DNA from: a phage
Strand: one strand, 5' to 3'
Sequence record: OZ346212.1
Length of the DNA: 64,000 nt
Positions 1 through 64,000 of the stretch are shown in pieces. Numbering within the stretch: the stretch's first letter is position 1; each line of letters opens with the position of its first letter. The notes beneath the pieces were generated by a model that saw only the letters and a list, made by a program, of their open reading frames with translations, did no database searches and had not been told where the DNA came from. The position numbers were made by a program, and so were the translations under genes.

Positions 1-20
1 CCCTTTAAGGAGAACTGTAT

Positions 21-2444
21 ATGAGCATGTGGTCGTTCGACTTTGAGTCATCCGGTTTGCTGGAAGACCCAGATCTTTATTATCACTGCGGCCTGTTTAA
101 AGAGCTGAATAAGAACCGTTTTATGCTGTTCCTTCCTCTAAATGACCGCACACACTACTCCGAGGAGGATATAGAAAAGGCTAAGAACTTCATTCTGGCA
201 AAGAAAACTCTTTATAAAGATTTTGAAGTTCGCATAGCAGATTTTTCAGAGTTGGAAGGTTGGCTTACAGGAAATTCTGACTGGTCACCAACAGCTTTGA
301 ACTGCCATAACTGCTACAGTTATGACTTTATGCTGATGGAAAGATTATCTGGTATTCATTTTGATATGTTCCGTGATCCTAAGTGTATGGGGACTATCAA
401 CGATCACCAGGTTAACCTGTTTGATACGTTGGCGATGAGCCGAATCTTGTGGCCTGATCGCCCTTTACCAAAAGGTTGTCCGGACTCTGTATTCAACCCG
501 GTTACTAAGAAAATGCAGCCTGTTGGTCCTCACGGCCTTATGGCATGGGGCTACGCCCTTGGTAACCAGAAAGTTCAAATTGATGACTGGCGCGATCTTC
601 CGTTATGGAAGTATGTGGATCGTGTATTTGAGGACGTTATCATCCAGGAGCTGCTCTGGAAAGAGCTGGTAGCGGAATCAAAAGGTGTATTCTACGGCAA
701 ATCTGACATGCAGAACTTTATGTACGATCCTGCCAAAGAGAAGCCGAAAGGGTTCAAGAAGATCACCTGGAAGAACGCATTACGTCGAGGCATGTTGCAG
801 CACTTCCTGATGGAGCTGCAGGCCCGTCAGGGTGTATACTTCGACATAGATGGGGCTATTGCTTTACGTGACCGCTGCGATGCGTGGATGAAAGAGATCG
901 CTGATCGTGTTGAACCACAACTGCCTTTAAAAGAGCTGTCAATGTCTCAGCGGCCCAAGTTCCCTGAAAAGCCGTTTAACCAAGATGGGACAATCTCTAA
1001 TAATGGTTGGAAATGGTTAAAAGATAAGCTTGGCTATCCTGTGGACATGAGTGCTTTAGAGTTCAAAGCCCCACCTAAGCGAGCATTTACCTCTACAGGA
1101 GATGTCAGTAAGATGGGGATAAAATGGTGTGAAGAGATGGGCTGCAAAGACCACGATAAGATGGCTGATTTCTTGAGAGGTTATATTAAGGGCACCTCCA
1201 CACCACAACCTTTACCTAAAGAGCTGATGGATCAGGCAATAAGCGATCTGCAACAGAAGCGAATGCCTGACTGCAAGATACCTATGAAAATCAGCAATCA
1301 GGACGACATTAAGCGATACCTGATCAGTGCTGGTTGGCTTCCGACAATGTGGAGAACTAAGGATGTAACTAAGGACAGCAAGAAGAAAGCTCTACCTGAT
1401 GCAGATGTTGATGCACGAGTATATGCATACATGGACGAGCTTTTAGAGTCAGAGTATTGTGACCTAATTATCAACTTCTGGAACAAAACTGATGCTAAGT
1501 TTCAGACAACAGTGCACAAGTTCCGAAGCTTTCCTAACTCCGAAAGGATTAAAAAGGAAGTGTTCGGGAAAATACGCAGAAAAGCCAGGGCACTTATTAC
1601 TTCTCCGCAACTGAAAGATACGTTTGGACACCTATGTCCGAATCTTGAAAAATTGAACGGAGAGATGGCTAAAGATATCGTCTTGTGGTTATCATTGCGA
1701 AACCGCAGATCGGTCCTTGATCCAATCAAGGAGGATAAGGTTGATACTGGTCTTCTTAATCACCCACGTTTGAAGATTGACCATAAGCTTCCTGCTAAAA
1801 GCTCTGGATTAACAAACACTTCCCGACAGAAACACAGTATTTGTGCAAACATGCCTAAACCATCTCCTAAAGTGGTTATGGGTAAAGAGATGCGTAGCTT
1901 GTGGGGTGTTCCTCCTGGATACTTTGAGATCGGTATTGACGGGTCCAACTTAGAGCAGCTTATCGGGGCTTGGGGTGCCTTTGAGTTCGACAACGGCTTG
2001 TACTATGATGTTGTAAGTAACGGGGACGCACACCAAAACAATGCTGAGGCATATACAAAAGTAGCAGGCAGAGAGGTGTCTCGTAACGACGGTAAACCTA
2101 TCACGTATGGGGTTATGTACGGGGCACAAAAAGATAAAGTTGCAGATATGCTGGATATCTCCCCAGAGTTGGGGCAAAGGGTGATCGATGCACTTTGGGA
2201 TGCCAACCCAGGTCTTAAGGGGCGCAAAGAGGATCTGGAGAAATTCTGGGAAGCAACAGGTAAGAAGTTTATCTACTCTTTTGATGGTCATGCTATCTGG
2301 ACCCGATCTAAACACTCTTTACTTAATGCATACCAACAAAATGGCGGCGCATCGTTGTGTGACTTAGTTGGGATACTCATGCACCATCAAATGGTGAAGC
2401 GTGGGTGGTACGATGAAGGTGTTCGTCGTATTATCTATTACCAT
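21..2444 (+). CDS. DNA polymerase, family A (T7 gp5-like), exon 1: 3'-5' exonuclease domain plus polymerase motifs A and B
   Basis: AAGGAG SD then ATG 21; N-terminus SFDFESSGLL...YHCGLF resembles T7 DNAP Exo I; motif A-like IDGSNLEQL and motif B-like RNDGKPITYGVMYG; frame closes one codon after ...RRIIYYH, exactly where motif C (HDE) is expected. Confidence 0.8.
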
Positions 2445-3286
2445 AAATAACATTGTGGCTTCGTGCAGTGATGCACGTCGAAAACCTCTTTAATTGACGG
2501 GAAGGCTAAGTTGACTTTTACACCTAAACATGGTAAAAGCTCAATATGCTAATCCGCAGCGAAGACTAAAGGGGTGTAGTTAAAATGGCTAGATCAGTTG
2601 AGTATCACGGATATACCGTGTTTGATGATGGAACAATACCTTTATCGAAACGTGATCATACAACAATGTTTTGTTTTGATAATGGTCGAGGTTACCTTTG
2701 CGTAACCATGTTCATCGAGGGGAAGCAGTGCACAAAAGGTGTCCACCACTTGGTTGCTGAATGCTTTGTATCAAACCCTGATCCTGAAAGGCTCACATGG
2801 GTGAACCATAAGGACGGAAACAAATACAACAATGCATACTGGAACCTTGAATGGACCACCCCTGGTGGAAATATCAAACACGCTTATGATAATGACCTCA
2901 GAGTAAGGCCAGTCGGTGAGTATAATGCCAACGCTGTACTGACCGAGGATGAGGTAACGGAGATTTGCGAACTGTTACAAAGTGGTTTACGACAATGCGA
3001 GATTAGGGATCTTGGGTATCCTTATGAGACGGTCAGAGCCATAAAGCAAAGAAGACAGTGGAAACATATCTCTAAAAACTACACCTGGTAGTAACGTTCA
3101 GAGACTATCGAAAGCATAGCGCCAACATAAATTGGTGCGAAGAAGCGAGTAGAGTAGACCAGCAAGTGCGGTCGAAATGGGAGGTGCCTTGGTAACAAGG
3201 TAGTGAGATAGTCCGATCCATACAGGAAACTGTATGGCTGTGCACGTAATGGTGCGGGGTAGCTTAACGACCTACCTGAACTATTG
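2445..3286 (+). mobile_element. putative group I self-splicing intron in the DNA polymerase gene (boundaries approximate)
   Basis: Last exon-1 nt is U, last insert nt is G; joining 2444|3287 restores ...YYH|DEYQLQV (motif C); insert carries a free-standing HNH ORF flanked by 140 nt and 195 nt of non-coding sequence. Confidence 0.55.
2585..3091 (+). CDS. HNH homing endonuclease (intron-encoded)
   Basis: HNH signature HHLVAECF...VNHKDGNKYNNAYWNLEW; complete ORF lying inside the interrupted polymerase gene. Confidence 0.8.
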   Translation: MARSVEYHGYTVFDDGTIPLSKRDHTTMFCFDNGRGYLCVTMFIEGKQCTKGVHHLVAECFVSNPDPERLTWVNHKDGNKYNNAYWNLEWTTPGGNIKHAYDNDLRVRPVGEYNANAVLTEDEVTEICELLQSGLRQCEIRDLGYPYETVRAIKQRRQWKHISKNYTW

Positions 3287-3640
3287 GATGAGTACCAACT
3301 TCAAGTCCCTGACACACCGAAGTATAAGACTGTGTACACCTTCGACACAATCGAAGAACTGGAAGCATTTAAGGCAGAGCAGGAGGCCAAACTTCATGTG
3401 TTCGACGGTCATAAGTACAAAAAGGCACGCAAGGATGAGGACGGAAACGAAGTGGTTGACAGAGACGGAAACACGGTGTACGATCCTATCCTGAACGATG
3501 ACGGAAAGCTTGAACTTATCTGGAGCCCTGTGGGTGAAATGGTGGTGCATTGCTTCTGGCAAGCTTCTAAAATGATGGGCGTCCCGTTCCAGATCACGGG
3601 TGAATACCTGTGTGGTCGTAATTGGGGTGATTGTCACTAA
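3287..3640 (+). CDS. DNA polymerase exon 2 (motif C to C-terminus)
   Basis: Frame reads DEYQLQV... supplying the missing HDE; C-terminus ...GEYLCGRNWGDCH parallels the T7 DNAP C-terminus ...GKMGPNWAICH. Confidence 0.7.
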   Translation, partial: DEYQLQVPDTPKYKTVYTFDTIEELEAFKAEQEAKLHVFDGHKYKKARKDEDGNEVVDRDGNTVYDPILNDDGKLELIWSPVGEMVVHCFWQASKMMGVPFQITGEYLCGRNWGDCH

Positions 3641-3689
3641 TGTAAACTATCAACACATGGAAGTGTTGTTGAGCAAAGAGGAGACTTTT

Positions 3690-3974
3690 ATGGTAGTAGA
3701 ACCAACAAAAACATTTACATCCATGACTATCCCTGTTATTATGCAGGTGGAGTGTGTTCAGGTATCTCAAGTGTGGCCTGGCACCAAAATCCCGACAGGG
3801 CCTGATTTCTTTCAGGTTGGCAAAGTGTACAATGTCTGGAAGGCACCAGATTGTTACCCTTTCATCAAAGATGACCGTGGGATGCTGTGGTATCTTGGAA
3901 ATGATTTGACACTGCACCTTGGGAATGCTATTATTGCAGTATTCAGACTTAACAAGAAGGAGACTGATCAATGA
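3690..3974 (+). CDS. hypothetical protein
   Basis: ATG 3690 preceded by AAGAGGAG; longer track ORF (from 3600) would overlap the polymerase 3' end. Confidence 0.5.
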   Translation: MVVEPTKTFTSMTIPVIMQVECVQVSQVWPGTKIPTGPDFFQVGKVYNVWKAPDCYPFIKDDRGMLWYLGNDLTLHLGNAIIAVFRLNKKETDQ

Positions 3975-4198
3975 CGACTTTGGTTAAAGCTACCTTTGTA
4001 GAAGAAAAGATGACAGACCTGTCATTCTTTAAAGAAGGAAAGACCTACGAGGTTTATTACGATAAAGCTCGTGCAAATAAAATGATTAAAGACGAGGAAG
4101 GGGTTGCCTGGTTTATCTCCCATCTGGCAAACGGTGAGTATCATATCTACGGAACCACCCTGCTTGCCAAGTTTGTAGCTGTTGAAGAGGACCTATGA
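3971..4198 (+). CDS. hypothetical protein (75 aa)
   Basis: Track ORF, start overlaps upstream stop (ATGA), co-directional compact packing. Confidence 0.55.
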   Translation: MTTLVKATFVEEKMTDLSFFKEGKTYEVYYDKARANKMIKDEEGVAWFISHLANGEYHIYGTTLLAKFVAVEEDL

Positions 4199-4389
4199 AA
4201 GTAAAGTATCTGGCTGAGGGTATGAGTAGGTATTTCACCCTTGGTGAAGAATATTGGCCATTTACAAGCAACGGCGATGTCTACGTGAAAGATAATTTCG
4301 GCACGCCATGGTTTTTGCACCCTAACGGGTTAGGGTATTCTATTTATCGCAGTGCAATGAGCGACACAACCCTTGCAGAGTTTGTATAG
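4195..4389 (+). CDS. hypothetical protein (64 aa)
   Basis: Track ORF, ATGA overlap with upstream gene. Confidence 0.5.
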   Translation: MKVKYLAEGMSRYFTLGEEYWPFTSNGDVYVKDNFGTPWFLHPNGLGYSIYRSAMSDTTLAEFV

Positions 4390-4399
4390 AGGAGGTAGA

Positions 4400-4771
4400 A
4401 TGTTAGTAAAAGGTACTCACACAGTCAAACAACGTATCGAAGTTGAGATCGATGACTGCGAGCTGAAGCATATTTTACGGTCATGTTCCAACGTTTTGCT
4501 CCTTAGTATTCTCCAGGAGCGAGCGGAGAACGAGTTCTTAAATGCACTGGCAGGCCGCCCTGGTGATTTCTGTGTGCGTAAGCGTGGTGACAACAAGTCA
4601 TGGCTGTGGGAGATAGACGCAGAATGGGATTACCATAAAAATGAGGGTATAGATGAACCTATTCGTGAATTGACGGACAACGAGGTTCAGATGTACAATG
4701 AAGTTTGTCAGTGGGCAAAAAGTCAACAAACTTATCTTGATCCTTGGTGGATGATCGAAAATAGTCGTTGA
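4400..4771 (+). CDS. hypothetical protein
   Basis: Internal ATG 4400 preceded by GAGGAGG; track ORF starts 4373. Confidence 0.55.
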   Translation: MLVKGTHTVKQRIEVEIDDCELKHILRSCSNVLLLSILQERAENEFLNALAGRPGDFCVRKRGDNKSWLWEIDAEWDYHKNEGIDEPIRELTDNEVQMYNEVCQWAKSQQTYLDPWWMIENSR

Positions 4772-4847
4772 CAGGAAGTAAGATTAGATATAAGATGCTT
4801 CACACAAACAGAGCGTTGATTGTTTAACACTTAAGGAGACCGCTAAG

Positions 4848-5102
4848 ATGAAAATTACTCTGAAGCCAGAATGCGTTGAAAATGACCGAGCTTTTAAAGA
4901 TTGCACAATCGGTGCAATTTATGAAGCAGAGTTTTGTGAGAACCCTTTGGTAAAAGCCCTTCTGGAAGAAGGAGCTCCTCTATCACAGGAAGAGCTTGAT
5001 GAGTTGGAAAACTCAGCACAGTGCCTTACCTTTAAAGATGATGAAGGAGACTCTGTCTGGTGCACTGTTAATGAAGTAGTTTTTGTAAAACCTGAACATT
5101 AA
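4848..5102 (+). CDS. hypothetical protein, paralog of 5166-5438
   Basis: SD AAGGAG; shares AF(K/R)DCT...KDD(E/Q)GD...C(T/C)T motifs with the next gene. Confidence 0.6.
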   Translation: MKITLKPECVENDRAFKDCTIGAIYEAEFCENPLVKALLEEGAPLSQEELDELENSAQCLTFKDDEGDSVWCTVNEVVFVKPEH

Positions 5103-5105
5103 TGC

Positions 5106-5134
5106 TTGACAACAGTCATAGGGCCTACTATAAT
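5106..5134 (+). promoter_or_regulatory. sigma70-type promoter (TTGACA-17-TATAAT)
   Basis: Perfect -35 and -10 hexamers with 17-nt spacer upstream of gene 5166. Confidence 0.6.
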
Positions 5135-5165
5135 GGCCCTATCAAAACGAAAGGGGACCACAGCA

Positions 5166-5438
5166 ATGACCAAACAATATCAACGAATTAAAGCCAAGGT
5201 TAAGCCAGACTATCTGGAGAAGGACTCTGCTTTTCGGGACTGCACAGCTGACAAAGTTTACACAGGGGCCGTCCTGTTGAACGATGAACTTGAAGTAGAT
5301 ATTCTGGGTAAAGAGGCCACTATTAAGGACGACCAAGGCGATTATGTTTGCTGCACCACACGTGAGCTAGAAATCTTAGAATACTTCGGTGAAATCTTCA
5401 CCTCTCTTGATGATTACTTAGATGATGAGGAAGCGTGA
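5166..5438 (+). CDS. hypothetical protein, paralog of 4848-5102
   Basis: ATG 5166 downstream of consensus promoter; track ORF start at 5106 is the -35 hexamer itself (TTG). Confidence 0.6.
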   Translation: MTKQYQRIKAKVKPDYLEKDSAFRDCTADKVYTGAVLLNDELEVDILGKEATIKDDQGDYVCCTTRELEILEYFGEIFTSLDDYLDDEEA

Positions 5439-5827
5439 TGAAAAATATTTGGGATATCGATATCTTTGAAGCCTCTAAGCTTGATGGTGCTGATGGAGTG
5501 ATTATGGTGTCTGATGGCAAAGCAACACTAACTTCCGGAGATATCATCTATGCCTTGGACGAGCTGGCGCTTCTGAAATCTACCGGTAACACTTTAGAGG
5601 AGCGTCTTCAAGGCTTCGCCTTCAAAGAAGGCACAAATACCGCCATGATGTGCACCACACGGACAGTTCAAGTTGGTAACGGTGTCTATATGATCATTGC
5701 TGTGTGTCCTAAATTCAGCAACGTCAACAAAGATGATGCTGACGCTGTCAACGATGTGGTTGTTCTCTTCGTGGGTGACGCTATGGCAGATCTGATGAAT
5801 GCAGGAGAAGCAGCAAATGAAGACTGA
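5435..5827 (+). CDS. hypothetical protein (130 aa)
   Basis: Track ORF, ATGA overlap with upstream gene. Confidence 0.55.
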   Translation: MMKNIWDIDIFEASKLDGADGVIMVSDGKATLTSGDIIYALDELALLKSTGNTLEERLQGFAFKEGTNTAMMCTTRTVQVGNGVYMIIAVCPKFSNVNKDDADAVNDVVVLFVGDAMADLMNAGEAANED

Positions 5828-6119
5828 AAACATCACCCCCGCAGGGTTCTTAAAAGTATACCGTGAACTGCTATATACTACAGAGGACAGTGTTCTAGAG
5901 TATCCAGAATATCTTTTGCTGTATAAGTATCTGCAGGAGGCTGGTGAAAATCTGCCAGTTAGTGCAGAAGGTGGTCCGAACTGGATATACAGCGCATGGA
6001 GAAAGGTTGACATTCTCCCAGATCCGGGTAAAGATATGGTAGTTTGGCAGCTTATCAACAACATCGGGATTCCAATCTTTGATGAAGCTGTTAAAATCTA
6101 TTTTGAACTTGACGATTAA
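5817..6119 (+). CDS. hypothetical protein
   Basis: Internal ATG 5817 after AGGAGAAG; avoids overlap with previous gene. Confidence 0.5.
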   Translation: MKTENITPAGFLKVYRELLYTTEDSVLEYPEYLLLYKYLQEAGENLPVSAEGGPNWIYSAWRKVDILPDPGKDMVVWQLINNIGIPIFDEAVKIYFELDD

Positions 6120-6136
6120 TATCAGGAGACCTTAAG

Positions 6137-6382
6137 ATGGCTGAAGTAGTTGCTCGCGCAGGACAGAAAGTACGTTGTGTGGAAGTAGGTTTTGGTGGCA
6201 AAGGGTGTCAAAACTTGACTCAAGGTAAGGAATACGCTGTTATTTCTGGTGGTGGCGACGAGAGTATTGTGTTCGAGGGCCACATCCTGGATGCTGAAAA
6301 CTTTGAAATCTTTGACGACGATGGAGATCCGATCACCTGCCTGCTGGACGGGAATTGGGGAACTTTCGAAGTGATTGGCTAA
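6137..6382 (+). CDS. hypothetical protein (81 aa)
   Basis: SD AGGAGA upstream; Gly-rich small protein. Confidence 0.55.
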   Translation: MAEVVARAGQKVRCVEVGFGGKGCQNLTQGKEYAVISGGGDESIVFEGHILDAENFEIFDDDGDPITCLLDGNWGTFEVIG

Positions 6383-6465
6383 CAAATACCTATTGTAATT
6401 TACAGAAGGGGATGCTAAAATAGTGTCTCCTTCTATGTTGTTCAAATAAAATCGGAGATTCCATA

Positions 6466-6831
6466 ATGGAACAAATGAACGATCAAGCGTCGGTTGCGAT
6501 GAACGAGCAAGAACAACCTCAAGAATTTTTCTTAGGGTTAAGTAAAGATCAAGTGTCTCTTCTGCTAGTGCTTTCTTCTTTCATGGGAAGACTTCAGGAG
6601 CTCACACAACAGCCAGAGGCTGAACAATTATTCCAAGCTTTGCGTGAAGAAGAAAAATATCGTCGTTTGGACTATGCCTTAGGTTGGGTAGCTCAACAAC
6701 GAGATATGCTGATGGCCCTCTCTGGGACCACAAGTTTTGCAATGGGGCTGTTGGCTCAAGTTCAGGACAAATTAATTCAAGCAGGGTTTGCACACACGGC
6801 AAACACTAACGAAGAACAAGGAGACAAATAA
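6466..6831 (+). CDS. hypothetical protein (121 aa)
   Basis: Track ORF with SD-like GGAGA upstream. Confidence 0.55.
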   Translation: MEQMNDQASVAMNEQEQPQEFFLGLSKDQVSLLLVLSSFMGRLQELTQQPEAEQLFQALREEEKYRRLDYALGWVAQQRDMLMALSGTTSFAMGLLAQVQDKLIQAGFAHTANTNEEQGDK

Positions 6832-8057
6832 TGAGCGTTATTCAACAATTCGCTAACCCGATGAATCCGCGTGAAACTGTTTTACTGGCTCACGGCATGA
6901 TTAAACGTGTCAGCATCAAGCCTATCAAAGGTGCTGATCCTACAACAGGTATTAAAACCACTGTGTGGCAAGGTAAGAAAATTGAATCCAGCCACACCAT
7001 CTCTTTACTGATTTCTGAACTGGATTCCTCTGATAACCTGCTTCAAGGTGGTGAAGAAGTTTGGATCAGCATGGGTGATAAGCTGCTTAAACCTGGTCAT
7101 CAAGACTCTGTCTCTGTTAAAATTGATGACAAGTGGGAAACCGTAACGCCGGGATGGATCGTAAATATTCCTTTGAAGGCAAACGAGCATAACGGTAAGA
7201 CCTATTACAAAGGCTCACTGGCTAAGATGGTCAAGCTGGGTGCAGGAGAGGCTCCAGCAGCGACTCAGCAGCAAAAACAGCAACAAGGTGCACAATCACA
7301 AGGCCAGAAGCAGAAACCTCAGCAGAATGCCAATCAGGACGTTTTACGCATCTATGGTGATGTGACTCAGATTGTTGGCAACGTGGTTACTGTTAATGAC
7401 CACAAGATTGGCGAAGGTGCTATGGTTGTAACTGATGAGCAGCTTAAAGACCTGGTGGTAGGTGGTCGTGTTGCAGCCATTGTTGACAAAGACACCGGAA
7501 ACATTATCAGTGGTTTCAAGGCCTATCCTCCTAAGGCAGAGAACGGCACTCAAGGCTCTGGTGGCAAGCGTAAATCCTCTTACGACCCTATCGGTGTGGA
7601 AACGGGGCATAGCATCAATGCGTTGCAGATCATCCTGGATCGCGGGTTTAAGGTAGACGACCCACTGGGCGTGGCTAAAACACTGCACGTAGTCACCATT
7701 GAGCTTAAGAAAGAGTATGCTCAAGCCACCAACCGAGCTGAAGATGAAGTAGGTGCCAGTGTCGGTAATGCGGTGTTGAACGCTTGTCGCCGTATTGACA
7801 AGAAAACGAAAGTTGATGATTTTGCAGTGGCAATTACTGCAGAAGCAAAAGATGTCTTGACTAATCTAGCTGAGCCGTTGTACGATTGGATCAAGAACGG
7901 TGCTGAGTCCACTGACCATCAAGAACCTCAGGCTGCCAAACAGGAAGCAGCTCCACAGCAAAACACTGTAGACGCTCCTCCTGTAAATGATGCGGAAGAT
8001 GACCCAATGGATCAGAATCCAGCACAGTACGTCTTTGATGATGACATCCCATTTTAA
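6831..8057 (+). CDS. putative ssDNA-binding-like protein with SSB-type C-terminal tip
   Basis: Ends ...YVFDDDIPF*, identical to the E. coli SSB interaction tip; internal Q-rich low-complexity linker (QQQKQQQGAQSQGQKQKPQQ). Confidence 0.45.
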   Translation: MSVIQQFANPMNPRETVLLAHGMIKRVSIKPIKGADPTTGIKTTVWQGKKIESSHTISLLISELDSSDNLLQGGEEVWISMGDKLLKPGHQDSVSVKIDDKWETVTPGWIVNIPLKANEHNGKTYYKGSLAKMVKLGAGEAPAATQQQKQQQGAQSQGQKQKPQQNANQDVLRIYGDVTQIVGNVVTVNDHKIGEGAMVVTDEQLKDLVVGGRVAAIVDKDTGNIISGFKAYPPKAENGTQGSGGKRKSSYDPIGVETGHSINALQIILDRGFKVDDPLGVAKTLHVVTIELKKEYAQATNRAEDEVGASVGNAVLNACRRIDKKTKVDDFAVAITAEAKDVLTNLAEPLYDWIKNGAESTDHQEPQAAKQEAAPQQNTVDAPPVNDAEDDPMDQNPAQYVFDDDIPF

Positions 8058-8119
8058 CATTTAGTTAACATAGCCCTGCCAGAAAGGGTGGGGTATTTTT
8101 GTATAAGGAGATCTAAAAA

Positions 8120-8536
8120 ATGACATTAGAAGATATCATTGTTAAACCTGAGAACTATGACCAATACAACCTGTCAACTCAATCTGTAGACCTTGGATGC
8201 GCCACGGTCAGTGCGTGGCTGGTTAACGGAAAAGAGCTGGATAAATGCTTAGAAGCTCACATGTCTATTAACAAGTTTCTGGATGAAAATACTCACTGGC
8301 TTGAGGGTGCAGGAGTATATGCTTCATGGTTGGAAAGTATGGGATTCGACTACCAATCTGAAGAAGGGTGGTGGAGCTATTTAGCTATCTGCCCAGAGAC
8401 GCTGCAATGCTTCATGAAATATTCTGAAGATTTGGAGTACCGGGCGGTGGTTGATAGTGCTATTGCCCGTTATAGCCGTAAACCTTTTTCCCACGACATT
8501 AAAACTGTGGAAGAGTTTGTTGAAGTTTTCTGTTGA
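8120..8536 (+). CDS. hypothetical protein (138 aa)
   Basis: SD AAGGAG upstream of ATG. Confidence 0.55.
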   Translation: MTLEDIIVKPENYDQYNLSTQSVDLGCATVSAWLVNGKELDKCLEAHMSINKFLDENTHWLEGAGVYASWLESMGFDYQSEEGWWSYLAICPETLQCFMKYSEDLEYRAVVDSAIARYSRKPFSHDIKTVEEFVEVFC

Positions 8537-8632
8537 CACAGGTGGAAAGGTGTGCAATTATAACTTCATAGAACGGGAGGACGTGATGAACGAAGAAAAC
8601 TGGGATGTATAACTAACAGGAGGCCACTGCCC

Positions 8633-8830
8633 ATGATTTATCGAATCCGTGTAAGAGAAGATGCACCAGGCTGTTACTTTGACTGGCGTGGGTGGTGGTT
8701 TCTCCACCCAATGGATGGACTCACAGATAGAATGCTGGATGCTGCCCTTTATACAGATACCGACATAGAATATAATCTCTATCTGAAGGACGGTATAGAT
8801 AACGGCCTGTTTGAAGCAATTCCTGTGTAA
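8633..8830 (+). CDS. hypothetical protein (65 aa)
   Basis: SD AGGAGG upstream; preceded by TTGACA promoter-like hexamer at about 8546. Confidence 0.5.
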   Translation: MIYRIRVREDAPGCYFDWRGWWFLHPMDGLTDRMLDAALYTDTDIEYNLYLKDGIDNGLFEAIPV

Positions 8831-8898
8831 GAGACTGTAATAGCTATGTTTTATGATCTTCCTGTAGCACCACCACCTGTTGAACCCGGAGAACTAAG

Positions 8899-9324
8899 AT
8901 GATCTATGAAATGCCAAAACTGATTCGTGACGATGCCCAAAACGCCCACACCTTTATCATGGGCAAGCGCATGGATATTATTTGTCATAAAGATTTCTGG
9001 GAAGGTAGTTACTTCACAGAATATTTTGGTAAACTGGATAATGGTCTGCTGATCCAGTTCTACACCGATGCGGAAAACAATATCTGCTGGGAGTTCGAAA
9101 CTGAAGATATCCATAAACTTTTCACCTTCCTAGGTATTAAGGTTGAGGCCAAGTTTGAAGAAGGCGAGTGCGACGATTGTGGATTCTACGAGGTAACAGA
9201 TTTCTATCTCCCAAGTGGTGAGAACCTTTACTATGAAAGCCACTTCGGCAACTCAAATATGCCACAAGGTTGGGATGAGTTTTTTGAAATTGCGGAAGAG
9301 GAGCTGACATACCGTGATTATTGA
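8899..9324 (+). CDS. hypothetical protein (141 aa)
   Basis: Track ORF, SD-like GGAG upstream. Confidence 0.55.
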   Translation: MIYEMPKLIRDDAQNAHTFIMGKRMDIICHKDFWEGSYFTEYFGKLDNGLLIQFYTDAENNICWEFETEDIHKLFTFLGIKVEAKFEEGECDDCGFYEVTDFYLPSGENLYYESHFGNSNMPQGWDEFFEIAEEELTYRDY

Positions 9325-9772
9325 TACTGTAGCGGGAGATTTAATCTCCCTTTTTAAGAGCGGTGCTGGTCACCTGATCCACGGTTGTAACTGCTTTCAT
9401 ACAATGGGTGCAGGCATAGCGAAAGATATTGCCCGTGAGTTCCCTCAAGCACTGGCAGCCGACAAAGAGACTGCCTATGGTAATCTGGACAAGCTGGGTA
9501 TGTTTTCTTGTTGGGAGCATTTTGCCAAGAACAGGGTCGTATATGGAATCAACCTGTATACCCAGTTCTACCCAGGGCCCAATGCTGAATACTTCTCAAT
9601 AATGAAAGGTTTTGAGCGAGTCAACGAGGTATTCAAAGGTGTGTCATTGCCGTTCTACATTCCTAAAATTGGATGCGGTATTGGCGGTCTAAAGTGGGAA
9701 CATGTAGAAGATGTAATTAATCTTGCAACCACAGATATTGATGTGGTTGTAGTAGAGTACAAAAAGTGTTGA
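9314..9772 (+). CDS. macrodomain protein, TARG1/OARD1-like (putative ADP-ribose hydrolase)
   Basis: GDLISLF...HGCNCFHTMGAGIA and IPKIGCGIGGLKWEHV align with human TARG1 GDLF...HCISEDCRMGAGIA and MPRIGCGLDRLQWENV. Confidence 0.7.
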   Translation: MIIDTVAGDLISLFKSGAGHLIHGCNCFHTMGAGIAKDIAREFPQALAADKETAYGNLDKLGMFSCWEHFAKNRVVYGINLYTQFYPGPNAEYFSIMKGFERVNEVFKGVSLPFYIPKIGCGIGGLKWEHVEDVINLATTDIDVVVVEYKKC

Positions 9773-9826
9773 CGACCATCTTCTGAGGTGATATAGTTTC
9801 CACAACAACTAAGAGAGGAGAGCACT

Positions 9827-9997
9827 GTGGAGACTAAAATCTTAATTCTTGCTGTGGTAGATACAACCGAAGGAGCTATATTCGAATCTGCAGGGGGGTA
9901 TTTCTACCTACCATACGGAAAAAGAACTTCCGAGCCAAGTAAAGATTCAATCCTCAAGGTGTTCCCGTGTGCTTTCTGGCTGGAGATTTTGGTATAA
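9827..9997 (+). CDS. hypothetical small protein (56 aa, GTG start)
   Basis: Strong SD AGAGAGGAGAG 6 nt before GTG; below track size cut-off. Confidence 0.35.
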   Translation: METKILILAVVDTTEGAIFESAGGYFYLPYGKRTSEPSKDSILKVFPCAFWLEILV

Positions 9998-10023
9998 GAT
10001 TGCAGAGGATTTGGGAGAGAATT

Positions 10024-10218
10024 ATGAGAAACAAGAAAGAGCTTTACTCTGGTGAGTGGATCAACGATCAACAGGTGGGAGAGGTAACCTGCTTCCGATG
10101 TTTTACCAGGTACAATCTTAAAACTGCACCAAAAAGTGTTCCAAAGACTGACGGTTATTACATAAAAGAACCTCATTGCCCAAAATGTAAATGCCGATTA
10201 TACTGGAGTAACCTGTAA
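10024..10218 (+). CDS. small zinc-ribbon protein
   Basis: ATG 10024 after GGGAGAGA; CFRC...CPKCKC cysteine pairs. Confidence 0.5.
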   Translation: MRNKKELYSGEWINDQQVGEVTCFRCFTRYNLKTAPKSVPKTDGYYIKEPHCPKCKCRLYWSNL

Positions 10219-10222
10219 AAGA

Positions 10223-10250
10223 TTGACATCTGAAAACTGCAGTGTATAAT
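10223..10250 (+). promoter_or_regulatory. sigma70-type promoter (TTGACA-16-TATAAT)
   Basis: Consensus hexamers 59 nt upstream of ATG 10282. Confidence 0.6.
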
Positions 10251-10281
10251 ATATGCATAAACTAACAGAGAGTGATGTATT

Positions 10282-10473
10282 ATGGTAATTTTTAACCGGG
10301 ATGGTATCATAGTTAGACAGCACCCGTTCCTTGAATACTATCAAATTGAGCAATGGTGCTACGGGGATTGCAGTCACTCCTATGGGCAAAGTTGGGGATA
10401 TCGTACAGTTTTTGAATCCACAGACCTTGACAAAGTAAAACAGAAAGTTTTAGAACTTCTTAACAACAAGTGA
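10282..10473 (+). CDS. hypothetical protein (63 aa)
   Basis: Track ORF downstream of consensus promoter. Confidence 0.5.
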   Translation: MVIFNRDGIIVRQHPFLEYYQIEQWCYGDCSHSYGQSWGYRTVFESTDLDKVKQKVLELLNNK

Positions 10474-10483
10474 GTATCGTGCC

Positions 10484-10816
10484 ATGGTAACATTGGAAAG
10501 ACGTAAAGCTATTGCCGCCACACTGGCAGACATCTTTTGGGATTGTAATTTAAAATCTACCCGAAATTGTGGTGCATCTGTAGATGTATTATTCCCACGG
10601 CCTACTATTGTTGCAATGGGCAACCTGCTCGATGTGGTATATGGAGCATGGGACAAGGAAGGTGGATTCTATATCTGGCAACCTGACTACGGGACTTGGA
10701 AAGAGGTTAGTGGTTCTTCGGACTTCACTCCTGCAGTGGCTAAAATGGATGGCTGGAAAATCTATGTCGGTAACGACATGGAACTGAAAGGCGAAATTGT
10801 TTACTGGTTACCTTAA
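10484..10816 (+). CDS. hypothetical protein (110 aa)
   Basis: Track ORF, co-directional. Confidence 0.55.
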   Translation: MVTLERRKAIAATLADIFWDCNLKSTRNCGASVDVLFPRPTIVAMGNLLDVVYGAWDKEGGFYIWQPDYGTWKEVSGSSDFTPAVAKMDGWKIYVGNDMELKGEIVYWLP

Positions 10817-10837
10817 GAAAGTCCAGGAGATAAAGTT

Positions 10838-11083
10838 ATGAACAAAGGGTGGACATTTGTAGACGGCGTTAAAAACATGCCTCTAGGAAAGTATATTGTA
10901 GCCATGGCAGATGAGAATGGCAAGGTTGATTTCGGAGTTTGCGAGGTTGTTCTTGCAGGATCTGGTGACTATGCTCACAAAACTGGGATAATTAACGGTC
11001 ATTTCTACTTTGATTACAACCCTGTTGTGGCGTATATGGCTATGCCAGAGTTCGAGCTCCCAAAGGAAGGTGCAGATGTTTAA
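10838..11083 (+). CDS. hypothetical protein (81 aa)
   Basis: SD AGGAGA upstream. Confidence 0.55.
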   Translation: MNKGWTFVDGVKNMPLGKYIVAMADENGKVDFGVCEVVLAGSGDYAHKTGIINGHFYFDYNPVVAYMAMPEFELPKEGADV

Positions 11084-11273
11084 GCTTAAATCTGCATGGA
11101 ACATCGCTGTGGGGGACGAGATCCGTATCCCAGGTGGAAAGACCATTATGAAAATATCTCGTATCGAGTACGAAGGTGATCGTGTATTTCATATCTTTGC
11201 AGAAGATGGTCGAGAGATTTATATACAGGTAGGATCTCACATCTATATTCGTAAGAAAGGGGAGGACAAATGA
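11076..11273 (+). CDS. hypothetical protein
   Basis: Internal ATG 11076 after AAGGAAGG; track ORF starts 11010. Confidence 0.5.
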   Translation: MFKLKSAWNIAVGDEIRIPGGKTIMKISRIEYEGDRVFHIFAEDGREIYIQVGSHIYIRKKGEDK

Positions 11274-11599
11274 CAGAGATCATCATTTCAACTGCAGGGT
11301 ATGTATTCCTGACAATCATTGCACTGGCTATTTTGGTGACAGTGTATGGGTTTGTTATCCTTCCTATCCTTGAGACATTTAGTTTGTGTCGGTGTTGGAG
11401 AAAAGCTTACGGTCCACAACCATGGAAGGACTGGCCCCACCTGGTGCGCTTAGCGTTCTCTTATGCTTACGATCACTCCAGTAGTGCATGCATAACCGGA
11501 TACCACGCCCACAACTGGAGCTGGGAAGGGTTGAGGAAATGGAATGTTACAAAGACCATACCTCTGCGCATGTACAAACCTAAAAACAAAGACAACTGA
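11270..11599 (+). CDS. hypothetical membrane protein
   Basis: N-terminal hydrophobic segment (IISTAGYVFLTIIALAILVTVYGFVILPIL); ATGA overlap. Confidence 0.5.
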   Translation: MTEIIISTAGYVFLTIIALAILVTVYGFVILPILETFSLCRCWRKAYGPQPWKDWPHLVRLAFSYAYDHSSSACITGYHAHNWSWEGLRKWNVTKTIPLRMYKPKNKDN

Positions 11600-12780
11600 T
11601 ACTTGAAAATTCCTGGCATATCAAGTATAAGGGGGATTTCTAAAATGGATTTCCTCCTTTTGATATTTCACCGGGCTGGATATTTTAAAATTCTTAGAAA
11701 ATCAGAAAATGGATCGAAAACTAAAATGGATTTTTCAGAGTAGGCGCGACAAGCTGAATAACTCATCCTATCGTTTGCACCATATTCCAGGCCACCATTA
11801 TAGATTTCCCACACATGCTAACCTCTCCCTACTAGAACTTCCTCCACTTACCCTTGACCTTCTATGGTAACAATCTAACCGCTATCTTGAAGTTGCGGTG
11901 CAGCTTTCCAGGTACTCGATCTACTTTTCATTTCAGGGCTTGGATTTTCTGAAAATTTTTCTCGATAAATTTCTCAGTACTCGATCTGTTTTTCGTTTTC
12001 TGAATCGGATTTTCTGGAAATCGTTCCGGCTCTCAACCTGAAATTTTTGGGGACGAAATCGATTTTTCGTTTTCAGAAATGGATTTTTAAAATTTCTATA
12101 TGGGAATATTTTAGTGGATACTGTTTTATAGGAAATTGTTACGGAGGGTAATTAGCATGCTAATTAAATTTATTAAATGCGAGGAGTTCTCATTTAGAAT
12201 TTTGAATGATAATCATTCTCGTTTGCAGAATAACGGGCAGGCCCGGTGATTGTCTCCCGGCCCCTGTTGCCCCGGCTTGTTATTATAGTATCACACAGGA
12301 CAAAGAAAGCAAGGACTTTTTGCATAAATTTTTAAATGATAATGATAACCGTTCTCATTTTATGCAGCGCCCATCCCCGGTGGTTGTCTCCCCCGTCACC
12401 GGTGCCTGCCGTCCTTTCGATATGTATATTGTGCCACCTGGCGGGGCCGCTGTCAACACTTTTCAAAAAATTTTTCTAACCTGGTGCGCTAACCGTTGCA
12501 ACCTGGCGGGGCCAGCCTGGCAGGACCTAACTGACCAGGTAGGGGAGAATGAAGGCTTGTAAACCTGGTGGGCCTATGCTACAGGATAGGTAACAATTGA
12601 AGAGGAGGTACAAAAATGATATGATCCCCCTGGAAAATGTAGCTATTAATGACTCTGAGGCTATCGCCCTGGTTGAAAAGGCTATGGCGGGAGCGTTGGA
12701 ACATAAAGAAGAGTACGAAAATGGTGGTTAACCTGGCGGGGGCGGCAGGTGGATTCTATCATAAAAATAATTTAAAATAG
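11600..12780. other. non-coding repeat-rich island
   Basis: About 1.2 kb without a convincing ORF; degenerate GGATTTTCTGRAAA / TACTCGATCT repeats, two tandem units with Fur-box-like GATAATGATAA sites, repeated CCTGGCGGGGC motif. Confidence 0.6.
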
Positions 12781-12861
12781 TAGTTGACAACAAGGTTAAT
12801 CATGGTATTATTACCCTACAAGGTGAACAACACCGCACTAACCAGTAAAGAGGATAAATTT

Positions 12862-13059
12862 ATGAACGCATACGGGATCAAAGTACGTCGCAACACTCGC
12901 CAGGTGGTCACCAATCAAGTGATTTGCCGGGTGGATGTAACCATCAACAACGGGCAAGGCCTTTATAAATTTCGTCGCGGTCATAGCTATACCCTGCAAC
13001 AGCTTAATCGTTGCGCCCTGACAAAAGGTCAGATCAACCACTGGTTTAATAAAAAATAA
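12862..13059 (+). CDS. hypothetical protein (65 aa)
   Basis: ATG 12862 after AAGAGGA; track ORF start 12784 is the promoter -35 TTG. Confidence 0.5.
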   Translation: MNAYGIKVRRNTRQVVTNQVICRVDVTINNGQGLYKFRRGHSYTLQQLNRCALTKGQINHWFNKK

Positions 13060-13062
13060 GTA

Positions 13063-13091
13063 TTGACATACAGTCAGACACCAAATACACT
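13063..13091 (+). promoter_or_regulatory. sigma70-type promoter (TTGACA-17-TACACT)
   Basis: -35/-10 hexamers 61 nt upstream of ATG 13124. Confidence 0.5.
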
Positions 13092-13123
13092 AAAAGCACA
13101 AAAGACACTAAGAGGATAAAATC

Positions 13124-13309
13124 ATGAAAACCACTACCTTTAATTTTGATAATGCAGACTTTTCTTTTTCTGATGTCAAGAACTGCCGCCGTGATCGTGG
13201 ATTTTACAAGGCTTATAATCTGGTGGGCCTGGACGATGACAATAATTTGCACGAAGTAGCTGAGATCCAGCTTGACAGATTGGACGGGAAAGTACTAAAA
13301 ACTTATTGA
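13124..13309 (+). CDS. hypothetical protein (61 aa)
   Basis: SD AAGAGGA then ATG. Confidence 0.55.
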   Translation: MKTTTFNFDNADFSFSDVKNCRRDRGFYKAYNLVGLDDDNNLHEVAEIQLDRLDGKVLKTY

Positions 13310-13310
13310 G

Positions 13311-13357
13311 TTTATTTTTAGATGGCCTTGACACCAGGGCCATCAATAAAGTAAACT
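13311..13357 (+). repeat. intergenic palindromic element, copy 1 (GATGGCC-TTGACACCA-GGCCATC)
   Basis: TTATTTTTAGATGGCCTTGACACCAGGGCCATCAATAAAGTAAAC; near-identical copies at 13933 and 17650, degenerate copy at 14266. Confidence 0.7.
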
Positions 13358-13509
13358 AACCACAGTTGAGCGGAAAAGGAGGCTTAAAGATGAGCACTAC
13401 ACGCCAGCACACAAAGGTAACCATCATCGTTTGCATCATTGGGTACATCCTGGCGCAAATGTTGATGGGTAGCGCCAACGGTGTCGCAAAATTTTTCTTA
13501 AACTTTTAA

Positions 13510-13537
13510 TTGACAAGCTAACTTAAATCGATATAAT
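13510..13537 (+). promoter_or_regulatory. sigma70-type promoter (TTGACA-16-TATAAT)
   Basis: Consensus hexamers about 79 nt upstream of ATG 13589. Confidence 0.6.
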
Positions 13538-13588
13538 AAGCACATAAACGGGAAAACTTCCCAGAACACACAAAAGGAGAAAAACACC

Positions 13589-13930
13589 ATGACTACTATG
13601 ACCGCCTCAGAAAAAGCTATGCAGATCGCTGAACTGAAAAAACAGATCGCAGACCTTGAGAATAAGATCGATAACTTTGAAATCGACGAGGACAAGTACG
13701 ACGAAAACTATGATGAATGGTTAGACGAGATCTACGGCGAAATTATGATCGGAAACATTTCTTTTCTTCCGTCGCGTATCCTCAAGGAGCTAGATCCTAT
13801 CGCTTACCGCTGCGGATTTAGCGACTACATCGACAGCCTGGATATTGAGGACGATGAAGAATACCAGGAATTACAGACAGAGTTAGAAGAAGCAAAAGAA
13901 GAGCTTGCGGAGCTGGAAGAAAACGAGTAA
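13589..13930 (+). CDS. hypothetical acidic coiled-coil protein (113 aa)
   Basis: SD AAGGAGA; D/E-rich with heptad-like N-terminus. Confidence 0.55.
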   Translation: MTTMTASEKAMQIAELKKQIADLENKIDNFEIDEDKYDENYDEWLDEIYGEIMIGNISFLPSRILKELDPIAYRCGFSDYIDSLDIEDDEEYQELQTELEEAKEELAELEENE

Positions 13931-13932
13931 GC

Positions 13933-13978
13933 TTATTTTTAGATGGCCTTGACACCAGGGCCATCAATAAAGTAAACT
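13933..13978 (+). repeat. intergenic palindromic element, copy 2
   Basis: Identical core to copy 1, directly after stop of 13589-13930. Confidence 0.7.
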
Positions 13979-14019
13979 TTATACTGTTAACACTGAACTA
14001 ATGCATAGGAGTTAAAACC

Positions 14020-14265
14020 ATGGCAGCACTAATCACCAAATATTATGCCCCTACCAACACCAAAAGCGCCCGTATCATGGTAAAAGGCTTCGGACGTAAA
14101 AAGGTGTACACCTGGGATTATGCCTTAGACACGGAAGACAACTACACCAACGCAATGACCGATTTTATTAATGAACTAAATAAGCAGATCTTGACAAGTT
14201 ATAAAGTGACCGATATTGCTTATATAGGTGAAGGCGGGATCTGTTTTGTAGGCATTGTGAAATAG
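14020..14265 (+). CDS. hypothetical protein (81 aa)
   Basis: SD TAGGAG then ATG. Confidence 0.55.
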   Translation: MAALITKYYAPTNTKSARIMVKGFGRKKVYTWDYALDTEDNYTNAMTDFINELNKQILTSYKVTDIAYIGEGGICFVGIVK

Positions 14266-14339
14266 TTATTTTTTCGGTGGTCCTGGTTGCAGGGCCATCT
14301 ATAAAGATAATTTATTAACACCATGAAAGGAGAAAGTAC

Positions 14340-14693
14340 ATGATCAGCGGGGCAAGTTTTATTATTGGCGCTATTGCTACGGCTTTAATTGTAAATAAGA
14401 TCCAGGATAAAAAGGAAAGAGGAAGTACCGCCCTTGCAGAATATCCATTTTGGGCATTCAACGATAACGAAGATTATATTATAAAGTATAAAAATAAAGA
14501 AGGTGACCAAGTAACACCGCGACCGATCCCGGCTTACAAAATGCAGGAAACACTATACCGCCTGGAGGCGGGTGGCGCAAAAATTGTAGACTTTTGGGGA
14601 TACGACCACACAGATCAGGAAGTTATAAAGCGCCGTATCCGGGCTATTCAGGCCAATATTGAAGTTAGCAAGGGGGGAATATATGAAAATTAA
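14340..14693 (+). CDS. hypothetical protein with N-terminal transmembrane segment
   Basis: SD AAAGGAGAAAG; hydrophobic N-terminus SFIIGAIATALIV. Confidence 0.55.
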   Translation: MISGASFIIGAIATALIVNKIQDKKERGSTALAEYPFWAFNDNEDYIIKYKNKEGDQVTPRPIPAYKMQETLYRLEAGGAKIVDFWGYDHTDQEVIKRRIRAIQANIEVSKGGIYEN

Positions 14694-14880
14694 TTTCGAG
14701 AAAATTGTAAAGCGCCCTCATGATTCCGAAGAGCTGCCAGAACGCCGCCAGCGTAACAATAAACTGAATAAGCCAAAAAGGTTTGGGAAGATCTGGCGTA
14801 ATCATTATGATCGTAAATTGCCCGGCCTACTTTTGGAACGTGAACGACAGGCAGAACGATACCGCCATAAAGACAAATAA
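14683..14880 (+). CDS. hypothetical basic protein
   Basis: Internal ATG 14683 after AAGGGGGG; R/K-rich. Confidence 0.45.
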   Translation: MKINFEKIVKRPHDSEELPERRQRNNKLNKPKRFGKIWRNHYDRKLPGLLLERERQAERYRHKDK

Positions 14881-14888
14881 CAACCAAC

Positions 14889-14917
14889 GCCCCGCCATTG
14901 TGCGGGGCTTTTTATTT
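14889..14917 (+). terminator. rho-independent terminator
   Basis: GCCCCGC-cattgt-GCGGGGC followed by TTTTTATTT. Confidence 0.7.
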
Positions 14918-15037
14918 CTATCCTACGAATAGCGCCCCTGGTTGGCCCTGTAAGCGCCAAAAAGGCCCCCACCTATGCAATCGCCCCTTTAACCTGAAAA
15001 CATCGCCCAGGGCCGTTTCATGGCGTTAAAAATATCA

Positions 15038-15065
15038 TTGACATCGTCAACAGGTTAGCTATACT
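15038..15065 (+). promoter_or_regulatory. sigma70-type promoter (TTGACA-16-TATACT)
   Basis: Hexamers 60 nt upstream of ATG 15098. Confidence 0.6.
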
Positions 15066-15097
15066 AACCACATCAAAGAGAGAAAGGAGTAAACGCC

Positions 15098-15358
15098 ATG
15101 CGTAAATTAAAAAATTTTGATAAAGTTGATGTTATCCTGAATAATTTTTACTACTGCAACAACAAGGCTATTTGGTGGCGTGATAGTTCCACCGATAAAG
15201 TCAGGGCGCGCTTTCTTCAGGGGCACTGGCAAGGCCGCCCAGTGATTAAAATCATGGGGCAATCGGTAGCGTTTAAAAATTGCCGCCGTGTTGATGACGT
15301 TGAGGAGATTTTAAACATTTTGCGCCACAATAATTTAAAAAATAGTGTTGACAAGTAA
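15098..15358 (+). CDS. hypothetical protein (86 aa)
   Basis: SD AAAGGAG then ATG. Confidence 0.55.
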   Translation: MRKLKNFDKVDVILNNFYYCNNKAIWWRDSSTDKVRARFLQGHWQGRPVIKIMGQSVAFKNCRRVDDVEEILNILRHNNLKNSVDK

Positions 15359-15375
15359 GCCTCAATAAGTATACT
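15348..15375 (+). promoter_or_regulatory. sigma70-type promoter (TTGACA-16-TATACT)
   Basis: Overlaps last codons of upstream gene; followed by leader hairpin GGCGGGAA-aac-TTCCCGCC. Confidence 0.6.
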
Positions 15376-15432
15376 TAAACACACAGGCGGGAAAACTTCC
15401 CGCCACTAACAAAGAAAATAGGAGAAAATATC

Positions 15433-16056
15433 ATGACCACCGTTAACATTACCGCAGGTTACAATTTATCTTTCGACGTGCTGACCGACGAACAAAAAGA
15501 AAAAGCCGTTGAAATGGTCCGCGAAAGAGAAGAACACAGCGGGGATAACTTTTTTGCAGAAAGTGTAATTGAATACTATAAAGAATATGTTTTTCCAGAG
15601 TATGGCCTTGAAGATACCGAAGTACATTGGTCAGGCTTTTGGTGCCAGGGTGACGGCGCGTCAATCAGTGCTGAAAACGTGGATTTAGAAAAATTTTTAC
15701 GTAAAGTAAAGGCCCTGACCAAGTTCCGATCAATTCGTCACTTGTTCGGCACAATGCACGATGGCGAGTTATCAGCCAGTGTTGAACGCGACAAGTACAG
15801 CCATTACAGCCATGAAAACACTGTAAGCGGGTACATTGATACCACTTGGCTAGATCTGACCGCCAAACAAGAAAACAAAGTGGAAGACCTGGAAGAACTG
15901 ATCACCGAGACGGTACGGGAGCTATCCCGCAAGGTTTACGTAGACCTGGAGGAGGCCTATCTAGAACAGTTCACCGCAGAAAACCTGATCGGCCTTATCG
16001 AGGCCAATGATTGGCGGTTTGATGTCGATGAATATGGTGAGATGACTTTTTCATAA
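15433..16056 (+). CDS. hypothetical acidic protein (207 aa)
   Basis: SD TAGGAGA; strongly D/E-rich. Confidence 0.6.
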   Translation: MTTVNITAGYNLSFDVLTDEQKEKAVEMVREREEHSGDNFFAESVIEYYKEYVFPEYGLEDTEVHWSGFWCQGDGASISAENVDLEKFLRKVKALTKFRSIRHLFGTMHDGELSASVERDKYSHYSHENTVSGYIDTTWLDLTAKQENKVEDLEELITETVRELSRKVYVDLEEAYLEQFTAENLIGLIEANDWRFDVDEYGEMTFS

Positions 16057-16146
16057 ATAAAGTGTTGCAATAACCTAAAAACCTGCTATATTAAAACTCA
16101 AGGGGGCAAGACGTTTGCCCCAACACAAAACAAAGAGGATAACATC

Positions 16147-16527
16147 ATGAAAAACACTACCAAGGCTATTGACACCGTTATGTTTAACCTGGTTACATTC
16201 CGTGAAGATATGAAAGATCTTCCTCGTGAAACAGTGTGCGACCATATCGAAAACTATCGCAAACTAATCAAAGAGTTGCCTTTAAAACGTGATCAATATG
16301 CGGCTAACGCCATGCTTAATGCCATGATCAAAAAGATGATCCAGTGTGATTTAACCCTGGCCTATGATTATGCAGGCGGTCGTTTTGCAGTATACAATCA
16401 GCCCGTGCCCGGTATGAGCACCACCGAAGAATTGCACGCGCTCAATCTAAAACAAGACGTGTGGGATAGTATGCCTCGCGTGGTGGTATGGGTAGAAAGC
16501 GGAAAGATTTACGGCGATAATTTTTAA
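16147..16527 (+). CDS. hypothetical protein (126 aa)
   Basis: SD AAGAGGA then ATG. Confidence 0.55.
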   Translation: MKNTTKAIDTVMFNLVTFREDMKDLPRETVCDHIENYRKLIKELPLKRDQYAANAMLNAMIKKMIQCDLTLAYDYAGGRFAVYNQPVPGMSTTEELHALNLKQDVWDSMPRVVVWVESGKIYGDNF

Positions 16528-16536
16528 TCAGGTAGC

Positions 16537-16563
16537 AGGCGGCATATTTGCCGCCTTATTGTT
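16537..16563 (+). terminator. rho-independent terminator
   Basis: AGGCGGCA-tatt-TGCCGCCT followed by TATTGTT. Confidence 0.6.
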
Positions 16564-16591
16564 AATCAGAACTGTAAAAGAGGTACATAGA

Positions 16592-16963
16592 ATGGAATTT
16601 ATTATTTTGGCTGTATTGGTTGCCTTGTTTAACGCCTGGATCGCTGGCAAGATGGGAAGATCCGCCTTTTTATGGTTTATTATATCTATTTTCCTGGGGG
16701 TGGTTGCAACTATTGTATTGGTTATCCTTGCAATTGTTGACAAGGGGAATAATAGAAAGGGTAAAGTATTTTCAGACCTGTACGACGCTCAAACGTTTGT
16801 CAACGCCTATTATAGTGATCTTCCAGTCTCCCTACGTTGCAGCCTTGCACAACAGGTTTTCGATGAAGCTAAAACCAGAGATCACGCCCATGAGATTTGT
16901 TTAACTGAGGCGGATCGCCTATTTGAGAGGAATAGAAAATATGTGGACCAGCCGTTTAAATAA
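16592..16963 (+). CDS. hypothetical membrane protein (two predicted TM helices)
   Basis: ATG 16592 after AAAGAGG; IILAVLVALFNAWIAG and FLWFIISIFLGVVATIVLVILAIV hydrophobic stretches. Confidence 0.55.
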   Translation: MEFIILAVLVALFNAWIAGKMGRSAFLWFIISIFLGVVATIVLVILAIVDKGNNRKGKVFSDLYDAQTFVNAYYSDLPVSLRCSLAQQVFDEAKTRDHAHEICLTEADRLFERNRKYVDQPFK

Positions 16964-17306
16964 TGCCACGTTAATTAACCCCTTTAGTAAAGATTTGAAG
17001 CCAGCCGCCTGGCGGGATGGATTCAATAACGAACGCTTTATTTTCAGGCCTGATCTTGAGGAATTTTATAACAATGGATCGAACAACAGCGGAGATAATT
17101 TTTCTTGTGGTGTGTGTCGTGATAGGACTCCTGGGGGCCATTGTAGATCGCGTCACTACTACCAGAAGGAAAGGGGGAGACGATGACAACCAAGGATAAG
17201 CCCCGCACCGATAAGGTGCGCCGTGTTATGGTATGGCTTGAGATCATCGCCCTTGAAATATTGTTAGGCGTAGGGATGTATTTTATCTCTGTAAGTAACT
17301 GATAAC

Positions 17307-17338
17307 GGCCCCCGATCCCTGGGGGGCCTAACTTTTTT
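17307..17338 (+). terminator. rho-independent terminator
   Basis: GGCCCCC-gatccct-GGGGGGCC followed by TAACTTTTTTC. Confidence 0.65.
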
Positions 17339-17445
17339 CAAAAAATTTTTCTTCCGGGGTGTTGCAATCCGGTCCTGAATATGGATAATAACAATCAACG
17401 GGGAAACATCCCCACCAACACAAAAACCAGAAAGGAGAAACAAAA

Positions 17446-17646
17446 ATGAGCAACAATATCCGCGTTATTAACTTCAAAAAAGAAGAAAAAATTGCCGTGC
17501 TGATTGACGGTCAAGAAATCTTCAAGGGCGACTATGAAGATCATCAAACGGCGATTAGTATCACTCGCGTGATTGGTTACCATAATTTTTACCCCCAAGG
17601 CGCTGAGGCGGCGGTTAAACGAATCAAAGAGATTGTAGGCCTGTAA
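17446..17646 (+). CDS. hypothetical protein (66 aa)
   Basis: TTGCAA/GATAAT promoter, leader hairpin, SD AAAGGAGA. Confidence 0.55.
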   Translation: MSNNIRVINFKKEEKIAVLIDGQEIFKGDYEDHQTAISITRVIGYHNFYPQGAEAAVKRIKEIVGL

Positions 17647-17649
17647 AAT

Positions 17650-17695
17650 TTATTTTTAGATGGCCTTGACTCTAGGGCCATCAATAAAGTAAATT
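17650..17695 (+). repeat. intergenic palindromic element, copy 3 (TTGACT variant)
   Basis: TTATTTTTAGATGGCCTTGACTCTAGGGCCATCAATAAAGTAAAT. Confidence 0.7.
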
Positions 17696-17739
17696 TAAAC
17701 CCTGTTAAAATACCACGCAGTTAACAAGGAGTAATGATC

Positions 17740-18039
17740 ATGTTTATCCAGGCTAATAATCTTTATTTCTTTGATGGTCAGATCGTAGATGGTGTGGAAG
17801 TGGAGATCACTGGGTGCCCTGGTGGTCAGGCTATGACTTTTCGGAATAATGCCTTTGATGATTCTCATATCGTTATGAGAATGGAAGTTACAAAGCTGGA
17901 CGACAAGAAAACGCTCATTGACTATTCCGTGAAAGATCATCCAGACTACCACATGATCTATGGTGATTTGTGCATTGTTGACCGTGACAAGGTGGGCGGC
18001 ATTGTGATCGCTATTGTGAACGATGTTTTCTCTGTATAG
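17740..18039 (+). CDS. hypothetical protein
   Basis: Second ATG (17740) has better spacing from SD AAGGAG than track start 17734. Confidence 0.55.
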   Translation: MFIQANNLYFFDGQIVDGVEVEITGCPGGQAMTFRNNAFDDSHIVMRMEVTKLDDKKTLIDYSVKDHPDYHMIYGDLCIVDRDKVGGIVIAIVNDVFSV

Positions 18040-18097
18040 TTCCGGCAAATGATGCAAAATAAGGCCCCTAGCAGGGCCTACAGCGATATAATCACAT

Positions 18098-18130
18098 AAA
18101 GGCCATGCAACCGCATGGCCTTTATTATTT
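18098..18130 (+). terminator. rho-independent terminator
   Basis: AAGGCCATGC-aacc-GCATGGCCTT followed by TATTATTTT. Confidence 0.7.
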
Positions 18131-18217
18131 TGGCGTTACAGCGGCCCCAAGGCGCTTAAAAATTTTTTAAAGAAGTACTTGCATCAAGCCCTACAATATG
18201 GATAATAGGACGTGTCA

Positions 18218-18231
18218 GGGGGGGGGGGGGG
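18218..18231 (+). repeat. homopolymeric G tract (14 nt) in a 5' leader
   Basis: G14 between the TTGCAT/GATAAT promoter and the SD of gene 18271. Confidence 0.8.
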
Positions 18232-18270
18232 AGGCCCCAATCATTAACCGGATAGATAGGAGTTAAAACC

Positions 18271-18555
18271 ATGGCTATTGTTACCGCTGGCGATGTAGTA
18301 GAAATGGAAGCAAAATACTTAAAAGCGGGTATGCATATCCTACGCAACGATCTTGAACTGGTCCTGACAATGGTTGACTATAACCCAGGGCAAGATTATC
18401 CAAGTGTTGACTACTTTTTTGAGTATGTTGATGAAGAGTTGAAAGAGGATGAGGCCTATTGCGGTGAGTTCTGCAACTTCTTTTGTCCTGATGAGGTTGT
18501 AAAGGTTATCTATCAACCTGGCGTAGCTTTCCCGCTGCACGCTATCAATAAATAA
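18271..18555 (+). CDS. hypothetical protein (94 aa)
   Basis: SD TAGGAG then ATG. Confidence 0.55.
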   Translation: MAIVTAGDVVEMEAKYLKAGMHILRNDLELVLTMVDYNPGQDYPSVDYFFEYVDEELKEDEAYCGEFCNFFCPDEVVKVIYQPGVAFPLHAINK

Positions 18556-18559
18556 ACCT

Positions 18560-18590
18560 GGCGGGGCCGAAAAGGCCCCCGCCTGAAATT
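18560..18590 (+). terminator. terminator-like hairpin
   Basis: GGCGGGGCC-gaaaa-GGCCCCCGCC directly after stop; weak U-tract. Confidence 0.45.
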
Positions 18591-18617
18591 ATGAAAAATA
18601 AAAAGAGGCAAACTATC

Positions 18618-18851
18618 ATGATGGAACAAATTAAACGCGCTGAGGCTATTAATGGCAATGTAATCTATTTTGTCAGCAAAAACGAAAAAGGCGTACCCTA
18701 TGCGGCGGTAATAGTACAGCCTGACGGCGATTATTGGTGCACTGTGTACGGCGCTTATTCTTTTGGGCGTCCAGTGCATGATAAAATTTTGAAAGTAGCG
18801 AACCCTACCGGGAAAAATATTACAGCAGAAAAATTTTTTGAAAAAAGTTGA
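18618..18851 (+). CDS. hypothetical protein
   Basis: ATG 18618 after AAGAGG; track ORF starts 18591. Confidence 0.5.
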   Translation: MMEQIKRAEAINGNVIYFVSKNEKGVPYAAVIVQPDGDYWCTVYGAYSFGRPVHDKILKVANPTGKNITAEKFFEKS

Positions 18852-18927
18852 CATGACCATATAAAACTGTAGTATATAAATCAAAGGGGGCAACAAGCCC
18901 CACCAACCACAAAGAGGATAAAAAATC

Positions 18928-19107
18928 ATGGCTATTATTGCAAAGACCGAGATCGTAGGCTTAGATTCTATTCTCCTCGCATATGAGGAAGCTATAGAAA
19001 TGTATGTGGTTTCCTATGGTGAGTATATCCGTGAATATGAATCTATTGATCTAGCTTTTGAATGTTATATTCGCCAGGTTAATAAAGCGTACGATGATTA
19101 TCGTTAA
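18928..19107 (+). CDS. hypothetical small protein (59 aa)
   Basis: TTGACA promoter, leader hairpin, SD AAGAGGA, ATG 18928; just below track size cut-off. Confidence 0.45.
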   Translation: MAIIAKTEIVGLDSILLAYEEAIEMYVVSYGEYIREYESIDLAFECYIRQVNKAYDDYR

Positions 19108-19198
19108 AATAGTTTGACAACAAACAACCATCTAACAAAGCATAATACATAAGGTGGTAGAATGATCCGCCACCCGGAACAAAGAAGAGGTAAACACC

Positions 19199-19444
19199 AT
19201 GAAAAGCAATAAAGGTTATAACGGTTACAAAAACAAAACTCATTGGAATGTAAGCCTTTGGATTAATAACGATGAGTCATTGTACCGGTTGGCCCAAGGA
19301 TTTATTAACGCTAATGCTAATCGTAATGATGCGGCGCGGGATATGATGCTTTTTCTGGAGCTAACCGGACAAGATAAGACCCCGGACGGCTTCAAGTACA
19401 GCACTACGGCGATCCGTGCCGCGATGGTTGGAATGAAACACTAA
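19199..19444 (+). CDS. hypothetical protein (81 aa)
   Basis: TTGACA promoter at about 19117, SD AAGAGG. Confidence 0.55.
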   Translation: MKSNKGYNGYKNKTHWNVSLWINNDESLYRLAQGFINANANRNDAARDMMLFLELTGQDKTPDGFKYSTTAIRAAMVGMKH

Positions 19445-20436
19445 AAGCACATAGCCGCCAGATCTCAGAATTTACGTACGCTCACCAGTCTATAGCCTGC
19501 TAAGTATTTATTCCAACCATAGAATAACGGAATAGTCAATACCTGCATAAAATAATTATTCGTGTAAACTGCATAACATAAATCGGCTAGGATGTCAACA
19601 TTTTTCGTAAACAGCTCGAAATTATAACGGTGAGTTATAATAAACAGAGAAATCTTTAGTCGTCTAATGTTTACTGTACATTACTATACTGACTGGAATC
19701 ATTAGATGACTAAGAGAAAGATAAGAAATCATTAACAATGCAATTGTTTTATTCGTAACAATAAGGCAACTATGCAAACGGATGGCATGGCGCGACGGAG
19801 TCGCGACATAATATAAAAGCAGTAACCATCACCCCCGTGATAGTTTGTCTGCAAACTATTAATCAGATCATAGTTGCCTTGTATTTAGTTAATCATGACA
19901 TAACAAGCAAGGCAACTATAGATCTGCTAATAGTTGCCCTGCTTTTATATTATGTCATAGATTATTAGCCTGTTAATTGTTAGTCAGTCAAATCAACAAC
20001 GTTATCATTTCAGTCTTTATTGTTGTTGATCGTTATTGTTATCATGCAAACGAATGGCATGGCTTATCATTTTTGAGTAAACAATCTATACGTGAACAGT
20101 GAGGCAAGTTAGCAGCCGATAGATTAGATATTAACCTGCAGACTTCTGACCGTCTAGACGTCTAAACGCCCACACAACAAGGATTATACATACAATACTG
20201 AATGTAAACAGGGCCGCAAAAATGCTACCATACCACAGATTGTAAATTTTTCATGCAGCACTTGACAAAGAGGAGAACTTAATTTTATCAGGATAGGCAA
20301 GAATGTCAAGGCATGACTGCTCACTAAACAAGCAAACAGTCATGTGTGGGAGGTAAGTGATTGTGGTGGTAGGAAATTTAGTTGAAAGATGTGTTATAGG
20401 TGCTTCCAGCACTTTAGCCGGGCAGCTAATTGTGTG
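19445..20436. other. convergent-transcription junction, AT-rich with hairpins and direct repeats
   Basis: No ORF; palindromes ATAGTTGCCTTG...CAAGGCAACTAT, CGCGAC-gga-GTCGCG, ATAGTTTG-tctg-CAAACTAT; direct repeat ATGCAAACG(G/A)ATGGCATGGC twice. Confidence 0.5.
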
Positions 20437-20652
20437 TCAGTCCAGCGGTTCATCCTCTACTTCACTGAAATCAATGTTCATGGTCTCTTCCCAACCATCG
20501 ATCTCAGCACAAGAGTGGAGTTCTTTAGGGTTTACTCCTAAAGCCTCAGCAACAGAGTCTATATTTAACACCTCTGGCAGGTATGATTCATCAAATTCAA
20601 GGTAAATCAGGCCACGAGTGTTGTCAGCTCCACCAAATATTTCTATCTTCAT
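20437..20652 (-). CDS. hypothetical acidic protein (71 aa)
   Basis: Track ORF; last gene of the minus-strand block. Confidence 0.5.
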   Translation of the reverse strand: MKIEIFGGADNTRGLIYLEFDESYLPEVLNIDSVAEALGVNPKELHSCAEIDGWEETMNIDFSEVEDEPLD

Positions 20653-20773
20653 AAAATCTCCTCTGGAAATGAGAGTGTGAACAGGGTTTTATACGTCCCA
20701 ATGCACAGGAATTATGCACGTTTTCCTCTTCAGGCCATGCTTTAGCATGAGGAACCTGTGTGGGCTCGGTGCT

Positions 20774-20986
20774 TCATAGTCTACCACCTCTGAACTCTTC
20801 GTGCTCAGGCATAATAGAGAACCAGATATCTACGATGTCCTCCCACGTCAGGTCATCAGCCTCAGGATCTGTCTGGGACGAAGATGAAGAGTCCTCAGAA
20901 TCTAAGTTTTCCTCTTTAACTGGCTCATCCAAGGGACATATGGTCACTCCTTCGGATGTCTCTTCAGATGCATGTGTGTTGATCAT
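20774..20986 (-). CDS. hypothetical acidic protein (70 aa)
   Basis: Track ORF; D/E/S-rich. Confidence 0.5.
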   Translation of the reverse strand: MINTHASEETSEGVTICPLDEPVKEENLDSEDSSSSSQTDPEADDLTWEDIVDIWFSIMPEHEEFRGGRL

Positions 20987-21346
20987 GTTCCACCCGTGAG
21001 TATTCCGGCAACAGCTGCTATGGACGTAATGATCATCAGGATCACCACTAAAACTTCGGACAATGTTCTCATTGTGTACTCCATATTCTACAAACTATGT
21101 GTGGATACTATCACTGGATCGGTAATGTGTCAACAGAAACGCCGCGAGGGTTTGGTTAAAATCCGAGCGTATGGTGATTTGGGTCAAAACGGACGTGCGT
21201 TCTCGCTACGCTCGAAAGAGAGATTTGTTTGTAGGAAGCTCTTAAACGCTCTGTAATGAGATTATCTGTCCAAGGTATGCAATCGTGCACCAGATAAAGA
21301 AAAGGACGCCACAGAGCGTCCTAGGTGTCTTAAATTTGATATTTTG

Positions 21347-21658
21347 CTATACCCATGAGGGCTTATCAAGGTTGGAGTAGCTGAAAGGTGTCAAAAGGTG
21401 ACTGTCAAAATCTCTCAAACTATCTAAATCTTTTTCCTCGTCCTGACACCATCTGTGCCTACATTTATTGTTGTAGTGCATAGAATGCATAGCGTTCTGC
21501 AACTTAACAGGTACAAGTGATTCAGGAGTAGATAGTATTGTTGGGTATGCCAGAATCACCTCAAACAGTGGAAACACATCGAAACTAAAGTCTACCTCTG
21601 CAGAGGTTGATGGCATATAGGAGTATTTAGCCGCCTTTGTAGACATAATCCACCTCAC
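21347..21658 (-). CDS. hypothetical protein (103 aa)
   Basis: Track ORF; ATGA overlap with upstream gene. Confidence 0.5.
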   Translation of the reverse strand: MRWIMSTKAAKYSYMPSTSAEVDFSFDVFPLFEVILAYPTILSTPESLVPVKLQNAMHSMHYNNKCRHRWCQDEEKDLDSLRDFDSHLLTPFSYSNLDKPSWV

Positions 21659-21981
21659 ACAGGTTTGATAATACCTTTACCGAATAATTCTTCGTATCTA
21701 ATCTTATCCGGATCCCACTCTTGGATAATTTCGAAGACAATATCCAACCCAGGGATAATCACTTCTCCAGTGTCAAGTTTGGCAAGAACAAAACCAGAAG
21801 GCTGAATGGTTTCCCAGTTGCGCCGATTGGAATAGAAGACCTCGAAAATATCGCCGACCTTTATCTGTTGATCAAGATGTTCAAGATTCTCTTTCATATA
21901 GACGCAGCGGATTTTTCGTGCAGGCCATAGACCACCTGCATCACGTTCATTTAGCTCTTTTACAGTAATCGGTATACCCAT
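21655..21981 (-). CDS. hypothetical protein (108 aa)
   Basis: Track ORF. Confidence 0.55.
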   Translation of the reverse strand: MGIPITVKELNERDAGGLWPARKIRCVYMKENLEHLDQQIKVGDIFEVFYSNRRNWETIQPSGFVLAKLDTGEVIIPGLDIVFEIIQEWDPDKIRYEELFGKGIIKPV

Positions 21982-22034
21982 CTCAAATCTCCTTCATAGA
22001 TAGTAAAGAGGGGCCCAAGCCCCCCTCTTTGTCA

Positions 22035-22340
22035 TCATTCTACAGAGCGTTTGAACAGAATGTCTGCCTCAGACATGTGCTCAACCTCTTCTTCGATTTT
22101 AGCGCGACGTTTTTCAGCCTCATAGCGAATATCGAACTCGGTAGCCACCAGAGATTTGATGAATTTAGGAGAATACAGGTGATCCTGCTTCTCAACGAGA
22201 ATGATATCCTTAATGGCATCTTTCAGATCTTTAATCTGAAGTTGGAGTTCTACCAGTTCTTCGATTGTTTTGCGAAGGCGATCACGCTCTGCAGTGTCAG
22301 AAGGAAGAGAGGTGAACAGTTCAACTTTAGATTTAGCCAT
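22035..22340 (-). CDS. hypothetical coiled-coil protein (101 aa)
   Basis: Track ORF; charged heptad-like sequence. Confidence 0.55.
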   Translation of the reverse strand: MAKSKVELFTSLPSDTAERDRLRKTIEELVELQLQIKDLKDAIKDIILVEKQDHLYSPKFIKSLVATEFDIRYEAEKRRAKIEEEVEHMSEADILFKRSVE

Positions 22341-22368
22341 AGTAAGAGTCTCCTTATGTTGTTTTAAA

Positions 22369-22623
22369 TTAACGTTCTACAAAAATACCGTTCAGTTCAA
22401 TAACCAGGAATTTCTGGTCTTCACTATCGTCTCGTGCCAGCACCTCACAGACGTATCGGTCATCCCCATCATCATCGCAGTCAAATACAAGACTGAGGAC
22501 TTTATCATGGTAAACCTTCGCCACTACCGCCTCGTAAGTATTGCCGATTGTGAATCCAAGATAATCTCCGATGCATTTGACAACAACATGGTCTCCAGCA
22601 TTTAAGTCAATCTTCGTCATTAC
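22369..22623 (-). CDS. hypothetical protein
   Basis: Internal Met (MTKIDLNAGDH) avoids overlap; track ORF extends to 22686. Confidence 0.5.
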   Translation of the reverse strand, partial: VMTKIDLNAGDHVVVKCIGDYLGFTIGNTYEAVVAKVYHDKVLSLVFDCDDDGDDRYVCEVLARDDSEDQKFLVIELNGIFVER

Positions 22624-22775
22624 TGCGCTCCTTGGGTAATAATACTGTATGTAAAACTTTAACCAGAGATGTGAATAACGCCCCAAAACACACCGATAGC
22701 GCTAAAACAGACAAGGCCATCATTAAAGCTTCAGTAAAATCAGTCATTCCTCACCTCTTGTTAGCCACTATACTA

Positions 22776-23039
22776 TCATTTATCCTTTTCGTCAAGAACT
22801 TTTTTAAATCTTTCAGGGATATCTCCCGTTCTTAGATAGTTCATGACCTCGCAAGGTTCCCACTTGAATTTCTTACAGAGCAGGGCGGCTGAGATTGTTT
22901 CATTGCGAAAAGAAAGGATATTAATATCCCACTCTGAGAACCCCAACTTCCGAAGGGTAGCTACAGAAATCCTCACCGCAACCCAGCAGCAAAAACATGC
23001 AACAAACGCCACTGCTACAACCCACATCAGGATGTTCAT
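22776..23039 (-). CDS. hypothetical membrane protein (87 aa)
   Basis: N-terminal hydrophobic helix ILMWVVAVAFVACFCCWVAV. Confidence 0.5.
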   Translation of the reverse strand: MNILMWVVAVAFVACFCCWVAVRISVATLRKLGFSEWDINILSFRNETISAALLCKKFKWEPCEVMNYLRTGDIPERFKKVLDEKDK

Positions 23040-23128
23040 ATAAGCACCTTACTGAAATACAAGACACAGTGTTAAGGTTACTGACCAGCAAATAATTAGC
23101 AGGACCATTGCAACCTTGGCAAGATTTA

Positions 23129-23416
23129 TCATAGTGCCTCTAAGATTTCATATCCTTCAGGTCGAAATACAAGCCACTCCGTGGCTCCGTTTGGTCGATA
23201 CGCTTTATACAGAACAACCTGATCTCGGCACATGCACATGGCTACATAGTTTTCATCCACACCTGCAGCCTGCATTGCATCTTCTTCTCCGGCAACTGCT
23301 TTGCTTACAACTTCCTTGGTAGGTAGGTGTGCGATCAGCTCGTCACCATCATTAATTCCAAAATGACTGAGTTCTCCATTGGTATCTTTAATCTTAATCT
23401 TAACCAGATCTTTCAT
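23129..23416 (-). CDS. hypothetical protein, possible distant member of MKVK...EIVE family
   Basis: Ends ...EGYEILEAL; tandem with family members. Confidence 0.5.
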   Translation of the reverse strand: MKDLVKIKIKDTNGELSHFGINDGDELIAHLPTKEVVSKAVAGEEDAMQAAGVDENYVAMCMCRDQVVLYKAYRPNGATEWLVFRPEGYEILEAL

Positions 23417-23745
23417 TAGTCTTTCTCCAGGTTCAAAGGTCCTAAGATTTCATATGCCAGATTAGAAGTTACCAGAGGGTCTTCTGCATCTTTAGTATTG
23501 TACCACCCGTGAATAACCAGAGTCCCACTTTGTTTCATATCCAACTGGAACTGTTCTGCAGTTTCCTCATCCAGCTCCAAGATTTCCATAAGGTATTTGA
23601 TGTTAGGAAGGTATGCAGCTGTTACAGTTCCCTCCACCAAACCTTCGGGCCAACCTACATCCGGATGACAAGTAGGAACCAGGTTGGTCAACTTAATGGT
23701 GTACGCTTTTTCTGCACGAGCCTTCAGTAACGGGTCAATCTTCAT
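23416..23745 (-). CDS. hypothetical protein (109 aa)
   Basis: Track ORF; ATGA overlap. Confidence 0.5.
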   Translation of the reverse strand: MKIDPLLKARAEKAYTIKLTNLVPTCHPDVGWPEGLVEGTVTAAYLPNIKYLMEILELDEETAEQFQLDMKQSGTLVIHGWYNTKDAEDPLVTSNLAYEILGPLNLEKD

Positions 23746-24095
23746 TATTCGTCCTCCTCTTCGGTGCCTGCTTCCAGTAATAAGTTAAGAATATCTTCTG
23801 CACAAGGCTCATAGAACTCTTGGCCTTCATTATCGATGATTTTGTAGTCATCTCCACGAATAATCAGGGGATCACTCTCAAAATTATCGAGACCTTTAAC
23901 AACGACAACACGATCGATTGCCATCATTGTAAGAACTTTATCGACATCTTCCTCTGCTACACCATACTGCAGCAGAATGTCTTTGGTAGGAGGAACAGCA
24001 TCCACCACAACGCCGTTACCAAAACCTTCTGGAAGTTTAGCTAAAATATCTTCCGGAACCACATTCACATCAAAACCGGTAATTTCTACTTTCAT
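23745..24095 (-). CDS. small acidic protein, MKVK...EIVE paralog family
   Basis: MKVEITGFD... N-terminus, acidic C-terminus; tandem array. Confidence 0.6.
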   Translation of the reverse strand: MKVEITGFDVNVVPEDILAKLPEGFGNGVVVDAVPPTKDILLQYGVAEEDVDKVLTMMAIDRVVVVKGLDNFESDPLIIRGDDYKIIDNEGQEFYEPCAEDILNLLLEAGTEEEDE

Positions 24096-24356
24096 TTACA
24101 GCACCTCTTCGTCAACTACTTCATAAAAATGGCCTGGGATTGCAATAGCGTTCTCACCTTCACCTGCAAACACAGTTCCGTCAAGAATCAACATCATAAG
24201 AATTTCTGTAATATCCTCTTCCGGAACGTTGCCAAAACCTTTAATCAGCTCGTAGGTTGGAATATTTACATCTAAGATGTCACCATCTTTAGAACGGAAA
24301 TCAACACCGTCCTGAATCTCTGCCGTTTCAAGGTTTTTCAATTTAATCTTCATCAA
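24096..24356 (-). CDS. small acidic protein, MKVK...EIVE paralog family
   Basis: MMKIKLKNLE... and C-terminal FYEVVDEEVL. Confidence 0.6.
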   Translation of the reverse strand: MMKIKLKNLETAEIQDGVDFRSKDGDILDVNIPTYELIKGFGNVPEEDITEILMMLILDGTVFAGEGENAIAIPGHFYEVVDEEVL

Positions 24357-24432
24357 TCGGTCTCCTGTCTTGTTAAGATGAAGGTATTATTTCACACAGG
24401 GTTGGCGTTGTCAACACCTGTGTGCAAGAAAA

Positions 24433-24828
24433 TTACTGAAACAGTGCGGATAAATTACCTTCTGGTGGGAACTTATCTGCCAAAAACGGTGTTAGCACAG
24501 TAGCCTTCTGAAGATCTGGGGTCCACTCGTTGTTCAGAACATCCCAGTAGTACGCAATGTTGCTGTGTGGGTGCCGCATTACGAACTTTTTCCCTTCGTA
24601 GTCGTCTGAAACCTCTACAGAAGAAATAACAACAGAATCTTCAAGGGTTTCTTCATAGAAAGATCCCCCTTCAAATTTCCAACGAGATGCAAGAGCCCCT
24701 GCCTTGAACGCTGCAGATAACGGACTGTCGGCAAGAACATACATTTCTTGCACTCTGTCGCTGCGATCTTTGCTTCTTACGTTGTATACAGTATCTGAGC
24801 TATACTCAACACGGTATAGGCTTACCAT
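24433..24828 (-). CDS. hypothetical protein, paralog of 26640-27038
   Basis: Shared YYWxxxxxxWTP...ATxLTPF segment. Confidence 0.55.
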   Translation of the reverse strand: MVSLYRVEYSSDTVYNVRSKDRSDRVQEMYVLADSPLSAAFKAGALASRWKFEGGSFYEETLEDSVVISSVEVSDDYEGKKFVMRHPHSNIAYYWDVLNNEWTPDLQKATVLTPFLADKFPPEGNLSALFQ

Positions 24829-25160
24829 TACCGCACCTCCTCAATAACTTCCACATCTGAACCTACCACAAATGCAAAAGGACAGGTTTCATGAAAGACA
24901 TCTGGATCGCCGCCAAGCTTGCTAACAATCTCTCCACCACTAATAAACACAAGCTCACCGATATTCATCAGATTGCTGAAATAGTAACCATAATGATTAA
25001 AGAATGCAGCAGGGTCAGGTAGACTGGTAGCCTCAAGCACTACATCGGTTGAGGTTACTTTCTTATCATAACCTCTCGCCTTTTGAGATGCAAGATCTGC
25101 AGAATCCTCAGGAGACCGGAGATGCACAGGAATTGTTTCACCAATAAAGCGTACTTTCAT
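24828..25160 (-). CDS. small acidic protein, MKVK...EIVE paralog family
   Basis: Internal start MKVRFIGE...; C-terminal AFVVGSDVEVIEEVR matches family; track ORF extends to 25187. Confidence 0.55.
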   Translation of the reverse strand: MKVRFIGETIPVHLRSPEDSADLASQKARGYDKKVTSTDVVLEATSLPDPAAFFNHYGYYFSNLMNIGELVFISGGEIVSKLGGDPDVFHETCPFAFVVGSDVEVIEEVR

Positions 25161-25164
25161 ATTA

Positions 25165-25428
25165 TCACCCAACAACCATAGCTTCAAAAGGAGTCATGAA
25201 CGAATAAACGGCATCATCATCTGCTTCAGGGAATGCTCCCAAAGACTTCATATCTGAACCCTTGACAAATACAAGGTTTTGATCAAAGGCTTCTTGGGGG
25301 TCAATCCGATACATATTTCGTAGAATATCGCTTACCTCCTCATCAAGAGGTGAGTATGCTGTGCACGTTTTTCCGATCAAGCTTTGAGAATCAGGGTATC
25401 CACCTGAAGTTTTAAAATAAACAATCAT
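25165..25428 (-). CDS. small acidic protein, MKVK...EIVE-related
   Basis: VFVKGSDMKSLGA matches family core VLVKGKDLLAAGA. Confidence 0.55.
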   Translation of the reverse strand: MIVYFKTSGGYPDSQSLIGKTCTAYSPLDEEVSDILRNMYRIDPQEAFDQNLVFVKGSDMKSLGAFPEADDDAVYSFMTPFEAMVVG

Positions 25429-25519
25429 ATAGTATCACCTCTGGTAAGAGATTGGGATTCCTTTCCCACAAATAATTACAAATCTTCCTTATCGAGGAAG
25501 TATGCTAATCCAAGCAGGA

Positions 25520-25789
25520 TTATTCCTCTACAATCTCATACACATCAGGAGTTACAATCAACTCTTCTCCGTTACCCGGTGCAACAAACACCACCAAACC
25601 TTCAGGTGTGTGCTTTTTAGCCATCTCGATAACATCTTCTCGCAGAGCTGGCTCCATCAGATCAAAACCTTCACCCAGGGCATCACGAACCACCTTCATA
25701 TAGTCAACTGGTTGTGCTTCAACAATCATGCCTTCAACCAGTCCACAGTTTTTGTCTGCCAGCTCAGTTTTGAATAATTTAATTTTCAT
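25520..25789 (-). CDS. small acidic protein, MKVK...EIVE paralog family
   Basis: MKIKLFKTE... and C-terminal TPDVYEIVEE. Confidence 0.6.
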   Translation of the reverse strand: MKIKLFKTELADKNCGLVEGMIVEAQPVDYMKVVRDALGEGFDLMEPALREDVIEMAKKHTPEGLVVFVAPGNGEELIVTPDVYEIVEE

Positions 25790-25926
25790 TTAGAGGTCTC
25801 CTCAATTATTTGATATTAATAGCCGTAACCTAACACATTAACTACAACTGCGATTGCAAACATAATTTCAAAGCATGCAATCTCTACATTTGGGACTAAT
25901 TTCTTAATCACACCCATTGTAGCACC

Positions 25927-26247
25927 TCATTCTCCAAAGTCAATCTTTACTTTGCCTTTCCCCTTACCTTTCTTTCCACCGCATTTAGCCAGCTGACGTG
26001 CTGCAACATCTACCATACGGTCAGTTGCCTCGTAAGCATCACTGCCTTTAGCCTTGGCAATAACTTCTTTTCCAGAATTGTCAAAAATGAACGCCATAAC
26101 TTCCTGGTGATCATTTTCAACTTTTACACTTACACGTGCATAGTTAACAGAGGGATGTAAACGCTCCAGCTTGGACATTTTGCGGGAAATAAAAGATACC
26201 ATACCTTCTGTGATTTCTACATTGTTGCCAGTGATTTCAATTTGCAT
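25927..26247 (-). CDS. hpf: ribosome hibernation promoting factor / RaiA-family protein
   Basis: MQIEITGNNVEITEGM...KLERL...VKVE...GKEVIAKAKGSDAYEATDRMVDVAARQL aligns along its length with E. coli HPF MQLNITGNNVEITEAL... Confidence 0.8.
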   Translation of the reverse strand: MQIEITGNNVEITEGMVSFISRKMSKLERLHPSVNYARVSVKVENDHQEVMAFIFDNSGKEVIAKAKGSDAYEATDRMVDVAARQLAKCGGKKGKGKGKVKIDFGE

Positions 26248-26331
26248 AACGTGTTCCTTTTAAGGAAGAGGGAATAACTATCTCTCTTTGAAAACAATGA
26301 TACTAAATCTGAAGCGTTGTGTCAACAGTTT

Positions 26332-26622
26332 TTACAGCTTGTTGTCGATAGTTTTTAAAATATCCACAGCAAGATCTGCCATTTTTCGAACATACTCTGC
26401 AAACTCAACAGGATCCTTGATCAAAGAATTCACAGGGTCGTACCCTAGAGCGTTTAAAATGGCTGCAGCATCTACAACCTTCTCATCATTTGCGAAGATC
26501 TCTCCGTCAAACTTGTAGGTCTATTTTGAGTCAACCTTAGCAGAGCAGGGTTTGTCCATGCTTGTTACACCATCGTCTTTAAACTCTCCTGCGTTATCAA
26601 TATTTAGAATTAAATCCATCAT
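26332..26622 (-). pseudogene. small ORF interrupted by an in-frame TAG (amber) after codon 33
   Basis: GAGGTG SD then ATG ATG (26622); TAG at 26521-26523; same frame stays open for 62 further protein-like codons (TYKFDGEIFANDEKVVDAAAILNALGYDPV...) without any start codon. Confidence 0.4.
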
Positions 26623-26639
26623 GGTGACACCTCACTGTT

Positions 26640-27038
26640 TCAGTTTAGCTTTTCTTCAACAACCCCATAACTTGGGGCAGAGTCAAGAGCTTTCTGGTTT
26701 AAAAGTGGCGTAGCAGAATCTGCAAACGGTGTCCAAGTTTTTGTTCTGGAATTCCAGTAATGCTTCACTCTGGAATCTGGATGCACTATAACAAAAACTT
26801 TTTCACTTGTCAACACATTAATTTCTTCTACACCCTTGCTGATAATTTCTCCGTCATAGCCCCCAGTCTGGTATCCTTCGTACCAGGTTCTTGCATAGGC
26901 ATAGCCAGCCTGCCAGCATGCAGCCTCCTCCGAGGTGGAGACTACGTAGAAGTCTTTCTCAAATTCCGGAATACGCCCTTGCTTTACGCTCCAAGCTCCG
27001 CGAATTTTCATTGTTACTTTGAAAAGCTTGTTCTTCAT
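26640..27038 (-). CDS. hypothetical protein, paralog of 24433-24828
   Basis: Shared HYWNSRTKTWTPFADSATPLL segment. Confidence 0.55.
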   Translation of the reverse strand: MKNKLFKVTMKIRGAWSVKQGRIPEFEKDFYVVSTSEEAACWQAGYAYARTWYEGYQTGGYDGEIISKGVEEINVLTSEKVFVIVHPDSRVKHYWNSRTKTWTPFADSATPLLNQKALDSAPSYGVVEEKLN

Positions 27039-27039
27039 A

Positions 27040-27294
27040 CTACCGCTCTACAATCTCTACGTCTGTTCCTACACCGAAGGCATAGTAATGTTCTTCCCCA
27101 AAGTAATACTTGGGGACACCCGCTTTGATCAGATCTAACCCGCGAATAAATACCACACCGTGTGATACAGTGGAATGCTTCTGACGCACAGGATCGTTGT
27201 CAGGCAACCATTCAAAGTACACCGCAGGTACAACCTTTCCCTTCAGGAAGGATTGTCCCAAGTAGACGTTAGAATCAAGAATTTTAACCTTCAT
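27040..27294 (-). CDS. small protein, MKVK...EIVE paralog family
   Basis: MKVKILDSNVYLGQ...GLDLIKAG...YYAFGVGTDVEIVER. Confidence 0.65.
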   Translation of the reverse strand: MKVKILDSNVYLGQSFLKGKVVPAVYFEWLPDNDPVRQKHSTVSHGVVFIRGLDLIKAGVPKYYFGEEHYYAFGVGTDVEIVER

Positions 27295-27511
27295 TCTCGT
27301 CCTCCACTATCTCTGCATCCTCACCAAGGGCAAAGTTGTAGGTCCACTGGCTGTCAAAGCAGTCCTGAGATGCACCAGCGGCAATAAGATCTGCACCTTT
27401 TATTTTTAAAAGGTCAGGATAATCTTCGTTAGGGATAGCGGTAAACACTTTCCCCACTAAGGGCTCCTGACCAATATAGAAGCTTGAATCTAAAACTTTA
27501 ACTTTCATCAA
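27284..27511 (-). CDS. small acidic protein, MKVK...EIVE paralog family
   Basis: MMKVKVLDSSFYIGQ...GADLIAAG...FALGEDAEIVEDE; closest paralog of 27040-27294. Confidence 0.65.
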   Translation of the reverse strand: MMKVKVLDSSFYIGQEPLVGKVFTAIPNEDYPDLLKIKGADLIAAGASQDCFDSQWTYNFALGEDAEIVEDENEG

Positions 27512-27795
27512 CGGTCTCCCTCAGGCGGTTGTGGGACGTAAACACTGTTACGAATATCGTCAGCAGTGTAGTAATAAGTGGTTCCAACCCTATCTCGGGC
27601 TGCAATGTACTCTGCTATACCAACAAGTGCCATTGATTTGGTGGCGTATCTTCCCCACTCGTTAGCTCCCCAGTAGAATTTAGACCAGTAGGGAATAAGA
27701 CCGAACAAATATACCTTTTGACGAACTTCCCAGTAAGTGCCTTTTCCGACAAGTTTAAACTCTACTTCACTACTGTTAATCTTTTTCATTATCAA
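27508..27795 (-). CDS. hypothetical protein (95 aa)
   Basis: Track ORF; W/Y-rich. Confidence 0.5.
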   Translation of the reverse strand: MIMKKINSSEVEFKLVGKGTYWEVRQKVYLFGLIPYWSKFYWGANEWGRYATKSMALVGIAEYIAARDRVGTTYYYTADDIRNSVYVPQPPEGDR

Positions 27796-28088
27796 TCTCC
27801 CTCTACCGTGGTCGGATTGTCAGTAAGAAATTGAGCATTGGCTGGAGGCACGCCTGACATTTTCCACACAACCATAAGTTTATAACCAGGCACTCTATTA
27901 AGTGCAGATCGAGTAGAGTTTGTGCACGTATACTTTCGCTTTCCAAACCCGTTCTCCATCATAATCCAGTACCCAGTATCTTTGTCACCAGGTATCGGTA
28001 GACCACCTTCATCAACCCACTGAATTGACCACGGCACGATGGCTACAGCTTTATATTTAAACTTTTTAAACCACTCAAAAAGTTTCAT
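27792..28088 (-). CDS. hypothetical protein (98 aa)
   Basis: Track ORF; ATGA overlap. Confidence 0.5.
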   Translation of the reverse strand: MKLFEWFKKFKYKAVAIVPWSIQWVDEGGLPIPGDKDTGYWIMMENGFGKRKYTCTNSTRSALNRVPGYKLMVVWKMSGVPPANAQFLTDNPTTVEGD

Positions 28089-28388
28089 AATTCAGCCCCG
28101 CATAGACATAATCACTATAAATAGGCAAACAATGAATCCGAATGCCACGCCACCCATAAACGTTAATATTGATGCAATCATAGTCAATCAGCCTCGCCTG
28201 GCAACTCTTCTACCTTAACATGCCGAAAAGTGTTACCGTAATGGTTGATCCATGACATCAGCTCACTTTCTTGCTCTTCCTCTGGGATGAACTCTCGAAT
28301 ACTGACAAGTTTTAAGAAAACCTAATCACAATCTGCACCCATTCTACCAGACAGACAATAGTGCTTCATAAAAACCCTCCCGCCCGGT

Positions 28389-28583
28389 TTAGAATATTGC
28401 TTCTTCCATTGCGCCTGAGAGCAACAAAGAGGTGATCTGGCTAACATTCATCTCAGACTCTACTTCCTCCCCTTTGAAAGGTTCGCGGCAGAATAGGACT
28501 GTTTCAGGACTTTTACTTCGAACAATATAATACAAATCATTCAATGTGTTGTAGTAATAAGTGTTAAAACGTAAGTTTTTCAT
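28389..28583 (-). CDS. hypothetical protein (64 aa)
   Basis: Track ORF. Confidence 0.45.
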   Translation of the reverse strand: MKNLRFNTYYYNTLNDLYYIVRSKSPETVLFCREPFKGEEVESEMNVSQITSLLLSGAMEEAIF

Positions 28584-28867
28584 TTTCTAGTCCTCTTCTT
28601 AGATTTTTGGGGAGAAACGCTTTCTGCAATACGAGACAGACGTTCTTCTGAAGCCTTACCTACTCCAGGTTTTTTGAGTGGATTATCTTTATGACCACAA
28701 TCCAACTGGATATTGGATACCTCTCCAACTTTGTAAGTCAATTCTAGCAAAAGGTTGTCGTCCTTGTCAAATGTTTTTACGATAAATTTTTTATCGTTCT
28801 CCTGAACTTCATATCTGGTACCTGCAGTATACAGCATGGTGCCATCAGCATAGGATATCCAGATCAT
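28580..28867 (-). CDS. hypothetical protein (95 aa)
   Basis: Track ORF; basic C-terminus. Confidence 0.5.
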   Translation of the reverse strand: MIWISYADGTMLYTAGTRYEVQENDKKFIVKTFDKDDNLLLELTYKVGEVSNIQLDCGHKDNPLKKPGVGKASEERLSRIAESVSPQKSKKRTRK

Positions 28868-29211
28868 TGAGCCTCCTTTTGCTGCAACAGCATTAACTCT
28901 TTGTTAGAGATCTTTACTGCTGTTTTTATTGTTCCATCTTCACGAAACCACGACCAGAACTCTACAGTGTCACCACTATCAAGTAAAGCATGCCCATGGT
29001 AAAAATCTTTGTCCTTAGACAGTTTCTCATCTATATCTGCATCAACACATTCGTGATCCAGAGCATTTTGCCTGAACGCATCGGTTATGCCAATGCACGC
29101 CTTGCTCTCAAGACTGGTATATCCGATATCTTTTAATTCAGTTTCCCAAGTCCAGTACCCTATAAAAGCTAAAACAGCTACCCACAGTAATAACGTTTTA
29201 ATCTTTGGCAT
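28864..29211 (-). CDS. hypothetical protein with N-terminal signal/TM segment
   Basis: MPKIKTLLLWVAVLAFIGYWTW hydrophobic N-terminus. Confidence 0.5.
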   Translation of the reverse strand: MPKIKTLLLWVAVLAFIGYWTWETELKDIGYTSLESKACIGITDAFRQNALDHECVDADIDEKLSKDKDFYHGHALLDSGDTVEFWSWFREDGTIKTAVKISNKELMLLQQKEAQ

Positions 29212-29273
29212 TCTCTCTACCTCTTTCTTAGTTTATTTCACTATGGCACATCCTTTGTGCCATATCTCAACTA

Positions 29274-29744
29274 CTACTTAAATAGTAGTTCAAAATAGTG
29301 CAAAATTAACAGAAGTTGAACTACACCTAGTGCAACGGCGAGTATGTTAATCTTAGAATCGAAAAACTTCTTAACTTTTACTCTAAAAGGTTCCTTAATG
29401 TCCTTTACGATCCTATCTATAGATGACCTCATATCTCTGATTACCATCCTGAACATTAAAGACGGATGCTCCCCCATCTCCGTAACGGAATCGAAAACAT
29501 ACTCTCTTCGGTCATAAGGGCCGCCAGCTCTGCGTATTAACCTCTCCACAGAGACCTCGAACGTCACACCTGTAACGTAATCATCTATAACAAGTCGTGA
29601 CGGGTCTTTACCTTTACTATCAAGAGGTATCAAAGTTATCTTTCCAGATTTTGTTAAAATTTCCCCTTTTTCAAGCAAGGTGTACCAATGCTCTCTGCCA
29701 AGACTGTTGAGGCACGTTTTTACATATTTAACAAACATCGTCAC
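29274..29744 (-). CDS. hypothetical protein with C-terminal TM helix (156 aa)
   Basis: C-terminal ILAVALGVVQLLLILHYF. Confidence 0.5.
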   Translation of the reverse strand: MTMFVKYVKTCLNSLGREHWYTLLEKGEILTKSGKITLIPLDSKGKDPSRLVIDDYVTGVTFEVSVERLIRRAGGPYDRREYVFDSVTEMGEHPSLMFRMVIRDMRSSIDRIVKDIKEPFRVKVKKFFDSKINILAVALGVVQLLLILHYFELLFK

Positions 29745-29944
29745 CCCTCATCGCACGTCTGATATAACCACTCTATAAAATCTTGATACCATTCGCCCTC
29801 TGAGCGCTCCGTAGGCCAATAATCTTCACCCTCTCGTGCATTAAAATCTGAGTATTCAACTTTCCACTCCTTTACCAGCTCGTGGAGAAGGTTTTCAGCC
29901 TGCTCTAAAGATTTATTTTTTACCATTGCTGTCTCCTTTTTCAA
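29741..29944 (-). CDS. hypothetical protein (67 aa)
   Basis: Track ORF. Confidence 0.45.
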   Translation of the reverse strand: MKKETAMVKNKSLEQAENLLHELVKEWKVEYSDFNAREGEDYWPTERSEGEWYQDFIEWLYQTCDEG

Positions 29945-30145
29945 GATAGTTATACATCAGAACTGCACCACCTAAGATGGCTACCAGTAACAATATCCCA
30001 GATAGCATCTCAATAAACATGGCTTGAAACACTGGAAGGTCTCCCTAAATTAACGCACCATTTTAAATACATGCTCTTTTCCCATAAAGGTGCCTGGCTA
30101 AGATCTGCGTAGAACGCAATCTCTTTAAGAACAGTATAGATAGTT

Positions 30146-30373
30146 TTAGGTGCGGTCTCCATCCCTACTCTCCTTCCTGATATTCTTGTAGTAATCAACT
30201 AGGCACATTATTACGATGAAGATAACAACAGGCCAAAAAGGTGCAGCAGTGATGATGGTGATAAAATCATCAAACTTCACCCTTCGTCTGGACACGATGC
30301 ATACACCTGTCAAGAATACCGCTGTTATAACGGACATTACCAGGTAACCTATTAGCACAACATTTATACTCAT
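30146..30373 (-). CDS. small membrane protein with two TM helices and charged C-terminus (holin-like topology)
   Basis: VVLIGYLVMSVITAVFLTGVCIV and ITIITAAPFWPVVIFIVIMCLV followed by KNIRKESRDGDRT. Confidence 0.45.
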   Translation of the reverse strand: MSINVVLIGYLVMSVITAVFLTGVCIVSRRRVKFDDFITIITAAPFWPVVIFIVIMCLVDYYKNIRKESRDGDRT

Positions 30374-30403
30374 TGGTCCTCCCTTTGTAGGTTAAATTGT
30401 ATA

Positions 30404-30937
30404 CTACAAATGGTCGCTGAGGGTGTCAAGAAAATTATCCCGTTCTTTCTCAGAGTTTTCATGTGTGTAGCTGAAAAACATATCGAGAATAACCTTATTG
30501 ATATATTCCAGCTCCTCTGTGTTCAGATGCTTAGCAGGATCTACAATGACATCCCAAATATCATACAGACCGCACTCATGATACCCATAACGCCACTCAA
30601 TTGTCAAGCTGAGCGGCAAATCTTTACCTTCACAAACAACCTTCCATCTACATATGTTGGTATCTGGTCGTACCTGTGCACGGTACACCTGCACAAAATC
30701 CAATTTGAATTTGAGGTACTCGTCATACAATTTAAGCACAAAGCTCTCGATTTGTGGAGACACTTTTGCAGCAAACTGTGCGTATTCGTACTTGCACTGG
30801 ATGATCTTTCTGCGTTTTGCAGTTAAATTTTTTGCCGCCAGTTGTTCTTCAGTGTATCTCCACCTACGATCAACAAACGCAACAGGGTCTTTGTCCCCAT
30901 AGAGGTCTTCCCAGTTAATCAGAAGCATACCTGTCAC
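30404..30937 (-). CDS. hypothetical protein (177 aa)
   Basis: Track ORF. Confidence 0.55.
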   Translation of the reverse strand: MTGMLLINWEDLYGDKDPVAFVDRRWRYTEEQLAAKNLTAKRRKIIQCKYEYAQFAAKVSPQIESFVLKLYDEYLKFKLDFVQVYRAQVRPDTNICRWKVVCEGKDLPLSLTIEWRYGYHECGLYDIWDVIVDPAKHLNTEELEYINKVILDMFFSYTHENSEKERDNFLDTLSDHL

Positions 30938-31167
30938 TCCTCCACAACTTCAAGGCCTTTACCGCCTCGCTCTGGCAGATTACTTAAAGATAGGTAATAC
31001 ATATAATCAGGAGAGATCCTGCCAGACTCTGCACCTGCAGCTAGTAAATCCTTCCCTTTAACCAGGACAACATTCTCGTTTGCAGATAGCCGTTTTGCTT
31101 CCACAATTTTACCAACACAGTCAACCAAGGAAGGGTACCCTAAATCTGTAAGAAATTTAACTTTCAT
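30934..31167 (-). CDS. small protein, MKVK...EIVE paralog family
   Basis: MKVKFLTDLGYP...VKGKDLLAAGA...LEVVEE. Confidence 0.6.
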   Translation of the reverse strand: MKVKFLTDLGYPSLVDCVGKIVEAKRLSANENVVLVKGKDLLAAGAESGRISPDYMYYLSLSNLPERGGKGLEVVEE

Positions 31168-31204
31168 GCTACCTCCTACCTACCGTCCCTGGTAAGATAA
31201 ATTA

Positions 31205-31603
31205 TTACTGAACAGAGCGCGGTGCTGGGAAGGATAACTCTTCTAAAGAGAAGATTTCATTTCCTACCACCCAAGTTGCTGGGTCATCTGGATCAACAGG
31301 TTGGATAATCATTACCTCATCCGCCTCGCACACACGTTTCCCACCCATAGTAGCGTCAGCCACTAACATACGCGGCTCTTCAGAAATGCACAGGTAGCCA
31401 CCTCGGCCCACTGTTCCTTCCACGGGATCCTGCCCTTTGACCACAATGAATACCTTCTCTCCTGTGGCGATATTACTTTTCACACTAACAGTTTGACCAA
31501 CTTTAGATGTACCGATCTTGGTGGCTTCAAACATTAAATCCCGAATTACTGTTGCATAGTTGCCGGACACTTTCTTACCTTCTTTAGTAATCTCAATCTT
31601 CAT
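31205..31603 (-). CDS. hypothetical protein, possible distant family member (132 aa)
   Basis: MKIEITKEGKKV...; track ORF. Confidence 0.5.
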   Translation of the reverse strand: MKIEITKEGKKVSGNYATVIRDLMFEATKIGTSKVGQTVSVKSNIATGEKVFIVVKGQDPVEGTVGRGGYLCISEEPRMLVADATMGGKRVCEADEVMIIQPVDPDDPATWVVGNEIFSLEELSFPAPRSVQ

Positions 31604-31872
31604 AACCTAGGCTCCTTAAATGAATCTATGTAATCAATTAAATCCCAAGCATCGCGATGGGCTGTCAGAGGGTATACTTCTCCGAGAGGGATCATAGCAA
31701 TAAGTCTATCAAAAACCCAGTCTGGACGCAACATTTTATGGTGATATTCCCACTCACCTTCCACAGATTTTTTCTGAGTGATCAGGATCTCTGTGTAGTG
31801 TTTCGCCTGTCTTGAGTAGATTGAAAATGACTTGTACATAAAGACCCCCTCTTGTTGAAAACAACAATACAC
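31600..31872 (-). CDS. hypothetical protein (90 aa)
   Basis: Track ORF. Confidence 0.5.
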   Translation of the reverse strand: MYCCFQQEGVFMYKSFSIYSRQAKHYTEILITQKKSVEGEWEYHHKMLRPDWVFDRLIAMIPLGEVYPLTAHRDAWDLIDYIDSFKEPRL

Positions 31873-31874
31873 AA

Positions 31875-32159
31875 CTACCAGGTTACTGTCAAGTAGGCAA
31901 CCGTATTATTTTTCTCTGGGGAGATGCCAACAACATCTACCTGCAGACCTCCTGCCCTTAAATCTCCAACAATGTGCGGGAAGTAATCTGAGAGATGCGA
32001 GGGTAGATTTATCGAAAATCCGCACCCCAGAAAGCCTGCTAACGCTTTATTTTGTATCTCCCCTACAATCGCATCATAAATGGAGTTAAGCTCGTCAGGG
32101 AGCGTTACAGGACGTTTTAGCGCTAACTGGTGTAATTTGTCCTTAGCACTCATTTTCAT
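31875..32159 (-). CDS. hypothetical protein
   Basis: Internal Met (MKMSAKDK) gives 4-nt overlap with upstream gene; track ORF extends to 32189. Confidence 0.5.
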   Translation of the reverse strand: MKMSAKDKLHQLALKRPVTLPDELNSIYDAIVGEIQNKALAGFLGCGFSINLPSHLSDYFPHIVGDLRAGGLQVDVVGISPEKNNTVAYLTVTW

Positions 32160-32689
32160 TTCAGGTCTACCTCTGGTGGTGCCAACCACATAAATGGCGG
32201 CAAGCCTAAACGGTTTTTCTTATCCCACACAAAATATGCATATGCTTGCCCGTCAGTTCTGCCATTTGATTGAAAAGATGGACGCTTAGATATTGTGATC
32301 ACAGTGGTAGGTGCATTATCAAGCCACCATTCAAATCTGGCTTTGCTTTCCAGAAAATTAAGACGCAAAAGCATAATAACTACGTCAGCATCTTTCAACG
32401 CCTTGTCTACAAACTCACGAGCCAAACTGTATGGTGGGTTGGTGATAATACAGTCAACATGGTTGTATTCTGTATTCAGATAGTCAACACCTTCTTGGAT
32501 TTCTCCCCATGCAGATCCTAACGGCATACGGGAGTAGAACACACCTGAGGCACTATTCCTGCAAGGCTCTAAGTAGGTCCAGTCTTCTGGGAACGGAATA
32601 AGGTCATACAGCCCTTCTGCACACCACTCCGGTGTCACATACTCATCGTAGGCGTTACGTTGTTCATCAGGTTTTCGAGCACAAGTCAT
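32156..32689 (-). CDS. putative N6-adenine methyltransferase (NPPY motif)
   Basis: CIITNPPYSLAREF catalytic motif IV. Confidence 0.45.
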   Translation of the reverse strand: MTCARKPDEQRNAYDEYVTPEWCAEGLYDLIPFPEDWTYLEPCRNSASGVFYSRMPLGSAWGEIQEGVDYLNTEYNHVDCIITNPPYSLAREFVDKALKDADVVIMLLRLNFLESKARFEWWLDNAPTTVITISKRPSFQSNGRTDGQAYAYFVWDKKNRLGLPPFMWLAPPEVDLK

Positions 32690-32740
32690 GCAAATCTCCA
32701 GATCATAAAAGCCCTCCGAAGAGGGCTTTAGAATTAATGT

Positions 32741-33790
32741 TTAAGCTTCTTCGACAATTCCTGCACCCAGGATTTTTTCATTGAGCTCTTTTGCTGTTTT
32801 AATAATATTGTCCACCAGACGCTTGCGAGTCTTATCTTTTACCTTAACCTCTTCACCGCCGTTCAGGGTTGTCTTCAATTGGGACAGAATGTCTTGAAGT
32901 TCAACGACAGAGAATCGCTGCAGATCTTCTGAGGTAATCTCGCCTAAGGCAATCTTAACGGTCTCACCACTTTCCATCTGCAGGTTCAGGAACACAGTGT
33001 GAACATCACCTTTCGAACCACCCGCTTTTGCAGATTCAACAGCATGAACTAGCTCATCTAAAGAGGTGCACTGGTGAATCTCCGGAAGACCTGCTTCACC
33101 TAGCACACCTTCTTCATCACCTTTTGCCAAAAGCTTTTTAGGTTTTTGTCCGTTCTGGATGCGTTGTATGTTGCCTTCATCCAGAATGATAGCTCCAGTT
33201 CGAGCTGCCAGCTCCTCTCCGTCCAACCACACTTCGCCACCCGCTGTGATGGATGCGATCTCATCTTCTGTCAGCACCCAACCGTAGTATTTTTCGATCA
33301 GGCGTTCGAAACGTTTTTTCCAGTAGCTGACCTGAGTATTCATGTTCACACCATTGCCATAAGTGCCGCCTTGATAGTAGTGGAACATAAACTCTGTGTC
33401 CGGAGCCACAGTGCGTTCTTTGCAACCCAGCCATAGGATTGTTCCAGCAGAGCAGCACATCCCTTCAGCATGTGCAACAACGCTTGCCTGAGACTCGCGG
33501 AATGCCTGTAGATAAGCCATTGCAATGTGCACGCAACCCCCAGGGCTATTGATGATCACACGAATGCTTTCTTCCGGCTGAGCCATACGGATCGTCTGCA
33601 GACGAGACATATGATCCTGCAGGTCCTCCAAATCGTCGATATAAAGAACGTGGTCAACAACAGGTGTTGGGTAGCTGTATGTTTCCATAATACCACCCGG
33701 CATACCAAACATTTTATTACTCATAGGTTCGAAACCGTTCTGTTTTTCTTTCATGCCGTGTACCATGGTTCTGCGAGGTGTTAAATTCAT
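32741..33790 (-). CDS. ClpP/S14-family serine peptidase-like protein with C-terminal extension
   Basis: INSPGGCVHIAMAYLQAF...GMCCSAGTILWLGC resembles ClpP core around the catalytic Ser. Confidence 0.6.
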   Translation of the reverse strand: MNLTPRRTMVHGMKEKQNGFEPMSNKMFGMPGGIMETYSYPTPVVDHVLYIDDLEDLQDHMSRLQTIRMAQPEESIRVIINSPGGCVHIAMAYLQAFRESQASVVAHAEGMCCSAGTILWLGCKERTVAPDTEFMFHYYQGGTYGNGVNMNTQVSYWKKRFERLIEKYYGWVLTEDEIASITAGGEVWLDGEELAARTGAIILDEGNIQRIQNGQKPKKLLAKGDEEGVLGEAGLPEIHQCTSLDELVHAVESAKAGGSKGDVHTVFLNLQMESGETVKIALGEITSEDLQRFSVVELQDILSQLKTTLNGGEEVKVKDKTRKRLVDNIIKTAKELNEKILGAGIVEEA

Positions 33791-33850
33791 GAGAAATCCT
33801 TAATATTGGAAGTTGAAAGCTATTTATTTAAACCTGATTCACATTTACCT

Positions 33851-34162
33851 TTATTTAGCAATCACTATGGAATACTTACGATTGTCAGAAGCATCACAAC
33901 TCAATGATTGCCAGTCTACCACATACCACGTATCATTGTCAACAATTACTTTATCGCCTGTTCTGTAGCAAGTGCTGCTTTCAATAATTCGAGACTCGAT
34001 AAAGAATCTGTGTCGGCGCTCACGTAGCAACGCTAAGTTAATTATATTACCACCGCTGTCCTTGGTCCACACATTCTTGGATCCCTTATTTGCCAAAATT
34101 GTCTCGCCGTTATAGACAAACAGGCAGTATATTTTATTCAGTTTCTCTTGTATTGTAGCCAT
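33851..34162 (-). CDS. hypothetical protein (103 aa)
   Basis: Track ORF. Confidence 0.5.
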   Translation of the reverse strand: MATIQEKLNKIYCLFVYNGETILANKGSKNVWTKDSGGNIINLALLRERRHRFFIESRIIESSTCYRTGDKVIVDNDTWYVVDWQSLSCDASDNRKYSIVIAK

Positions 34163-34263
34163 ACTGTCCTTCTCTCTGTTTTGTCCGATAATAATATCTA
34201 AAGCTTACCTATTTGTCAACAACTGTTTTAGATATTTAAGGGTGGAATAACCACCCTTCTGTA

Positions 34264-35052
34264 TTACTCGGAAACAGGGGTCCAAATATGATTTGCACGA
34301 TCCTCAATAAGATTGAGTGCGATCTGACGACCCAACCCAGAACGAACGACATCGTCTGGACTATCAAAGCTGATCATTCCAACCTCAGGATCTGGATGAC
34401 GAGTAAAGAAATCCGTCACCCATGCAAGGCCAGATTTACCAGGGATGTCACGTTGGCTATTATCACCCATAATTACAAGGGTGGCTTGATCAGAGATCCT
34501 TGTGATAATTGACAACATTTCTTCAGGGTTAGTTTGCTGTGCCTCGTCAATCAGGACAAAGCATCGCTCATCGAAACTACGACCACGAATGCTTTCAACT
34601 TCACAAATCTCGATACGGCTGTTCTGACCGTCTCCCAGCATTGCGGCAAAAGCACCTTTGCCAACACGACGACAAATCGTGTCCATCATGCTTCGAAGAT
34701 AGGGCCACAGTTTCTGCATTGCATTTCCAGGTTTAAATCCTGAAGTCTTTCCTGTCTGAACGTAAGGACGTGCAACAATAATCTTATCAATCTCGTTCTT
34801 ACGCAGAAGATCACCTGCATATGCAGATGCCATGAATGTCTTACCGGATCCAAACACACCGTTTACAATAATAATCTTACGTGACCCTAGATAATCAAGA
34901 TACTTTTGCTGCTTCTTATTCATTGGTCTGAGAGCTGGAGCGGTGTGCTCTCTTTCGTCAGCAAATTTCTCAGCAGCCTTACGCAGGCGATCAGATTTGC
35001 GAGCCTCTCTAGCTTCATCACGCATGCGTTTTGTTTCTTTAGCTCGACCCAT
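34264..35052 (-). CDS. phoH: PhoH-like ATPase
   Basis: Walker A GVFGSGKTFMA and PhoH-typical downstream motifs (VLIDEAQ...). Confidence 0.8.
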   Translation of the reverse strand: MGRAKETKRMRDEAREARKSDRLRKAAEKFADEREHTAPALRPMNKKQQKYLDYLGSRKIIIVNGVFGSGKTFMASAYAGDLLRKNEIDKIIVARPYVQTGKTSGFKPGNAMQKLWPYLRSMMDTICRRVGKGAFAAMLGDGQNSRIEICEVESIRGRSFDERCFVLIDEAQQTNPEEMLSIITRISDQATLVIMGDNSQRDIPGKSGLAWVTDFFTRHPDPEVGMISFDSPDDVVRSGLGRQIALNLIEDRANHIWTPVSE

Positions 35053-35090
35053 GTTGGGACTCCTTTCAGATTGAGATGTGCCAAGTACTT

Positions 35091-35441
35091 TTACTGCAAC
35101 AGTTTTTCAATAGCCGCTTCCATGCTGCTTGCAACAGCCTGAACTCGGATATTCATCTCTTCTTGGTGGATCAGCTCCTTAAGCTCTTTAATGGTAAATT
35201 CTTTAGAGAAACCTTCCACCATAATCTTGTGCAAGGCTTCTTGCGTGTCTACTTGCAAGAACTTTTCCAGTTTGTTGGCAGAGGCTTCTAAATCAGCCCG
35301 AATACGAGGGTCATCTGTGCGATTCAGCATTAGGCGTAAGCCATCAAGATTAGTAGAAATAGCATCTGCATGTTGAGTAACTAACCGTGGCAAAATGAGA
35401 TCTACAAACTTATTAGCCAAATCGATACGTTCTTGTGTCAC
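35091..35441 (-). CDS. hypothetical protein (116 aa, GTG start)
   Basis: Track ORF. Confidence 0.5.
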   Translation of the reverse strand: MTQERIDLANKFVDLILPRLVTQHADAISTNLDGLRLMLNRTDDPRIRADLEASANKLEKFLQVDTQEALHKIMVEGFSKEFTIKELKELIHQEEMNIRVQAVASSMEAAIEKLLQ

Positions 35442-35551
35442 TGTTGCACCCCCTCTTCATCTTCATGATGTTTCTTTTCACGCTTGTGTTTTTTCTTAAG
35501 CTCAAGCGCAATCTCTTTCTTGTACGCCTTCTTCAAGGCTTTTTTAGCCAT
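35438..35551 (-). CDS. small lysine-rich protein (37 aa)
   Basis: SD GGAGGTG then ATG; MAKKALKKAYKKEIALELKKKHKREKK...; below track cut-off. Confidence 0.35.
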   Translation of the reverse strand: MAKKALKKAYKKEIALELKKKHKREKKHHEDEEGVQQ

Positions 35552-35613
35552 TTGGCACCTCCTCTGCTTTCATTACGGCAATTATAACCAACTCAACAAA
35601 GCTTTGTCAACAA

Positions 35614-36087
35614 CTAGTCTACCTGAACCCAACCGCCTGATACTTTTTTAAACATTCTTTGGTTATCACTGCCTCGGAACGGTTTCTTGGTTGGTAAATC
35701 TTTTACATACTTACCGTCAATGATGATATCAGCCAGTTTAATAACATCACTAGAGATATGGTCAAATGTGAACCCAGTATATACAAGAATAGTTTTCTTG
35801 TCACCAAATTTTTCCTTAATTTTCTCCATCAGGCTAATAATATCTGGCTCATTATAGTATGCTAAGGGTTCTCCACCCAGTAGAGAGATACCGCACACAG
35901 ACGGGTTATCTAAATCTGACAAGATTTTTTGCAAGTCTTCTTCAGTGAACTTCCTCCCCTTATCTTTTGACCAAAATGCCTGATTAAAGCAACCAGGGCA
36001 AGCGTGTGGGCACCCAGATACCCACAAGGCAGTTCTAATACCTGGTCCTTCGGTGTAAGATATTTCTGTGTATCCAGCAATGTTCAT
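35614..36087 (-). CDS. nrdG: anaerobic ribonucleotide reductase activating protein (radical SAM)
   Basis: CxxxCxxC cluster VSGCPHACPGCFN. Confidence 0.8.
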   Translation of the reverse strand: MNIAGYTEISYTEGPGIRTALWVSGCPHACPGCFNQAFWSKDKGRKFTEEDLQKILSDLDNPSVCGISLLGGEPLAYYNEPDIISLMEKIKEKFGDKKTILVYTGFTFDHISSDVIKLADIIIDGKYVKDLPTKKPFRGSDNQRMFKKVSGGWVQVD

Positions 36088-36200
36088 AGATACTCCGCAT
36101 CACATTTAGGGCAATGCCAAATAAAATCGTCTAGTGCCTTGCACCAACGAAGATTACAACTACAGCCGCACTTGCAAATTTTATAAATACCTGATGACAT
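36084..36200 (-). CDS. small Cys-rich protein (38 aa)
   Basis: SD GGAGGTG then ATG; KICKCGCSCNLRWC...HCPKC; stop overlaps nrdG start. Confidence 0.35.
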   Translation of the reverse strand: MSSGIYKICKCGCSCNLRWCKALDDFIWHCPKCDAEYL

Positions 36201-36263
36201 ACTGCACCTCCTAGCTCACTGTGTGTCAATAATATGCCACATCCTTGTGGCTTTTGTCAAGAA

Positions 36264-37532
36264 TCAGCAACCACAACTTCCGTAGTGCTTAACTCGCTCG
36301 ATAACTTCCGCTTGCTTACCTTTATTGTAAGGACGGGAGTTAGGACTGGAAAGGTATCCAGACACACGTCGAATTACACTGATCGTTCCCTCTTCATGGT
36401 TTCCACACTCTGGGCATACAAAGCCTTTAGCTGTTGCACTGAACTCACCAGAGAAACCACACTTGAGACATTTATCCACAGGTTGGTTAATACCAAAATA
36501 CATAATGTGTTTATACCCGAAGTCAACAAGAGCCTCTAAAGCATCCAGGTTGTTTTTCAGGTTAGGTGTTTCTACGTATCCGATGTTGCCACCAGAGGAT
36601 ATCATAGCAAAACCTTCTTCATACTCCCACTTATCAAAAGGAGAGCTATTGATCCATACTGGCTGATGGAAACTGTTGGTGAGATATTCATGCTCGTGCT
36701 TCAACACTTCAGGATATTCACGATCCAGACAGGTTGCAGCTTTATAGCATAGACTCTCAGAAGGGGTGCCGTACAAACTAAACGCTAGTCTACTTTTCTT
36801 CTTGTATCGCTCACAAGCATCTCTCATGTGCTGAAGTATTCCAAGAGCTAAAGCCTTGTCACCCTCTCTGCCCAAAATCTGACAGGTTTCATACACACCA
36901 ATATACCCAATACTGATGGAAGCGTACCCGTCATAGAAGAGTTTATCAATACTCTCTTCAGGATCCAGGCGAGCAAGAGCGCCTTCACACCACATGATAG
37001 GGTTCTGCCCTGCCTTAGTGCCTTTCAGACGGTTAACCCTTACAAGGTGAGCTTCATATGCCAAATCCAGATACTCGTCAAGAACGGAAAAGAAATCAAC
37101 ACCTTCCGTCTTAGCTTTTGCCGCAATCATTGGCAGGTTAAGACTAACAACACCCAAGTTGAATCTGCCGAGGTATTTCTCCTCACCTGTTTCCAAGTCA
37201 TTGTATTTGCTAAGAAAACTCCGGCAACCCATGCTCGTTACTTTACCATCTGTCGAGCCTGTCACTTTACGATTTAGTGGAACAGAAACAAAGTCAGGAT
37301 AAATCCGCTCTGCAGAGCATTCCAGAGCTAATCGTTTCAAATCATAGTTAGGATCTCCAGGGTTCATGTTGACACCCTCTTCTAGGAAGAACAACACTTT
37401 AGGGAACACAGGTGTGATACGTTCTTCACCAAGACCCATTTTGTGGACTTTCAAGTAGTTTTTGGTAATCATTCTACCAAAGACTGAGGTGTCCAGACCT
37501 AAACTTAATGTGATGAATGGAGTCTGCTGTCT
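36264..37532 (-). CDS. nrdD: anaerobic ribonucleoside-triphosphate reductase, exon 2 (glycyl-radical half)
   Basis: In-frame upstream extension RQQTPFITLSLGLDTS...; MGCRSFL active-site Cys, RRVSGYL glycyl-radical motif, C-terminal CxxC...CxxC. Confidence 0.75.
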   Translation of the reverse strand, partial: RQQTPFITLSLGLDTSVFGRMITKNYLKVHKMGLGEERITPVFPKVLFFLEEGVNMNPGDPNYDLKRLALECSAERIYPDFVSVPLNRKVTGSTDGKVTSMGCRSFLSKYNDLETGEEKYLGRFNLGVVSLNLPMIAAKAKTEGVDFFSVLDEYLDLAYEAHLVRVNRLKGTKAGQNPIMWCEGALARLDPEESIDKLFYDGYASISIGYIGVYETCQILGREGDKALALGILQHMRDACERYKKKSRLAFSLYGTPSESLCYKAATCLDREYPEVLKHEHEYLTNSFHQPVWINSSPFDKWEYEEGFAMISSGGNIGYVETPNLKNNLDALEALVDFGYKHIMYFGINQPVDKCLKCGFSGEFSATAKGFVCPECGNHEEGTISVIRRVSGYLSSPNSRPYNKGKQAEVIERVKHYGSCGC

Positions 37533-38332
37533 CCTCCCTGTGTTTCCACAGGGCCAGACTATCTCTTACTCTACTTCAATAAGATAATAACCCTTTATTG
37601 TGAGATGCTTACCTTCGGCATTTCCTTCGATAGCCCTATGAACGTTACCTACGTTCAAATTTAAGGCTTTTGCACAGGCATAGAGTGAAGGATATTCACC
37701 CACCAAGGTTTTACCTTTGTATGCCTGCACTTTCCTATAGCACTTACCTGGACAAAGTCCTGTTCGGAAAGCATGTCTCTTATTATCTTCCGGCAAAACC
37801 CACTCTAGGTTAGACGGATGATCATTCAATGTATTGCCATCTTTATGATTCACTTCCCAGTTTTCAGGGTCTTCTGGGACATCCGGCAAACAATACAAGG
37901 CAACAATCCTTGAGGTTTGGATTCGAATCTTTTTACCTTTGTGGTTGAAAGAGTACATATAACGGCGTTTAACATGCTTGTTACCTTTTCCATAACCTCC
38001 CCACAATATTGGGTGTAGCATTCCACGTTTTCCGTATACGTTTCCAACCTCATCAATCACATAGTTTGATTCTTCACCATTAAGAATGATCTTTTTCATA
38101 GAGCCTCTCCATTTCGAAGTTAGTATTTCAACTAACCCCTACACTACTTGGTTCAGAAATGTTTGTCAAGCATTTCTGCCTTTCGTTAGTCGTTACAACC
38201 GTTCCAACTCCTGTAAGAACTAGTCACGGGATTGGCATAGCTTTCGCCTTAGCGTTCCCCGTTAGCCGGATTTACCGACCCCTCTTATGAGGTTAGGAGA
38301 GTTTTACAACGGCCAGTTTGTTAACCGTTGAC
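37533..38332 (-). mobile_element. putative group I intron (T4-like core) in nrdD, HNH ORF in 3' region (boundaries approximate)
   Basis: 5' portion contains CUAACGGGGAAC...CAAUCCCGUG, matching the T4 td intron core AAACGGGGAAC...CAAUCCCGUG; exon 1 ends in U, insert ends in G; splice restores INTLTS|RQQTPF. Confidence 0.6.
37566..38099 (-). CDS. HNH homing endonuclease (intron-encoded)
   Basis: WEVNHKDGNTLNDHPSNLEW HNH signature; lies between the two nrdD halves. Confidence 0.8.
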   Translation of the reverse strand: MKKIILNGEESNYVIDEVGNVYGKRGMLHPILWGGYGKGNKHVKRRYMYSFNHKGKKIRIQTSRIVALYCLPDVPEDPENWEVNHKDGNTLNDHPSNLEWVLPEDNKRHAFRTGLCPGKCYRKVQAYKGKTLVGEYPSLYACAKALNLNVGNVHRAIEGNAEGKHLTIKGYYLIEVE

Positions 38333-39184
38333 AGAAGTTAACGTGTTGATTTGATAGAGCAAAGTCTGCATGCTGTCAAATACGTCTTTATCTGTCATTT
38401 GCATTGCAACAGTTTCAGCATCCGGCAACCAATGTTCCTGGCAAAATTTAAGGTTCTTCTCATAGGTTGCTTCAGCATACTGTGCCAGATAATGATCAAT
38501 ATGGCTCATAGTCTGACCACCATATTGAGCACTAGCTACCGCACTAGAGATTTGGCTAAGGATTGTTGTTGCAACCCCTATTGACTTCGGCTTACTGACA
38601 TGGGCGTTACCAATGTTGAATCCGTTTTCCAACATATCTGGATAATTTACCAAACAACAGTTTGTTAACGGACTGATCAAGTAGTCAAGATCATGCACAT
38701 GGATGAATCCTTTATTGTGCTCTTCGGAGACACGGTCTGGCAGGATCTGTGTTGATGCAAGGTGTTTGCTAAGAATACCTGCAAGCAGGTCGCGATGAGT
38801 GTGTACATGATTAGTAGGCTTATTTGCGTTTTCTTTTGTAAATTCATCACAAGTTCGATCCAAGAAGCCACTAATATCTGCAAGCAGTTTTCCACCTGCC
38901 TCTCTGTTATTATCTCTTGTCTGTCTATACTGGATGTATTCTCTGGCTGCACATTTTAAACCCATATCCATAAGAGCATCTTCAACAAGGATATGGATAT
39001 TTTTTACAGAGATCGTGCACTGGTCGGTTGGTAGATTGTTAGCAACAACTTCATTAACCGCGCAGGCGATCCGGTAAGCTTCTTCTTCAGTATGTCCAGA
39101 CTCAAGTAAGGCGGACTCTGCCGCCTTGATCACCTTAATTCCGTTATAGAACTCTTCTCTACCGTCCCGTTTTACAACTTTCAC
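38333..39184 (-). CDS. nrdD: anaerobic ribonucleoside-triphosphate reductase, exon 1 (ATP-cone and N-terminal half)
   Basis: MKVVKRDGREEFYNGIKV ATP-cone start; ends ...LYQINTLTS just before the intron. Confidence 0.75.
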
Positions 39185-39459
39185 TTTTTCTCTCCAAAAC
39201 CATTCTTAACAAAAGAGATGAAATCGTCGGCACCGCCTATATGGACACTGTCAAGATCGCTTTCTAAGAAGATCTGCGGCAACGTTCTGGGGACAATTGG
39301 ACTGCACTTCTCAATAAGCTCTTCTTTTGTGTAGCCCTCGCCAAGTGTCTTATATACAAAAGGCAGACCTTTGCTGATTGCAAATTCTTTTGCTCTGACA
39401 CAATGTGGGCAGTTATCATTACCGTAAATGATGATGAAAAAAGATTTTTCGCAGCTCAT
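39181..39459 (-). CDS. glutaredoxin/NrdH-like redoxin
   Basis: CPHC active site in IIIYGNDNCPHCVRAKEF. Confidence 0.7.
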   Translation of the reverse strand: MSCEKSFFIIIYGNDNCPHCVRAKEFAISKGLPFVYKTLGEGYTKEELIEKCSPIVPRTLPQIFLESDLDSVHIGGADDFISFVKNGFGEKK

Positions 39460-39462
39460 ATA

Positions 39463-40551
39463 TTAAAACTCCCAAATTTCTTCTTCAGCGTCGTTAACAG
39501 TTGTGTTGACGCGGTAGTCAGTGTTCGACATTTCTTGGTTCGCCGTCTGTTGTAATGAAGGTTTCATCCACACCTGCATAAACGGTAGCGGGTCCTTTGT
39601 TGGCGGCACAAAGTCTTTGTCGATGTCGTAGTAATCATAAATCGGTGAGCAGTTATAGTCAACCCACTCTTTAAGCAACGGTGAGTTAAGACCTATAATC
39701 GCTCTTCCTTCGCTGAAAATATAGTCACTCCAACCGTACTCTTTGGTTCGTACTTCATCAAGAATCTCTTTTAACTCCCCCTTTATCTCAAGGAAGCTTT
39801 TCTCCCATGCGGGATCATTAAGCAAGATATCAATGATGGCAAAATCACCTTTCGAATGTAGCATTTCGTCAAGCATGATTTTTTGAACAAGCTGCGCCAC
39901 CTGAACAAAGATACCCTGTTCAGCTACTGCGAAAGTGCATGCAAAACTTGCAATAAACTCAATACTTTCCAGAGCTAAAAGTGCAAAAAGCGCTCTAAGA
40001 ATGCATTTCCGCACAACATCTTCTTCAACACTAGAAGGATCCAGTCGGTATTTTGCACCAATAACCTCAAGCTCTTGCATGTATTTGACAATAACGCCAG
40101 ATCTGCTCAGAACGTTTTGGTTTTCCTGAATCTCTTCTATAATCTCACGGGCATTGGGGAGGCATTGTCTAACAATCTCTGAGTAAGTTAGTGCGTGAAG
40201 AACTTCAATCTCTGACTGTTTCATCAATAGAGTGAAAAGCTCACTATTAGTGATGAATGGTGAAAAGAGGCAGATGATCGATCTTGCCGCAACGCTATCA
40301 GCCTCCCATTGCCACATCAAGGTCTGCACCATCACGTCATAAGTTGACTTTGAGCATGTTACAAAATCTGAAATAGATTGCGACAAATCCACTTCATCCT
40401 CTGCCCAATCTTGCTCTTTTTGTTTTTTGTATAGTTCAAACAGTTGTGGATATTTTTTGTTGATAGAGTCGTACATACCCATTTGCTGTCCCAGAAACAG
40501 CGGATAGTCACCAGTTTTATGAGCGGTGTTCTCAGCATTAAATACAGCCAT
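39463..40551 (-). CDS. nrdB: ribonucleotide reductase class Ia small subunit
   Basis: Internal Met after GAGGTAGAA SD; ferritin-like di-iron protein adjacent to nrdA; track ORF extends to 40611. Confidence 0.8.
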   Translation of the reverse strand: MAVFNAENTAHKTGDYPLFLGQQMGMYDSINKKYPQLFELYKKQKEQDWAEDEVDLSQSISDFVTCSKSTYDVMVQTLMWQWEADSVAARSIICLFSPFITNSELFTLLMKQSEIEVLHALTYSEIVRQCLPNAREIIEEIQENQNVLSRSGVIVKYMQELEVIGAKYRLDPSSVEEDVVRKCILRALFALLALESIEFIASFACTFAVAEQGIFVQVAQLVQKIMLDEMLHSKGDFAIIDILLNDPAWEKSFLEIKGELKEILDEVRTKEYGWSDYIFSEGRAIIGLNSPLLKEWVDYNCSPIYDYYDIDKDFVPPTKDPLPFMQVWMKPSLQQTANQEMSNTDYRVNTTVNDAEEEIWEF

Positions 40552-40589
40552 TATTCTACCTCTAAAATGGGGCCGAAGCCCCTTTAAAA

Positions 40590-42905
40590 TTATAGTGCAC
40601 AGCTTTCGCAATACGGATCTTCAACTGAACTATCTGCAATCAAAGGATAGTTCTTTCTGGTTTCATCTTCAGCCTGTTTCTTGGCATGGAGTTCCTCTGC
40701 CAAGGAGTCACCAGCACCAACCCTAGAGTTTAAATAATACCATGTCTTCATCCCGAATTTAGTGGCACGGATAAGGTACCCTAGCTGCTCCTTCATTGAA
40801 ATTTTACCATCTTTCAACTTGGTGTAGTCTATGTATAAATCCGCGCTGATTGCCTGACCTGTGAATTTTTGAATCACAGCATACATATCGATCATGTCGT
40901 TAGTATCAACGTCCCAAGCCGAAGTGTAATACTCTTTCAACTCATCGTATTCAGGAACGATAAACAGCACCTGCCCTTGTGGCGACTTTTTAAAGATAAT
41001 GTGCTCACGGACAGGATAAACCCCGTTAGTGGTGTTTGTTGCCAGCGAAGAGCTTTCATTAGGCATATATGCTTCAAGAACGCTATTACGTAGCCCACCA
41101 TTTTCAATGATTTCTTTACGTAACCCTTCCCAATCCTGTTTAAGAGAAGGATCTTTCACCACACTATCGACCTCTTTGTTATAAGTGTCGATTGGTAACC
41201 AACCTTCTGGATATTTTGTTTTATACATCCACTCGCAGACACCACGCTCTTTTGCCAACCGTAAACTTGCCTTATGCAAGCTGTAGCTGTGAAGTTCTGC
41301 AAGATCGTGAACAAGCTGTTTACTTTCAGGAGATCCGTAAGTAACCTTGTGGCTGGCAATAAAATGTGCAACATTGGTAAGGCCAACCCCGATGGATCTG
41401 CGTTTTTTAACAGTACTCTCCATGTTTTCATACGGATATGCCATGATTTCCATAACATTGTCAATCATAAGCACCGTGTAGTATGCAACATCCTCATACT
41501 CCTCTGGGGTAACCCTTCCAGCTACAAGAGATGACAGGAAGCACAATGCAACCTCACCATCATCAACATCGTACTTGAAGATATTACGCATATCTGAATA
41601 GCCTTTTGTCGGGAGGGCTATTTCTGCACACAGGTTGCTTGAATAGATCACATCTTTAAAAGGTGTATGTCTATTCATCTCATCTGTCCAGTATACGTAC
41701 AGCCTTCCCACCTCAGTACGCTGCGTGATCAGCTCAACAGCAAGATCTCTAGCCCGGATCCATGTCTTAGGAATACTGTCATCTTTAGCAATACGCTCAA
41801 CCTCTGCATCGAACTCCTCCATAGACATGGTGAAGATACCCTCATACAGTTGAGGAGCGTGCTTATAAGAAACAAGCATCCAATCTAAATTCTTAGCCAC
41901 ACGGTTGATAAACGACCTATTAATACCGATGGAGTAGTCCATGGTGTTGATTCTTTTTGAAGCAACAGTCATAGGGTTTCTCAAACGGATTAGCTCATCA
42001 ATCTGCGGGTCCAGTGCAAGGAATGATACTGTTGCAGAACCGCCACGTGATTGTTGTCTGTTCTCCTTAACACCAGCATCAATACCTCGATAATATGGAA
42101 TCTTACCCATGTGTTTAATAGTGTTACCGCGAACACCATCACCTGCAGATCTTGATGATAAATAGTAGCCGATACCTGCTTGGTTAACCGTCATTGTGTA
42201 CGCAACTTCACGTGCCACACCAATAGATTTTGCTGTATCGTCAGCTTTTATTACACAACAAGATGCATACCCTGTCTTACCTGTGCGCAGCCCGTTTAAG
42301 TACGGTGTCGGGGCATTGATCTTTAAGTCGGACAGATAAGTGTATAATTTTACAACATCGTTGATACGACGTTCTTTCGGCATATTCTTCATGACAGCCA
42401 TTGCTATCCCCATAAACATCATCTGGGGAGATTCAAACAAGGTGTCTTTAAGAGTATCCTTGATCCCGTATTTGTCGCGAAACTGTTTAAGGACTGCATA
42501 GCCATAGCCGAGATCTTTACTGTGGTCAATAACAGCGTCTAAAGTGTTTAGCTCGGTAAAGCTATATCCCATATCCTCCCAATACCCTTTCTCAACCATG
42601 TCGTTGTAAAATGATGGTAAGGAAGGGATCTTTGTAAACCCTCCAAAAGCCTCTTTATAAATCTGACCAATAAGAACACGACCAGCCATACGGGAATGTG
42701 CTTCGTCTTTACGGCTAACACAGGAGTCTATGATAGCTTGGTTAACTTCTTTGGTTGTACATCCATCATACAGTCGTTTGTATGCATCCAGTGCAATATG
42801 TGACCAATTGCCGTTACCGTCGTCACCGAAAATAGCTGCCTTATTTAAACGTTCTGGATCGAATGCCACTTCACATCCGTTGCTTTTAATTACCTTGGTG
42901 ATCAA
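40590..42905 (-). CDS. nrdA: ribonucleotide reductase class Ia large subunit
   Basis: 771 aa; N-terminal ATP-cone, catalytic SSNLCAEIALPT motif. Confidence 0.9.
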   Translation of the reverse strand: MITKVIKSNGCEVAFDPERLNKAAIFGDDGNGNWSHIALDAYKRLYDGCTTKEVNQAIIDSCVSRKDEAHSRMAGRVLIGQIYKEAFGGFTKIPSLPSFYNDMVEKGYWEDMGYSFTELNTLDAVIDHSKDLGYGYAVLKQFRDKYGIKDTLKDTLFESPQMMFMGIAMAVMKNMPKERRINDVVKLYTYLSDLKINAPTPYLNGLRTGKTGYASCCVIKADDTAKSIGVAREVAYTMTVNQAGIGYYLSSRSAGDGVRGNTIKHMGKIPYYRGIDAGVKENRQQSRGGSATVSFLALDPQIDELIRLRNPMTVASKRINTMDYSIGINRSFINRVAKNLDWMLVSYKHAPQLYEGIFTMSMEEFDAEVERIAKDDSIPKTWIRARDLAVELITQRTEVGRLYVYWTDEMNRHTPFKDVIYSSNLCAEIALPTKGYSDMRNIFKYDVDDGEVALCFLSSLVAGRVTPEEYEDVAYYTVLMIDNVMEIMAYPYENMESTVKKRRSIGVGLTNVAHFIASHKVTYGSPESKQLVHDLAELHSYSLHKASLRLAKERGVCEWMYKTKYPEGWLPIDTYNKEVDSVVKDPSLKQDWEGLRKEIIENGGLRNSVLEAYMPNESSSLATNTTNGVYPVREHIIFKKSPQGQVLFIVPEYDELKEYYTSAWDVDTNDMIDMYAVIQKFTGQAISADLYIDYTKLKDGKISMKEQLGYLIRATKFGMKTWYYLNSRVGAGDSLAEELHAKKQAEDETRKNYPLIADSSVEDPYCESCAL

Positions 42906-43132
42906 TTTGCTTCCTCCACTTCATCAACGTATTTATCAAGGCAGGTATCAGTATCTTGCTGGATAAAGGTATCCTCTTCTACAGAGATATTTATAATTTT
43001 GCCTGTATACTCGTCATAATAAACATCATCATACATTTTAATATCGTTTGTCAGGCCGTTGAACCAAAGCCAACCAACATACTCTGACCGACTTGCAAAA
43101 CCAAGATCCTTCCACTTGGAGTTATGACTCAT
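42902..43132 (-). CDS. hypothetical protein
   Basis: Internal Met (MSHNSKWKD) after GGTGGTGAAG; track ORF extends to 43210. Confidence 0.45.
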   Translation of the reverse strand: MSHNSKWKDLGFASRSEYVGWLWFNGLTNDIKMYDDVYYDEYTGKIINISVEEDTFIQQDTDTCLDKYVDEVEEAN

Positions 43133-43142
43133 CTTCACCACC

Positions 43143-43643
43143 TTAGCTTTCAATACCGAATAATTTTTCCAGGCGATGCAGATCTTCAAAATTGAAAGGT
43201 TCATCAACAATATGAATATCTTCAGCCTTTTCAGATTGTTTTGTATACTTTCTTACATTAACACGATCCTCTACAGGAATATCATACGGAAGATCTTGAA
43301 CAAGCATTGCCTCACCAGGTGCTTTATCCACATCTAAAATATCTACACCGTTATACATTTGCGGGTATCTAAAGTCTGCACGCATGACACCAGCAAATAC
43401 ATCTGCCTTTCGATAATGTGTTGGCTTATTTTTGCATCGAACGTTTTTTCCACGAAGAACATCAATACTTTTTAAATCAAACCCTACGGCAAAGAGTGCA
43501 GCTCGGAGACCGTTTCGTGTGCGAACGTTAAACCCGGGAACGGTAGATAGGAAATCCAAAGTAACTGAAATAAATGTCTTTTTAGGAATCATAACATTAC
43601 TCATATCTGTCTCCATTTCTGGCTCACCAACAAAGTGAGCCAT
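43143..43643 (-). CDS. hypothetical protein (166 aa)
   Basis: Track ORF between thyX and nrdA; no confident motif. Confidence 0.5.
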   Translation of the reverse strand: MAHFVGEPEMETDMSNVMIPKKTFISVTLDFLSTVPGFNVRTRNGLRAALFAVGFDLKSIDVLRGKNVRCKNKPTHYRKADVFAGVMRADFRYPQMYNGVDILDVDKAPGEAMLVQDLPYDIPVEDRVNVRKYTKQSEKAEDIHIVDEPFNFEDLHRLEKLFGIES

Positions 43644-43702
43644 TATTATAGATTATCTAATACTATTAGTCAACACAAAAGTTACCTATCGCTGTGATAG
43701 GA

Positions 43703-44686
43703 TTAACCTTTCACGAAGTGGTTATTAAGCAGTTGTCTGTGCTGAACCCACCCACAAAAGTTGGCAGACCAGAATTTACCATCACGGTCTTGATGGGTTA
43801 CACCTTCCTGCCAAGTACTGATGTCTTGTGTGATTTCACATGAAGACAGGTAGTAGTTTAAACGTTCCATTGCGTTATCGTGATCCATAGGTGTTGCCTG
43901 GTGCTCGTAAGGGCTTGCATGAATACGATCCCCACCAATCAATTTTTTAGCCACACTGTCTGCCTTTTCAAACGTGCTGTCAATATTTCGATAAGATACT
44001 TGTGCACAGCAACTAGCACTGATAGACAGAGCTTCTTTAGTATCGAGAATGCAGAGCTTTCCTTCTGTGTCACGTACAGCGTAGTTAAACTCCCCGTCCA
44101 AATAAACGTGCTCTACATATGGAGTGTGCCATTGACCCGGTTTAAGGATTTCAGGAGTGCTATTCACAAGAGCCTCCCACATACAATTAGCTAACATCTG
44201 AATCGTAGGATCCGCATCGTGCCAGCAACGGAGGTGGAAAAAATTATTCCACTCGGTGCTTGTTACAACTGTTTTCATGCGCTGAAAAGGCTCCACTAAG
44301 CGGTTACATACTTGCTTATGGTAACCAGCAAGGGCAAACTTCTCTGCATGCCAAGCGGCGTTTTTTGCAGCTTCTTTCCAAAACTCTTCCGGAGTTAGCT
44401 CCATATCAGTGTACTCTACACGGATCTTTTGATCGTGTTCCCCACCATCTTCCATTCCTCGCTTATTTACACCGAAGCGAACTGGCATTGCCGGATTCTC
44501 CACAATCTGTTGCAGCATCTTTCCGACAGGCACTGCACGGGAAGACATGGCGTTTCGGCTGAACACTCGGTGCGTCATAAGCTCTGAGTGAATAATTCGA
44601 GGATACTCTAGCTCAAAAGTGGTGATGCGCTTACCTTTCTCGGAAATGCTGTCAGCAATGATCTTTGCAGTGCACAGTTTTAGCAT
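43703..44686 (-). CDS. thyX: flavin-dependent thymidylate synthase
   Basis: ThyX signature region MTHRVFSRNAMSSRAVP (HR...S...SxR). Confidence 0.7.
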   Translation of the reverse strand: MLKLCTAKIIADSISEKGKRITTFELEYPRIIHSELMTHRVFSRNAMSSRAVPVGKMLQQIVENPAMPVRFGVNKRGMEDGGEHDQKIRVEYTDMELTPEEFWKEAAKNAAWHAEKFALAGYHKQVCNRLVEPFQRMKTVVTSTEWNNFFHLRCWHDADPTIQMLANCMWEALVNSTPEILKPGQWHTPYVEHVYLDGEFNYAVRDTEGKLCILDTKEALSISASCCAQVSYRNIDSTFEKADSVAKKLIGGDRIHASPYEHQATPMDHDNAMERLNYYLSSCEITQDISTWQEGVTHQDRDGKFWSANFCGWVQHRQLLNNHFVKG

Positions 44687-44886
44687 TATTTAGCTCTCCT
44701 TGTTTTAATTTTGGAAATTTCGTCTGGGTTTATGTTGGCCTTAAATGCAAGGTATCTGTTGAACATATCGGAGCACATGTCTTGGGTGATCCTGGAGGCA
44801 TACACCAGCTTACCTCCCAGATCATACACCTCTAGCCAGTCACCGTATCTGACTACAGGATCGCCACCTTTAGAACATCTGCCCAT
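44686..44886 (-). CDS. hypothetical protein (66 aa)
   Basis: Track ORF; ATGA overlap. Confidence 0.45.
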   Translation of the reverse strand: MGRCSKGGDPVVRYGDWLEVYDLGGKLVYASRITQDMCSDMFNRYLAFKANINPDEISKIKTRRAK

Positions 44887-44887
44887 T

Positions 44888-45481
44888 TCAAATACCTTCT
44901 AAAAACTTTCCTATTTTATACCAGCTATTAGCGGTATAGTCAACACTGACCTTTAACTCCTCAAATTGCTCATAAGGCGTATCTTTTAGGATTTTAATAA
45001 CTTCAGGGCGTGAAGCGAATTGGTTCAGGTATTCATGCCTGTCGTCAATTATAACATCTACAGCCACATTTCCCTTGAAATGCGTGGCGTAGAAGCCGTG
45101 ACCCTGGGTGTGATCGTCCAGATCCATAAAATCACTAGTCCAACGCTTTAAGAACCTTGATTTAGATGCAAGGTGACCTTTCTTGCATACCGAGATAAAT
45201 GCAAGCTTGTGACCACGAGCCACCAAATCTTTCATAACCTCAATAGCCCCCTCTTCAGGCTTAAGAAAGTCGTAGAGGAACGGGTCACTCCAGAAATCAA
45301 AAGGCCCTATGATGTTTTCTTTGGGGCGATCAGGCCAATACTTTGACAGATCGTAATACATTAACCCATTAGAAGGTTTAGTGACTGTCTTACTGGCTGG
45401 ACCATATAAACGCTCCAACCACTCCCACCATGCTGTTCCTGAATCTACCAGTGTCAAATCTACATCAATACCGATTAACAT
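44888..45481 (-). CDS. HAD-superfamily phosphatase (possible 5'-nucleotidase)
   Basis: N-terminal DxDxT motif in MLIGIDVDLTLVD. Confidence 0.45.
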   Translation of the reverse strand: MLIGIDVDLTLVDSGTAWWEWLERLYGPASKTVTKPSNGLMYYDLSKYWPDRPKENIIGPFDFWSDPFLYDFLKPEEGAIEVMKDLVARGHKLAFISVCKKGHLASKSRFLKRWTSDFMDLDDHTQGHGFYATHFKGNVAVDVIIDDRHEYLNQFASRPEVIKILKDTPYEQFEELKVSVDYTANSWYKIGKFLEGI

Positions 45482-46092
45482 TCTTCTTGGGCCTCTTTAG
45501 CATCAATATACTTGCACACAATCTCCGATGCACATTCCCAAGGTGCACCTTCAGGGTTTACAACATCGAACTCAATTCCTTTTATTCCGTTCTTTTCCAG
45601 ACTTAGATAGGTTCTGGAATCATTTCCCCAGTCATATCCGACACGGTGAATACGGAACAACAACAGATCTCCACCTGTGCTGTACGCGTACTCGCTAAGG
45701 CATGCCAGCTCCTCTTTGAATCCACCATCGGAGTAAACAACAACCCCTTTACCTTTAGGGAAATCTTTCTTCAAAGATGCGACTGCGGCTTTACCGAAAG
45801 CATCTTCACCAAAGATAGGTTTAATCAGATTTTCACTACAATGGATCATCCATTCTCGCGGAGAAACATGCTTGCCGTCTATCATTAAGAAAGGGCAAGG
45901 CTCTTCTTTGTAGTGGCGGTCATAAAGTGCATTCCAGAGTTGAGGAGTTACACCAGCTGCCTTAATTGCCACACTGAAGAGCATCTCCTTAACCTCACGG
46001 TGGTGTGAGTTAGGAATAGCTTCCAACAAGAGATCTGCAATGTGATCCTTACCACTGCTGGGTGGGGCGTTAAGAACAATAATATCCATCAA
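45475..46092 (-). CDS. putative deoxynucleoside monophosphate kinase
   Basis: P-loop-like NAPPSSGKDH resembles T4 gp1 SGVKRSGKDT; nucleotide-metabolism context. Confidence 0.4.
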   Translation of the reverse strand: MMDIIVLNAPPSSGKDHIADLLLEAIPNSHHREVKEMLFSVAIKAAGVTPQLWNALYDRHYKEEPCPFLMIDGKHVSPREWMIHCSENLIKPIFGEDAFGKAAVASLKKDFPKGKGVVVYSDGGFKEELACLSEYAYSTGGDLLLFRIHRVGYDWGNDSRTYLSLEKNGIKGIEFDVVNPEGAPWECASEIVCKYIDAKEAQEEC

Positions 46093-46292
46093 AAACCTCC
46101 GTGGTATTCTTCAACTGCATCAATAATACTTTTACACTTATCTACCAGCTCGTTAGCCACTACAGCATCGTCTTCCCAAACAGCTTCCTCGATCTGATCA
46201 AGCAATGATCGCATCTTACCCATCATTTCTGGGATAAAGTCTTCTGAAAAGCTGTCTGGAATTGTTAACTTTAGTGTCATTGCGTTCTCCAA
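46089..46292 (-). CDS. hypothetical protein (67 aa)
   Basis: Track ORF. Confidence 0.45.
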   Translation of the reverse strand: MENAMTLKLTIPDSFSEDFIPEMMGKMRSLLDQIEEAVWEDDAVVANELVDKCKSIIDAVEEYHGGF

Positions 46293-46307
46293 TCATACTA
46301 TGCGTTA

Positions 46308-46766
46308 TTAGAAGTTTGTTTTTACACGTCCCTTTTCATCAACCTCGTTGTTGGCTAGAAGCGTTACAAAGTCTGTGAAACGGACATGAAGAACTCTTTT
46401 CTTATCAAGGTATCCTAAAGCCACCCCTGAGAAATTTAGCATCAAAGGGGCTAAAGAAGCTCTGGCACTGAAATGCTGTTGTTCTACCCTTCCAACACCC
46501 TTAGTGTAGGATGGGTTAAGATTGTAAGTTCTGAATCCCAGTTTTGTTGGAGCTTTAGAATTAAAAACAACTTTATAGCGTTTCTTACTCAACTTATGCT
46601 CCAGGATAAGCATTCCCTTATCACCCTTGATAAGTTGAAAATCTGTAAAGTGCTCTTTTAATACGAAAGGTAGTGCCAGTCCCATCGCCTGCCCCCTTTG
46701 TACCGCTGTCTCACCAAAAGCTTTTGCATCAGTAAGTTCTTTGGTCAAGTCTATGCTTTTGATCAT
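46308..46766 (-). CDS. hypothetical protein (152 aa)
   Basis: Track ORF. Confidence 0.5.
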   Translation of the reverse strand: MIKSIDLTKELTDAKAFGETAVQRGQAMGLALPFVLKEHFTDFQLIKGDKGMLILEHKLSKKRYKVVFNSKAPTKLGFRTYNLNPSYTKGVGRVEQQHFSARASLAPLMLNFSGVALGYLDKKRVLHVRFTDFVTLLANNEVDEKGRVKTNF

Positions 46767-47577
46767 ACCTAGTCTCCAAAATGTATTGTAGTTCTTTCTT
46801 ACCTATACTCTTCATTCCGGCAGTCTTACCTGCTTCTTCTTGAAAAGAAGAATAGCATTCAGCAAACACTCTGTCAACACCGTCAACTAAAGATTTTATG
46901 AAATATGTTGATTCTTCAGATTTTGGGTCATCCTCCCCCAATACTTTTCCAGCATTATACCCAACACGTCTTACACAGAAGTCGTAGTCATCTGGAGTGC
47001 TAAAAGAAAATAACTTATTCTCCCCAATCTCTACAGGATCCCTGTTGCACGCCTTTTTCTCCCAAATTTGGAAAACACACGGCACGTCATAAGGTTTGCC
47101 ATTAAGTAGAAACGAGTTCTTAGGGCACCTTTCACTGTAGACAAGGTGCATCGACATGTCCAGTTTGTTTGCAAAAAATATTTTTTCAAATGTCCGTGGC
47201 AAGATGAAGGCTATAGCCCCTCCAAGCTCTAGCAATGATGCACAATGGTTAAAGAATTTGCAAGCTAAAGATGAATTCTTGCCAAATGGTGGGTTACCTA
47301 TGAAGACATCTGCCTTGGGATGCACCTCCAAGAAGTTTGCCTGAATGCACGGTGTTGGTCCTTCAAATTCAGGATCTGGTACTAGATCGTAAGACAGTAT
47401 CTCTGAAAATAGTTTTGAAAAAGAACCCCTTCCAGCAGAAGGCTCAACGTATGCACAATTTCCATACTTATCTTTTACTTTACCAACAAGATATTCTGCA
47501 TACTCAGGGTTTGTGTAATATTTGTCGTTGGACTCTTTCTTGCTCAAAGTGCCTCCAAAAGGAAAAGGGAGGCGCAA
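46729..47577 (-). CDS. putative adenine-specific DNA methyltransferase
   Basis: AdoMet-binding-like PSAGRGSFSKLF and catalytic DVFIGNPPFG. Confidence 0.5.
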   Translation of the reverse strand: MRLPFPFGGTLSKKESNDKYYTNPEYAEYLVGKVKDKYGNCAYVEPSAGRGSFSKLFSEILSYDLVPDPEFEGPTPCIQANFLEVHPKADVFIGNPPFGKNSSLACKFFNHCASLLELGGAIAFILPRTFEKIFFANKLDMSMHLVYSERCPKNSFLLNGKPYDVPCVFQIWEKKACNRDPVEIGENKLFSFSTPDDYDFCVRRVGYNAGKVLGEDDPKSEESTYFIKSLVDGVDRVFAECYSSFQEEAGKTAGMKSIGKKELQYILETRYDQKHRLDQRTY

Positions 47578-47593
47578 GCCTCCCTATACTTGA

Positions 47594-48583
47594 TTAGATT
47601 ATCTGAATCAGGGTGTTTTTCATTTCTTCTCTGGTACGGATGTTGTTACGGTCACGAACAACAGATCCACAACCTTCGCAGCGATATGTTTTAAATGCAC
47701 TCAGTTGAGTATACGCCAAAGCTTCTTCCTCGTGAAGGTGTTCTCCACCGCAGCGTGGGCAACGAACTTTTGGCTCCTCATCCTGGTAGTACAATGACAT
47801 ATTGGGGTGCTGCTTAGCAAACGGGCGTGCCAGCAAATACAGGCCTTCCAGAGATAGGATATCACCAACATTGTACTCCCGCATCTGTTTAAACGCCTCA
47901 AGATCACCATGAACACACTTGATCCACATTTCAAATGTGTGGTCAATCAGTTTCTGTCGGGCAAGTTGGAAGTATTTGCATGCATACTCCAAAGTGTTTG
48001 CATTCAAACGGAATGCCTTCTTGATCATTTTAAGGGTGTCAACCTCTTTGTATGGGCTTGTTGGAGGCAACCCGTGAAATGCAAATCGTTGGTTTGCCCA
48101 CCCACAGTCAAAACCTGAATTGTGGGCTACTGCGACATCACATTTATCCAGATAATACCACAAGTCCTGAATCAATTCGAGGTCATTGTGAATATCCTCA
48201 TCCCACATTTTGTAATCGGGAAGAGCGCAGTCAACCACACTAGGACTGTCTAACCACTTACCTGCGAAAGTTAGCATATAGGGCATAATTTCAATACCGC
48301 AGGTTTGAATGTTGGTCTTATAGTGCCCAAAGAACCAGCCGTTTGTTGGTGATGTTTCTGTATCATACACCCAAACTTTAGCTCCTTTGTGTTCTTCAAG
48401 GAAGCGCTCAGTTGCTTCTCCTACAATCTCTGACATATTCTCTTGTGCACGTTTAAGCTGTAGTCGGATCCAACTCTCACGTGACTCACGGCCTAAAAAT
48501 TCACGAGCAATTTGTCTATTAGTGTATCCCTGCTGCTTTAGTGTTAAAATTTGCTCAAGAGTTAACTTTGTCATCATCGTCAA
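47594..48583 (-). CDS. DnaQ-like 3'-5' exonuclease with N-terminal HTH and C-terminal zinc ribbon
   Basis: Exo motifs VWVYDTET and VAHNSGFD; CPRCGG...CEGCG. Confidence 0.5.
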   Translation of the reverse strand: MTMMTKLTLEQILTLKQQGYTNRQIAREFLGRESRESWIRLQLKRAQENMSEIVGEATERFLEEHKGAKVWVYDTETSPTNGWFFGHYKTNIQTCGIEIMPYMLTFAGKWLDSPSVVDCALPDYKMWDEDIHNDLELIQDLWYYLDKCDVAVAHNSGFDCGWANQRFAFHGLPPTSPYKEVDTLKMIKKAFRLNANTLEYACKYFQLARQKLIDHTFEMWIKCVHGDLEAFKQMREYNVGDILSLEGLYLLARPFAKQHPNMSLYYQDEEPKVRCPRCGGEHLHEEEALAYTQLSAFKTYRCEGCGSVVRDRNNIRTREEMKNTLIQII

Positions 48584-48589
48584 AATTCC

Positions 48590-48811
48590 TTAGTAAAACT
48601 GAAGAATGTCTTTTAAAGCGAAGTCACGATATTCGCCCTTGTCTACATCAAAGGCATGCATCAACCACTGCTCTTCTTTATGATACTCTGTAGAGCCAAA
48701 CCATAAATTAGGCTCAGTAACGCAGCGATCTGCAACAACACCTTTCCAGTTACGGTATTTCATCCTGATCAGGACTGAGTCGCAAGGATTGAATACCTTT
48801 TTCATCCCCAT
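48590..48811 (-). CDS. hypothetical protein (73 aa)
   Basis: Track ORF. Confidence 0.45.
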   Translation of the reverse strand: MGMKKVFNPCDSVLIRMKYRNWKGVVADRCVTEPNLWFGSTEYHKEEQWLMHAFDVDKGEYRDFALKDILQFY

Positions 48812-49355
48812 AGAAATCTCTCTCCTCAGTTTTCTTTATAAACTCCTGCATGTAGGACTCAATAGCCTCATGCTTGGTGCACTCTGGATTAATGACAAGA
48901 TTGAGATCTGATTCTGCTCGTGCAATAATCGTAGCTTTAGAGCATCTCCTCAAGAACTTTGTCATATCATCTCTGTAGTTTTTGTGGAGCGGGAAGTCGC
49001 TGTAGTCTTTCTCCAGATAGTCAGCCATCCGGCGCAACGCCTCTGATAAACTGCAATCTGTATACTCGTTACAGTATTTCATCCAGTATTTAAGCACATA
49101 CCCCTCAAAGGTATTAGTGCACTGAGACAAAACACCCCTGCAACGACCAGTCAGATGATCATGATCTAAACAAGGCTTACGAAGTGGCTCGCACAAGATC
49201 GGATCAAGACCATCCTGCTCCTCTGACAATTCTTTTCGAAAGTTGGCTATGTCCTTAGAATCTTTTAGCCACCCGCTATGAACGGGGGCTTTGACAGCTT
49301 TCTTTCTTATTTTACGCTTTGCGATAACCCCTCCAGATGCGCCCTGCCTATCCAA
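48750..49355 (-). CDS. endonuclease VII-like recombination endonuclease (T4 gp49-like)
   Basis: CLDHDHLTGRCRGVLSQCTNTFEG parallels T4 EndoVII NHLDHDHELNG...VRGLLCNLCNAAEG. Confidence 0.65.
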   Translation of the reverse strand: MDRQGASGGVIAKRKIRKKAVKAPVHSGWLKDSKDIANFRKELSEEQDGLDPILCEPLRKPCLDHDHLTGRCRGVLSQCTNTFEGYVLKYWMKYCNEYTDCSLSEALRRMADYLEKDYSDFPLHKNYRDDMTKFLRRCSKATIIARAESDLNLVINPECTKHEAIESYMQEFIKKTEERDFYGDEKGIQSLRLSPDQDEIP

Positions 49356-49936
49356 TAAGCATCTGCGAGATCGGCCTTACCTTGTACCAAATTGATCCCA
49401 TCTAGGAACCCAGGTTCAGATACTTCGCAGGCCTTAACCATCAACTTTTTATCCATCGTAACAGGTTTCTTCACAGTATGCTCTTTACCTGTCTTTTTGT
49501 CAAGCTTTTTCTTCTCCTCAAAAGCAAGTTCCTCAGGAAGATGACTACGAGCAAACTTTTTGGCAGTTGTTGGTGTCACAGTGTGGACCTTAAACAGGCC
49601 GTCATTTTCACAATCAGCTAAAGCATCCCAAAGCATAACTTCAAGACCGTAAAACAACCCAGCCAGTTCGCGTGTGGCATCCCCGCGTGATCCAAAGGAA
49701 AGCCCTTCCATAACCACGGTGTCAACGCCGTGCGTGTGGATGTAATATCTGACCTGTTTGCAGATCCAGTCAATACGCTCAGCAGCTGTTGCAAAAGAAA
49801 CCGTCCCTGGTTTCTTCTCTTTTGCAGATGAGCTTTGAGTTCGTAACACAACCTTATGAACAGGCTTTCCATCGTCCCATACAACGCAAGCTGTGTGTGT
49901 CAACGACTGGTCTATGGATAATAGACGCTCTCTCAT
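49307..49936 (-). CDS. putative RuvC-like (RNase H-fold) nuclease
   Basis: LLSIDQSLTHTACVVW, VVMEGLSFGSRGD and DLADAYWIG resemble RuvC-family catalytic segments. Confidence 0.4.
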   Translation of the reverse strand: MRERLLSIDQSLTHTACVVWDDGKPVHKVVLRTQSSSAKEKKPGTVSFATAAERIDWICKQVRYYIHTHGVDTVVMEGLSFGSRGDATRELAGLFYGLEVMLWDALADCENDGLFKVHTVTPTTAKKFARSHLPEELAFEEKKKLDKKTGKEHTVKKPVTMDKKLMVKACEVSEPGFLDGINLVQGKADLADAYWIGRAHLEGLSQSVK

Positions 49937-50265
49937 GCTTCCTCGTCCTCCTCTCCTTCATCAGGAGCATAAGCCTTATCTTTGAACAAGACGAGAGAGC
50001 AAAGCTTAACATCTGTTTCCACACTGGTGAACATGCATAACCGCTCGCCCTCAATCAGCTCACAATCCTCTTTTAAAACAGCAGACCATACACGGTCATC
50101 TGCGTAATCATCCGTGTACAGGATGTATGAAATGGTGTCATCTTCATACAACCGCCACATACCTGTGGCAACAACGAATGTATTTTTTGTTTTAAGTGTC
50201 CCTGTTGTGTGATCATCCTCAAAAACAGCTTCCATAATTGCGTTATCTACAGCATTTTTAGTCAT
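49933..50265 (-). CDS. hypothetical protein (110 aa)
   Basis: Track ORF. Confidence 0.5.
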   Translation of the reverse strand: MTKNAVDNAIMEAVFEDDHTTGTLKTKNTFVVATGMWRLYEDDTISYILYTDDYADDRVWSAVLKEDCELIEGERLCMFTSVETDVKLCSLVLFKDKAYAPDEGEEDEEA

Positions 50266-51404
50266 CAGATTGCTCCAACATTTCTAAGAACGTTAACAAG
50301 TTTTGTCTGGTCATTAAATGTCCGCTTCATATACAAACAGTCAAAAATTATACTCATCCATTGACCTACGGAAATTCTACGATCAATACCATTGAAGTCA
50401 GTATACTTAACAACACCTTTCGGGAACCACTTCTTGTACTGATCAATAATAGCCACCCACATCTCCTTTGGAGTGCTGCACTGAGACAGTAGGTAGAATG
50501 CTGAGGCATCCCCGAACTTACCCTTACCGATAAGTCCTTGATACGGCTTGATGTTGTCAGCAGAGTCACCACACAGCATTTGGTATCCGAAGAACAGCAT
50601 CCCGTAACCGCCAACCTCTCCATTGGGCTTCATGAAGATGTTCCCCATACCGTTATCGATCAGCATAGGGGTTTCCCTTACAAAATCTCCCTTATCGTTT
50701 CGCATGGGATCGAACACAAGCCCCGGTAGTGTTCTTTGGTCCTTATCAATAGAGATAATAAACTTGTTGAACTTACCTGTTTTTTGGTAGTGGTTCCAAC
50801 CTTCAAATTGCTGGATAGCTAACCAGTCGTCAGCCTCGATACCGTTGATCACTTGAGCATTATACTGCTTTTGGAGATACTGTCTTGCATCTCCAAGCAG
50901 CAGTGGTCGAAGAGTATTGTTACGGTTGGCTTTATATCTTTCCGGCATGGGAAGATCTAGTCTGAAATTACCTGTGCCTCCAAGTACCCCCACGCACCGA
51001 TCTTCCGGAATACCGAGATAATTAAGGACTGCATTAGCTTTACACTTAATTGTGTGCAAGCAGTTCTCTACAGGATCAGGGGTTTGGATATCCAAGACAT
51101 CGAAATCTTCTCGTGTCCACGGAATAAACTCCTTGCCAGCCTTTTTACATGCAGCTTCACGGTTGGTATTCTCAGCTTTTAACCAACCACCAACGGTGTT
51201 CTTCTGCCGCCCCCAGAACTCTGTTCGTGTTTTAAACATCTTCTTACGTCCGGAGGCTTTGTGTGTTACCTCAATTGTCCTTTTTTCACAACTTGCTGCA
51301 GCTTGATATGCAACCTGATCGAAGTCATAATAAACTATAGCGTCAGGTTCAAGAAGATCAGCCAGACAATCTATGGACTCAATAAGTGGATATTCTCTAC
51401 TCAA
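50265..51404 (-). CDS. 5'-3' exonuclease, T7 gp6-like (FEN family)
   Basis: YKANRNN, GIEADDWLA and IISIDKDQRTLP parallel T7 gp6 YKANRKA, EGDDVMG and IISCDKDFKTIP. Confidence 0.6.
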   Translation of the reverse strand: MSREYPLIESIDCLADLLEPDAIVYYDFDQVAYQAAASCEKRTIEVTHKASGRKKMFKTRTEFWGRQKNTVGGWLKAENTNREAACKKAGKEFIPWTREDFDVLDIQTPDPVENCLHTIKCKANAVLNYLGIPEDRCVGVLGGTGNFRLDLPMPERYKANRNNTLRPLLLGDARQYLQKQYNAQVINGIEADDWLAIQQFEGWNHYQKTGKFNKFIISIDKDQRTLPGLVFDPMRNDKGDFVRETPMLIDNGMGNIFMKPNGEVGGYGMLFFGYQMLCGDSADNIKPYQGLIGKGKFGDASAFYLLSQCSTPKEMWVAIIDQYKKWFPKGVVKYTDFNGIDRRISVGQWMSIIFDCLYMKRTFNDQTKLVNVLRNVGAI

Positions 51405-51705
51405 AGACCCTCCTGTTAGTTATTCTGCAAGATGGTTGGATGCTGTAATGGAATGCATCATCACTCTCTGCAATAAGTGACTCAACATCCCAATACTTTT
51501 CAAAAAGGAACGGATTAGACCCCCAGTGGTGGGTTATTTTCATCAAGGAGTCTGGTATCATATAACCACAGATCTTAATTACATCGCCAGGTTGAATTGT
51601 GTTTTCATGAAGGTTGCTTGCCTTCTTCAGAATCATACCTTTATGATTCTCGTTTGCATACAACTGGACAATATCTTTATCTTCAACAATAAAAATTTTA
51701 AGCAT
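51397..51705 (-). CDS. hypothetical protein (102 aa)
   Basis: Track ORF. Confidence 0.5.
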   Translation of the reverse strand: MLKIFIVEDKDIVQLYANENHKGMILKKASNLHENTIQPGDVIKICGYMIPDSLMKITHHWGSNPFLFEKYWDVESLIAESDDAFHYSIQPSCRITNRRVFE

Positions 51706-51764
51706 ATCTAGTTCTCCTAGTTTATAGATATCTGACCGATAATATCAGATTAATAACACTTTTG

Positions 51765-52058
51765 TCAAGACTTTTTAGTCTTTCTTGGAGAGCTTTTTGT
51801 TGATCTTTTCCTTTTGTGGTAGATTCCAAGTGCAGCGTTTTCTTGGGCGCACGTTTTAACAGTTCTCAGAGAAGAACTTTCAGCTTTAGGCAGGTTTAAC
51901 TCCCACCAACCGAGCCAGTAAAGTTCTGATTCCGACAGCTGCTCAGATTCAGCCTTCCGATACAATGATTGCATACCTCTAATGATGTCGTCCAGAGGTG
52001 TATCGAATACAAAAGCTGTCTTATCGAATTTCTCTTTTACAGGTCTCTTAGCCATCAA
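51765..52058 (-). CDS. hypothetical protein with basic C-terminus (97 aa)
   Basis: Track ORF; ...HKRKRSTKSSPRKTKKS. Confidence 0.5.
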   Translation of the reverse strand: MMAKRPVKEKFDKTAFVFDTPLDDIIRGMQSLYRKAESEQLSESELYWLGWWELNLPKAESSSLRTVKTCAQENAALGIYHKRKRSTKSSPRKTKKS

Positions 52059-52563
52059 GGTAACCCTCTATCCACGAAAAGTCAGTCTTCCATTCTGGAA
52101 CTTTACTAAGCTCACGCCACTCTGCAAAGCAGTCTCGGTAATACGCCTCTGCCATACTCTTGGTGATCTTATTCACCTTAGCCAACTGATTAACTGCCTG
52201 AGCATACTTTCCACGGATATTTGCTAACCCAGGATGCACCGATGTGTGACAATCCGGGCACAGTGCTATCAGTCCGACAAGCCGGATCACTCCCTCTTCG
52301 AAAGTGTAAAGTTCATGACACTCCACTGGGTGTTTGCTGCCTTTACCGCCGCACACCTCACAAGTGTAGTTGGCTTCTCTATAGCACTTCTTACGTATCT
52401 TATCCCACTCACTCTTCTTCACAGCGTTTCGGAGGTTATTATACCAAGCTGTTTCTGGGATCAGTTGCACAATAAGCCTGCGTTCAGACTTCATTAAACG
52501 TCCGTCTTCCACGTGTTCTCCCTCATTCAAAGAAATGGGTGCGAGGGCAGGAACCTGCCTCAC
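52048..52563 (-). CDS. HNH endonuclease (free-standing)
   Basis: CEVCGGKGS...HPVECHELY...CPDCH zinc/HNH motif pattern. Confidence 0.6.
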   Translation of the reverse strand: MRQVPALAPISLNEGEHVEDGRLMKSERRLIVQLIPETAWYNNLRNAVKKSEWDKIRKKCYREANYTCEVCGGKGSKHPVECHELYTFEEGVIRLVGLIALCPDCHTSVHPGLANIRGKYAQAVNQLAKVNKITKSMAEAYYRDCFAEWRELSKVPEWKTDFSWIEGYLDG

Positions 52564-52729
52564 CTTGTTTCACAAGCTCGTAGAGCTCACCTTGACTTGT
52601 CTCATAAAGGCAAATACGTTTACCATTGTCCCGATATACATCGACAAGATACGCTGTTTCACCTGCAAACACGACACCACAGGCCAGACATGCTACCATG
52701 AACAAAATTGCCAATAGAAAATCTTTCAT
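52523..52729 (-). CDS. small secreted or membrane protein (68 aa)
   Basis: N-terminal LLAILFMVACLACGVVFA signal-like segment, directly downstream of lysozyme. Confidence 0.45.
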   Translation of the reverse strand: MKDFLLAILFMVACLACGVVFAGETAYLVDVYRDNGKRICLYETSQGELYELVKQGEAGSCPRTHFFE

Positions 52730-52792
52730 GGTTAAGCCCTCCTAAACATTTTATGAGGTAACAATACCACGTCCGTGTGGTTATGTCAATGA

Positions 52793-53263
52793 TCAATCAA
52801 GGACAACACCGCCTGCCTTTTTAAACACCTCGATCAACTTCTCGATCTTCTGTTCATGCTGACCATATCCAGCACCAGGTAACGAAGCCCAGCGGGAACG
52901 GCATTTATGGATAGCCTCGTGGATACGCCCTTCGTCAATGTCGGCGAGAGCCTTGCACTCACGGATCAGTTGCAACGCAATCTTGTCCTGACTGGCGGGG
53001 CCAAAATCTGGCAATCCTAACTGTTCCATGTAGTGTTTAGCAAACTTCTCCAAAACCTGGTAACGACCAGCAGCGGAGGAGGTAAGTTTAGCATTTAGCT
53101 TAACGTACACACCTGGATGCTTGCTGTAATCGCTAAACAGCTTGCCACCAACTATGACATCGTATCCCCGATCCTTAGTGGGTTGCCTACCATTATCTGT
53201 GCCTTCCGAATATGCGATCATGTCCAAGAAAGCTTTTCGTTGAACATTTTTATCAAGTTTCAT
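52793..53263 (-). CDS. lysozyme / lytic transglycosylase, lambda R-like endolysin
   Basis: QRKAFLDMIAYSEGTDNGRQ...GYDVIVGG...WASLPGAGYGQHE collinear with lambda R QRKAFLDMLAWSEGTDNGRQ... Confidence 0.85.
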   Translation of the reverse strand: MKLDKNVQRKAFLDMIAYSEGTDNGRQPTKDRGYDVIVGGKLFSDYSKHPGVYVKLNAKLTSSAAGRYQVLEKFAKHYMEQLGLPDFGPASQDKIALQLIRECKALADIDEGRIHEAIHKCRSRWASLPGAGYGQHEQKIEKLIEVFKKAGGVVLD

Positions 53264-53386
53264 TTTTCATACTCTCCAGTTTACTCATAACTAACACGAT
53301 CAACAACACTACACAGTGTGGTTATGTAGGTGCCGATTGAAAACCATCATTCAATTGGCTACCGTTACCTACTGAACCTTCCTACA

Positions 53387-54670
53387 TCATTCAAGCACCT
53401 CCCAAGTGTCTGGGTTAACATTTCGGACGCAGATACCGACAGGGAATTGGTAATTGTTGTCTTCTGTCCTTGCTTGGTATTTGAAGGTGACAAACTTGCC
53501 GATCATTTCCTGCATCCTGTCATAGCTACGCTCCTCGTGCGTGCCTTTCATCTTCATTTTAACAACAACACCTTCCTTGTCAACACAGATAAGAACACCT
53601 TCATCATTCTTATCTTTCTCAACGTCAATAACTTTCACCTCTGCGTCGTTGAACTTTTTCCATTTCAATGCTTCAGATGTTCGCTGACCATACTCATATT
53701 TACCGCAGAAATTACGCATGATAGTACCTTCATATCCTTCGGACATGAATATACCAACAGATTCTTCGCAATGATCAACTGTGTACGCAAGCTCTGCGTC
53801 AACAACCTTGATATGATCAAGCATCAGAGTGGTAACGGTATCCTCTGCATCCATAAGATCCTTGCAGCGTCCAGACTCTGTTTCTGGATCCCACCACACC
53901 TTGTCGCTAGGAATATCAAAAATGTGATACTCCAGATCGTAGCTACAGTATCCACCGTAACGCAAATCATCACGAACAGGCTCAACATCGACAGGAATAT
54001 CTACCTTGTTGAAGTTTTTGTATGTTGATAAGCCTGCCTTAATTGCTGCATGACGGCGTTTTTTATCTGCCTCATAGTCTTTATCGATCTCGGCCTGAAT
54101 CTCTTCCTGTGTGCGCCACCGTTTAGCAAGAGACACTATTTTCTGCAAAGGAAGACCATGAATGTATAGTTCCCCATCAAGTTGTTTAATCCCAGTGGTA
54201 GAATGGAAAGAACGAAGTTGCTCTAAAAGCTTTCCTTGAATAGGGTAGGACTTATTACCACGGGAAATAAATTTAGGCTCACCATTTTGGAAAACAACAA
54301 GCAGACGAAGGCCATCTAACTTACGCAAGATCCAGCAAGGTAATTTAAGTGCCTTGCCACGCTTCAGGTAGTCATGCACCAGCATAGGTAAAAGATCAAC
54401 ACCCTGCTCGCAATCTTCCATGTTTTCAACATACCCCAGACGGACTTGTTTTTCCCACTTGCTGATAGCCTCAAGCTCGGCCTGTTGCTCAGCTGTAGTC
54501 TCGTTGGCACGACCTACGTTTTTAGGTGTACATACCGTCTCTTTGTACTGCAATTTACCGTCAAGCTTGCCAAACTCTACGATAACCTTTTCGCCATCAG
54601 TGAATACTTTCCACTGTTGGTAGCTGCCATCTTTGTTCAGTGCGTACAGTGTTGTTTTGATTTGATGCAT
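53387..54670 (-). CDS. ATP-dependent DNA ligase
   Basis: Adenylation motif I RKLDGLR (KxDGxR). Confidence 0.7.
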   Translation of the reverse strand: MHQIKTTLYALNKDGSYQQWKVFTDGEKVIVEFGKLDGKLQYKETVCTPKNVGRANETTAEQQAELEAISKWEKQVRLGYVENMEDCEQGVDLLPMLVHDYLKRGKALKLPCWILRKLDGLRLLVVFQNGEPKFISRGNKSYPIQGKLLEQLRSFHSTTGIKQLDGELYIHGLPLQKIVSLAKRWRTQEEIQAEIDKDYEADKKRRHAAIKAGLSTYKNFNKVDIPVDVEPVRDDLRYGGYCSYDLEYHIFDIPSDKVWWDPETESGRCKDLMDAEDTVTTLMLDHIKVVDAELAYTVDHCEESVGIFMSEGYEGTIMRNFCGKYEYGQRTSEALKWKKFNDAEVKVIDVEKDKNDEGVLICVDKEGVVVKMKMKGTHEERSYDRMQEMIGKFVTFKYQARTEDNNYQFPVGICVRNVNPDTWEVLE

Positions 54671-54939
54671 TACTCGGCCTCTTCCTTAAAAATTTTAAAC
54701 ATCTCTTCTTTACTCATTACCAACCAGTCTCCCATAAAGTCAACTAACCAATCTCCCTGGTACAAAACCAAGTTGCCAAACGGCTCAACAAGCTCACACA
54801 TGCGACGAATATCTCTGGTCCGAACAGGTGACGATGTAAACACACCTGTATCAATCCACCGTTGCAGATCAGATACTGATGAAGAGCTTCCATCAAACTG
54901 GTGTGCTTCTACAGGTTTAGCAAGATTAAATAACGGCAT
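54670..54939 (-). CDS. hypothetical protein (89 aa)
   Basis: Track ORF; ATGA overlap. Confidence 0.5.
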   Translation of the reverse strand: MPLFNLAKPVEAHQFDGSSSSVSDLQRWIDTGVFTSSPVRTRDIRRMCELVEPFGNLVLYQGDWLVDFMGDWLVMSKEEMFKIFKEEAE

Positions 54940-55234
54940 TGCAGTCCTCCTTCTGTAGTAGGTCTTTTATAGGATAAACAAGTAAGTGTGGATCGGAATA
55001 ACGTATAGTCCTATTCTGCCACACTATGAACTTTATTACAACCAAATTTACAATATCTTTATCACCATGTAGCCCAACACACACATTTGTCCATATTTTG
55101 TGGTTGAAGATCTTGCTATCGATGTAGATTTTAGTGTCAAACTTATCTTCCATTCTACCTATAAGTTTGATCAGCTCCTTCATCTGGTCGCCAAACACAG
55201 CATCTTTTTCAAGATCTCTGGAATGCTTGTACAT
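54926..55234 (-). CDS. hypothetical protein (102 aa)
   Basis: Track ORF. Confidence 0.5.
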   Translation of the reverse strand: MYKHSRDLEKDAVFGDQMKELIKLIGRMEDKFDTKIYIDSKIFNHKIWTNVCVGLHGDKDIVNLVVIKFIVWQNRTIRYSDPHLLVYPIKDLLQKEDCNAVI

Positions 55235-55296
55235 AACTAACTACCTCACTGCATACTTTCCATAATAAGTAAAGCCGGGTAATCCCGGCTATGTTG

Positions 55297-56010
55297 TTAA
55301 ATATACTCTGTTACATCCTTGAAGCTCGAAGGCTTCATAATCTTACCTTTACTGTCAAGGAATATAATAACTTTATTACCGTTGTAGAACTCCTCTTTAG
55401 CAACGAAACCTTCGTAGCGACCACCAAAACGACGCTCAAGATCTTCAATCTCTAACTCTATGAGCAATTCAGTAGACATATCTGCACTGGCACCGTGAGA
55501 ATATCGTAGATGGTTGATCCGTGCAAACTTGCTGTCATTAGATTTGAGAACCTTCCGCATCATCCCACACACATCGCCGCGAAGCTGGAACAGCAAAGCT
55601 GTTGACAACTCCGCTAAGCGGTAAGCTGACGCTCTTTGCTTGGATGTGTTTTTCGCAGCGATCAGTGTATCATAGAACTCACCGATCTTGAACTTAAGAC
55701 CTCGTGGATTATCAAACAGGTTTGACCACTTTTCGTGATTATCATTAACAAGATAAGCGGCATAACTTGTGACAACGTGAAGATCGCAGGCCTCTTTTAG
55801 CAGGTGATCTCCACCATCACCTTTCTCCAGCTCTTCCAAAACCTCATTGAACTCTTCCTCAATGAAGCTAAGCTGTAATTCGAATGGTGTGTATGATTTT
55901 TTCACTTTAGCTGCCACACGGTTCCAGTTTTCCACCCAGTTGGCAGACCAAAGGTAGTTTTCAGGCTGAGACAGTTTTTCCAGGTTGTCGATCAGTTTAG
56001 TATTCAGCAT
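55297..56010 (-). CDS. hypothetical protein, possibly MazG-like NTP pyrophosphohydrolase
   Basis: EEEFNEVLEELEKGD...LKEACDLHVV reminiscent of MazG EExxE...EA...D pattern; weak. Confidence 0.3.
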   Translation of the reverse strand: MLNTKLIDNLEKLSQPENYLWSANWVENWNRVAAKVKKSYTPFELQLSFIEEEFNEVLEELEKGDGGDHLLKEACDLHVVTSYAAYLVNDNHEKWSNLFDNPRGLKFKIGEFYDTLIAAKNTSKQRASAYRLAELSTALLFQLRGDVCGMMRKVLKSNDSKFARINHLRYSHGASADMSTELLIELEIEDLERRFGGRYEGFVAKEEFYNGNKVIIFLDSKGKIMKPSSFKDVTEYI

Positions 56011-56023
56011 TAAAGGTCTCCTT

Positions 56024-56785
56024 TTAAAGTTCCATAAAGTTTTCTACAGTTTCAATAAATGCTTTATCAGAGAAAGCGTCAACAGCACCGTTAAACCATA
56101 CAGGGATCCCGCGATCCTCATATTGATAAAGGTCGCTACGTGAAATGCCACTCCCATCTGCACTCTGCGAGTCATACTTGTTTACAATCAGCAGTTTTGT
56201 GCCTTTACAAGTAGCAGGAAACAATTCCCAGTTAAAATTAATAACTGTGTTAGAACAACCTACTAGGATCACCATATCATTGCTTGTGAGAGATGTCAAC
56301 AGGTCATACATGTCTGTATACTTAGGAGCAACCTCACCGAAGAACACTACATTGGGCTTAACCCAGGTATACTTGCCTGTATCTACCTCCGTGTATCCGA
56401 TATTTTTAATTACATCATTACCTTCAGCATCTTCGTAGGTGATTTCAGGCAAATACCCGTGGACATGTAAAATATCTTCATGTTTTACACCAGCACGCTC
56501 CAGCAAATCATCTACATTGGTGGTAAGGTTGATCACACGACCAGACCAGCGGGAATACCACTCAGCGATCCGAAGATGTGCAAGGTTAGGATCAACACTG
56601 CCCAGAGCTACACGACGTGCATTGTAAAAGTCATGCACCTTATAGTAGTTCTTGGCAAAGGTGTGGATGTTGCACACCTCATCGATGCTGAAATTCTCCC
56701 ACATTGCAGTGCTACCAGATCGGAAAGTGGGAATACCAGATTCAGCGCTCAAACCAGCACCGGAGATAATAATCAGTCGTCGCAT
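56024..56785 (-). CDS. Sir2-family (sirtuin-like) NAD-dependent protein lacking zinc-ribbon cysteines
   Basis: Rossmann signature IIISGAGLSAESGIPTFRS and catalytic-His region LHVHG; no CxxC...CxxC pairs. Confidence 0.75.
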   Translation of the reverse strand: MRRLIIISGAGLSAESGIPTFRSGSTAMWENFSIDEVCNIHTFAKNYYKVHDFYNARRVALGSVDPNLAHLRIAEWYSRWSGRVINLTTNVDDLLERAGVKHEDILHVHGYLPEITYEDAEGNDVIKNIGYTEVDTGKYTWVKPNVVFFGEVAPKYTDMYDLLTSLTSNDMVILVGCSNTVINFNWELFPATCKGTKLLIVNKYDSQSADGSGISRSDLYQYEDRGIPVWFNGAVDAFSDKAFIETVENFMEL

Positions 56786-56793
56786 AAGTGTCC

Positions 56794-57144
56794 TCAGTAG
56801 ATGTTTTGTTTAATCTCTATTCCAAACTTCTTGAATGAGTCAGCAGCAAGCATAAATTTACGAGCTGCCGATGGATTAGAAGTATGCACGAAAATAATCA
56901 CGTTGTCAATAAGTGGTGGCTTTCCGAATACAAGTTTCTCCTCTAGCGCAGAGAAGCAGTCGTACCCTTCAAGCACTTCACCTAGATCATTGTCAAAATA
57001 CCACTCAGATACGCGTCTGTAGAGCTTTCTCTTATCATTAAGAAAATCCATAAACTCAGAAGAATTCTTTAGCCACAGAGCGTCTGGGAGTCCATAATCT
57101 GACGGATCTCTAAAATCATCAAGCCACACAATCCACTTCTTCAT
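56794..57144 (-). CDS. hypothetical protein (116 aa)
   Basis: Track ORF between the sirtuin-like and ligase-like genes. Confidence 0.5.
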   Translation of the reverse strand: MKKWIVWLDDFRDPSDYGLPDALWLKNSSEFMDFLNDKRKLYRRVSEWYFDNDLGEVLEGYDCFSALEEKLVFGKPPLIDNVIIFVHTSNPSAARKFMLAADSFKKFGIEIKQNIY

Positions 57145-58076
57145 TGCATATAGTCCTCGTTGTGGAAATAGTAGTCCAGTATCTCACGACGCTCCTGCTC
57201 TAATAAGCAATTCCACACATCTTCTGTATAGTTGCTACGAATAAATTTTACCATACCGTAAAACTCTTCGTCAACACGTTTAAAGATATCATCATCCCAA
57301 ATCTTCCAAGCTTTACCCCTCATTACTGCCTTCCGTGCCAGATAGTATGGAGACTTGATCTTCAGCTGCAGATCATAAGGGTAGTAAGGCTTACGAATCA
57401 TATACCCTTCACCTCTTGTTTCTGCAGCTAATTCTTTTGCATAGCTGAACGGAATTTCACGCACAGTGTTAGGACGTTTTGCACCAAGGTATTTGGCAAT
57501 CCCATCTAAAGCTGCTTCTGGTAGCATTATTCCAGAATCATTATATCTGCAACCTATCAAATATGCGCCATGGTCTTCTTGAACAATATGCGGATCTGAA
57601 GGGTGACAAATTTCAAACATGAATGTCATGTTTTCATTGCCCATAACCTTCTTGATAAGATCTAAATTACCACATTGCTCTTGGATGGTTTCCTTTGCAA
57701 GGTTACAATATGGAGAATCAAGAGACCCGGTTGTTGAGAACAATAGGTCACCTTTATGAGATGATACCACACCAAGGAATCCGTTCTTTTTCTCTACCGC
57801 AGTCACAAGCTTATTGTCAGGCAGGTTGGTGGAGTTTTCTCCCAAGTTAAACACTTTTGTGAAGGGCCATGCCACAACATTTCCTTCATTACCTACAACA
57901 ATGCCTCGGCACTCCAGTAAACGAGGGGACAAATGCCATAAATTGTTGTAAAATACTTTTCTAGCATATTTATAGATCTTTAACCCGAGATCTGGGTAAT
58001 ACCTACTGGTTACAAGACCTTTGTCAACTAGGTCGTCTGCATTAAAATACTTCATTATATGTTCCTCATTTGTCAT
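57141..58076 (-). CDS. putative RNA ligase / nucleotidyltransferase (ligase superfamily)
   Basis: Candidate motif I VEKKNGF (KxNG); divergently paired with P-loop kinase and phosphoesterase next to tRNA genes. Confidence 0.4.
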   Translation of the reverse strand: MTNEEHIMKYFNADDLVDKGLVTSRYYPDLGLKIYKYARKVFYNNLWHLSPRLLECRGIVVGNEGNVVAWPFTKVFNLGENSTNLPDNKLVTAVEKKNGFLGVVSSHKGDLLFSTTGSLDSPYCNLAKETIQEQCGNLDLIKKVMGNENMTFMFEICHPSDPHIVQEDHGAYLIGCRYNDSGIMLPEAALDGIAKYLGAKRPNTVREIPFSYAKELAAETRGEGYMIRKPYYPYDLQLKIKSPYYLARKAVMRGKAWKIWDDDIFKRVDEEFYGMVKFIRSNYTEDVWNCLLEQERREILDYYFHNEDYMQ

Positions 58077-58176
58077 TTTGTCAGTCTATCCTGCCACACA
58101 AATAACCTAGTGTCAACACTTGAAATTAACAAAACAGTTAGGTATACTACCGTTGAAATTAAAACGGAGGGTCGCT

Positions 58177-58587
58177 ATGTCTAAAATGCTATATATCGTG
58201 CGTGGTCTACCAGGGTCTGGCAAATCAACACTGGCAAATGAGCTATCTTTAGAGGGTCTGTATCCACATTTTGAGAACGACATGTTCTGGTATGACGATG
58301 ACGGCAATTACAACTGGGATGCAAGTAAAGTAACACTCGCAGCAAAATGGTGCAAAGATAACGTAGAAGATATGATGCGTATGGGATACGACCGTATCGT
58401 GGTAAGTAATACGTTTACAAAAGAAAAACATGTGCAGGAATATGTTGACATGGCAATCACTCACGGGTATAGTTATACCGTGATCGTGGTTGAAAACCGC
58501 CACGGTAATAAAAGCATTCATGATGTTCCAGACAAGGTTGTGGATCGTATGGAACGCCAGCTTAAAAACTGCATTAAACTTAAATGA
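58177..58587 (+). CDS. P-loop polynucleotide-kinase-like protein
   Basis: ATG 58177 after GGAGGG; Walker A GLPGSGKST; track ORF start 58120 lies in promoter. Confidence 0.6.
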   Translation: MSKMLYIVRGLPGSGKSTLANELSLEGLYPHFENDMFWYDDDGNYNWDASKVTLAAKWCKDNVEDMMRMGYDRIVVSNTFTKEKHVQEYVDMAITHGYSYTVIVVENRHGNKSIHDVPDKVVDRMERQLKNCIKLK

Positions 58588-58594
58588 GGAATGT

Positions 58595-59149
58595 ATGAAA
58601 TACTTTGTAACAAGCGACACACACTTTCTCCACCAGCGGGTCATGGAGTTTGATTCATGTCAAAAACACAGATCTCAGTATGATCACAATCTTGACAGTA
58701 TGAATGCAGGAATCATCGCCGAGTGGAACTCTGTTGTGTCACCTGCAGACACTGTGTTCCACTTGGGAGATATTGCGTGCACTAATGATAAGAATATCAA
58801 CAACTTACTTCCAGATATTCTAAATATGTTGAACGGACATATTATTCTTGTTCGTGGCAACCATGACACAAGGACGACTGTCAGAATTATGAAAGAGTTC
58901 GGTCATGAGGTTGTAGATTATTACGAGCTTCGCCACAACAAGAATTTGATCTGTATGAGCCATTACCAGTTTGCAAAGTGGAACAGAAAGCCTCACGGAT
59001 CAGTCCAACTGTTCGGTCATGCTCACGGAACCACACAACAGTTGTTTGGCAGGCAGCTTGATGTCGGTTGGGATGTGTGGGGGAGACTCTTACCATTAGA
59101 AGAGGCATACCGTATTGCAATGAGTTTTGATATTGACAGCAGGGAGTAA
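58595..59149 (+). CDS. calcineurin-like metallophosphoesterase
   Basis: MPP motifs SDTHF, GDIAC, GNHD; ATG 58595 after GAGGA. Confidence 0.65.
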   Translation: MKYFVTSDTHFLHQRVMEFDSCQKHRSQYDHNLDSMNAGIIAEWNSVVSPADTVFHLGDIACTNDKNINNLLPDILNMLNGHIILVRGNHDTRTTVRIMKEFGHEVVDYYELRHNKNLICMSHYQFAKWNRKPHGSVQLFGHAHGTTQQLFGRQLDVGWDVWGRLLPLEEAYRIAMSFDIDSRE

Positions 59150-59196
59150 TCCCTGCTATTTTAAAGAAAATTGCCACACAAGGAGAATCAGGAGAT

Positions 59197-59547
59197 ATGA
59201 AAGATGGGGATAAGCTGCTATATCTTAAAGTCCCCCTTGAAATACTATCTATGTCAAAAGTTTTGAATGACACAACTGGGGAGGTTGTTGTTCTTGACTT
59301 GTATGACAAGATCGTATACTGCTACCTGCACAACTGGTATAAGCTTGGAGGAAATTCACGCTTCACACCAAGCACAAGGAAAATTGCAGCAGATGTTGGG
59401 ATAAAGAAAACAAAAGCAGCAGCGTGCGTTAAAACTTTAGAATGTGCAGGAGTGGTTGAAACATCCACACAAGGGAGAGGTAAAAGATGCACATTTTCCA
59501 AAGTTTTGCCACCAGAAGAAGTTATTCGGATGTCAACAACTGGTTAG
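59197..59547 (+). CDS. putative HTH DNA-binding protein
   Basis: Helix-turn-helix-like STRKIAADVGIKKTKAAACVKTLECAGVV; immediately upstream of iteron array. Confidence 0.5.
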   Translation: MKDGDKLLYLKVPLEILSMSKVLNDTTGEVVVLDLYDKIVYCYLHNWYKLGGNSRFTPSTRKIAADVGIKKTKAAACVKTLECAGVVETSTQGRGKRCTFSKVLPPEEVIRMSTTG

Positions 59548-59621
59548 ACCAGTAAAAACTTAAATATCTGTACTATAAGGATTCGTATGTTTTATGTTCG
59601 CCATGGAACGGATACTATTAA

Positions 59622-59704
59622 CTGTCCGTGATACGGACACTACTGTCCGTCACGCGGACACATCTGCCCGTAATACGGACACTAACTGTCCGTGATACGG
59701 ACAC
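59622..59704. repeat. four phased palindromic iterons (CTGTCCGTGATACGGACAC, 21-22 bp period)
   Basis: Copies at 59622, 59643, 59664, 59686; each an inverted repeat TGTCCGT-N3-ACGGACA; followed by AT-rich tract to about 59830. Confidence 0.85.
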
Positions 59705-59829
59705 ATAAAGAATATAACTAAAATAACTAAATAATAAAAAATAAAAGATCTAGTACTTATGGTACTAAGTACATATACTTAACTTATGTAGAATATACTA
59801 GATCCTAAGTACCATGTTTTAAATTTATT

Positions 59830-60100
59830 ACTTACTATGGGCAGTGTCGGCCCTTCATTGGCACTCGCCTACGAGGGGGCGAGATGCCGGGCCTCCTTGG
59901 CGCACACAATAACAGAAGTTCATACATGCAGGTCTGTTAACATGTGTGGGAGCGAAGCGATAGCGCAGGCCAAAGGCCGAGCACTGATGTGGACCACCGA
60001 CGAAAGCTTGCCAGCGCCGTAAGGAGTCGGTTGAGAGTCTCCCGCGCGAGCTTGGATGAAGTTTATGTGTGGAAACTGACAAGAAGGCCCCTAAATCGCT
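59830..60100. ncRNA. GC-rich structured non-coding segment (candidate ncRNA, identity unknown)
   Basis: Sharp GC jump in an AT-rich genome; nested hairpins e.g. GGCA-CTCGCC-tacgaggg-GGCGAG-a-TGCC; both-strand ORFs are not protein-like and lack SD. Confidence 0.3.
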
Positions 60101-60208
60101 CCACAGCTATATAAACTATACCAGGTAATGCAATCGCACCAGTTTGATAGAAAAGCTCGTTACAAAGCGATACAGTGAGTTTTTCTATAACTTGAAGAGG
60201 AGGCAGCT

Positions 60209-60787
60209 ATGGGTTCACGCAAAGATGACCGTGAAAAGATTGCAAAACGTTATCAGAATGAAGAACAGATGGAGAAAACTTTCAAGTGGAAGCCAGGTTT
60301 CCAGCGTAATCATTCTAACGCTCGTGATCGTAAGCATCCGGATAAGTGGCTAACACCGCCAAATGATGGCATGCAGGTTGGGGATGAGAAGGAGATGTCG
60401 CCTGGAAAAGATGGCAACTACATTCGCACTAAGGACGCTGGTCCAAAGGATGACAGCTATCTTGTAGATAAGGTTCTTGATGGTATCAATGTAGATGTTG
60501 ACACTGCACGAAACCTTTTTCTTGGGTGGTATCGCACAGGTTTTTTCGACATCAAGGCTATTCGTCGTGTTTGTGATATTAAAAAGTCTGCATATGATGA
60601 CGACTCGTTACATCGCACCCTGAGACAATATTCAGAAAGATATGGTCATCCGGTTATCACTCTTGACGATGTTAACGAAGTGATGTATCATGCAGAGGTT
60701 GTTGCAGGAAGATTCGGTGATGCATATCTTGATATCCTTTCTGCAAAGGATGAGGTAATGTTAAATAAGATTTACTATGAACGCTGA
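60209..60787 (+). CDS. hypothetical protein (192 aa)
   Basis: SD GAGGAGG then ATG. Confidence 0.6.
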   Translation: MGSRKDDREKIAKRYQNEEQMEKTFKWKPGFQRNHSNARDRKHPDKWLTPPNDGMQVGDEKEMSPGKDGNYIRTKDAGPKDDSYLVDKVLDGINVDVDTARNLFLGWYRTGFFDIKAIRRVCDIKKSAYDDDSLHRTLRQYSERYGHPVITLDDVNEVMYHAEVVAGRFGDAYLDILSAKDEVMLNKIYYER

Positions 60788-60797
60788 GGAGCGCTTA

Positions 60798-60986
60798 ATG
60801 AACAACCCGGTAGCAAAGAACTGTAATAAGTTCAACAAGTCTGCAATTCACACTGACAGGAAAAAGAGCTGGTCTCCTGACATTGACGAGGAGCTTGAGA
60901 GTTACTTTGAAGACCTGGTCACTAATGCAGATGAGGTTGCGATTAAAGAATACGCAGACAGGAAGGATAAGGCCGGAATCTGTTGA
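60798..60986 (+). CDS. hypothetical protein
   Basis: Internal ATG 60798 after GAGGAG; track ORF starts 60777. Confidence 0.45.
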   Translation: MNNPVAKNCNKFNKSAIHTDRKKSWSPDIDEELESYFEDLVTNADEVAIKEYADRKDKAGIC

Positions 60987-61062
60987 CAAAAATAGTGTTA
61001 CCTGATAAGATCTGCAATATGATGTGATGCAATTTTAACTTACGAGGTCTACAGGTAATGCT

Positions 61063-61305
61063 ATGTTTAAGGTTAAGCTCGTTTTTCGTTCCATGAATGA
61101 GGATTATTTAGAAGATGAAGGTGAATTTCGTGCACTGGATGATGCAATAGATTTTGCCAACGACTTAGCTTGTATGAATACGGGTTATGGGCTATGCTGT
61201 TGGGATGGTGGTGTTCAGATCGGTGATAGCAAGATCTTCTACTTCTACCCTGAGCCTGATAACAAACAAATTAAGTATGTTTTATTTATTTGTGCTTTAC
61301 AATGA
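61063..61305 (+). CDS. hypothetical protein (80 aa)
   Basis: Preceded by TTGACA promoter at about 60984. Confidence 0.5.
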   Translation: MFKVKLVFRSMNEDYLEDEGEFRALDDAIDFANDLACMNTGYGLCCWDGGVQIGDSKIFYFYPEPDNKQIKYVLFICALQ

Positions 61306-61329
61306 GGTTGTTTTCGTGTATCATGATGA

Positions 61330-61592
61330 ATATCCAATTTAAAGATGAATTTGATGGCTTTATCTCCGGATGCTTTGAAACAGGGTTCGGAGAAGGCTGA
61401 GTTCCCCTTAGAGGGCTTGATAGTGCACCACACTTAAAATGGTAGGGGCAGCCAGCACATGACGATGTGACCCCAGCCAACCTGTAATAAGGTCGAGCCA
61501 AAGTGCGGTAATGGGCTCTGGTAACCCACTTGTTGGGTCTTGCTGGTCCAGGACGCTGGACAAGTCGCAGGGAATACCACCCTGCGGCGAAC
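61330..61592. other. second GC-rich structured non-coding segment
   Basis: No protein-like ORF on either strand; hairpins TCCAG-gacg-CTGGA, GCAGGG-aatacca-CCCTGC. Confidence 0.3.
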
Positions 61593-61621
61593 TTGACAAT
61601 CAGTATTTGCTATGATAAAAT
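61593..61621 (+). promoter_or_regulatory. sigma70-type promoter (TTGACA-17-TAAAAT)
   Basis: Hexamers 57 nt upstream of ATG 61650. Confidence 0.55.
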
Positions 61622-61649
61622 CCACCTATCACGTGATAATGGAGGAAAC

Positions 61650-61988
61650 ATGGCGGATACAACTAAAAAGCGTCGCCGTAGAGGCAGACCTCTGAAAGAG
61701 GAGTCCAACGCCATTCAGCTAGAGAAGAACATCCTTGATATGAAGGAATCTTTTATAGCGATGGTTCCAGAAGCTCACAAAGTTTTAAGAGAGCTGATGT
61801 TGGACCCGAAAACCAAACAAAATATTCGTCAAAGCATTGCAGAGTATGTTCTTGATAAGGCAGACCGAATGCAGGAAGAATATGATGAGATGTTTGGTGA
61901 AGAGGAAGAGGTGGTAGTAGAAGAGGCTGAAAAACCAGCACCTTTTATGCCATTCACCACAGAAATACAGCCTGTTGGCAATAGTTAA
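61650..61988 (+). CDS. AT-hook-containing acidic protein
   Basis: ATG 61650 after GGAGGA; KKRRRRGRPLK AT-hook-like motif, acidic C-terminal half. Confidence 0.55.
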   Translation: MADTTKKRRRRGRPLKEESNAIQLEKNILDMKESFIAMVPEAHKVLRELMLDPKTKQNIRQSIAEYVLDKADRMQEEYDEMFGEEEEVVVEEAEKPAPFMPFTTEIQPVGNS

Positions 61989-61997
61989 AATATTTTC

Positions 61998-62026
61998 TTG
62001 ACAAACTTTGCTTAACAGTGTAATAT
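61998..62026 (+). promoter_or_regulatory. sigma70-type promoter driving tRNA cluster (TTGACA-17-TAATAT)
   Basis: Consensus hexamers about 60 nt upstream of first tRNA. Confidence 0.6.
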
Positions 62027-62084
62027 TGTAAACATGGTCTCCCACCTTTTCTGGCGGCTAAGGTGTAAAAGAAAGCCACCCAGT

Positions 62085-62159
62085 GCCCTGTTAGCTTAGT
62101 GGATAAAGCAGCGGCCTTCTAAGCCGTTGACACTGGTTCGAGTCCAGTACGGGGTGCCA
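62085..62159 (+). tRNA. tRNA-Arg (anticodon UCU)
   Basis: Hand-folded cloverleaf: acceptor GCCCTGT/ACGGGGT, anticodon loop CTTCTAA, T-loop TTCGAGT, encoded CCA. Confidence 0.8.
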
Positions 62160-62163
62160 AATT

Positions 62164-62250
62164 GGGGAGTTATCCCGTAGAGGTAGCGGTGTAGACTGTA
62201 AATCTATTGTCATTGCGACTCGGGTGGTTCGACTCCACCACTCCCCACCA
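62164..62250 (+). tRNA. tRNA-Tyr (anticodon GUA), long variable arm
   Basis: Acceptor GGGGAGT/ACTCCCC, anticodon loop CTGTAAA, T-loop TTCGACT, CCA; overall like E. coli tRNA-Tyr. Confidence 0.8.
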
Positions 62251-62364
62251 AATTTATATTTTTAGATGCATAAATAATACAGATAATGGCATTGATATTT
62301 ATCGTCGTTTATACTAGTCACTAACTGCTCGAAAATCAGTGTCATTATCAGTATTATTTATAAA

Positions 62365-62455
62365 GGAGGGTAGGGAGCAATGGTGCTCAATCGGTCTTGA
62401 AAACCGTCCCGTTGAGGATGACTCGATGATGGTTCGATTCCATTACTCTCCGCCA
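62365..62455 (+). tRNA. tRNA-Ser (anticodon UGA), long variable arm
   Basis: Acceptor GGAGGGT/ACTCTCC, anticodon loop CTTGAAA, 20-nt variable arm, T-loop TTCGATT, CCA. Confidence 0.75.
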
Positions 62456-62553
62456 CATTGTTGACCTTGTAATTAAGCGAAAGTCGGAAGCAGAACCGGA
62501 TTATCAAATGTTACAGTCGTCATCGCCGACTAGCAACATGGTCAACATACTGA

Positions 62554-62650
62554 GCTAGGTAAGCCCTTTGGCAAGGGCGAGGATTTTTAATCCTGAAAAT
62601 AGACGAGGTAGTCGTTGAATACATAGGTGGTTCGATTCCATCACCTAGCA
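62554..62650 (+). tRNA. atypical 97-nt tRNA-like gene (possibly Lys-UUU with about 29-nt variable region) or pseudo-tRNA
   Basis: Perfect acceptor GCTAGGT/ACCTAGC, D-arm GCCC...GGGC, hairpin with loop TTTTTAA, extra hairpin ACGA-ggtag-TCGT, T-arm GGTGG-TTCGATT-CCATC; no encoded CCA. Confidence 0.35.
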
Positions 62651-62657
62651 CCTTTTT

Positions 62658-62733
62658 GCTGATGTAGCACAATCGGTAGTGCAATTGATTTGTAATCAAT
62701 AGGTTGTAGGTTCAAGTCCTGCCATCAGCACCA
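62658..62733 (+). tRNA. tRNA-Thr (anticodon UGU)
   Basis: Acceptor GCTGATG/CATCAGC, anticodon stem ATTGA/TCAAT with loop TTTGTAA, T-loop TTCAAGT, CCA. Confidence 0.85.
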
Positions 62734-62734
62734 A

Positions 62735-62809
62735 GGCCCTGTAGCTGGAAGGTTCAAGCAAGCGACTCATAATCGCCAGACGGTGGTTCAATTCCACCCA
62801 GGGCCACCA
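62735..62809 (+). tRNA. tRNA-Met or Ile2 (anticodon CAU), elongator type
   Basis: Acceptor GGCCCTG/CAGGGCC fully paired (not initiator-like), anticodon loop CTCATAA, T-loop TTCAATT, CCA. Confidence 0.75.
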
Positions 62810-62820
62810 AATAGTAAATA

Positions 62821-62897
62821 CTCCGCGTAGCTCAGCTTGGTAGAGCGCCTGATTTGGGATCAGGAGGTCGAGTGTTCGAATCACTCCGTGGAGACCA
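62821..62897 (+). tRNA. tRNA-Pro (anticodon UGG)
   Basis: Acceptor CTCCGCG/CGTGGAG, D-arm GCTC...GAGC, anticodon stem CCTGA/TCAGG with loop TTTGGGA, T-loop TTCGAAT, CCA. Confidence 0.85.
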
Positions 62898-62943
62898 CTT
62901 TCAGTTATACTTTAAACATATATAAACAAAAGGAACCTTTAAA

Positions 62944-63213
62944 ATGTATACACTTAAAATTGTAGAGCGTGTAAATCCAACTCATACCGTAGATTTTCGT
63001 GACGATTTCAATCCTCTGGCTGTAAATCTTCGAGAGTCATATCATGAACTCAGCTGCGATGCAGTGGTGGTCTTTTTTGAAGACAACTCTGAAGGGGCGG
63101 TAGCTTGTGTTGTTGATAGTGAGCAGAAGTTTTATATTTACAGAGATGTAGATGCATACTTGATGAATGAAAACGCAGTTACTGTTAGAATCATCCACCG
63201 AGTGCCTCGATAA
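62944..63213 (+). CDS. hypothetical protein (89 aa)
   Basis: SD AAAAGGAA then ATG, followed by terminator. Confidence 0.55.
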   Translation: MYTLKIVERVNPTHTVDFRDDFNPLAVNLRESYHELSCDAVVVFFEDNSEGAVACVVDSEQKFYIYRDVDAYLMNENAVTVRIIHRVPR

Positions 63214-63269
63214 GTATTAGTCTCCTTTTAGTTAGTTTCGATCTATTTAGGTTACTCAATTTTAACCCG

Positions 63270-63300
63270 CCCCGTTAGCTGTATAGCTGCGGGGTTTTTT
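63270..63300 (+). terminator. rho-independent terminator
   Basis: CCCCG...CGGGG stem followed by TTTTTT. Confidence 0.7.
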
Positions 63301-63318
63301 CGTTTCTGGAGCCTTAAA

Positions 63319-63717
63319 ATGATTTCAGGTTTAACATGGCTGAGTAGGTATAGAGGGATCATAAAAGGTTTAGTTTTTGCAGCGGCTATAGGTACAGCTT
63401 ATCTTGGGGCCGTGTATTGGTTTAACTCTAAGCTTAATGAAGCCTACCAAGAAGGTGTGTTAGCAACAGAGTTGAAGTGGGAACGGATCCTTGATCAGCA
63501 ACAAAAGCAGGCCGACAAAATTAAAATGGGCCACGCAGAGGAGGTTAAAAACCTTGAAAAATCCCTTTCTGATCTACAGGATAAATTAAATATAGCTGAG
63601 AGGGCAGGTAGAGAAAAGCAGATTATCTACCTCCAATCACCTGAAGGTAAGAAGTCAACACTTCCTGATCAGCTTATAGATATTTATAATGAGAGTATCA
63701 ATCAGGAGGATCGATGA
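63319..63717 (+). CDS. putative i-spanin (Rz-like)
   Basis: N-terminal TM helix LVFAAAIGTAYLGAVYWF then charged coiled-coil-like periplasmic region; overlaps lipoprotein gene by ATGA. Confidence 0.5.
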   Translation: MISGLTWLSRYRGIIKGLVFAAAIGTAYLGAVYWFNSKLNEAYQEGVLATELKWERILDQQQKQADKIKMGHAEEVKNLEKSLSDLQDKLNIAERAGREKQIIYLQSPEGKKSTLPDQLIDIYNESINQEDR

Positions 63718-64000
63718 GAGTTGCCGCACTGTTTATTGCGTGCTTGTTATTATGTGGGTGTGCAACAAGCGTTGAGAGAGAATACAAGATTGACCCTCCG
63801 GATGTAGGAAGGTTGATTGTTAAACCCCCAGAAGGTGCCATGAAACCACCTGCTAAGGCTATGCCTTTGAAGAAAGGTGCGCCAGATGCAGTGAATTCTG
63901 GCATTATGAGGGATAATAATCTGTCTTGTAGCAATGATAGAGCTAAATTGATCATTTTGCAAGACTATATTAGAACACTGTTTCCAAAGGAGAGAGGTTA
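63714..64000 (+). CDS. putative o-spanin (Rz1-like lipoprotein), 3'-truncated by window end
   Basis: MRVAALFIACLLLCGCA lipoprotein signal with lipobox-like LCGC; proline-rich mature part (DPPDVGRLIVKPPEGAMKPPAKAMP). Confidence 0.55.
   Translation, partial: MRVAALFIACLLLCGCATSVEREYKIDPPDVGRLIVKPPEGAMKPPAKAMPLKKGAPDAVNSGIMRDNNLSCSNDRAKLIILQDYIRTLFPKERG

Follow-up and report, generated by a model that had tools for sequence, protein, structure and literature searches.

An iteron array and an AT-rich tract beside a winged-helix gene

We analysed a 64-kb window, the whole stretch of DNA under study, from an rV5-like Vequintavirus that infects E. coli and has a genome of ~138 kb. Among genes for a phosphoesterase and for uncharacterised proteins, the window carries a small gene corresponding to rV5 gp075, followed by a repeat array and a strongly AT-rich tract (Table 1). 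The preliminary description had reported four TGTCCGT-N3-ACGGACA palindromes recurring every 21–22 bp downstream of a helix-turn-helix (HTH) gene. All four were recovered, with 0, 1, 1 and 0 mismatches for copies 1–4 and start-to-start distances of 21, 21 and 22 bp, although they are not copies of a single sequence as had been described: copies 1 and 4 read CTGTCCGTGATACGGACAC, copy 2 reads CTGTCCGTCACGCGGACAC and copy 3 reads CTGCCCGTAATACGGACAC. The array starts 75 bp past the gp075 stop codon, outside the open reading frame. The observed number of palindrome matches was reached by none of 100 dinucleotide shuffles, and the array was the strongest tandem repeat in the window (TRF score 110–126; all others ≤42). 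No further copy of the palindrome with up to one mismatch was found elsewhere in the ~138-kb genome. With half-site centres spaced at 10 bp and sites at 21–22 bp, dimers bound to the array would all lie on one face of the helix.

Table 1 Features of the gp075 locus, in window coordinates
Feature	Position	Strand	Remarks
Sigma-70-like promoter TTGACA-18-TATTTT, 5' of the winged-helix gene	59133–59162	+	Equivalent to annotated rV5 promoter P76
116-aa winged-helix gene (rV5 gp075 / bas54_0212), candidate origin-binding initiator	59197–59547	+	Assigned by homology and predicted fold
Spacer from stop codon to first iteron	59548–59618		3' 20 bp are the most variable piece of the locus within the genus
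Iteron 1, TGTCCGTGATACGGACA	59623–59639		Palindrome arms perfect
Iteron 2, TGTCCGTCACGCGGACA	59644–59660		
Iteron 3, TGCCCGTAATACGGACA	59665–59681		
Iteron 4, TGTCCGTGATACGGACA	59687–59703		
AT-rich tract, candidate DNA-unwinding element (DUE), 19.2% GC	59705–59834		Two GATC sites and four GTAC motifs
GATCTTTTATTTT, exact match to the E. coli oriC 13-mer consensus GATCTnTTnTTTT	59738–59750	-	
GTAC palindromes in the AT tract	59752–59815		AGTAC-TTATG-GTACT; inverted repeat 59759–59769 / 59805–59815
GC-rich (54–63%) conserved non-coding flank, possibly a structured RNA	59837–60100	+	Insertions tolerated in Bas54

The AT-rich stretch following the iterons, put at more than 80% AT in the earlier account, measured 130 bp and 80.8% AT, and the additional palindrome AGTAC-TTATG-GTACT was located within it at 59752–59766. 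This tract is the AT maximum of both the window and the whole genome at segment sizes of 60, 100 and 130 bp. Within it lies the only place in the ~138-kb genome where the 13-mer consensus of E. coli oriC, GATCTnTTnTTTT, is matched exactly; oriC has three copies of the 13-mer. The arrangement of an oriC-type DUE, an AT tract with a 13-mer adjoining initiator sites, is thus present with a single 13-mer. No exact DnaA box (TTATNCACA) was found at the locus, and the three in the window (at 22.7, 36.5 and 43.3 kb) equal the chance expectation; a search for the IHF consensus at the locus likewise found none.

Transcription from the P76-like promoter upstream of gp075 would cross the array and the AT tract as well as the gene itself. 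Within the window, a scan that covers sigma-70-like rather than phage-specific promoters found none in the AT tract or over the array. Rfam searches at the gathering cutoff and at E ≤ 10 returned no match at the locus or its GC-rich flank, and matched only tRNAs.

Relationship of gp075 to RepA_N-type initiators

The HTH protein noticed upstream of the repeats proved to be a winged-helix protein by both homology and an AF2 model (pLDDT 80, pTM 0.76). It matched PHROG 12838, 'replication initiation protein', with an E value of 5e-80, and Pfam HTH_36. A match to DUF6945 (PF22182; 27.4 bits, E 3.8e-6) fell under the gathering cutoff of 28, and this domain was matched by 14 of 29 family members at E ≤ 0.01. 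The Pfam RepA_N model (PF06970) was absent among gp075 matches at E ≤ 1, and NCBIfam gave no meaningful match. The best PDB sequence match was 4ro3, nearly full length (phmmer single-sequence E 3e-6, family-profile E 8e-6), and the same entry was the top Foldseek match in the PDB for the gp075 model (TM 0.67, E 1e-5). The next Foldseek matches were the RepA_N N-terminal domains (NTDs) 4pql, 4pt7 and 5kbj (TM about 0.55, E 5e-4 to 4e-3); these staphylococcal matches, which include a Rep–iteron DNA complex, ranked above the generic MarR/ArsR/CodY-type regulators that made up weaker matches by sequence and fold.

The 4RO3 structure is the NTD of RepA from the Vibrio cholerae element PLE, a protein that binds semi-palindromic iterons in electrophoretic mobility shift assays (EMSA), is required together with those iterons for PLE replication, and was itself placed in RepA_N by structure rather than by sequence (PMC7145576). 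On its predicted model, gp075 has the DnaD-NTD-like winged-helix fold of RepA_N proteins. The model comprises this NTD and a short C-terminal helix alone, with no second domain, no oligomerization coiled coil and no evident helicase-recruiting surface; the host-specific C-terminal domain found in every characterised RepA_N initiator is absent from the 116-aa protein. As modelled, gp075 is a stand-alone RepA_N-like NTD whose closest solved relative is the NTD of PLE RepA. Single-sequence searches of large protein collections returned almost only members of the genus, and more distant relatives were reached by synteny and mixed alignment. Homologues of gp075 also matched O-like (weakly) and DnaD-like PHROG families, and some distant homologues are longer, with an acidic C-terminal tail ending in D-x-x-P-F that gp075 does not have.

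Conservation and transposon insertions

The iteron sites are kept across about 119 genomes. Within the genus, iteron substitutions are confined to half-site position 7 and the 3-bp spacer, leaving TGTCCG/CGGACA intact, and the number of iterons goes down to three or two in viable members. Scanning IMG/VR for the iteron pattern yielded scattered single palindromes and no more arrays of this type. Diverged gp075 homologues lie beside differing repeats in PVP-SE1-type phages, in Klebsiella/4MG/Erwinia-type phages and in an Aeromonas phage. In these three groups the array consists of two direct repeats of different sequence with a period of 22–25, and an AT-rich tract comes next; of the repeat pairs, that of the Aeromonas phage is weak. 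Two more distant homologues (P0009 and P0011), whose contexts were too short or lacked DNA, yielded no clear iterons. The AT tracts of Vequintavirinae genera have AAAGATCT motifs in common, and the AT/GATC tract is retained across these genera although the protein and the repeats have been exchanged. In the other Vequintavirinae genera the homologue gene is oriented away from the array, opposite to the rV5-likes. Together with the position of the rV5-like array downstream of the gp075 stop codon, this orientation argues that the linkage is not merely that of a gene with its own promoter–operator. In PVP-SE1-likes, the repeats are directly 5' of the -35 element of a sigma-70-like promoter from which the homologue gene would be read; in PVP-SE1 itself this is gene 99, the first in a nucleotide/NAD-salvage operon and ~20 genes from the terminase region.

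Published transposon sequencing (Tn-seq) of phage Bas54 bears on the function of both gene and array. The locus maps to ~132.7 kb in Bas54, where the AT tract spans 132723–132863 and contains 31 TA sites, and to ~65.2 kb in rV5. Insertions were recovered at 17 of the 20 TA sites of the Bas54 gp075 gene (mean count 13.6) and at 4 of 7 TA sites inside or at the array (mean 18.1), compared with means of 135–192 for genes neighbouring the module; insertions in either element were viable, and each was about 10-fold depleted (bioRxiv 10.1101/2025.11.20.689424). The gene and the array have one common partial-loss phenotype, being dispensable with a fitness cost, and the locus therefore cannot be the sole origin. 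A separate non-coding region of Bas54 (92.8–95.3 kb), which received zero transposon insertions (bioRxiv 10.1101/2025.11.20.689424), could be the main origin.

A candidate replication origin and its alternatives

We interpret the locus as a probable phage replication origin (probability roughly 0.6) with its own origin-binding initiator, one that would aid replication yet be dispensable. The preliminary description had offered either an origin or a cooperative operator; the kinship with PLE RepA, the genome-unique sites, the AT extreme with its 13-mer and the recurring module favour the former, leaving the operator as a rival. Its characterization of the origin as canonical suits the layout of iterons and AT tract but not the dispensability of gene and array, nor a protein consisting of a DNA-binding domain alone. 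The architecture is otherwise that of the textbook and overturns nothing.

The route that we infer leads from DNA binding through unwinding and replisome loading to origin firing. Dimers of gp075, as a 116-aa winged-helix protein of the RepA_N/PLE-RepA NTD type, would bind the four palindromic iterons, and the resulting nucleoprotein array would distort the DNA and open the adjoining AT tract with its oriC-type 13-mer, possibly with help from transcripts that start at the sigma-70 promoter 5' of the gene and read through the element. Among the phage's own proteins are Pol A, a gp4-like primase-helicase and an SF1B helicase, and in ICP1 replication driven by PLE RepA is supported by the same trio. 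A T7-like replisome of Pol A and the gp4-type primase-helicase would then load, possibly with the SF1B helicase, which is of PIF1/RecD type. Such an origin would speed or time replication rather than be essential, and other initiation routes must consequently exist, for example a second origin or recombination-dependent replication of a genome that is circularly permuted and terminally redundant. It would also explain the 'intermediate fitness' feature pair in the published Bas54 essentiality map. A bolder proposal, which we advance tentatively and consider somewhat doubtful, is that a lone RepA_N-type NTD of 116 aa, without a recruiting domain, suffices for origin firing with a T7-like replisome, acting solely through the remodelling of iteron DNA beside a DUE, with loading by the SF1B helicase and/or read-through transcription. 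If true, this would make the rV5-likes a minimal, genetically dispensable system for how RepA_N initiators start replication, a question stated as open in the PLE study (PMC7145576), and would explain the use of unrelated SF1B helicases by PLE RepA.

PLE RepA and its origin (Barth et al., NAR 2020, PMC7145576) resemble the arrangement proposed for the rV5-like locus in having non-coding direct repeats of semi-palindromic form, next to the initiator gene, as binding sites of the initiator, and in the phage replisome of Pol A, gp4d-type helicase-primase and SF1B helicase, a set that the rV5-likes also encode. PLE RepA differs in having a C-terminal domain. As a satellite, PLE hijacks ICP1, whereas the rV5-like module resides in the lytic phage itself. 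RepA and iterons are required for PLE replication, whereas loss of the gp075 gene or array costs only fitness, and both iteron binding and origin activity, proven in PLE, are predictions for gp075 and its array. The staphylococcal RepA_N initiators (pSK41, pTZ2162; 4PQL, 4PT7, 5KBJ) have the winged-helix NTD fold in common with gp075 (114 aligned columns, TM about 0.55) and likewise use several tandem semi-palindromic iterons, each bound by their dimer. As at RepA_N-type origins, tandem semi-palindromic iterons lie beside the putative rep gene in the rV5-likes, although the staphylococcal plasmid iterons are inside repA and those of the rV5-likes are outside the gp075 gene, and the plasmid proteins carry a host-specific C-terminal domain that gp075 lacks.

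The order of four palindromic iterons, AT-rich tract and palindrome is that of ori-lambda, in which four tandem palindromic iterons of about 19 bp are followed by an AT-rich tract and then by a palindromic sequence. Lambda O acts through an N-terminal winged-helix dimer, transcription runs across or near ori-lambda, and the weak O-like matches of gp075 homologues are to 'replication initiation O-like' PHROGs. Ori-lambda is inside the O gene, unlike the rV5-like array; the C-terminal domain of lambda O recruits P–DnaB, whereas gp075 has no second domain; and lambda O and its origin are essential, unlike the rV5-like module. The rV5-likes supply a T7-like replisome themselves, and no P-like loader was identified in them. 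Dispensable origins have precedents in the T7 primary origin and T4 oriF/oriG, loss of which costs only fitness or timing as secondary origins or recombination-dependent replication take over. These origins, too, have an AT-rich element 3' of a promoter and transcription through the origin, and T7 has the Pol A and gp4-type replisome in common with the rV5-likes, but no dedicated iteron-binding protein is known at T7 or T4 origins. Iteron plasmids (P1, pSC101, RK2) and oriC DUEs provide a further parallel, with iterons adjoining an AT-rich DUE that contains a GATC-containing 13-mer, an adjacent rep gene and, in autoregulated plasmid rep genes, repeats that abut the rep promoter as they do in PVP-SE1-likes. 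The rV5-like locus departs from them in its lack of DnaA boxes and IHF sites and in belonging to a lytic phage with no copy-control context, and the RepA_N-like fold of gp075 differs from the two-winged-helix Rep proteins of P1, pSC101 and RK2.

We found no paper in the literature on rV5-like phages that defines the present origin, and GC/AT skew in the rV5 genome paper changed only with transcription direction (PMC3606486). Work on E. coli biocontrol and therapy makes use of the rV5-like phages (Vequintavirinae), which have been isolated widely. The locus provides a concrete origin candidate with a cognate protein and connects a lytic myophage of Gram-negative hosts with initiators of the RepA_N/PLE-RepA type, and a defined origin with a 116-aa binder would be of use in phage engineering, in interpreting read depth and in studying initiator hand-over to T7-type replisomes.

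The principal alternative is that gp075 is a transcription regulator and the palindromes are four cooperative operators with no role in replication. In variants of this explanation the array is a roadblock or switch for read-through into gp073 onward, the GC-rich RNA-like element and the tRNAs, or it controls an unrecognised promoter in the AT tract. A dimeric winged-helix protein with 17-bp palindromes in helical phase is typical of repressors, and many transcription factors, too, have winged helices of this broad sort. The MarR/ArsR/CodY-type regulators among the weaker matches and the GenBank product name, 'putative transcriptional regulator', are in keeping with this, as are the non-essentiality of the module and the same mild phenotype upon loss of gene or sites, as expected of a regulator and its operator. 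The PVP-SE1-like repeats occupy a classic autoregulatory position, and their abutting the -35 element fits autoregulation as well as it fits an origin. Iteron-binding Rep proteins often autoregulate too, as do P1 RepA and pSC101 RepA, so this position is no argument against an origin. In the rV5-likes, by contrast, the array is 3' of the gene and overlaps no sigma-70-like promoter on either strand, and the curated rV5 promoter list has none there; the best full-length matches in sequence and fold are initiators. An operator would leave unexplained both the adjacency to the genome's AT extreme with its 13-mer and the retention of the AT/GATC tract despite the swap of protein and repeats. On balance we consider an operator array unlikely, though a serious contender.

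We also considered other cis-acting roles for a RepA-NTD-like binder, namely handcuffing or negative copy-control, a site akin to a centromere, or interference, as decoy or competitor, with a satellite or plasmid whose initiator is related. A decoy would parallel the reuse by ICP1 of a RepA-like DNA-binding domain against PLE, and a lone DNA-binding domain without an effector, missing even the acidic D-x-x-P-F tail of some homologues, would suit a competitor or architectural role, as would the dispensability of the module in the laboratory host. The cognate sites are nonetheless in the phage's own genome, beside its AT extreme, and are conserved in about 119 genomes, which points to a cis function for the phage, and loss of the module costs fitness even in E. 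coli K-12, a host for which no satellite is known. Roles of this kind therefore appear improbable.

Small terminase subunits (TerS) are short HTH proteins that recognise repeats close to the gene encoding them, TerS annotation is absent here, TerL is only ~4.3 kb downstream, and one database record begins exactly at the first iteron. The possibility that gp075 is the missing TerS and the repeats a pac site was taken up because the genus packages by headful, with circularly permuted genomes (PMC8407724, PMC13211470). It is very improbable, and is rejected as a main reading in view of the viable insertions at most TA sites of a gene that should be essential if it encoded TerS, of a predicted RepA_N-like fold with no oligomerization coiled coil, and of the remoteness of the PVP-SE1 homologue from the terminase region, which indicates that linkage to TerL is not a conserved feature. 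The terminase operon has a nearer neighbour in a different gene (window 61647–61988, bas54_0220), which is small, essential and unannotated.

Iteron array and AT-rich tract

About 120 Escherichia phages from the genus Vequintavirus (rV5-like myophages of around 137 kb) matched the 2.6 kb around the locus at 98–99.8% identity; the open reading frame preceding the array is rV5 gp075 (ORF79). This gene is labelled 'putative transcriptional regulator' in GenBank records and 'replication initiation protein' in RefSeq, and some records annotate the array as an unexplained 'repeat_region' sourced from Tandem Repeats Finder. The rV5 genome paper sought an origin using GC and AT skew, which changed only with transcription direction (PMC3606486), and we found no paper defining an origin for the subfamily Vequintavirinae. 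Eighteen 'Campylobacter phage' records (host Campylobacter jejuni) shared >95% identity with rV5-like phages of E. coli and are probably mislabelled or contaminating phage; the first base of one such record, MG065672, is the start of the first iteron.

Of the preliminary description's four identical palindromes recurring every 21–22 bp, the palindromes and their spacing (21, 21 and 22 bp, start to start) held, but the copies are similar rather than identical. No dinucleotide shuffle reached the observed number of palindrome matches, and the array is the sole strong tandem repeat within the 64 kb. When the window was completed with the other 74 kb from phage isim, which is near-identical, no further copy with one mismatch or fewer turned up in the whole genome. 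The AT-rich tract said to follow the palindromes was confirmed: at 80.8% AT it is the whole-genome AT maximum at the 60-, 100- and 130-bp scales, with a GC content of 19.2% versus 25.4% in the next-ranked 130-bp segment. The tract includes a 13-mer matching GATCTnTTnTTTT, the E. coli oriC 13-mer consensus; neither a DnaA box nor an IHF consensus was found at the locus.

Iterons and AT tract are almost invariant within the genus, and the 20 bp directly 5′ of the first iteron vary freely. The few iteron substitutions affect either the 3-bp spacer or position 7 of a half-site. Most genomes carry four iterons, with three in CarlMeissner and JES2013 and two in YN3 and navn, the changes being clean unit deletions; two sites are evidently enough for a viable phage, in agreement with the two repeats of other genera. 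The four GTAC motifs inside the AT tract span 60 bp and form the densest such cluster of the window (expectation, about 0.24 per 130 bp). GGTAC-containing repeats also lie 5′ of a distant gp075 homologue (P0011; DNA context L126, 290-335), and the GTAC motifs of the tract may be a second set of binding sites.

Features of the locus and of other non-coding regions, in window positions
Feature	Position	Strand	Remark
gp075 gene	59197-59547	+	116 aa
Palindrome 1 (TGTCCGT-N3-ACGGACA)	59623-59639		0 mismatches
Palindrome 2	59644-59660		1 mismatch
Palindrome 3	59665-59681		1 mismatch
Palindrome 4	59687-59703		0 mismatches
AT tract	59705-59834
13-mer GATCTTTTATTTT	59738-59750	-	sole exact genome-wide match to oriC consensus GATCTnTTnTTTT
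GTAC motifs	59753-59812		four
First GC-rich element	59837-60100		non-coding
Sigma-70-like promoter	61296-61324
Second GC-rich stretch	61340-61600		non-coding
bas54_0220 homologue	61647-61988		113 aa
tRNA	62554-62652		99 nt
Non-coding region	19445-20436		between convergent transcription units
ATAGTTGCC motifs	19765-19938		four, alternating orientation
Inverted repeat	19805-19822 / 19939-19956		perfect, 18 nt

gp075 and its homologues

The helix-turn-helix gene reported upstream of the repeats is that of gp075. In Pfam the protein matched HTH_36 and DUF6945 (27.4 bits against a cutoff of 28), both near threshold, and its AlphaFold model contains a winged helix. In PHROGs, gp075 falls into family 12838 ('replication initiation protein'), with weaker matches to other initiator families. 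Its top PDB sequence match was 4ro3 (E values of 3e-6 with the single sequence and 8e-6 with the family profile), aligned over nearly the full length, whereas generic regulators aligned at the helix-turn-helix only. The model, built from a 29-sequence alignment (pLDDT 80, pTM 0.76), comprises a beta-hairpin, a long helix and the winged helix; Foldseek against the PDB ranked 4ro3 first (TM 0.67). Next came N-terminal domains of RepA_N proteins from the staphylococcal plasmids pSK41 and pTZ2162, among them the Rep–iteron DNA complex 5kbj, followed by MarR/ArsR/CodY-type regulators. The 4RO3 structure is the N-terminal domain of Vibrio cholerae PLE RepA, which binds semi-palindromic iterons in EMSA; PLE replication needs RepA and its iterons and relies on the ICP1 replisome of Pol-I-type polymerase, gp4d helicase-primase and SF1B helicase (PMC7145576). 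The rV5-like phages encode this same set, in the form of Pol A, a gp4-like primase-helicase and a helicase of PIF1/RecD type. Unlike all characterised RepA_N proteins, gp075 consists of the N-terminal domain alone.

gp075 proper is limited to the genus (at least 89.7% identity), and distant Vequintavirinae homologues were reached through synteny. One, from Klebsiella phage VLCpiM5b, shares 33% identity across 48 residues and is likewise labelled a replication initiation protein; another is gene 99 of the Salmonella phage PVP-SE1. Each distant Vequintavirinae homologue adjoins two partly palindromic direct repeats with a period of 23–25 bp and a sequence unlike the rV5-like iterons: CTAATTATTCCC-N4/5-GGGAAT in the PVP-SE1 type, and AGCCTATGCTCAAATTGA(GCA) in the Klebsiella, 4MG, GAP31 and Erwinia types. 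In all these types an AT-rich tract follows the repeats, with AAAGATCT motifs in common with the window, and one PVP-SE1-type family member that has diverged further shows matching changes in its repeats (CGTTTATTCCC). In an Aeromonas phage, ~250 bp separate the homologue from an extremely AT-rich stretch of 180 bp that has a weak 22-bp repeat pair 5′ of it. In the rV5-like phages the array begins 75 bp past the stop codon of a gene with its own upstream promoter, whereas in these other Vequintavirinae genera the gene is directed away from its repeats, which directly adjoin the −35 element of a promoter reading into it. Because gene orientation and promoter position differ in this way, the conserved trait is that protein, cognate repeats and AT tract occur side by side, not a promoter–operator geometry.

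Homologues from the Aeromonas phage and metagenomes (P0009, P0011, P0013 and L012:1896-2279) have an additional acidic tail at the C terminus that ends in D-x-x-P-F. This tail is similar to the C-terminal tip of SSB, through which replication proteins are recruited, and is absent from the rV5-type protein. In PVP-SE1-like and Klebsiella-type phages (L006 2282-2638; L007 2171-2488), the homologue heads the operon for PRPP synthetase and nicotinamide phosphoribosyltransferase. The Pfam family 'wHTH-PRTase associated' (PF24409) was matched by 7 of the 29 family members (alignment A3).

Origin or operator

A candidate replication origin with a RepA_N-like binder is the reading that explains the most, and we give it a probability of roughly 0.6. 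The earlier hedge between origin and operator is supported, with the origin half favoured because an initiator-type protein accompanies unique phased sites, these sites adjoin the genome's AT extreme with its 13-mer, the AT/GATC tract is retained while protein and repeats are swapped and gene orientation is flipped between genera, and gene and sites have a common phenotype.

That phenotype comes from the published map of transposon insertions in the Vequintavirus Bas54 (phage MaxBurger; bioRxiv 10.1101/2025.11.20.689424), the coordinates of which we checked against the MaxBurger sequence. In Bas54, gp075 corresponds to bas54_0212 and the four iterons occupy 132650-132730; the seven TA sites counted for the tiny annotated ORF bas54_0213 all fall within the array or at its edge. 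Insertions were present at 17/20 TA sites of bas54_0212 ('Intermediate', mean count 13.6) and 4/7 of the array ('Intermediate', mean count 18.1), compared with mean counts of 135–192 in the flanking genes (bioRxiv 10.1101/2025.11.20.689424). Gene and sites are thus dispensable, with disruption of either costing about 10-fold, to an equal degree, which rules out a sole, essential origin. The phenotype fits a helpful but bypassable origin and a regulator–operator pair equally well. Origins of the former kind are found in T7 and T4.

An operator array, with gp075 as regulator and the palindromes as its operators, is a distinctly less probable reading; such folds are common among regulators and the repeats are promoter-proximal in PVP-SE1-like phages, although this position does not contradict an origin, as iteron-binding Rep proteins often autoregulate. 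A small-terminase/pac role, which headful packaging in the genus and the position of TerL 4.3 kb downstream would otherwise make a fair rival, is argued against strongly by dispensability in Bas54. Counted against the origin are the lack of a recruiting domain in gp075 and a second non-coding region devoid of insertions in Bas54; a domain-minimal initiator and dispensability would both be unusual for an iteron origin with a RepA_N-like binder.

This second region, at 19445-20436, contains the ATAGTTGCC motifs and the inverted repeat. Its Bas54 counterpart is longer (2.5 kb), partly homologous and rearranged, and has zero insertions in the published map (bioRxiv 10.1101/2025.11.20.689424), making the region a candidate essential cis site that could be the main origin or a pac site.

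Flanking elements

The first GC-rich element (54–63% GC), directly 3′ of the AT tract, occurs only in the genus and is nearly invariant there. A long-range helix predicted by RNAalifold pairs 59842-59852 with 59975-59986 and shows a single covariation, C:G to U:A (5 vs 5, n = 10 genomes); the fold z-score was −2.0, Rfam gave no match for the element, and small ORFs annotated over its Bas54 counterpart tolerate transposon insertions. The element may be an unannotated structured RNA. The second GC-rich stretch, 3′ of the sigma-70-like promoter, also had no Rfam match and folded with z = −2.54 (0/200 shuffles folded as well).

The bas54_0220 homologue (PHROG 3330, unknown function) has a basic N terminus (KKRRRRGRP) and an acidic C-terminal half, and is encoded upstream of tRNAs, spanins and TerL. 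bas54_0220 is essential in Bas54, with insertions at 1/20 TA sites, and the homologue may be an unannotated small terminase. ARAGORN called the tRNA with a four-base anticodon (atcc); its Rfam tRNA score is weak (35.5 bits), and GenBank labels it tRNA-OTHER or tRNA-Lys.

Follow-up and report, generated by a model that had tools for sequence, protein, structure and literature searches.

A conserved, hairpin-forming non-coding element adjoins a candidate replication origin in rV5-like phages and recurs in satellite-like plasmids of E. coli

Results

Gene order and context of the locus

The window, by which we mean the whole 64,000-nucleotide stretch of record OZ346212.1 that was analysed, belongs to an rV5-like E. 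coli phage of the genus Vequintavirus, and its positions 59500-60300 are 90-99.8% identical to 119 records of rV5-like phages. An RNA ligase gene on the minus strand, a polynucleotide kinase gene and a metallophosphoesterase gene lead up to ORF79, which is followed by four iterons, an AT-rich tract, a GC-rich element, ORF77 and further small ORFs; a tRNA cluster (62085-62897) and then the spanin genes lie beyond these. The large terminase gene is found just past the end of the window, about 4 kb downstream of the element and in the same orientation, and no small terminase subunit was recognised in Pfam and PHROG searches. The element lies on the sense (+) strand of all neighbouring genes and is sense to its flanking genes in phages and plasmids alike. 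A scan of 59100-60400 for sigma-70-like promoters, a class that leaves phage-specific promoters aside, returned a single candidate at 59133, upstream of ORF79. Terminator prediction gave none between this promoter and ORF77, and no U-tract terminators within or after the element.

An origin-like module left of the element

ORF79 (59197-59547, + strand) encodes a 116-aa winged-HTH protein that is a candidate origin-binding initiator and the variable part of the module. Its Pfam matches (DUF6945/HTH_36) fall slightly below cut-off, it matches the PHROG 'replication initiation protein' families 12838 (5e-80), 8102 (8e-6) and 428 (7e-4), and it is named replication initiation protein in some GenBank records. 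In two divergent relatives, L004 from IMG/VR and L007 from a Logan assembly, the place of ORF79 is taken by an HTH protein of 143 aa, unrelated to it but likewise matching PHROG 8102. ORF79, the 143-aa L004 protein and a 302-aa HTH protein of the plasmids described below all match PHROG initiator or O-like families, although PHROG and Pfam matches to families other than the protein's own are weak, with E values of 1e-4 to 1e-6, and the Pfam HTH domains of plasmid and phage proteins are below cut-off.

Downstream of ORF79, four tandem iterons of 21-22 bp each with the dyad core GTCCGTnnnACGGAC can be read from the sequence at 59621-59704, and they are annotated in phage Alma as a 4-copy, period-21 repeat. 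They are followed by an AT-rich tract of 125 bp (59711-59835, GC 0.20) with internal inverted repeats, which is a candidate DNA-unwinding element. The oriC-type 13-mer GATCTnTTnTTTT has its sole perfect match in the window within this tract (59738-59750, minus strand), where 0.09 matches were expected and 7 of 100 shuffles had at least one. Thus the tandem repeat array and the adjacent AT-rich unwinding element looked for in a lambda-type origin are both found here, the first in the iterons and the second in a tract of low GC with its unique 13-mer. No DnaA box was found in the iteron/AT-rich/element region, the nearest one-mismatch sites being at 58260 and 59205. The cumulative GC-skew minimum lies at ~58.0-58.25 kb, about 1.5 kb away, and is not independent evidence for an origin because it coincides with a switch in gene orientation.

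The left part of this arrangement differs between lineages. The homology breakpoint falls at the left edge of the first hairpin of the element (H1) in every comparison, including those with L004 and with plasmid L022. To the left of H1 there is always a short palindromic repeat array and then an AT-rich tract, and the repeats themselves differ by lineage: GTCCGTnnnACGGAC in the window type, other repeats in L004/L007 (the window-type iterons are not conserved in L004) and at least three further types in plasmids. We propose that initiator and iterons are swappable specificity parts and that the element is the constant part.

Extent, composition and folding of the element

A sequence-only reading had marked 59830-60100 as an isolated, GC-rich, self-complementary segment and a candidate structured RNA. 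The GC-richness was borne out, since no other 263-nt stretch of the window is as GC-rich as 59839-60101, whose GC content of 0.574 lies ~4.4 sd above the mean (0.427, sd 0.033). The proposed boundaries were roughly right, with a right end that lies slightly farther on, the homologous unit defined by comparison with relatives spanning ~59843-60117. Its placement between the iteron/AT-rich region and the next gene was also correct, that gene starting at 60209. The segment is not isolated, however: its coupling with the iteron/AT-rich module to the left is a tight one and provides the main clue to its function.

Folding of the single sequence gave modest results (+ strand -103.6 kcal/mol, z = -2.0 against shuffles; minus strand z = -1.65), and the case for structure therefore rests on comparison with relatives. 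The + strand folds 5-15 kcal/mol better than the minus strand in five of six versions of the element, and the plasmid versions reach z values of -2.8 to -7.1 against shuffles, compared with about -2 for the phage version.

The element is non-coding and under selection

Twenty relatives were aligned, including L004 and L007, whose ORF77 protein is 82% identical. Some GenBank records (rV5 ORF78, ECML-10 and BASEL phages such as Bas55) list ORFs within the element as hypothetical proteins, and these annotations, together with an AAGGAG motif that precedes an in-frame TTG at 60031, are what favours a small GC-rich protein gene, either ORF78 (59944-60114, 56 aa in rV5) or an upstream 61-aa ORF (59837-60022). 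Variable sites are spread 19/20/22 over the codon positions of ORF78, so that the codon periodicity named beforehand as the sign of a small protein gene is absent. Furthermore, ORF78 is truncated or frameshifted in four relatives (L003, L004, L007 and L017), indels of 1 and 18 nt disrupt the 61-aa ORF, and the plasmid copies of the element have no corresponding ORF. We therefore reject a protein-coding gene, whose probability we regard as close to nil, and the suggestion that the segment is non-coding holds.

Identity to L004/L007 is distributed in blocks. It is 92% in H1 (59848-59897) and 92% in the core (59943-60052), whereas it is 64-67% in the stretch between them (59898-59942), 63-65% in the stretch past the core (60053-60134) and 67% at third codon positions of ORF77. 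With H1 and core at 92% against ~65-67% at neutral sites, these two blocks are under purifying selection at the nucleotide level. The element is non-coding, conserved and hairpin-forming.

Compensatory changes support three helices

H1 (59846-59897, + strand, pairs within 59849-59893) is a GC-rich hairpin for which RNAalifold predicted 16 pairs, with an outer stem (59849-53/59889-93) and an inner stem (59860-70/59877-88) that carries a bulged A. One pair of complementary runs noted beforehand, GGCACTCGCC...GGCGAGATGCC, is real and forms the inner stem of this 16-bp hairpin; the second example comes down to a 4-bp GGCC/GGCC hairpin. Variation in H1 among phages is confined to the loop. In plasmid L022, two G-C pairs of H1 are changed to U-A with both sides altered, and in other plasmids its place is taken by a different GC-rich hairpin, likewise with a bulged A.

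P2 (59903-59948, + strand) consists of a closing stem CACACA/UGUGUG (59903-08/59943-48) around a variable inner hairpin (59911-16/59933-38). In rV5, Pr121LW and A147, where 18 nt are deleted, a perfect hairpin of 8 bp remains, CACACAUG/CAUGUGUG. The pair 59916:59933 is A-U, C-G (L004) or U-A (L007) and is unpaired in six sequences, and the pair 59911:59938 goes from A-U to G-U in four sequences. The plasmid counterpart of P2 is a CCCACA...UGUGUGGG stem that encloses another hairpin.

The conserved core (59943-60052, + strand) comprises UGUGUGGG, small hairpins (GC-GAUA-GC and GGCC-AAA-GGCC), AUGUGGAC, the P3 domain and GAGUCUCCCGCGCG. In P3, 59996-60001 pairs with 60026-60031 and encloses GCU[UGCC]AGC and CC[GUAA]GG, the latter a two-pair hairpin closed by a GNRA loop that is GUAA in some sequences and GGAA in others. 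Across phages and plasmids the P3 pairs occur as AU/GU/GC, CG/UA and AU/CG, and the pair 59996:60031 passes from A-U through G-U to G-C. In the alignment 94.9% of P3 cells are paired, the observed covariation was reached by none of 500 shuffles, and pairing collapses to 16-58% when the registers are slid. In L271, L275 and L277 an unrelated 8-bp stem, GUCCGGAU/AUCCGGAC, stands at the P3 position between the same conserved flanks. After a variable spacer comes a 3' motif, AAG(G/C)CCCCUAAAU(C/G)GC...GC...AAC (60083-60117, + strand), which we take as the right end of the shared unit; it is present in phages and in eight of nine plasmids inspected, and was not found in the examined stretch of L276. 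Plasmids also insert one to four extra modules of UGUGUGGG with small hairpins between H1 and the core, some with UUCG loops. A putative long-range stem, UGUGUGGGAG/CUCCCGCGC, was dropped as unproven, as its bases scarcely vary and L277 alters one side without compensation.

The covariation check that had been suggested returned compensatory pairs in H1 and P3. As judged from the aligned sequences, the support for H1, P2 and P3 comprises compensatory changes, G-U intermediates and a deletion that leaves the structure intact. The G-U intermediates (59996:60031 and 59911:59938) are compatible with the + strand only. Since the + strand is also the sense strand of the neighbouring genes and no terminator is predicted upstream, a structure acting as RNA is favoured, short of proof, over single-stranded DNA of an unwound origin. 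DNA hairpins would account equally well for the many stems that consist of short, perfect palindromes with loops of 3 nt. Of the original suggestion of a structured RNA, then, a non-coding, selected sequence with compensated helices stands, and its RNA nature is the favoured form.

The element recurs in small satellite-like plasmids

When complete E. coli genomes and PLSDB were searched, parts of the element turned up in plasmids that are small circles of 13.3-13.9 kb, as well as in a 39.6-kb trimer of that unit. Such a plasmid is present in 7 of 5,426 complete E. coli genomes and the element is never chromosomal; a host-derived sequence was accordingly rejected, a chromosomal E. coli match being absent. 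Their genes include those for a major capsid protein, a Dit-like tail protein, a tape measure and HTH proteins, but none for a terminase. Three plasmid proteins have counterparts in the tail module of an rV5-like genome (isim_110, isim_117 and the tape measure), with ~40-54% identity. The GC-rich element is the only DNA shared by plasmids and phage at E <= 1e-10, two weak DNA matches (E ~1e-5) lying inside homologous tail genes. In the plasmids the element directly adjoins one of several iteron-like arrays in a large non-coding region, and a strong TTGACA-N18-TATAAG promoter lies between it and the downstream genes. Plasmid L022 carries the phage-type H1, which marks phage/plasmid recombination here. 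Small hairpins of a similar kind occur at other non-coding loci, window 20399-20418 being identical to 6192-6211 of L271.

No replicon type was recognised in these plasmids, and as they persist as autonomous 13-14 kb circles they need an origin. They look like satellites of rV5-like phages, and since no paper describing them was found in the literature, this satellite family is itself apparently undescribed. Phages and plasmids probably share one cis-acting signal.

ORF77 and its leader

ORF77 (60209-60787, + strand, 192 aa) travels with the element in Vequintavirus. Its identity to L004 by codon position (0.875/0.948/0.672) indicates a real gene, although it has no Pfam, PDB or informative PHROG match and its AlphaFold model has a pLDDT of 49. 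The leader of ORF77 (60135-60208, + strand), which includes a Shine-Dalgarno sequence, is nearly invariant (89-92% identical to L004/L007) and is possibly a separate regulatory region; no sigma-70 consensus promoter was found in it, and CAGGTAATGCAATYGCACC from this leader has an inverted copy in plasmids. A homologue of ORF77 in L006, 50% identical, has no such element upstream, and we therefore rejected the element as an obligatory ORF77 leader.

Known families and wider distribution

In Rfam 15 scans at gathering and permissive thresholds, which covered tmRNA, RNase P, 6S, group I/II introns, riboswitches, Y RNA-like, C4 and omega-RNA families among others, only tRNAs reached threshold within the window. 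The top match over 59500-60400 was rli43, at 22.5 bits against a threshold of 100 bits and covering the AT-rich tract, and a scan of plasmid L022 gave nothing relevant. The earlier suspicion that the element matches no known RNA family was therefore confirmed. Protein and DNA scans of IMG/VR found only one divergent relative, and in 17-mer scans of genome and metagenome collections nearly all matches were due to chance, the two real ones being L229 and, from a metagenome, L210; gapped motif scans gave no additional copies. The distribution is very narrow, one phage genus and its plasmids. The literature searched on rV5 yielded no relevant work on non-coding RNAs, transcriptomes or satellites, and we found no annotation of the element beyond 'hypothetical protein'. 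CsrA-sponge and T7-type primase-site readings of its GGA and GGGTC motifs would be speculation only and are not advanced.

Discussion

The layout of ori-lambda, in which dyad iterons are followed by an AT-rich region and a self-complementary right arm, is matched at this locus, and on this ground we tentatively read the element (~59843-60117) as the structured arm, constant between lineages, of a lambda-like origin of replication in rV5-like phages, a reading that we consider plausible but somewhat short of probable. We infer that the iteron/AT-rich module is the origin and that the element has a role in priming. In the proposed sequence of events, the ORF79 initiator would bind the iterons and open the AT-rich tract, and the adjacent + strand would become single-stranded, either as a read-through transcript from the 59133 promoter or as displaced DNA. 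This single + strand would fold into H1, P2 and P3, with the hairpins separated by the conserved single-stranded motifs UGUGUGGG, AUGUGGAC, GAGUCUCCCGCGCG and CCCCUAAAU. Proteins that prime synthesis or load the helicase might then recognise the hairpins and motifs, much as happens at single-strand initiation signals or on R-loop and primer transcripts, so that the element would act in cis at the priming step or in loading of the replisome. Its retention by plasmids would be explained if synthesis on them has to be started by the same machinery, from host or helper phage.

Several lines of evidence agree with the origin reading. The sequence is non-coding and selected, H1 and core retaining 92% identity to L004/L007, and its structure is maintained through compensatory pairs in H1 and P3, a replaced P3 stem and the structure-preserving P2 deletion. 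The element directly follows an iteron array and AT-rich tract in the window, in L004/L007 and in several plasmid types, and three kinds of adjacent HTH protein match PHROG replication-initiator/O-like families. The sole oriC-type 13-mer of the window sits in the AT-rich tract and the GC-skew minimum is ~1.5 kb away. The plasmids need an origin and have the element beside an iteron-like array in their non-coding region, and the strand asymmetry (better + strand folding in five of six versions, G-U intermediates on the + strand only) points the same way. Against this, an HTH protein next to dyad repeats would fit a repressor and its operators just as well, the initiator-family matches are weak, and the GC-skew minimum coincides with the gene-orientation switch. 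The ~270-nt arm is far larger than the 28-bp palindrome of ori-lambda and lacks similarity to G4/phiX-type priming signals, a sequence search having matched Vequintavirus records only. A DnaA box is absent from the iteron/AT-rich/element region, the scans gave no promoter or terminator that would mark the ends of a primer RNA, the folding advantage of the phage version over shuffles is modest (z about -2), and the putative long-range stem is unsupported by plasmid L277.

The repressor-and-operator alternative would place the element in a transcription switch, as a leader or intergenic RNA that acts in cis; the HTH protein and four operators would control a structured RNA that governs the downstream operon, possibly by processive antitermination as in HK022 put, by attenuation through alternative pairings, or by processing and stabilisation. 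The element is on the sense strand of its flanking genes in phages and plasmids, no terminator is predicted between the 59133 promoter and ORF77, and the element heads a rightward unit that continues into the genes for terminase, head and tail; mutually exclusive pairings are possible among UGUGUGG (three copies), CACACA and CCCGCGCG, and the G-U intermediates and GNRA/UUCG-type loops fit RNA. In the plasmids, however, the strong TTGACA-N18-TATAAG promoter downstream of the element means that it is not an obligatory leader of the genes beyond, there are no U-tract terminators within or after it, the 50%-identical ORF77 homologue has no such leader, and the AT-rich tract with its 13-mer and the initiator-family matches would be left unexplained. 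We regard a leader RNA as unlikely. A discrete trans-acting non-coding RNA, copied by satellites and binding a phage or host protein as a sponge or ribonucleoprotein component, would account for the strong conservation of unpaired motifs and stems alike, for several GGA-containing motifs, for the variable peripheral hairpin modules around a fixed core that are typical of structured RNAs, and for plasmid versions that fold far better than shuffles (z -2.8 to -7.1). Yet no promoter or terminator defines such a gene, Rfam scans found no relative, the distribution is confined to one phage genus and its plasmids, and tight adjacency to the iteron module is not expected of a free-standing RNA gene; we think this quite unlikely.

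Vequintaviruses are reported to be circularly permuted, headful packagers (PMC8407724, PMC13211470), and the element could be their pac site, copied by satellite plasmids for packaging by the helper terminase. The large terminase gene ~4 kb downstream in the same orientation is consistent with this, as are the element's position as the only stringently shared plasmid/helper-type DNA (E <= 1e-10) and the plasmids' possession of a capsid gene without a terminase, one of them occurring as a trimer. Terminase small subunits recognise duplex DNA, for which compensatory hairpin changes and a replaced stem are unexpected; moreover, a recognisable small-terminase gene is not adjacent, and the constant partners of the element are iterons and an AT-rich tract, which makes a pac site very improbable. 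The element might instead have built up from mobile hairpin cassettes of intergenic DNA, similar in kind to REP elements or the promoter-stem-loop cassettes of T4, which would have no locus-specific role and would serve as generic mRNA stabilisers, terminators or recombination hot spots. Recurrence of like hairpins elsewhere (as at window 20399-20418 and L271 6192-6211), the one to four UGUGUGGG-plus-hairpin modules among plasmids and the phage/plasmid recombination seen in L022 would all be expected of cassettes. The core is nevertheless syntenic and 92% conserved, unpaired motifs included, despite ~35% divergence at neutral sites between phages, and its place and orientation relative to the iteron module are constant, and we consider cassettes decidedly improbable.

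Returning to the origin reading, an element with defined helices on a swappable initiator/iteron module is a concrete, testable replication-origin candidate. The rV5-like phages are widely used candidates for therapy and biocontrol whose origin and non-coding elements are unannotated, and most records leave this stretch blank or label it a hypothetical protein. The shared element in plasmids with capsid and tail genes points to a helper-satellite relation for a virulent coliphage genus. In a bolder version, which we judge rather unlikely, a virulent myovirus would need an undescribed structured RNA in cis for the start of replication or for replisome or packaging loading, and satellites would have copied it and so hijacked that step; if so, the element would be the molecular handle that joins helper and satellite.

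Ori-lambda consists of iterons for the O protein, an AT-rich region and a right-hand 28-bp palindrome, and has a variable specificity part and a constant part. The locus described here has four dyad iterons of ~20 bp, an AT-rich tract and a GC-richer self-complementary region; as in lambdoid origins, the iterons and the DNA-binding part of the initiator vary between relatives and the other side is constant, and the adjacent proteins weakly match O-like/initiator PHROGs. Unlike ori-lambda, the candidate origin lies outside the initiator gene, the initiator has just 116 aa, the structured arm has ~270 nt and at least three helices, and no P-like loader was identified. Single-strand initiation signals (G4-type, phiX174 n'-type and plasmid ssi) provide a second likeness, in that a strand-specific cluster of GC-rich hairpins stands beside a candidate unwinding region and conserved unpaired motifs lie between the stems. 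Conserved hairpins of one strand, as in such signals, are evident from the covariation in H1, P2 and P3 and the + strand preference. The element also contains, at 59952-59958, the sequence of the GCGAAGC mini-hairpin, which is very stable. It differs from the G4/phiX signals in having no sequence similarity to them and in its greater and modular length. As in ColE1 RNA II and T4 oriF/oriG, a structured, G-rich sense strand (a putative transcript) is found beside an AT-rich unwinding element, and plasmid versions carry G-runs adjoining C-runs as in origin primer transcripts; but a primer RNA of the ColE1 type would have a promoter of its own and a defined 3' processing site, and the scans found neither a dedicated promoter nor a terminator at the element; the AT-rich tract is upstream of the element rather than downstream as in T4. 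Like P2/P4 cos and SaPI/PICI pac, the element is a non-coding sequence common to a virulent helper-type phage and small elements with capsid and tail genes, although its evolution is like that of a single strand that folds, and its neighbour is an origin-like module instead of terminase genes. Like HK022 put and antitermination leaders, it is a structured sense-strand sequence heading a long operon, but it is about four times longer, no terminators that it might bypass were identified, and in the plasmids a promoter lies downstream of it. In kind, therefore, the element resembles known origin-associated structured regions, and its link to satellite-like plasmids gives it an interest beyond that of an ordinary intergenic hairpin cluster.

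Sequences flanking the element

Immediately to the right of the element lies a 20-mer, CAGGTAATGCAATCGCACCA (window 60122-60141), which recurs in the small E. coli plasmids that share the element, there with one mismatch and inverted relative to the element (12289-12308 in plasmid L022). This inversion suggests that the 20-mer is bound by a protein and does not belong to the folded strand. The origin-like module is directly preceded by an RNA-repair gene set (57141-59149): first an RNA ligase gene on the minus strand, followed on the plus strand by genes for a polynucleotide kinase and a metallophosphoesterase; no connection between these genes and the element was found.

Eighteen GenBank 'Campylobacter phage' records (MG0656xx), some flagged UNVERIFIED, match E. 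coli rV5-like phages at 90-99% identity throughout the element locus and are probably mislabelled or contaminant assemblies. Phage Alma (L003, OV101294.1) differs from the other phages by three isolated single-base indels (window 59853, 59991 and 60087) in stretches of the element that are otherwise invariant; these were given no weight because they are likely to be sequencing errors and not true variants.

Other non-coding regions and a long tRNA-like gene

A second GC-rich non-coding island (61306-61650; GC up to 0.545) is located between ORF75 and ORF74, and shares 92.8% identity with the divergent relatives L004 and L007, for which the neutral level is far lower at about 65%. Its hairpins include GUCCAG-GACG-CUGGAC and CGCAGGG...CCCUGCG, its fold has a z of -1.9, and a TTGACA promoter is found at its end; Rfam returned zero matches for the island. 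Within the tRNA cluster, an unusually long tRNA-like gene (62554-62652; 97-99 nt) was reported by ARAGORN with type undetermined and a 4-base anticodon, scored 35.5 bits as an Rfam tRNA, and is annotated in related phage records as tRNA-Lys(TTT).

The cumulative GC-skew maximum falls at a 1-kb non-coding region (19445-20436) where two converging gene blocks end. This region contains AAGGCAACTAT repeats in both orientations, 'UGUGUGGG + hairpin' modules and a promoter-like TTGACA-N17-TTTATC at about 20262, and window 20399-20418 is identical to 6192-6211 of plasmid L271. The region may hold another element like the one at 59843-60117, or a small RNA gene.

A shared heptamer and the plasmid family

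TGTGTGG is enriched over the whole length of the window (25 copies on both strands, about 6 expected), as is TGTGTGGG (9 occurrences, 2 expected). Plasmids L022, L269 and L271 carry 14-17 copies of the heptamer compared to about 1.4 expected, with a bias to the sense strand within plasmid genes. The phage might use TGTGTGG as a signal at the DNA level.

The plasmid family (L022, L023, L210, L269-L272 and L275-L277) was sampled as one metagenome contig and nine E. coli plasmid accessions (NZ_CP020521.1, NZ_CP043822.1, NZ_CP035869.1, CP148565.1, CP134895.1, NZ_CP178698.1, NZ_CP074841.1, NZ_JBUCKS010000006.1 and NZ_AP045055.1). Its members are circular, non-mobilizable and 13.3-13.9 kb long, one being a 39.6-kb trimer, with a non-coding region of 2.2-2.9 kb; carriage was 7/5,426 complete E. 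coli genomes. Their genes specify capsid, Dit-like and tape-measure proteins, with neither terminase nor portal among them. The tail proteins share about 40-54% identity with proteins of rV5-like phages. These plasmids look like undescribed satellites of that phage group.

Follow-up and report, generated by a model that had tools for sequence, protein, structure and literature searches.

Positions 61330 to 61592 of a phage sequence (OZ346212.1) had been predicted, from the bases alone, to form a GC-rich, hairpin-bearing, non-coding segment upstream of the promoter of an "AT-hook" gene. The locus raises the question of whether a genuine RNA is encoded here and, if so, whether it serves that gene or acts independently of it. 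The analysis covered a 64,000-nt stretch of the genome (hereafter, the window). The window is from an rV5-like Vequintavirus; across 501 bases around the element, identity to Escherichia phage rV5 (DQ832317) and to a dozen other Vequintavirus genomes is 100%. Because a second GC-rich element further upstream carries an indel relative to rV5, the phage is rV5-like and not rV5 itself. In rV5, ORF75 and ORF74 flank the interval, which is ~430 nt 5' of the first gene of the tRNA cluster.

The interval was thought to contain only junk open reading frames. This holds for 61401-61592 but not for 61330-61400, which is the 3' part of a 32-aa ORF on the plus strand (61302-61400; MRLFSCIMMNIQFKDEFDGFISGCFETGFGEG). 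The ORF covers the first 70 nt of the predicted interval, its ATG overlaps the ORF75 stop codon (ATGA), and it matches PHROG 6828 (E = 5.5e-9). The annotations of phages ime and VB-EcoM-WM list it as a CDS, and four of seven substitutions among rV5-like phages are synonymous. An uncultured vequinta-like lineage without a cultured relative, referred to here as type C, keeps an eight-codon remnant of it (MKDEFDGF*). We regard this ORF as probably coding, and it is not part of the RNA. Since bases 61330-61400 belong to the ORF, the non-coding structured element is reduced to 61401-61592 on the plus strand (~192 nt), from just after the TGA codon at 61398-61400 to the -35 box of the ORF74 promoter, P74. 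Over this full length it is homologous to the type C phages.

For 61401-61592, we rejected a protein-coding gene or a degenerate gene remnant, the latter having been named as an outcome that would speak against the original prediction. Length differences are not whole codons, G-U wobbles are strand-specific, and a PHROG search of the ORFs inside the segment gave no match. Indels of 1, 3, and 11 nt separate close relatives; among rV5-like phages, one linker reads CT, TAT, TCT, or TATAG, and L069 has lost 11 nt.

Other features seen in the sequence were confirmed. G+C content at 61401-61592 is 55.7%, compared with a window mean of 42.7% (z = 3.4), a value matched or exceeded by only 0.2% of 192-nt windows. 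The hairpin TCCAG-GACG-CTGGA is present at 61547-61560, where it is extended by CTTG/CAAG (61539-42/61561-64), and GCAGGG-AATACCA-CCCTGC is present at 61567-61585. The promoter at the 3' edge is a near-consensus sigma-70 promoter (61593-61621, plus strand; TTGACA-17-TAAAAT with an upstream TG; 11/12 matches) that the rV5 GenBank record (DQ832317) lists as P74 and that is conserved in type C. This promoter serves ORF74 (61650-61988) and falls outside the RNA, on its downstream side.

Taken alone, the sequence folds with only modest stability (z = -1.6 for 61401-61592 and z = -2.3 for the whole spacer), so the case for structure rests on comparative data. Against 50,697 phage records, a sensitive blastn search with the element as query returned 119 rV5-like phages and ~690 T4-like phages. 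The T4-like matches, at 90-97% identity, are confined to ~43 nt (window positions 61473-61515), and these phages have nothing else in common with rV5. They include T4, RB27, Dhakavirus, Mosigvirus, and T4-like phages of Klebsiella and Yersinia. Flanking the core, they carry other sequence in which the same helices are visibly kept.

The family was then collected by exact-word and degenerate-pattern scans (IMG/VR, metagenomes, and bacterial genomes) and by further blastn searches, giving 896-937 phage records with the core in all. Members are the rV5-like phages and type C; T4-like phages of types A and B, with variants that include L086 and its two tandem copies; a Phapecoctavirus subset (phiWec188/190, SF1-1, DE16, and PsgM04F); the N4-like Klebsiella phage Pylas; uncultured 46-kb phages; and the singletons L024, L065, L075, L085, L089/L091, and L093. 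Phapecoctavirus genomes with the core have a tRNA-Thr/tRNA-Gly spacer that is ~185 nt longer than in relatives without it. A search for an 18-mer in 596 Gb, one genome each of 185,579 bacterial and archaeal species, gave two matches, apparently by chance. No match was found in E. coli genomes by blastn, so captured host DNA was rejected.

The family shares a common order of strands, 5' to 3': P1(5'), a pseudoknot strand, an optional hairpin P1a, P1(3'), P2(5'), hairpin P3, the junction CGA, hairpin P4, the junction GGUAA, P2(3') with a bulged G, and the second pseudoknot strand. In the rV5 copy, all on the plus strand, the P1 stem GGGG/CCCC (61445-48 with 61471-74) encloses the 5' strand of the pseudoknot and P1a (CACAU-GACG-AUGUG, 61456-69). 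The pseudoknot pairs CCAG (61452-55) with CUGG (61518-21). The conserved core is a 46-nt three-way junction at 61474-61519, scored by our covariance model R1 at 67.9 bits (E = 4e-22). Its P2 consists of the pairs A61475-U61517, G61476-C61516, C61477-G61515, C61478-G61514, and A61479-U61512, with G61513 bulged. P3 (ACCU-GUAAUA-AGGU, 61480-93) is followed by J3/4 (CGA, 61494-96), the P4 mini-hairpin (61497-61506), and J4/2 (GGUAA, 61507-11). Across the family, the P3 consensus is ACCU-GUARNA-AGGU, with the loop variants GUAAUA, GUAGAA, GUAAAA, GUAGCA, GUAACA, and GUAGUA. The P1a loop is GACG, GAUUAU, or GCAA, and the hairpin is absent in some members; the linker between P2(3') and the pseudoknot 3' strand is CU, UAU, UAAAUA, UUUACAUA, U, or none. 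The alignments strongly support a model in which the core is a three-way junction clamped by the pseudoknot to the loop of the upstream hairpin P1.

Further hairpins flank this motif in the rV5 copy. A 5' hairpin, Ha (CCCU-UAG-AGGG, 61405-61415), predicted by MFE folding and followed by CUUGAUAGUGC, belongs to a vequinta-specific 5' domain (61401-61444); it is nearly invariant between rV5-like and type C phages and offers no covariation to draw on. Downstream of the core, MFE folding predicts Hb (CCCA-CUUGU-UGGG, 61525-61537), in place of which type C has CCC-AUAGA-GGG. Hb is removed by the 11-nt deletion in L069 and is therefore probably dispensable. The first of the two originally noted hairpins corresponds to Hc (CUUG[CUGG]UCCAG-GACG-CUGGA-CAAG, 61539-61564), in which U-A has become U-G, a change on one side only, in L021 and L045; at this place, type C carries CUGG-GGACGGA-CCAG. 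The second is Hd (GCAGGG-AAUACCA-CCCUGC, 61567-61585), found in rV5-like phages only. Type C shares the whole layout of the RNA apart from this last hairpin. Hd is not a canonical terminator because no U tract follows it, the next bases being GGCGAACUUGAC. An intrinsic terminator or attenuator was rejected on the same grounds, and no terminator-like site was seen anywhere in 61300-61650.

Unsupervised MAFFT alignment of the whole motif shifted the loop registers, so covariation was assessed in two other alignments. The first (A5) is an ungapped 46-column MAFFT alignment of 41 distinct cores that was not fitted to any structure. In it, the three inner pairs of P2 are paired in 41/41 cores, with four, four, and three pair types, and the bulged-G register is better than the unbulged one. 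Its covariation score of 0.238 compares with 0.071 after shuffling (reached in 0/500 shuffles) and at most 0.066 with slid partners. The second (A2) comprises 37 distinct sequences registered to the structure by hand, with loops masked. Here, 91.6% of cells are paired versus 67% after shuffling and only 31-55% with partners slid, and the covariation score is 0.608 versus 0.168, with 0/500 shuffles as high. Both sides have changed in five of five P1 pairs (95.7% of cells paired), in three of four P1a pairs (100% paired), and in five of five pairs of the pseudoknot. P1, for instance, reads GGGG/CCCC in rV5, GGAAC/GUUCC in type C, GGGAA/UUCCC in T4, and AAAGG/CCUUU in T4-like type B, and the pseudoknot occurs as CCG/CGG, CGC/GCG, CAC/GUG, GAGG/CCUC, GGGUA/UACCC, and CGGAA/UUCCG.

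Because A2 was fitted by hand, we added a register-free mix-and-match test of the pseudoknot. Cognate loop/tail duplexes averaged -5.8 kcal/mol versus -2.9 kcal/mol for non-cognate combinations, and none of 20,000 permutations was as good; in T4 proper (type A), the pseudoknot has only 3 bp and does not outperform non-cognate pairings. Support for P4 comes from GCC-UUUU-GGC (L085), GCC-CAU-GGC (L089), GUC-CGU-GAC (L024), and GCG-CAA-CGC (L022). The invariance of P3 is partly by construction, since all search keys lay in P3 and J3/4. The RNA was assigned to the plus strand because the G-U pairs work on one strand only. Two other pairings can be drawn on paper, one long-range (CCAGC/GCUGG, in rV5 and type C) and one that would lengthen P1 on its 5' side (UGGUA/AGCCA). 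Both compete with P2, and they were set aside because the bulged-G P2 fits all lineages.

The model is also specific. With filters off, R1 has one match in the 64 kb of the window, at 61474-61519, and the runner-up scores 11.9 bits. R1 recovers members outside its seed (L065, L089, and the second L086 copy), and a relaxed structural pattern matches family members only over all sequence searched. The window's other GC-rich segment, 59830-60100, had been described as having the same signature and as possibly related. It does resemble 61401-61592 in base composition, but the two have no blastn similarity, R1 finds nothing at 59830-60100 with filters off, and the conserved core occurs once in the window. 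The upstream segment is also absent from the type C phages, which keep the 61401-61592 RNA.

Searches for a known identity of the element were negative. With Rfam 15 (4227 covariance models), window positions 61290-61660 and the T4 copy gave no match to the element at E <= 10; in the flanks only, two snoRNA models and one sRNA model matched at E 2-6, which looks like noise. The copies of L024, L056, L075, and L065 yielded only nearby tRNAs at E <= 1. A tRNA or tRNA-like gene was rejected, with no ARAGORN or Rfam tRNA call at 61401-61592, and the T4 RNAs rnaC and rnaD were rejected as homologues, the T4 tRNA region having no match to the core pattern or to R1. No description of the motif was found in open-access text. 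There are resemblances to the GUAAUA loop at 1093-1098 of 23S rRNA, to the 16S 530-loop (GCGGUAAU), to RNase P (GUGCGGUAA), and to the UGUAA of the tRNA-Tyr anticodon loop; these are short and were given no weight. We are highly confident that 61401-61592 is a real, selected RNA structure of a new, apparently uncatalogued family. The original proposal of a structured non-coding RNA is thus strongly borne out, through covariation across many phage lineages.

The genomic setting of the core differs among lineages. In T4-like phages, it lies on the coding strand of the short denV-vs.8 spacer, and in T4 this is 5.5 kb from the tRNA cluster. The annotated N-terminal extension of vs.8 in T4T covers the motif; other T4-likes do not keep this extension, its frame over the motif being lost in dhabil and type B phages. 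Outside the T4-likes, the core is usually <1 kb from same-strand tRNA genes. In rV5-like and type C phages, it is upstream of the tRNA cluster with ORF74 between; in L024, it lies between tRNA-Asn and tRNA-Tyr in ~1 kb free of ORFs; in L056 and Phapecoctavirus, it is between tRNA-Thr and tRNA-Gly; and in L075, it is directly 3' of four tRNAs. The Pylas copy occupies a 1-kb gap without annotated genes, ~700 nt after the tRNA cluster, and the copies of the 46-kb phages and of L089/L091 adjoin tRNA genes. No tRNA genes were found in the stretches of sequence available for L065, L085, and L093. In the window, there are seven tRNA calls, all at 62085-62897. Genes for an Rnl1-type RNA ligase, a P-loop kinase, and a phosphoesterase are located 2-4 kb upstream of the element.

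The RNA is probably transcribed differently in the two vequinta-like groups. In type C, a perfect promoter (TTGACA-17-TGcTATACT) ends ~7 nt before the equivalent of 61401, after the remnant of the small ORF, and would drive expression from the RNA's own strong sigma-70 start. A consensus scan of rV5 revealed no such strong promoter just 5' of the RNA. The rV5 copy is probably transcribed from the ORF75 promoter (60983-61011) or from a weak promoter-like site at 61296-61324 (plus strand; TTTACA-17-TATCAT; 10/12 matches in the consensus scan), the latter being a possible extra start for transcripts entering the RNA. In the rV5-like phages, the RNA would thus be read through from the ORF75/ORF75.1 message, beginning directly after the stop codon. 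In most other lineages, the RNA is in or beside a same-strand tRNA cluster. A regulator dedicated to the "AT-hook" gene is unlikely, because the RNA lies upstream of and outside the transcript from P74 and because the core stands beside quite different genes in other phages.

These observations make an autonomous, trans-acting RNA the probable case, in preference to a cis-regulatory one. Its modular spread, its variable neighbours, the type C phages' own promoter, and its residence in regions of stable RNAs all favour autonomy. A stable RNA would be released and would act in trans, not on the neighbouring gene, with the invariant nucleotides of the loop and junction offered to a conserved partner, which might be an enterobacterial host factor or a phage protein. 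The genomic context would fit a counter-defence role linked to tRNA or translation, for example as a decoy or inhibitor, and we propose this role only tentatively. On balance, the best overall reading is a widespread, stable, probably trans-acting phage RNA of a new family, its function being suggested by context. Two features fit this reading poorly: the distance of 5.5 kb between the T4-like element and its tRNA cluster, and the lack of a canonical terminator at the 3' end of the RNA. A third is the position of the T4-like element, directly between a stop codon and vs.8 without a promoter, which suits a cis-acting leader as well.

Such a leader, or a riboswitch-like aptamer, is the alternative that survives best, but we consider it unlikely. 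Its junction would sense a ligand or protein and control how the next gene is translated or read into, which would be vs.8 in the T4-likes and ORF74 with the tRNAs in the rV5-likes. In the T4-likes, 45-60 promoter-free nucleotides separate the element from the downstream vs.8 start, and a conserved hairpin (GYGCCA-NGGAA-UGGCCC) lies near the vs.8 ribosome-binding site; the combination of an invariant junction, covarying stems, and a pseudoknot is typical of aptamers. The gene to be controlled is not constant, however, being a different ORF in some T4-likes and tRNAs or more RNA in L024, L056, and L075. In rV5 and type C, a strong promoter parts the element from ORF74. No terminator/anti-terminator alternative is apparent, and the window is without a Vs.8 homologue. 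For the last reason, and with ORF77 being unrelated, Vs.8 was also rejected as a partner protein common to T4-like and rV5-like phages.

A self-cleaving or processing RNA that would cut a polycistronic or tRNA precursor, in the manner of the HDV-like "theta" ribozymes, is less likely still. The order of strands P1, P2, P3, and P4, as read from the alignments and backed by covariation, is HDV-like, the invariant unpaired nucleotides resemble an active site, and the element begins exactly at stop codons and sits in tRNA arrays. The details agree less well. A P1.1 helix is missing, the counterpart of J4/2 spans 0-8 nt and has no conserved C, and that of the P3/L3 hairpin varies or is lost in L056, L075, and Pylas. 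The conserved bases lie in an arm that HDV-like ribozymes can do without, and none of the Rfam ribozyme models matched at E <= 10.

We give little credence to a nut-like site, in which the P3 loop would be bound by the Arg-rich N-terminus of ORF74 (MADTTKKRRRRGRP...) so that RNA polymerase reads into the tRNA cluster. The lambda N protein modifies RNA polymerase for read-through via boxB, and the order promoter-RNA-ORF74-tRNAs resembles PL-nutL-N. ORF74 is found throughout the Vequintavirinae and has homologues only there; in the three other genera examined, these are always embedded in the tRNA cluster. The distribution of the two partners is nevertheless at odds with this proposal. T4-like, phAPEC8-like, and N4-like phages have the RNA without ORF74 homologues, and searches with the core pattern and R1 found no core in the 3.2-3.3 kb surrounding the ORF74 homologues of PVP-SE1, Mydo, and 4MG. 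Since relatives with ORF74 lack the RNA, ORF74 is ruled out as an obligate partner.

Finally, we consider it highly improbable that the segment is no RNA at all but a DNA-level signal (a homing-endonuclease target, recombination hotspot, or origin element) or the decaying piece of a gene that recombination has spread among coliphages. The patchy, mobile-looking distribution, with its presence/absence difference beside tRNA-Thr, the homing endonuclease SegB in the T4 tRNA region, and the presence, 1.7 kb upstream in the window, of iterons and a gene for a replication initiator would suit such a reading, but compensatory changes keep four helices paired despite wholly different lineage sequences, the G-U wobbles fit a single strand, indels are not whole codons, and there is no PHROG match.

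If the reading as a stable, trans-acting RNA is correct, T4, the best-studied phage, and >900 records carry a conserved pseudoknotted RNA domain that is outside Rfam; in T4T, the motif has been partly hidden under an over-extended vs.8 annotation. A core that is near-identical across phage families without other common DNA, a patchy presence such as that in the tRNA-Thr/tRNA-Gly spacer of Phapecoctavirus, and residence in tRNA clusters, here 2-4 kb from an RNA-repair gene set, are hallmarks of accessory host-takeover or counter-defence functions. As a decoy or inhibitor, the RNA would do for phages what protein anti-defence factors do, and would move together with phage tRNA and RNA-repair genes. 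More speculatively, it could represent a new class, either a decoy or inhibitor of host tRNA-directed or nucleic-acid-sensing defence or a new ribozyme or aptamer built on the CGA/GGUAA junction. The ~135-nt denV-vs.8 spacer of T4 is an easily deleted target for addressing the role of non-tRNA RNAs in phage tRNA regions, a question that dates from the discovery of the T4 species 1 and 2 RNAs.

Several known systems share features with this RNA. The lambda nut boxB-N pair has a similar GNRA-like loop (GUARNA in the present family) 5' of a gene for a protein with an Arg-rich N-terminus; here, RNA and ORF74 co-occur only in rV5-like and type C phages, and the RNA is far more elaborate. HDV-like ribozymes, which include the phage tRNA-linked "theta" ribozymes, have the same nested double-pseudoknot order of strands, P1(5')-PK(5')-P1a-P1(3')-junction arm-PK(3'), which covariation supports. 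Unlike them, the present RNA is without P1.1, a conserved catalytic C in J4/2, or a conserved L3, its conservation is concentrated in the arm that varies in those ribozymes, and it matches none of their covariance models. Three-way-junction riboswitch aptamers resemble it in their invariant junction, covarying stems, pseudoknot clamp, and size (80-100 nt). It differs from them in having no conserved downstream gene or expression platform (the downstream neighbour may be vs.8, another ORF, a promoter and then ORF74, tRNAs, or more RNA), in its location inside tRNA arrays or upstream of a promoter, and in the lack of an Rfam match.

The remaining comparisons are with phage RNAs from similar genomic surroundings. 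GOLLD and ROOL are large, ornate RNAs of phages and prophages that often adjoin tRNA genes. The conserved unit described here is small (46-100 nt) and modular and has no Rfam match at E <= 1, but, like GOLLD and ROOL, the cores of L024 and Pylas lie in ~1-kb ORF-free stretches beside tRNAs. The T4 species 1 and 2 RNAs (rnaC and rnaD) have no similarity to it in sequence or structure, and in T4 the present RNA is encoded several kilobases from them. Like those two RNAs, which are presumably released by tRNA-type processing, it is a small, structured, non-coding phage RNA that is found with tRNA genes on the same strand.

The first GC-rich element of the window (59830-60100), which the original prediction had proposed as a possible relative of the structured non-coding RNA at 61401-61592 (the RNA element), proved to be unrelated to it. 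The 59830-60100 element was found in rV5-like phages only and is absent from the type C phages, the uncultured vequinta-like lineage that carries the RNA element. It is more variable than the RNA element, with 87-99% identity, and because its matched lengths span 269-291 nt among rV5-like phages, the differences do not amount to whole codons. The rV5 annotation places ORF78 (56 aa) here. Upstream of the element, ORF79 (59197-59547) matches the replication-initiator family PHROG 12838 and HTH_36/DUF6945, and is followed by four iterons of 21-22 bp each (TAACTGTCCGTGATACGGACAC; 59619-59704) and a very AT-rich stretch. Judged from these sequence features, the 59197-59830 region, which directly precedes the GC-rich element, is likely a replication origin.

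At 57141-59149, at a distance of 2-4 kb upstream of both the RNA element and the tRNA cluster, the window contains a set of RNA-repair-like genes. It comprises an RNA ligase of the Rnl1 type (PF09511) on the minus strand, a P-loop kinase matching AAA_33, and a metallophosphoesterase. ORF74 (61650-61988; PHROG 3330), with an Arg-rich N-terminus (KKRRRRGRP) and an acidic C-terminus, is conserved across the Vequintavirinae by comparison with stretches L095-L097 from other phages. In PVP-SE1, Mydo, and 4MG this gene is embedded centrally among the clustered tRNA genes, a placement that hints at a function connected with tRNA or RNA. Within the tRNA cluster of the window, ARAGORN reported an odd tRNA of 99 nt with a 4-base anticodon (62554-62652), which scored 35.5 bits with the Rfam tRNA model. 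Two unannotated gaps of ~100 nt each (62251-62364 and 62456-62553) could be sites of additional small RNAs.

Eighteen phage-database records (MG0656xx) are labelled "Campylobacter phage" (host C. jejuni), and in the region of the RNA element they share 99-100% identity with rV5-like coliphages; these are probably mislabelled or contaminant assemblies. In the rV5 record, at a position just past the end of the window, the annotation of the terminase large subunit joins three pieces (ORF64ABC; 58027-60872 of that record, 5802-6501 of stretch L001), which implies that this gene contains intervening sequences. Seven further regions of the window reach a G+C content of at least 52% over 192 nt (721-973, 7451-7793, 12331-12593, 14821-15023, 31251-31473, 33351-33643, and 52801-53083), and these may simply be coding.

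The conserved 46-nt three-way junction of the RNA element (the core) recurs in several other phage contexts. The tRNA-Thr/tRNA-Gly spacer of Phapecoctavirus is ~185 nt longer in core carriers (L056 1012-1507 versus L080 1203-1511). Similar short sequences, ACAUAACAGGUAAGAACA and ACACAACAUUAAGAGCA, flank the extra segment, a pattern that suggests cassette-like insertion or loss. Pylas and 46-kb uncultured phages share conserved "frame" sequences (UCCGUUGUG ... CACAACACACAACAGGUAAGAGCAUUG ... CAGUGCUCUU) that recur at a spacing of 192-221 nt (L078 1340-1700; L081 5229-5540; also L083, L087, and L090). The intervals between them contain differing structured modules, among them the core and a tRNA-like T-arm, and the arrangement resembles a series of framed RNA modules adjoining the tRNA genes. 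On the minus strand of the uncultured stretch L024 (3342-4337), the core sits inside ~1 kb separating tRNA-Asn from tRNA-Tyr. This interval, in which no ORF exceeds 85 aa and for which neither cultured phages nor Rfam gave a match, is a candidate for a large composite RNA.

Among T4-like phages, vs.8 of T4T is annotated from an upstream ATG, and its 37 extra codons overlie the RNA motif (HM137666 64782-64892; L003 1491-1601). The vs.8 start in other T4-like phages is ~110 nt further downstream and the extended frame is unconserved; the T4T extension is probably an artefact of annotation, and it conceals the RNA. In a single T4-like phage, of 177 kb, the core is present as a tandem pair (L086 5093-5249), the second copy of which is degenerate (CCUGUAAUAAGGCCAG...) and scores 39.5 bits against the covariance model of the core.
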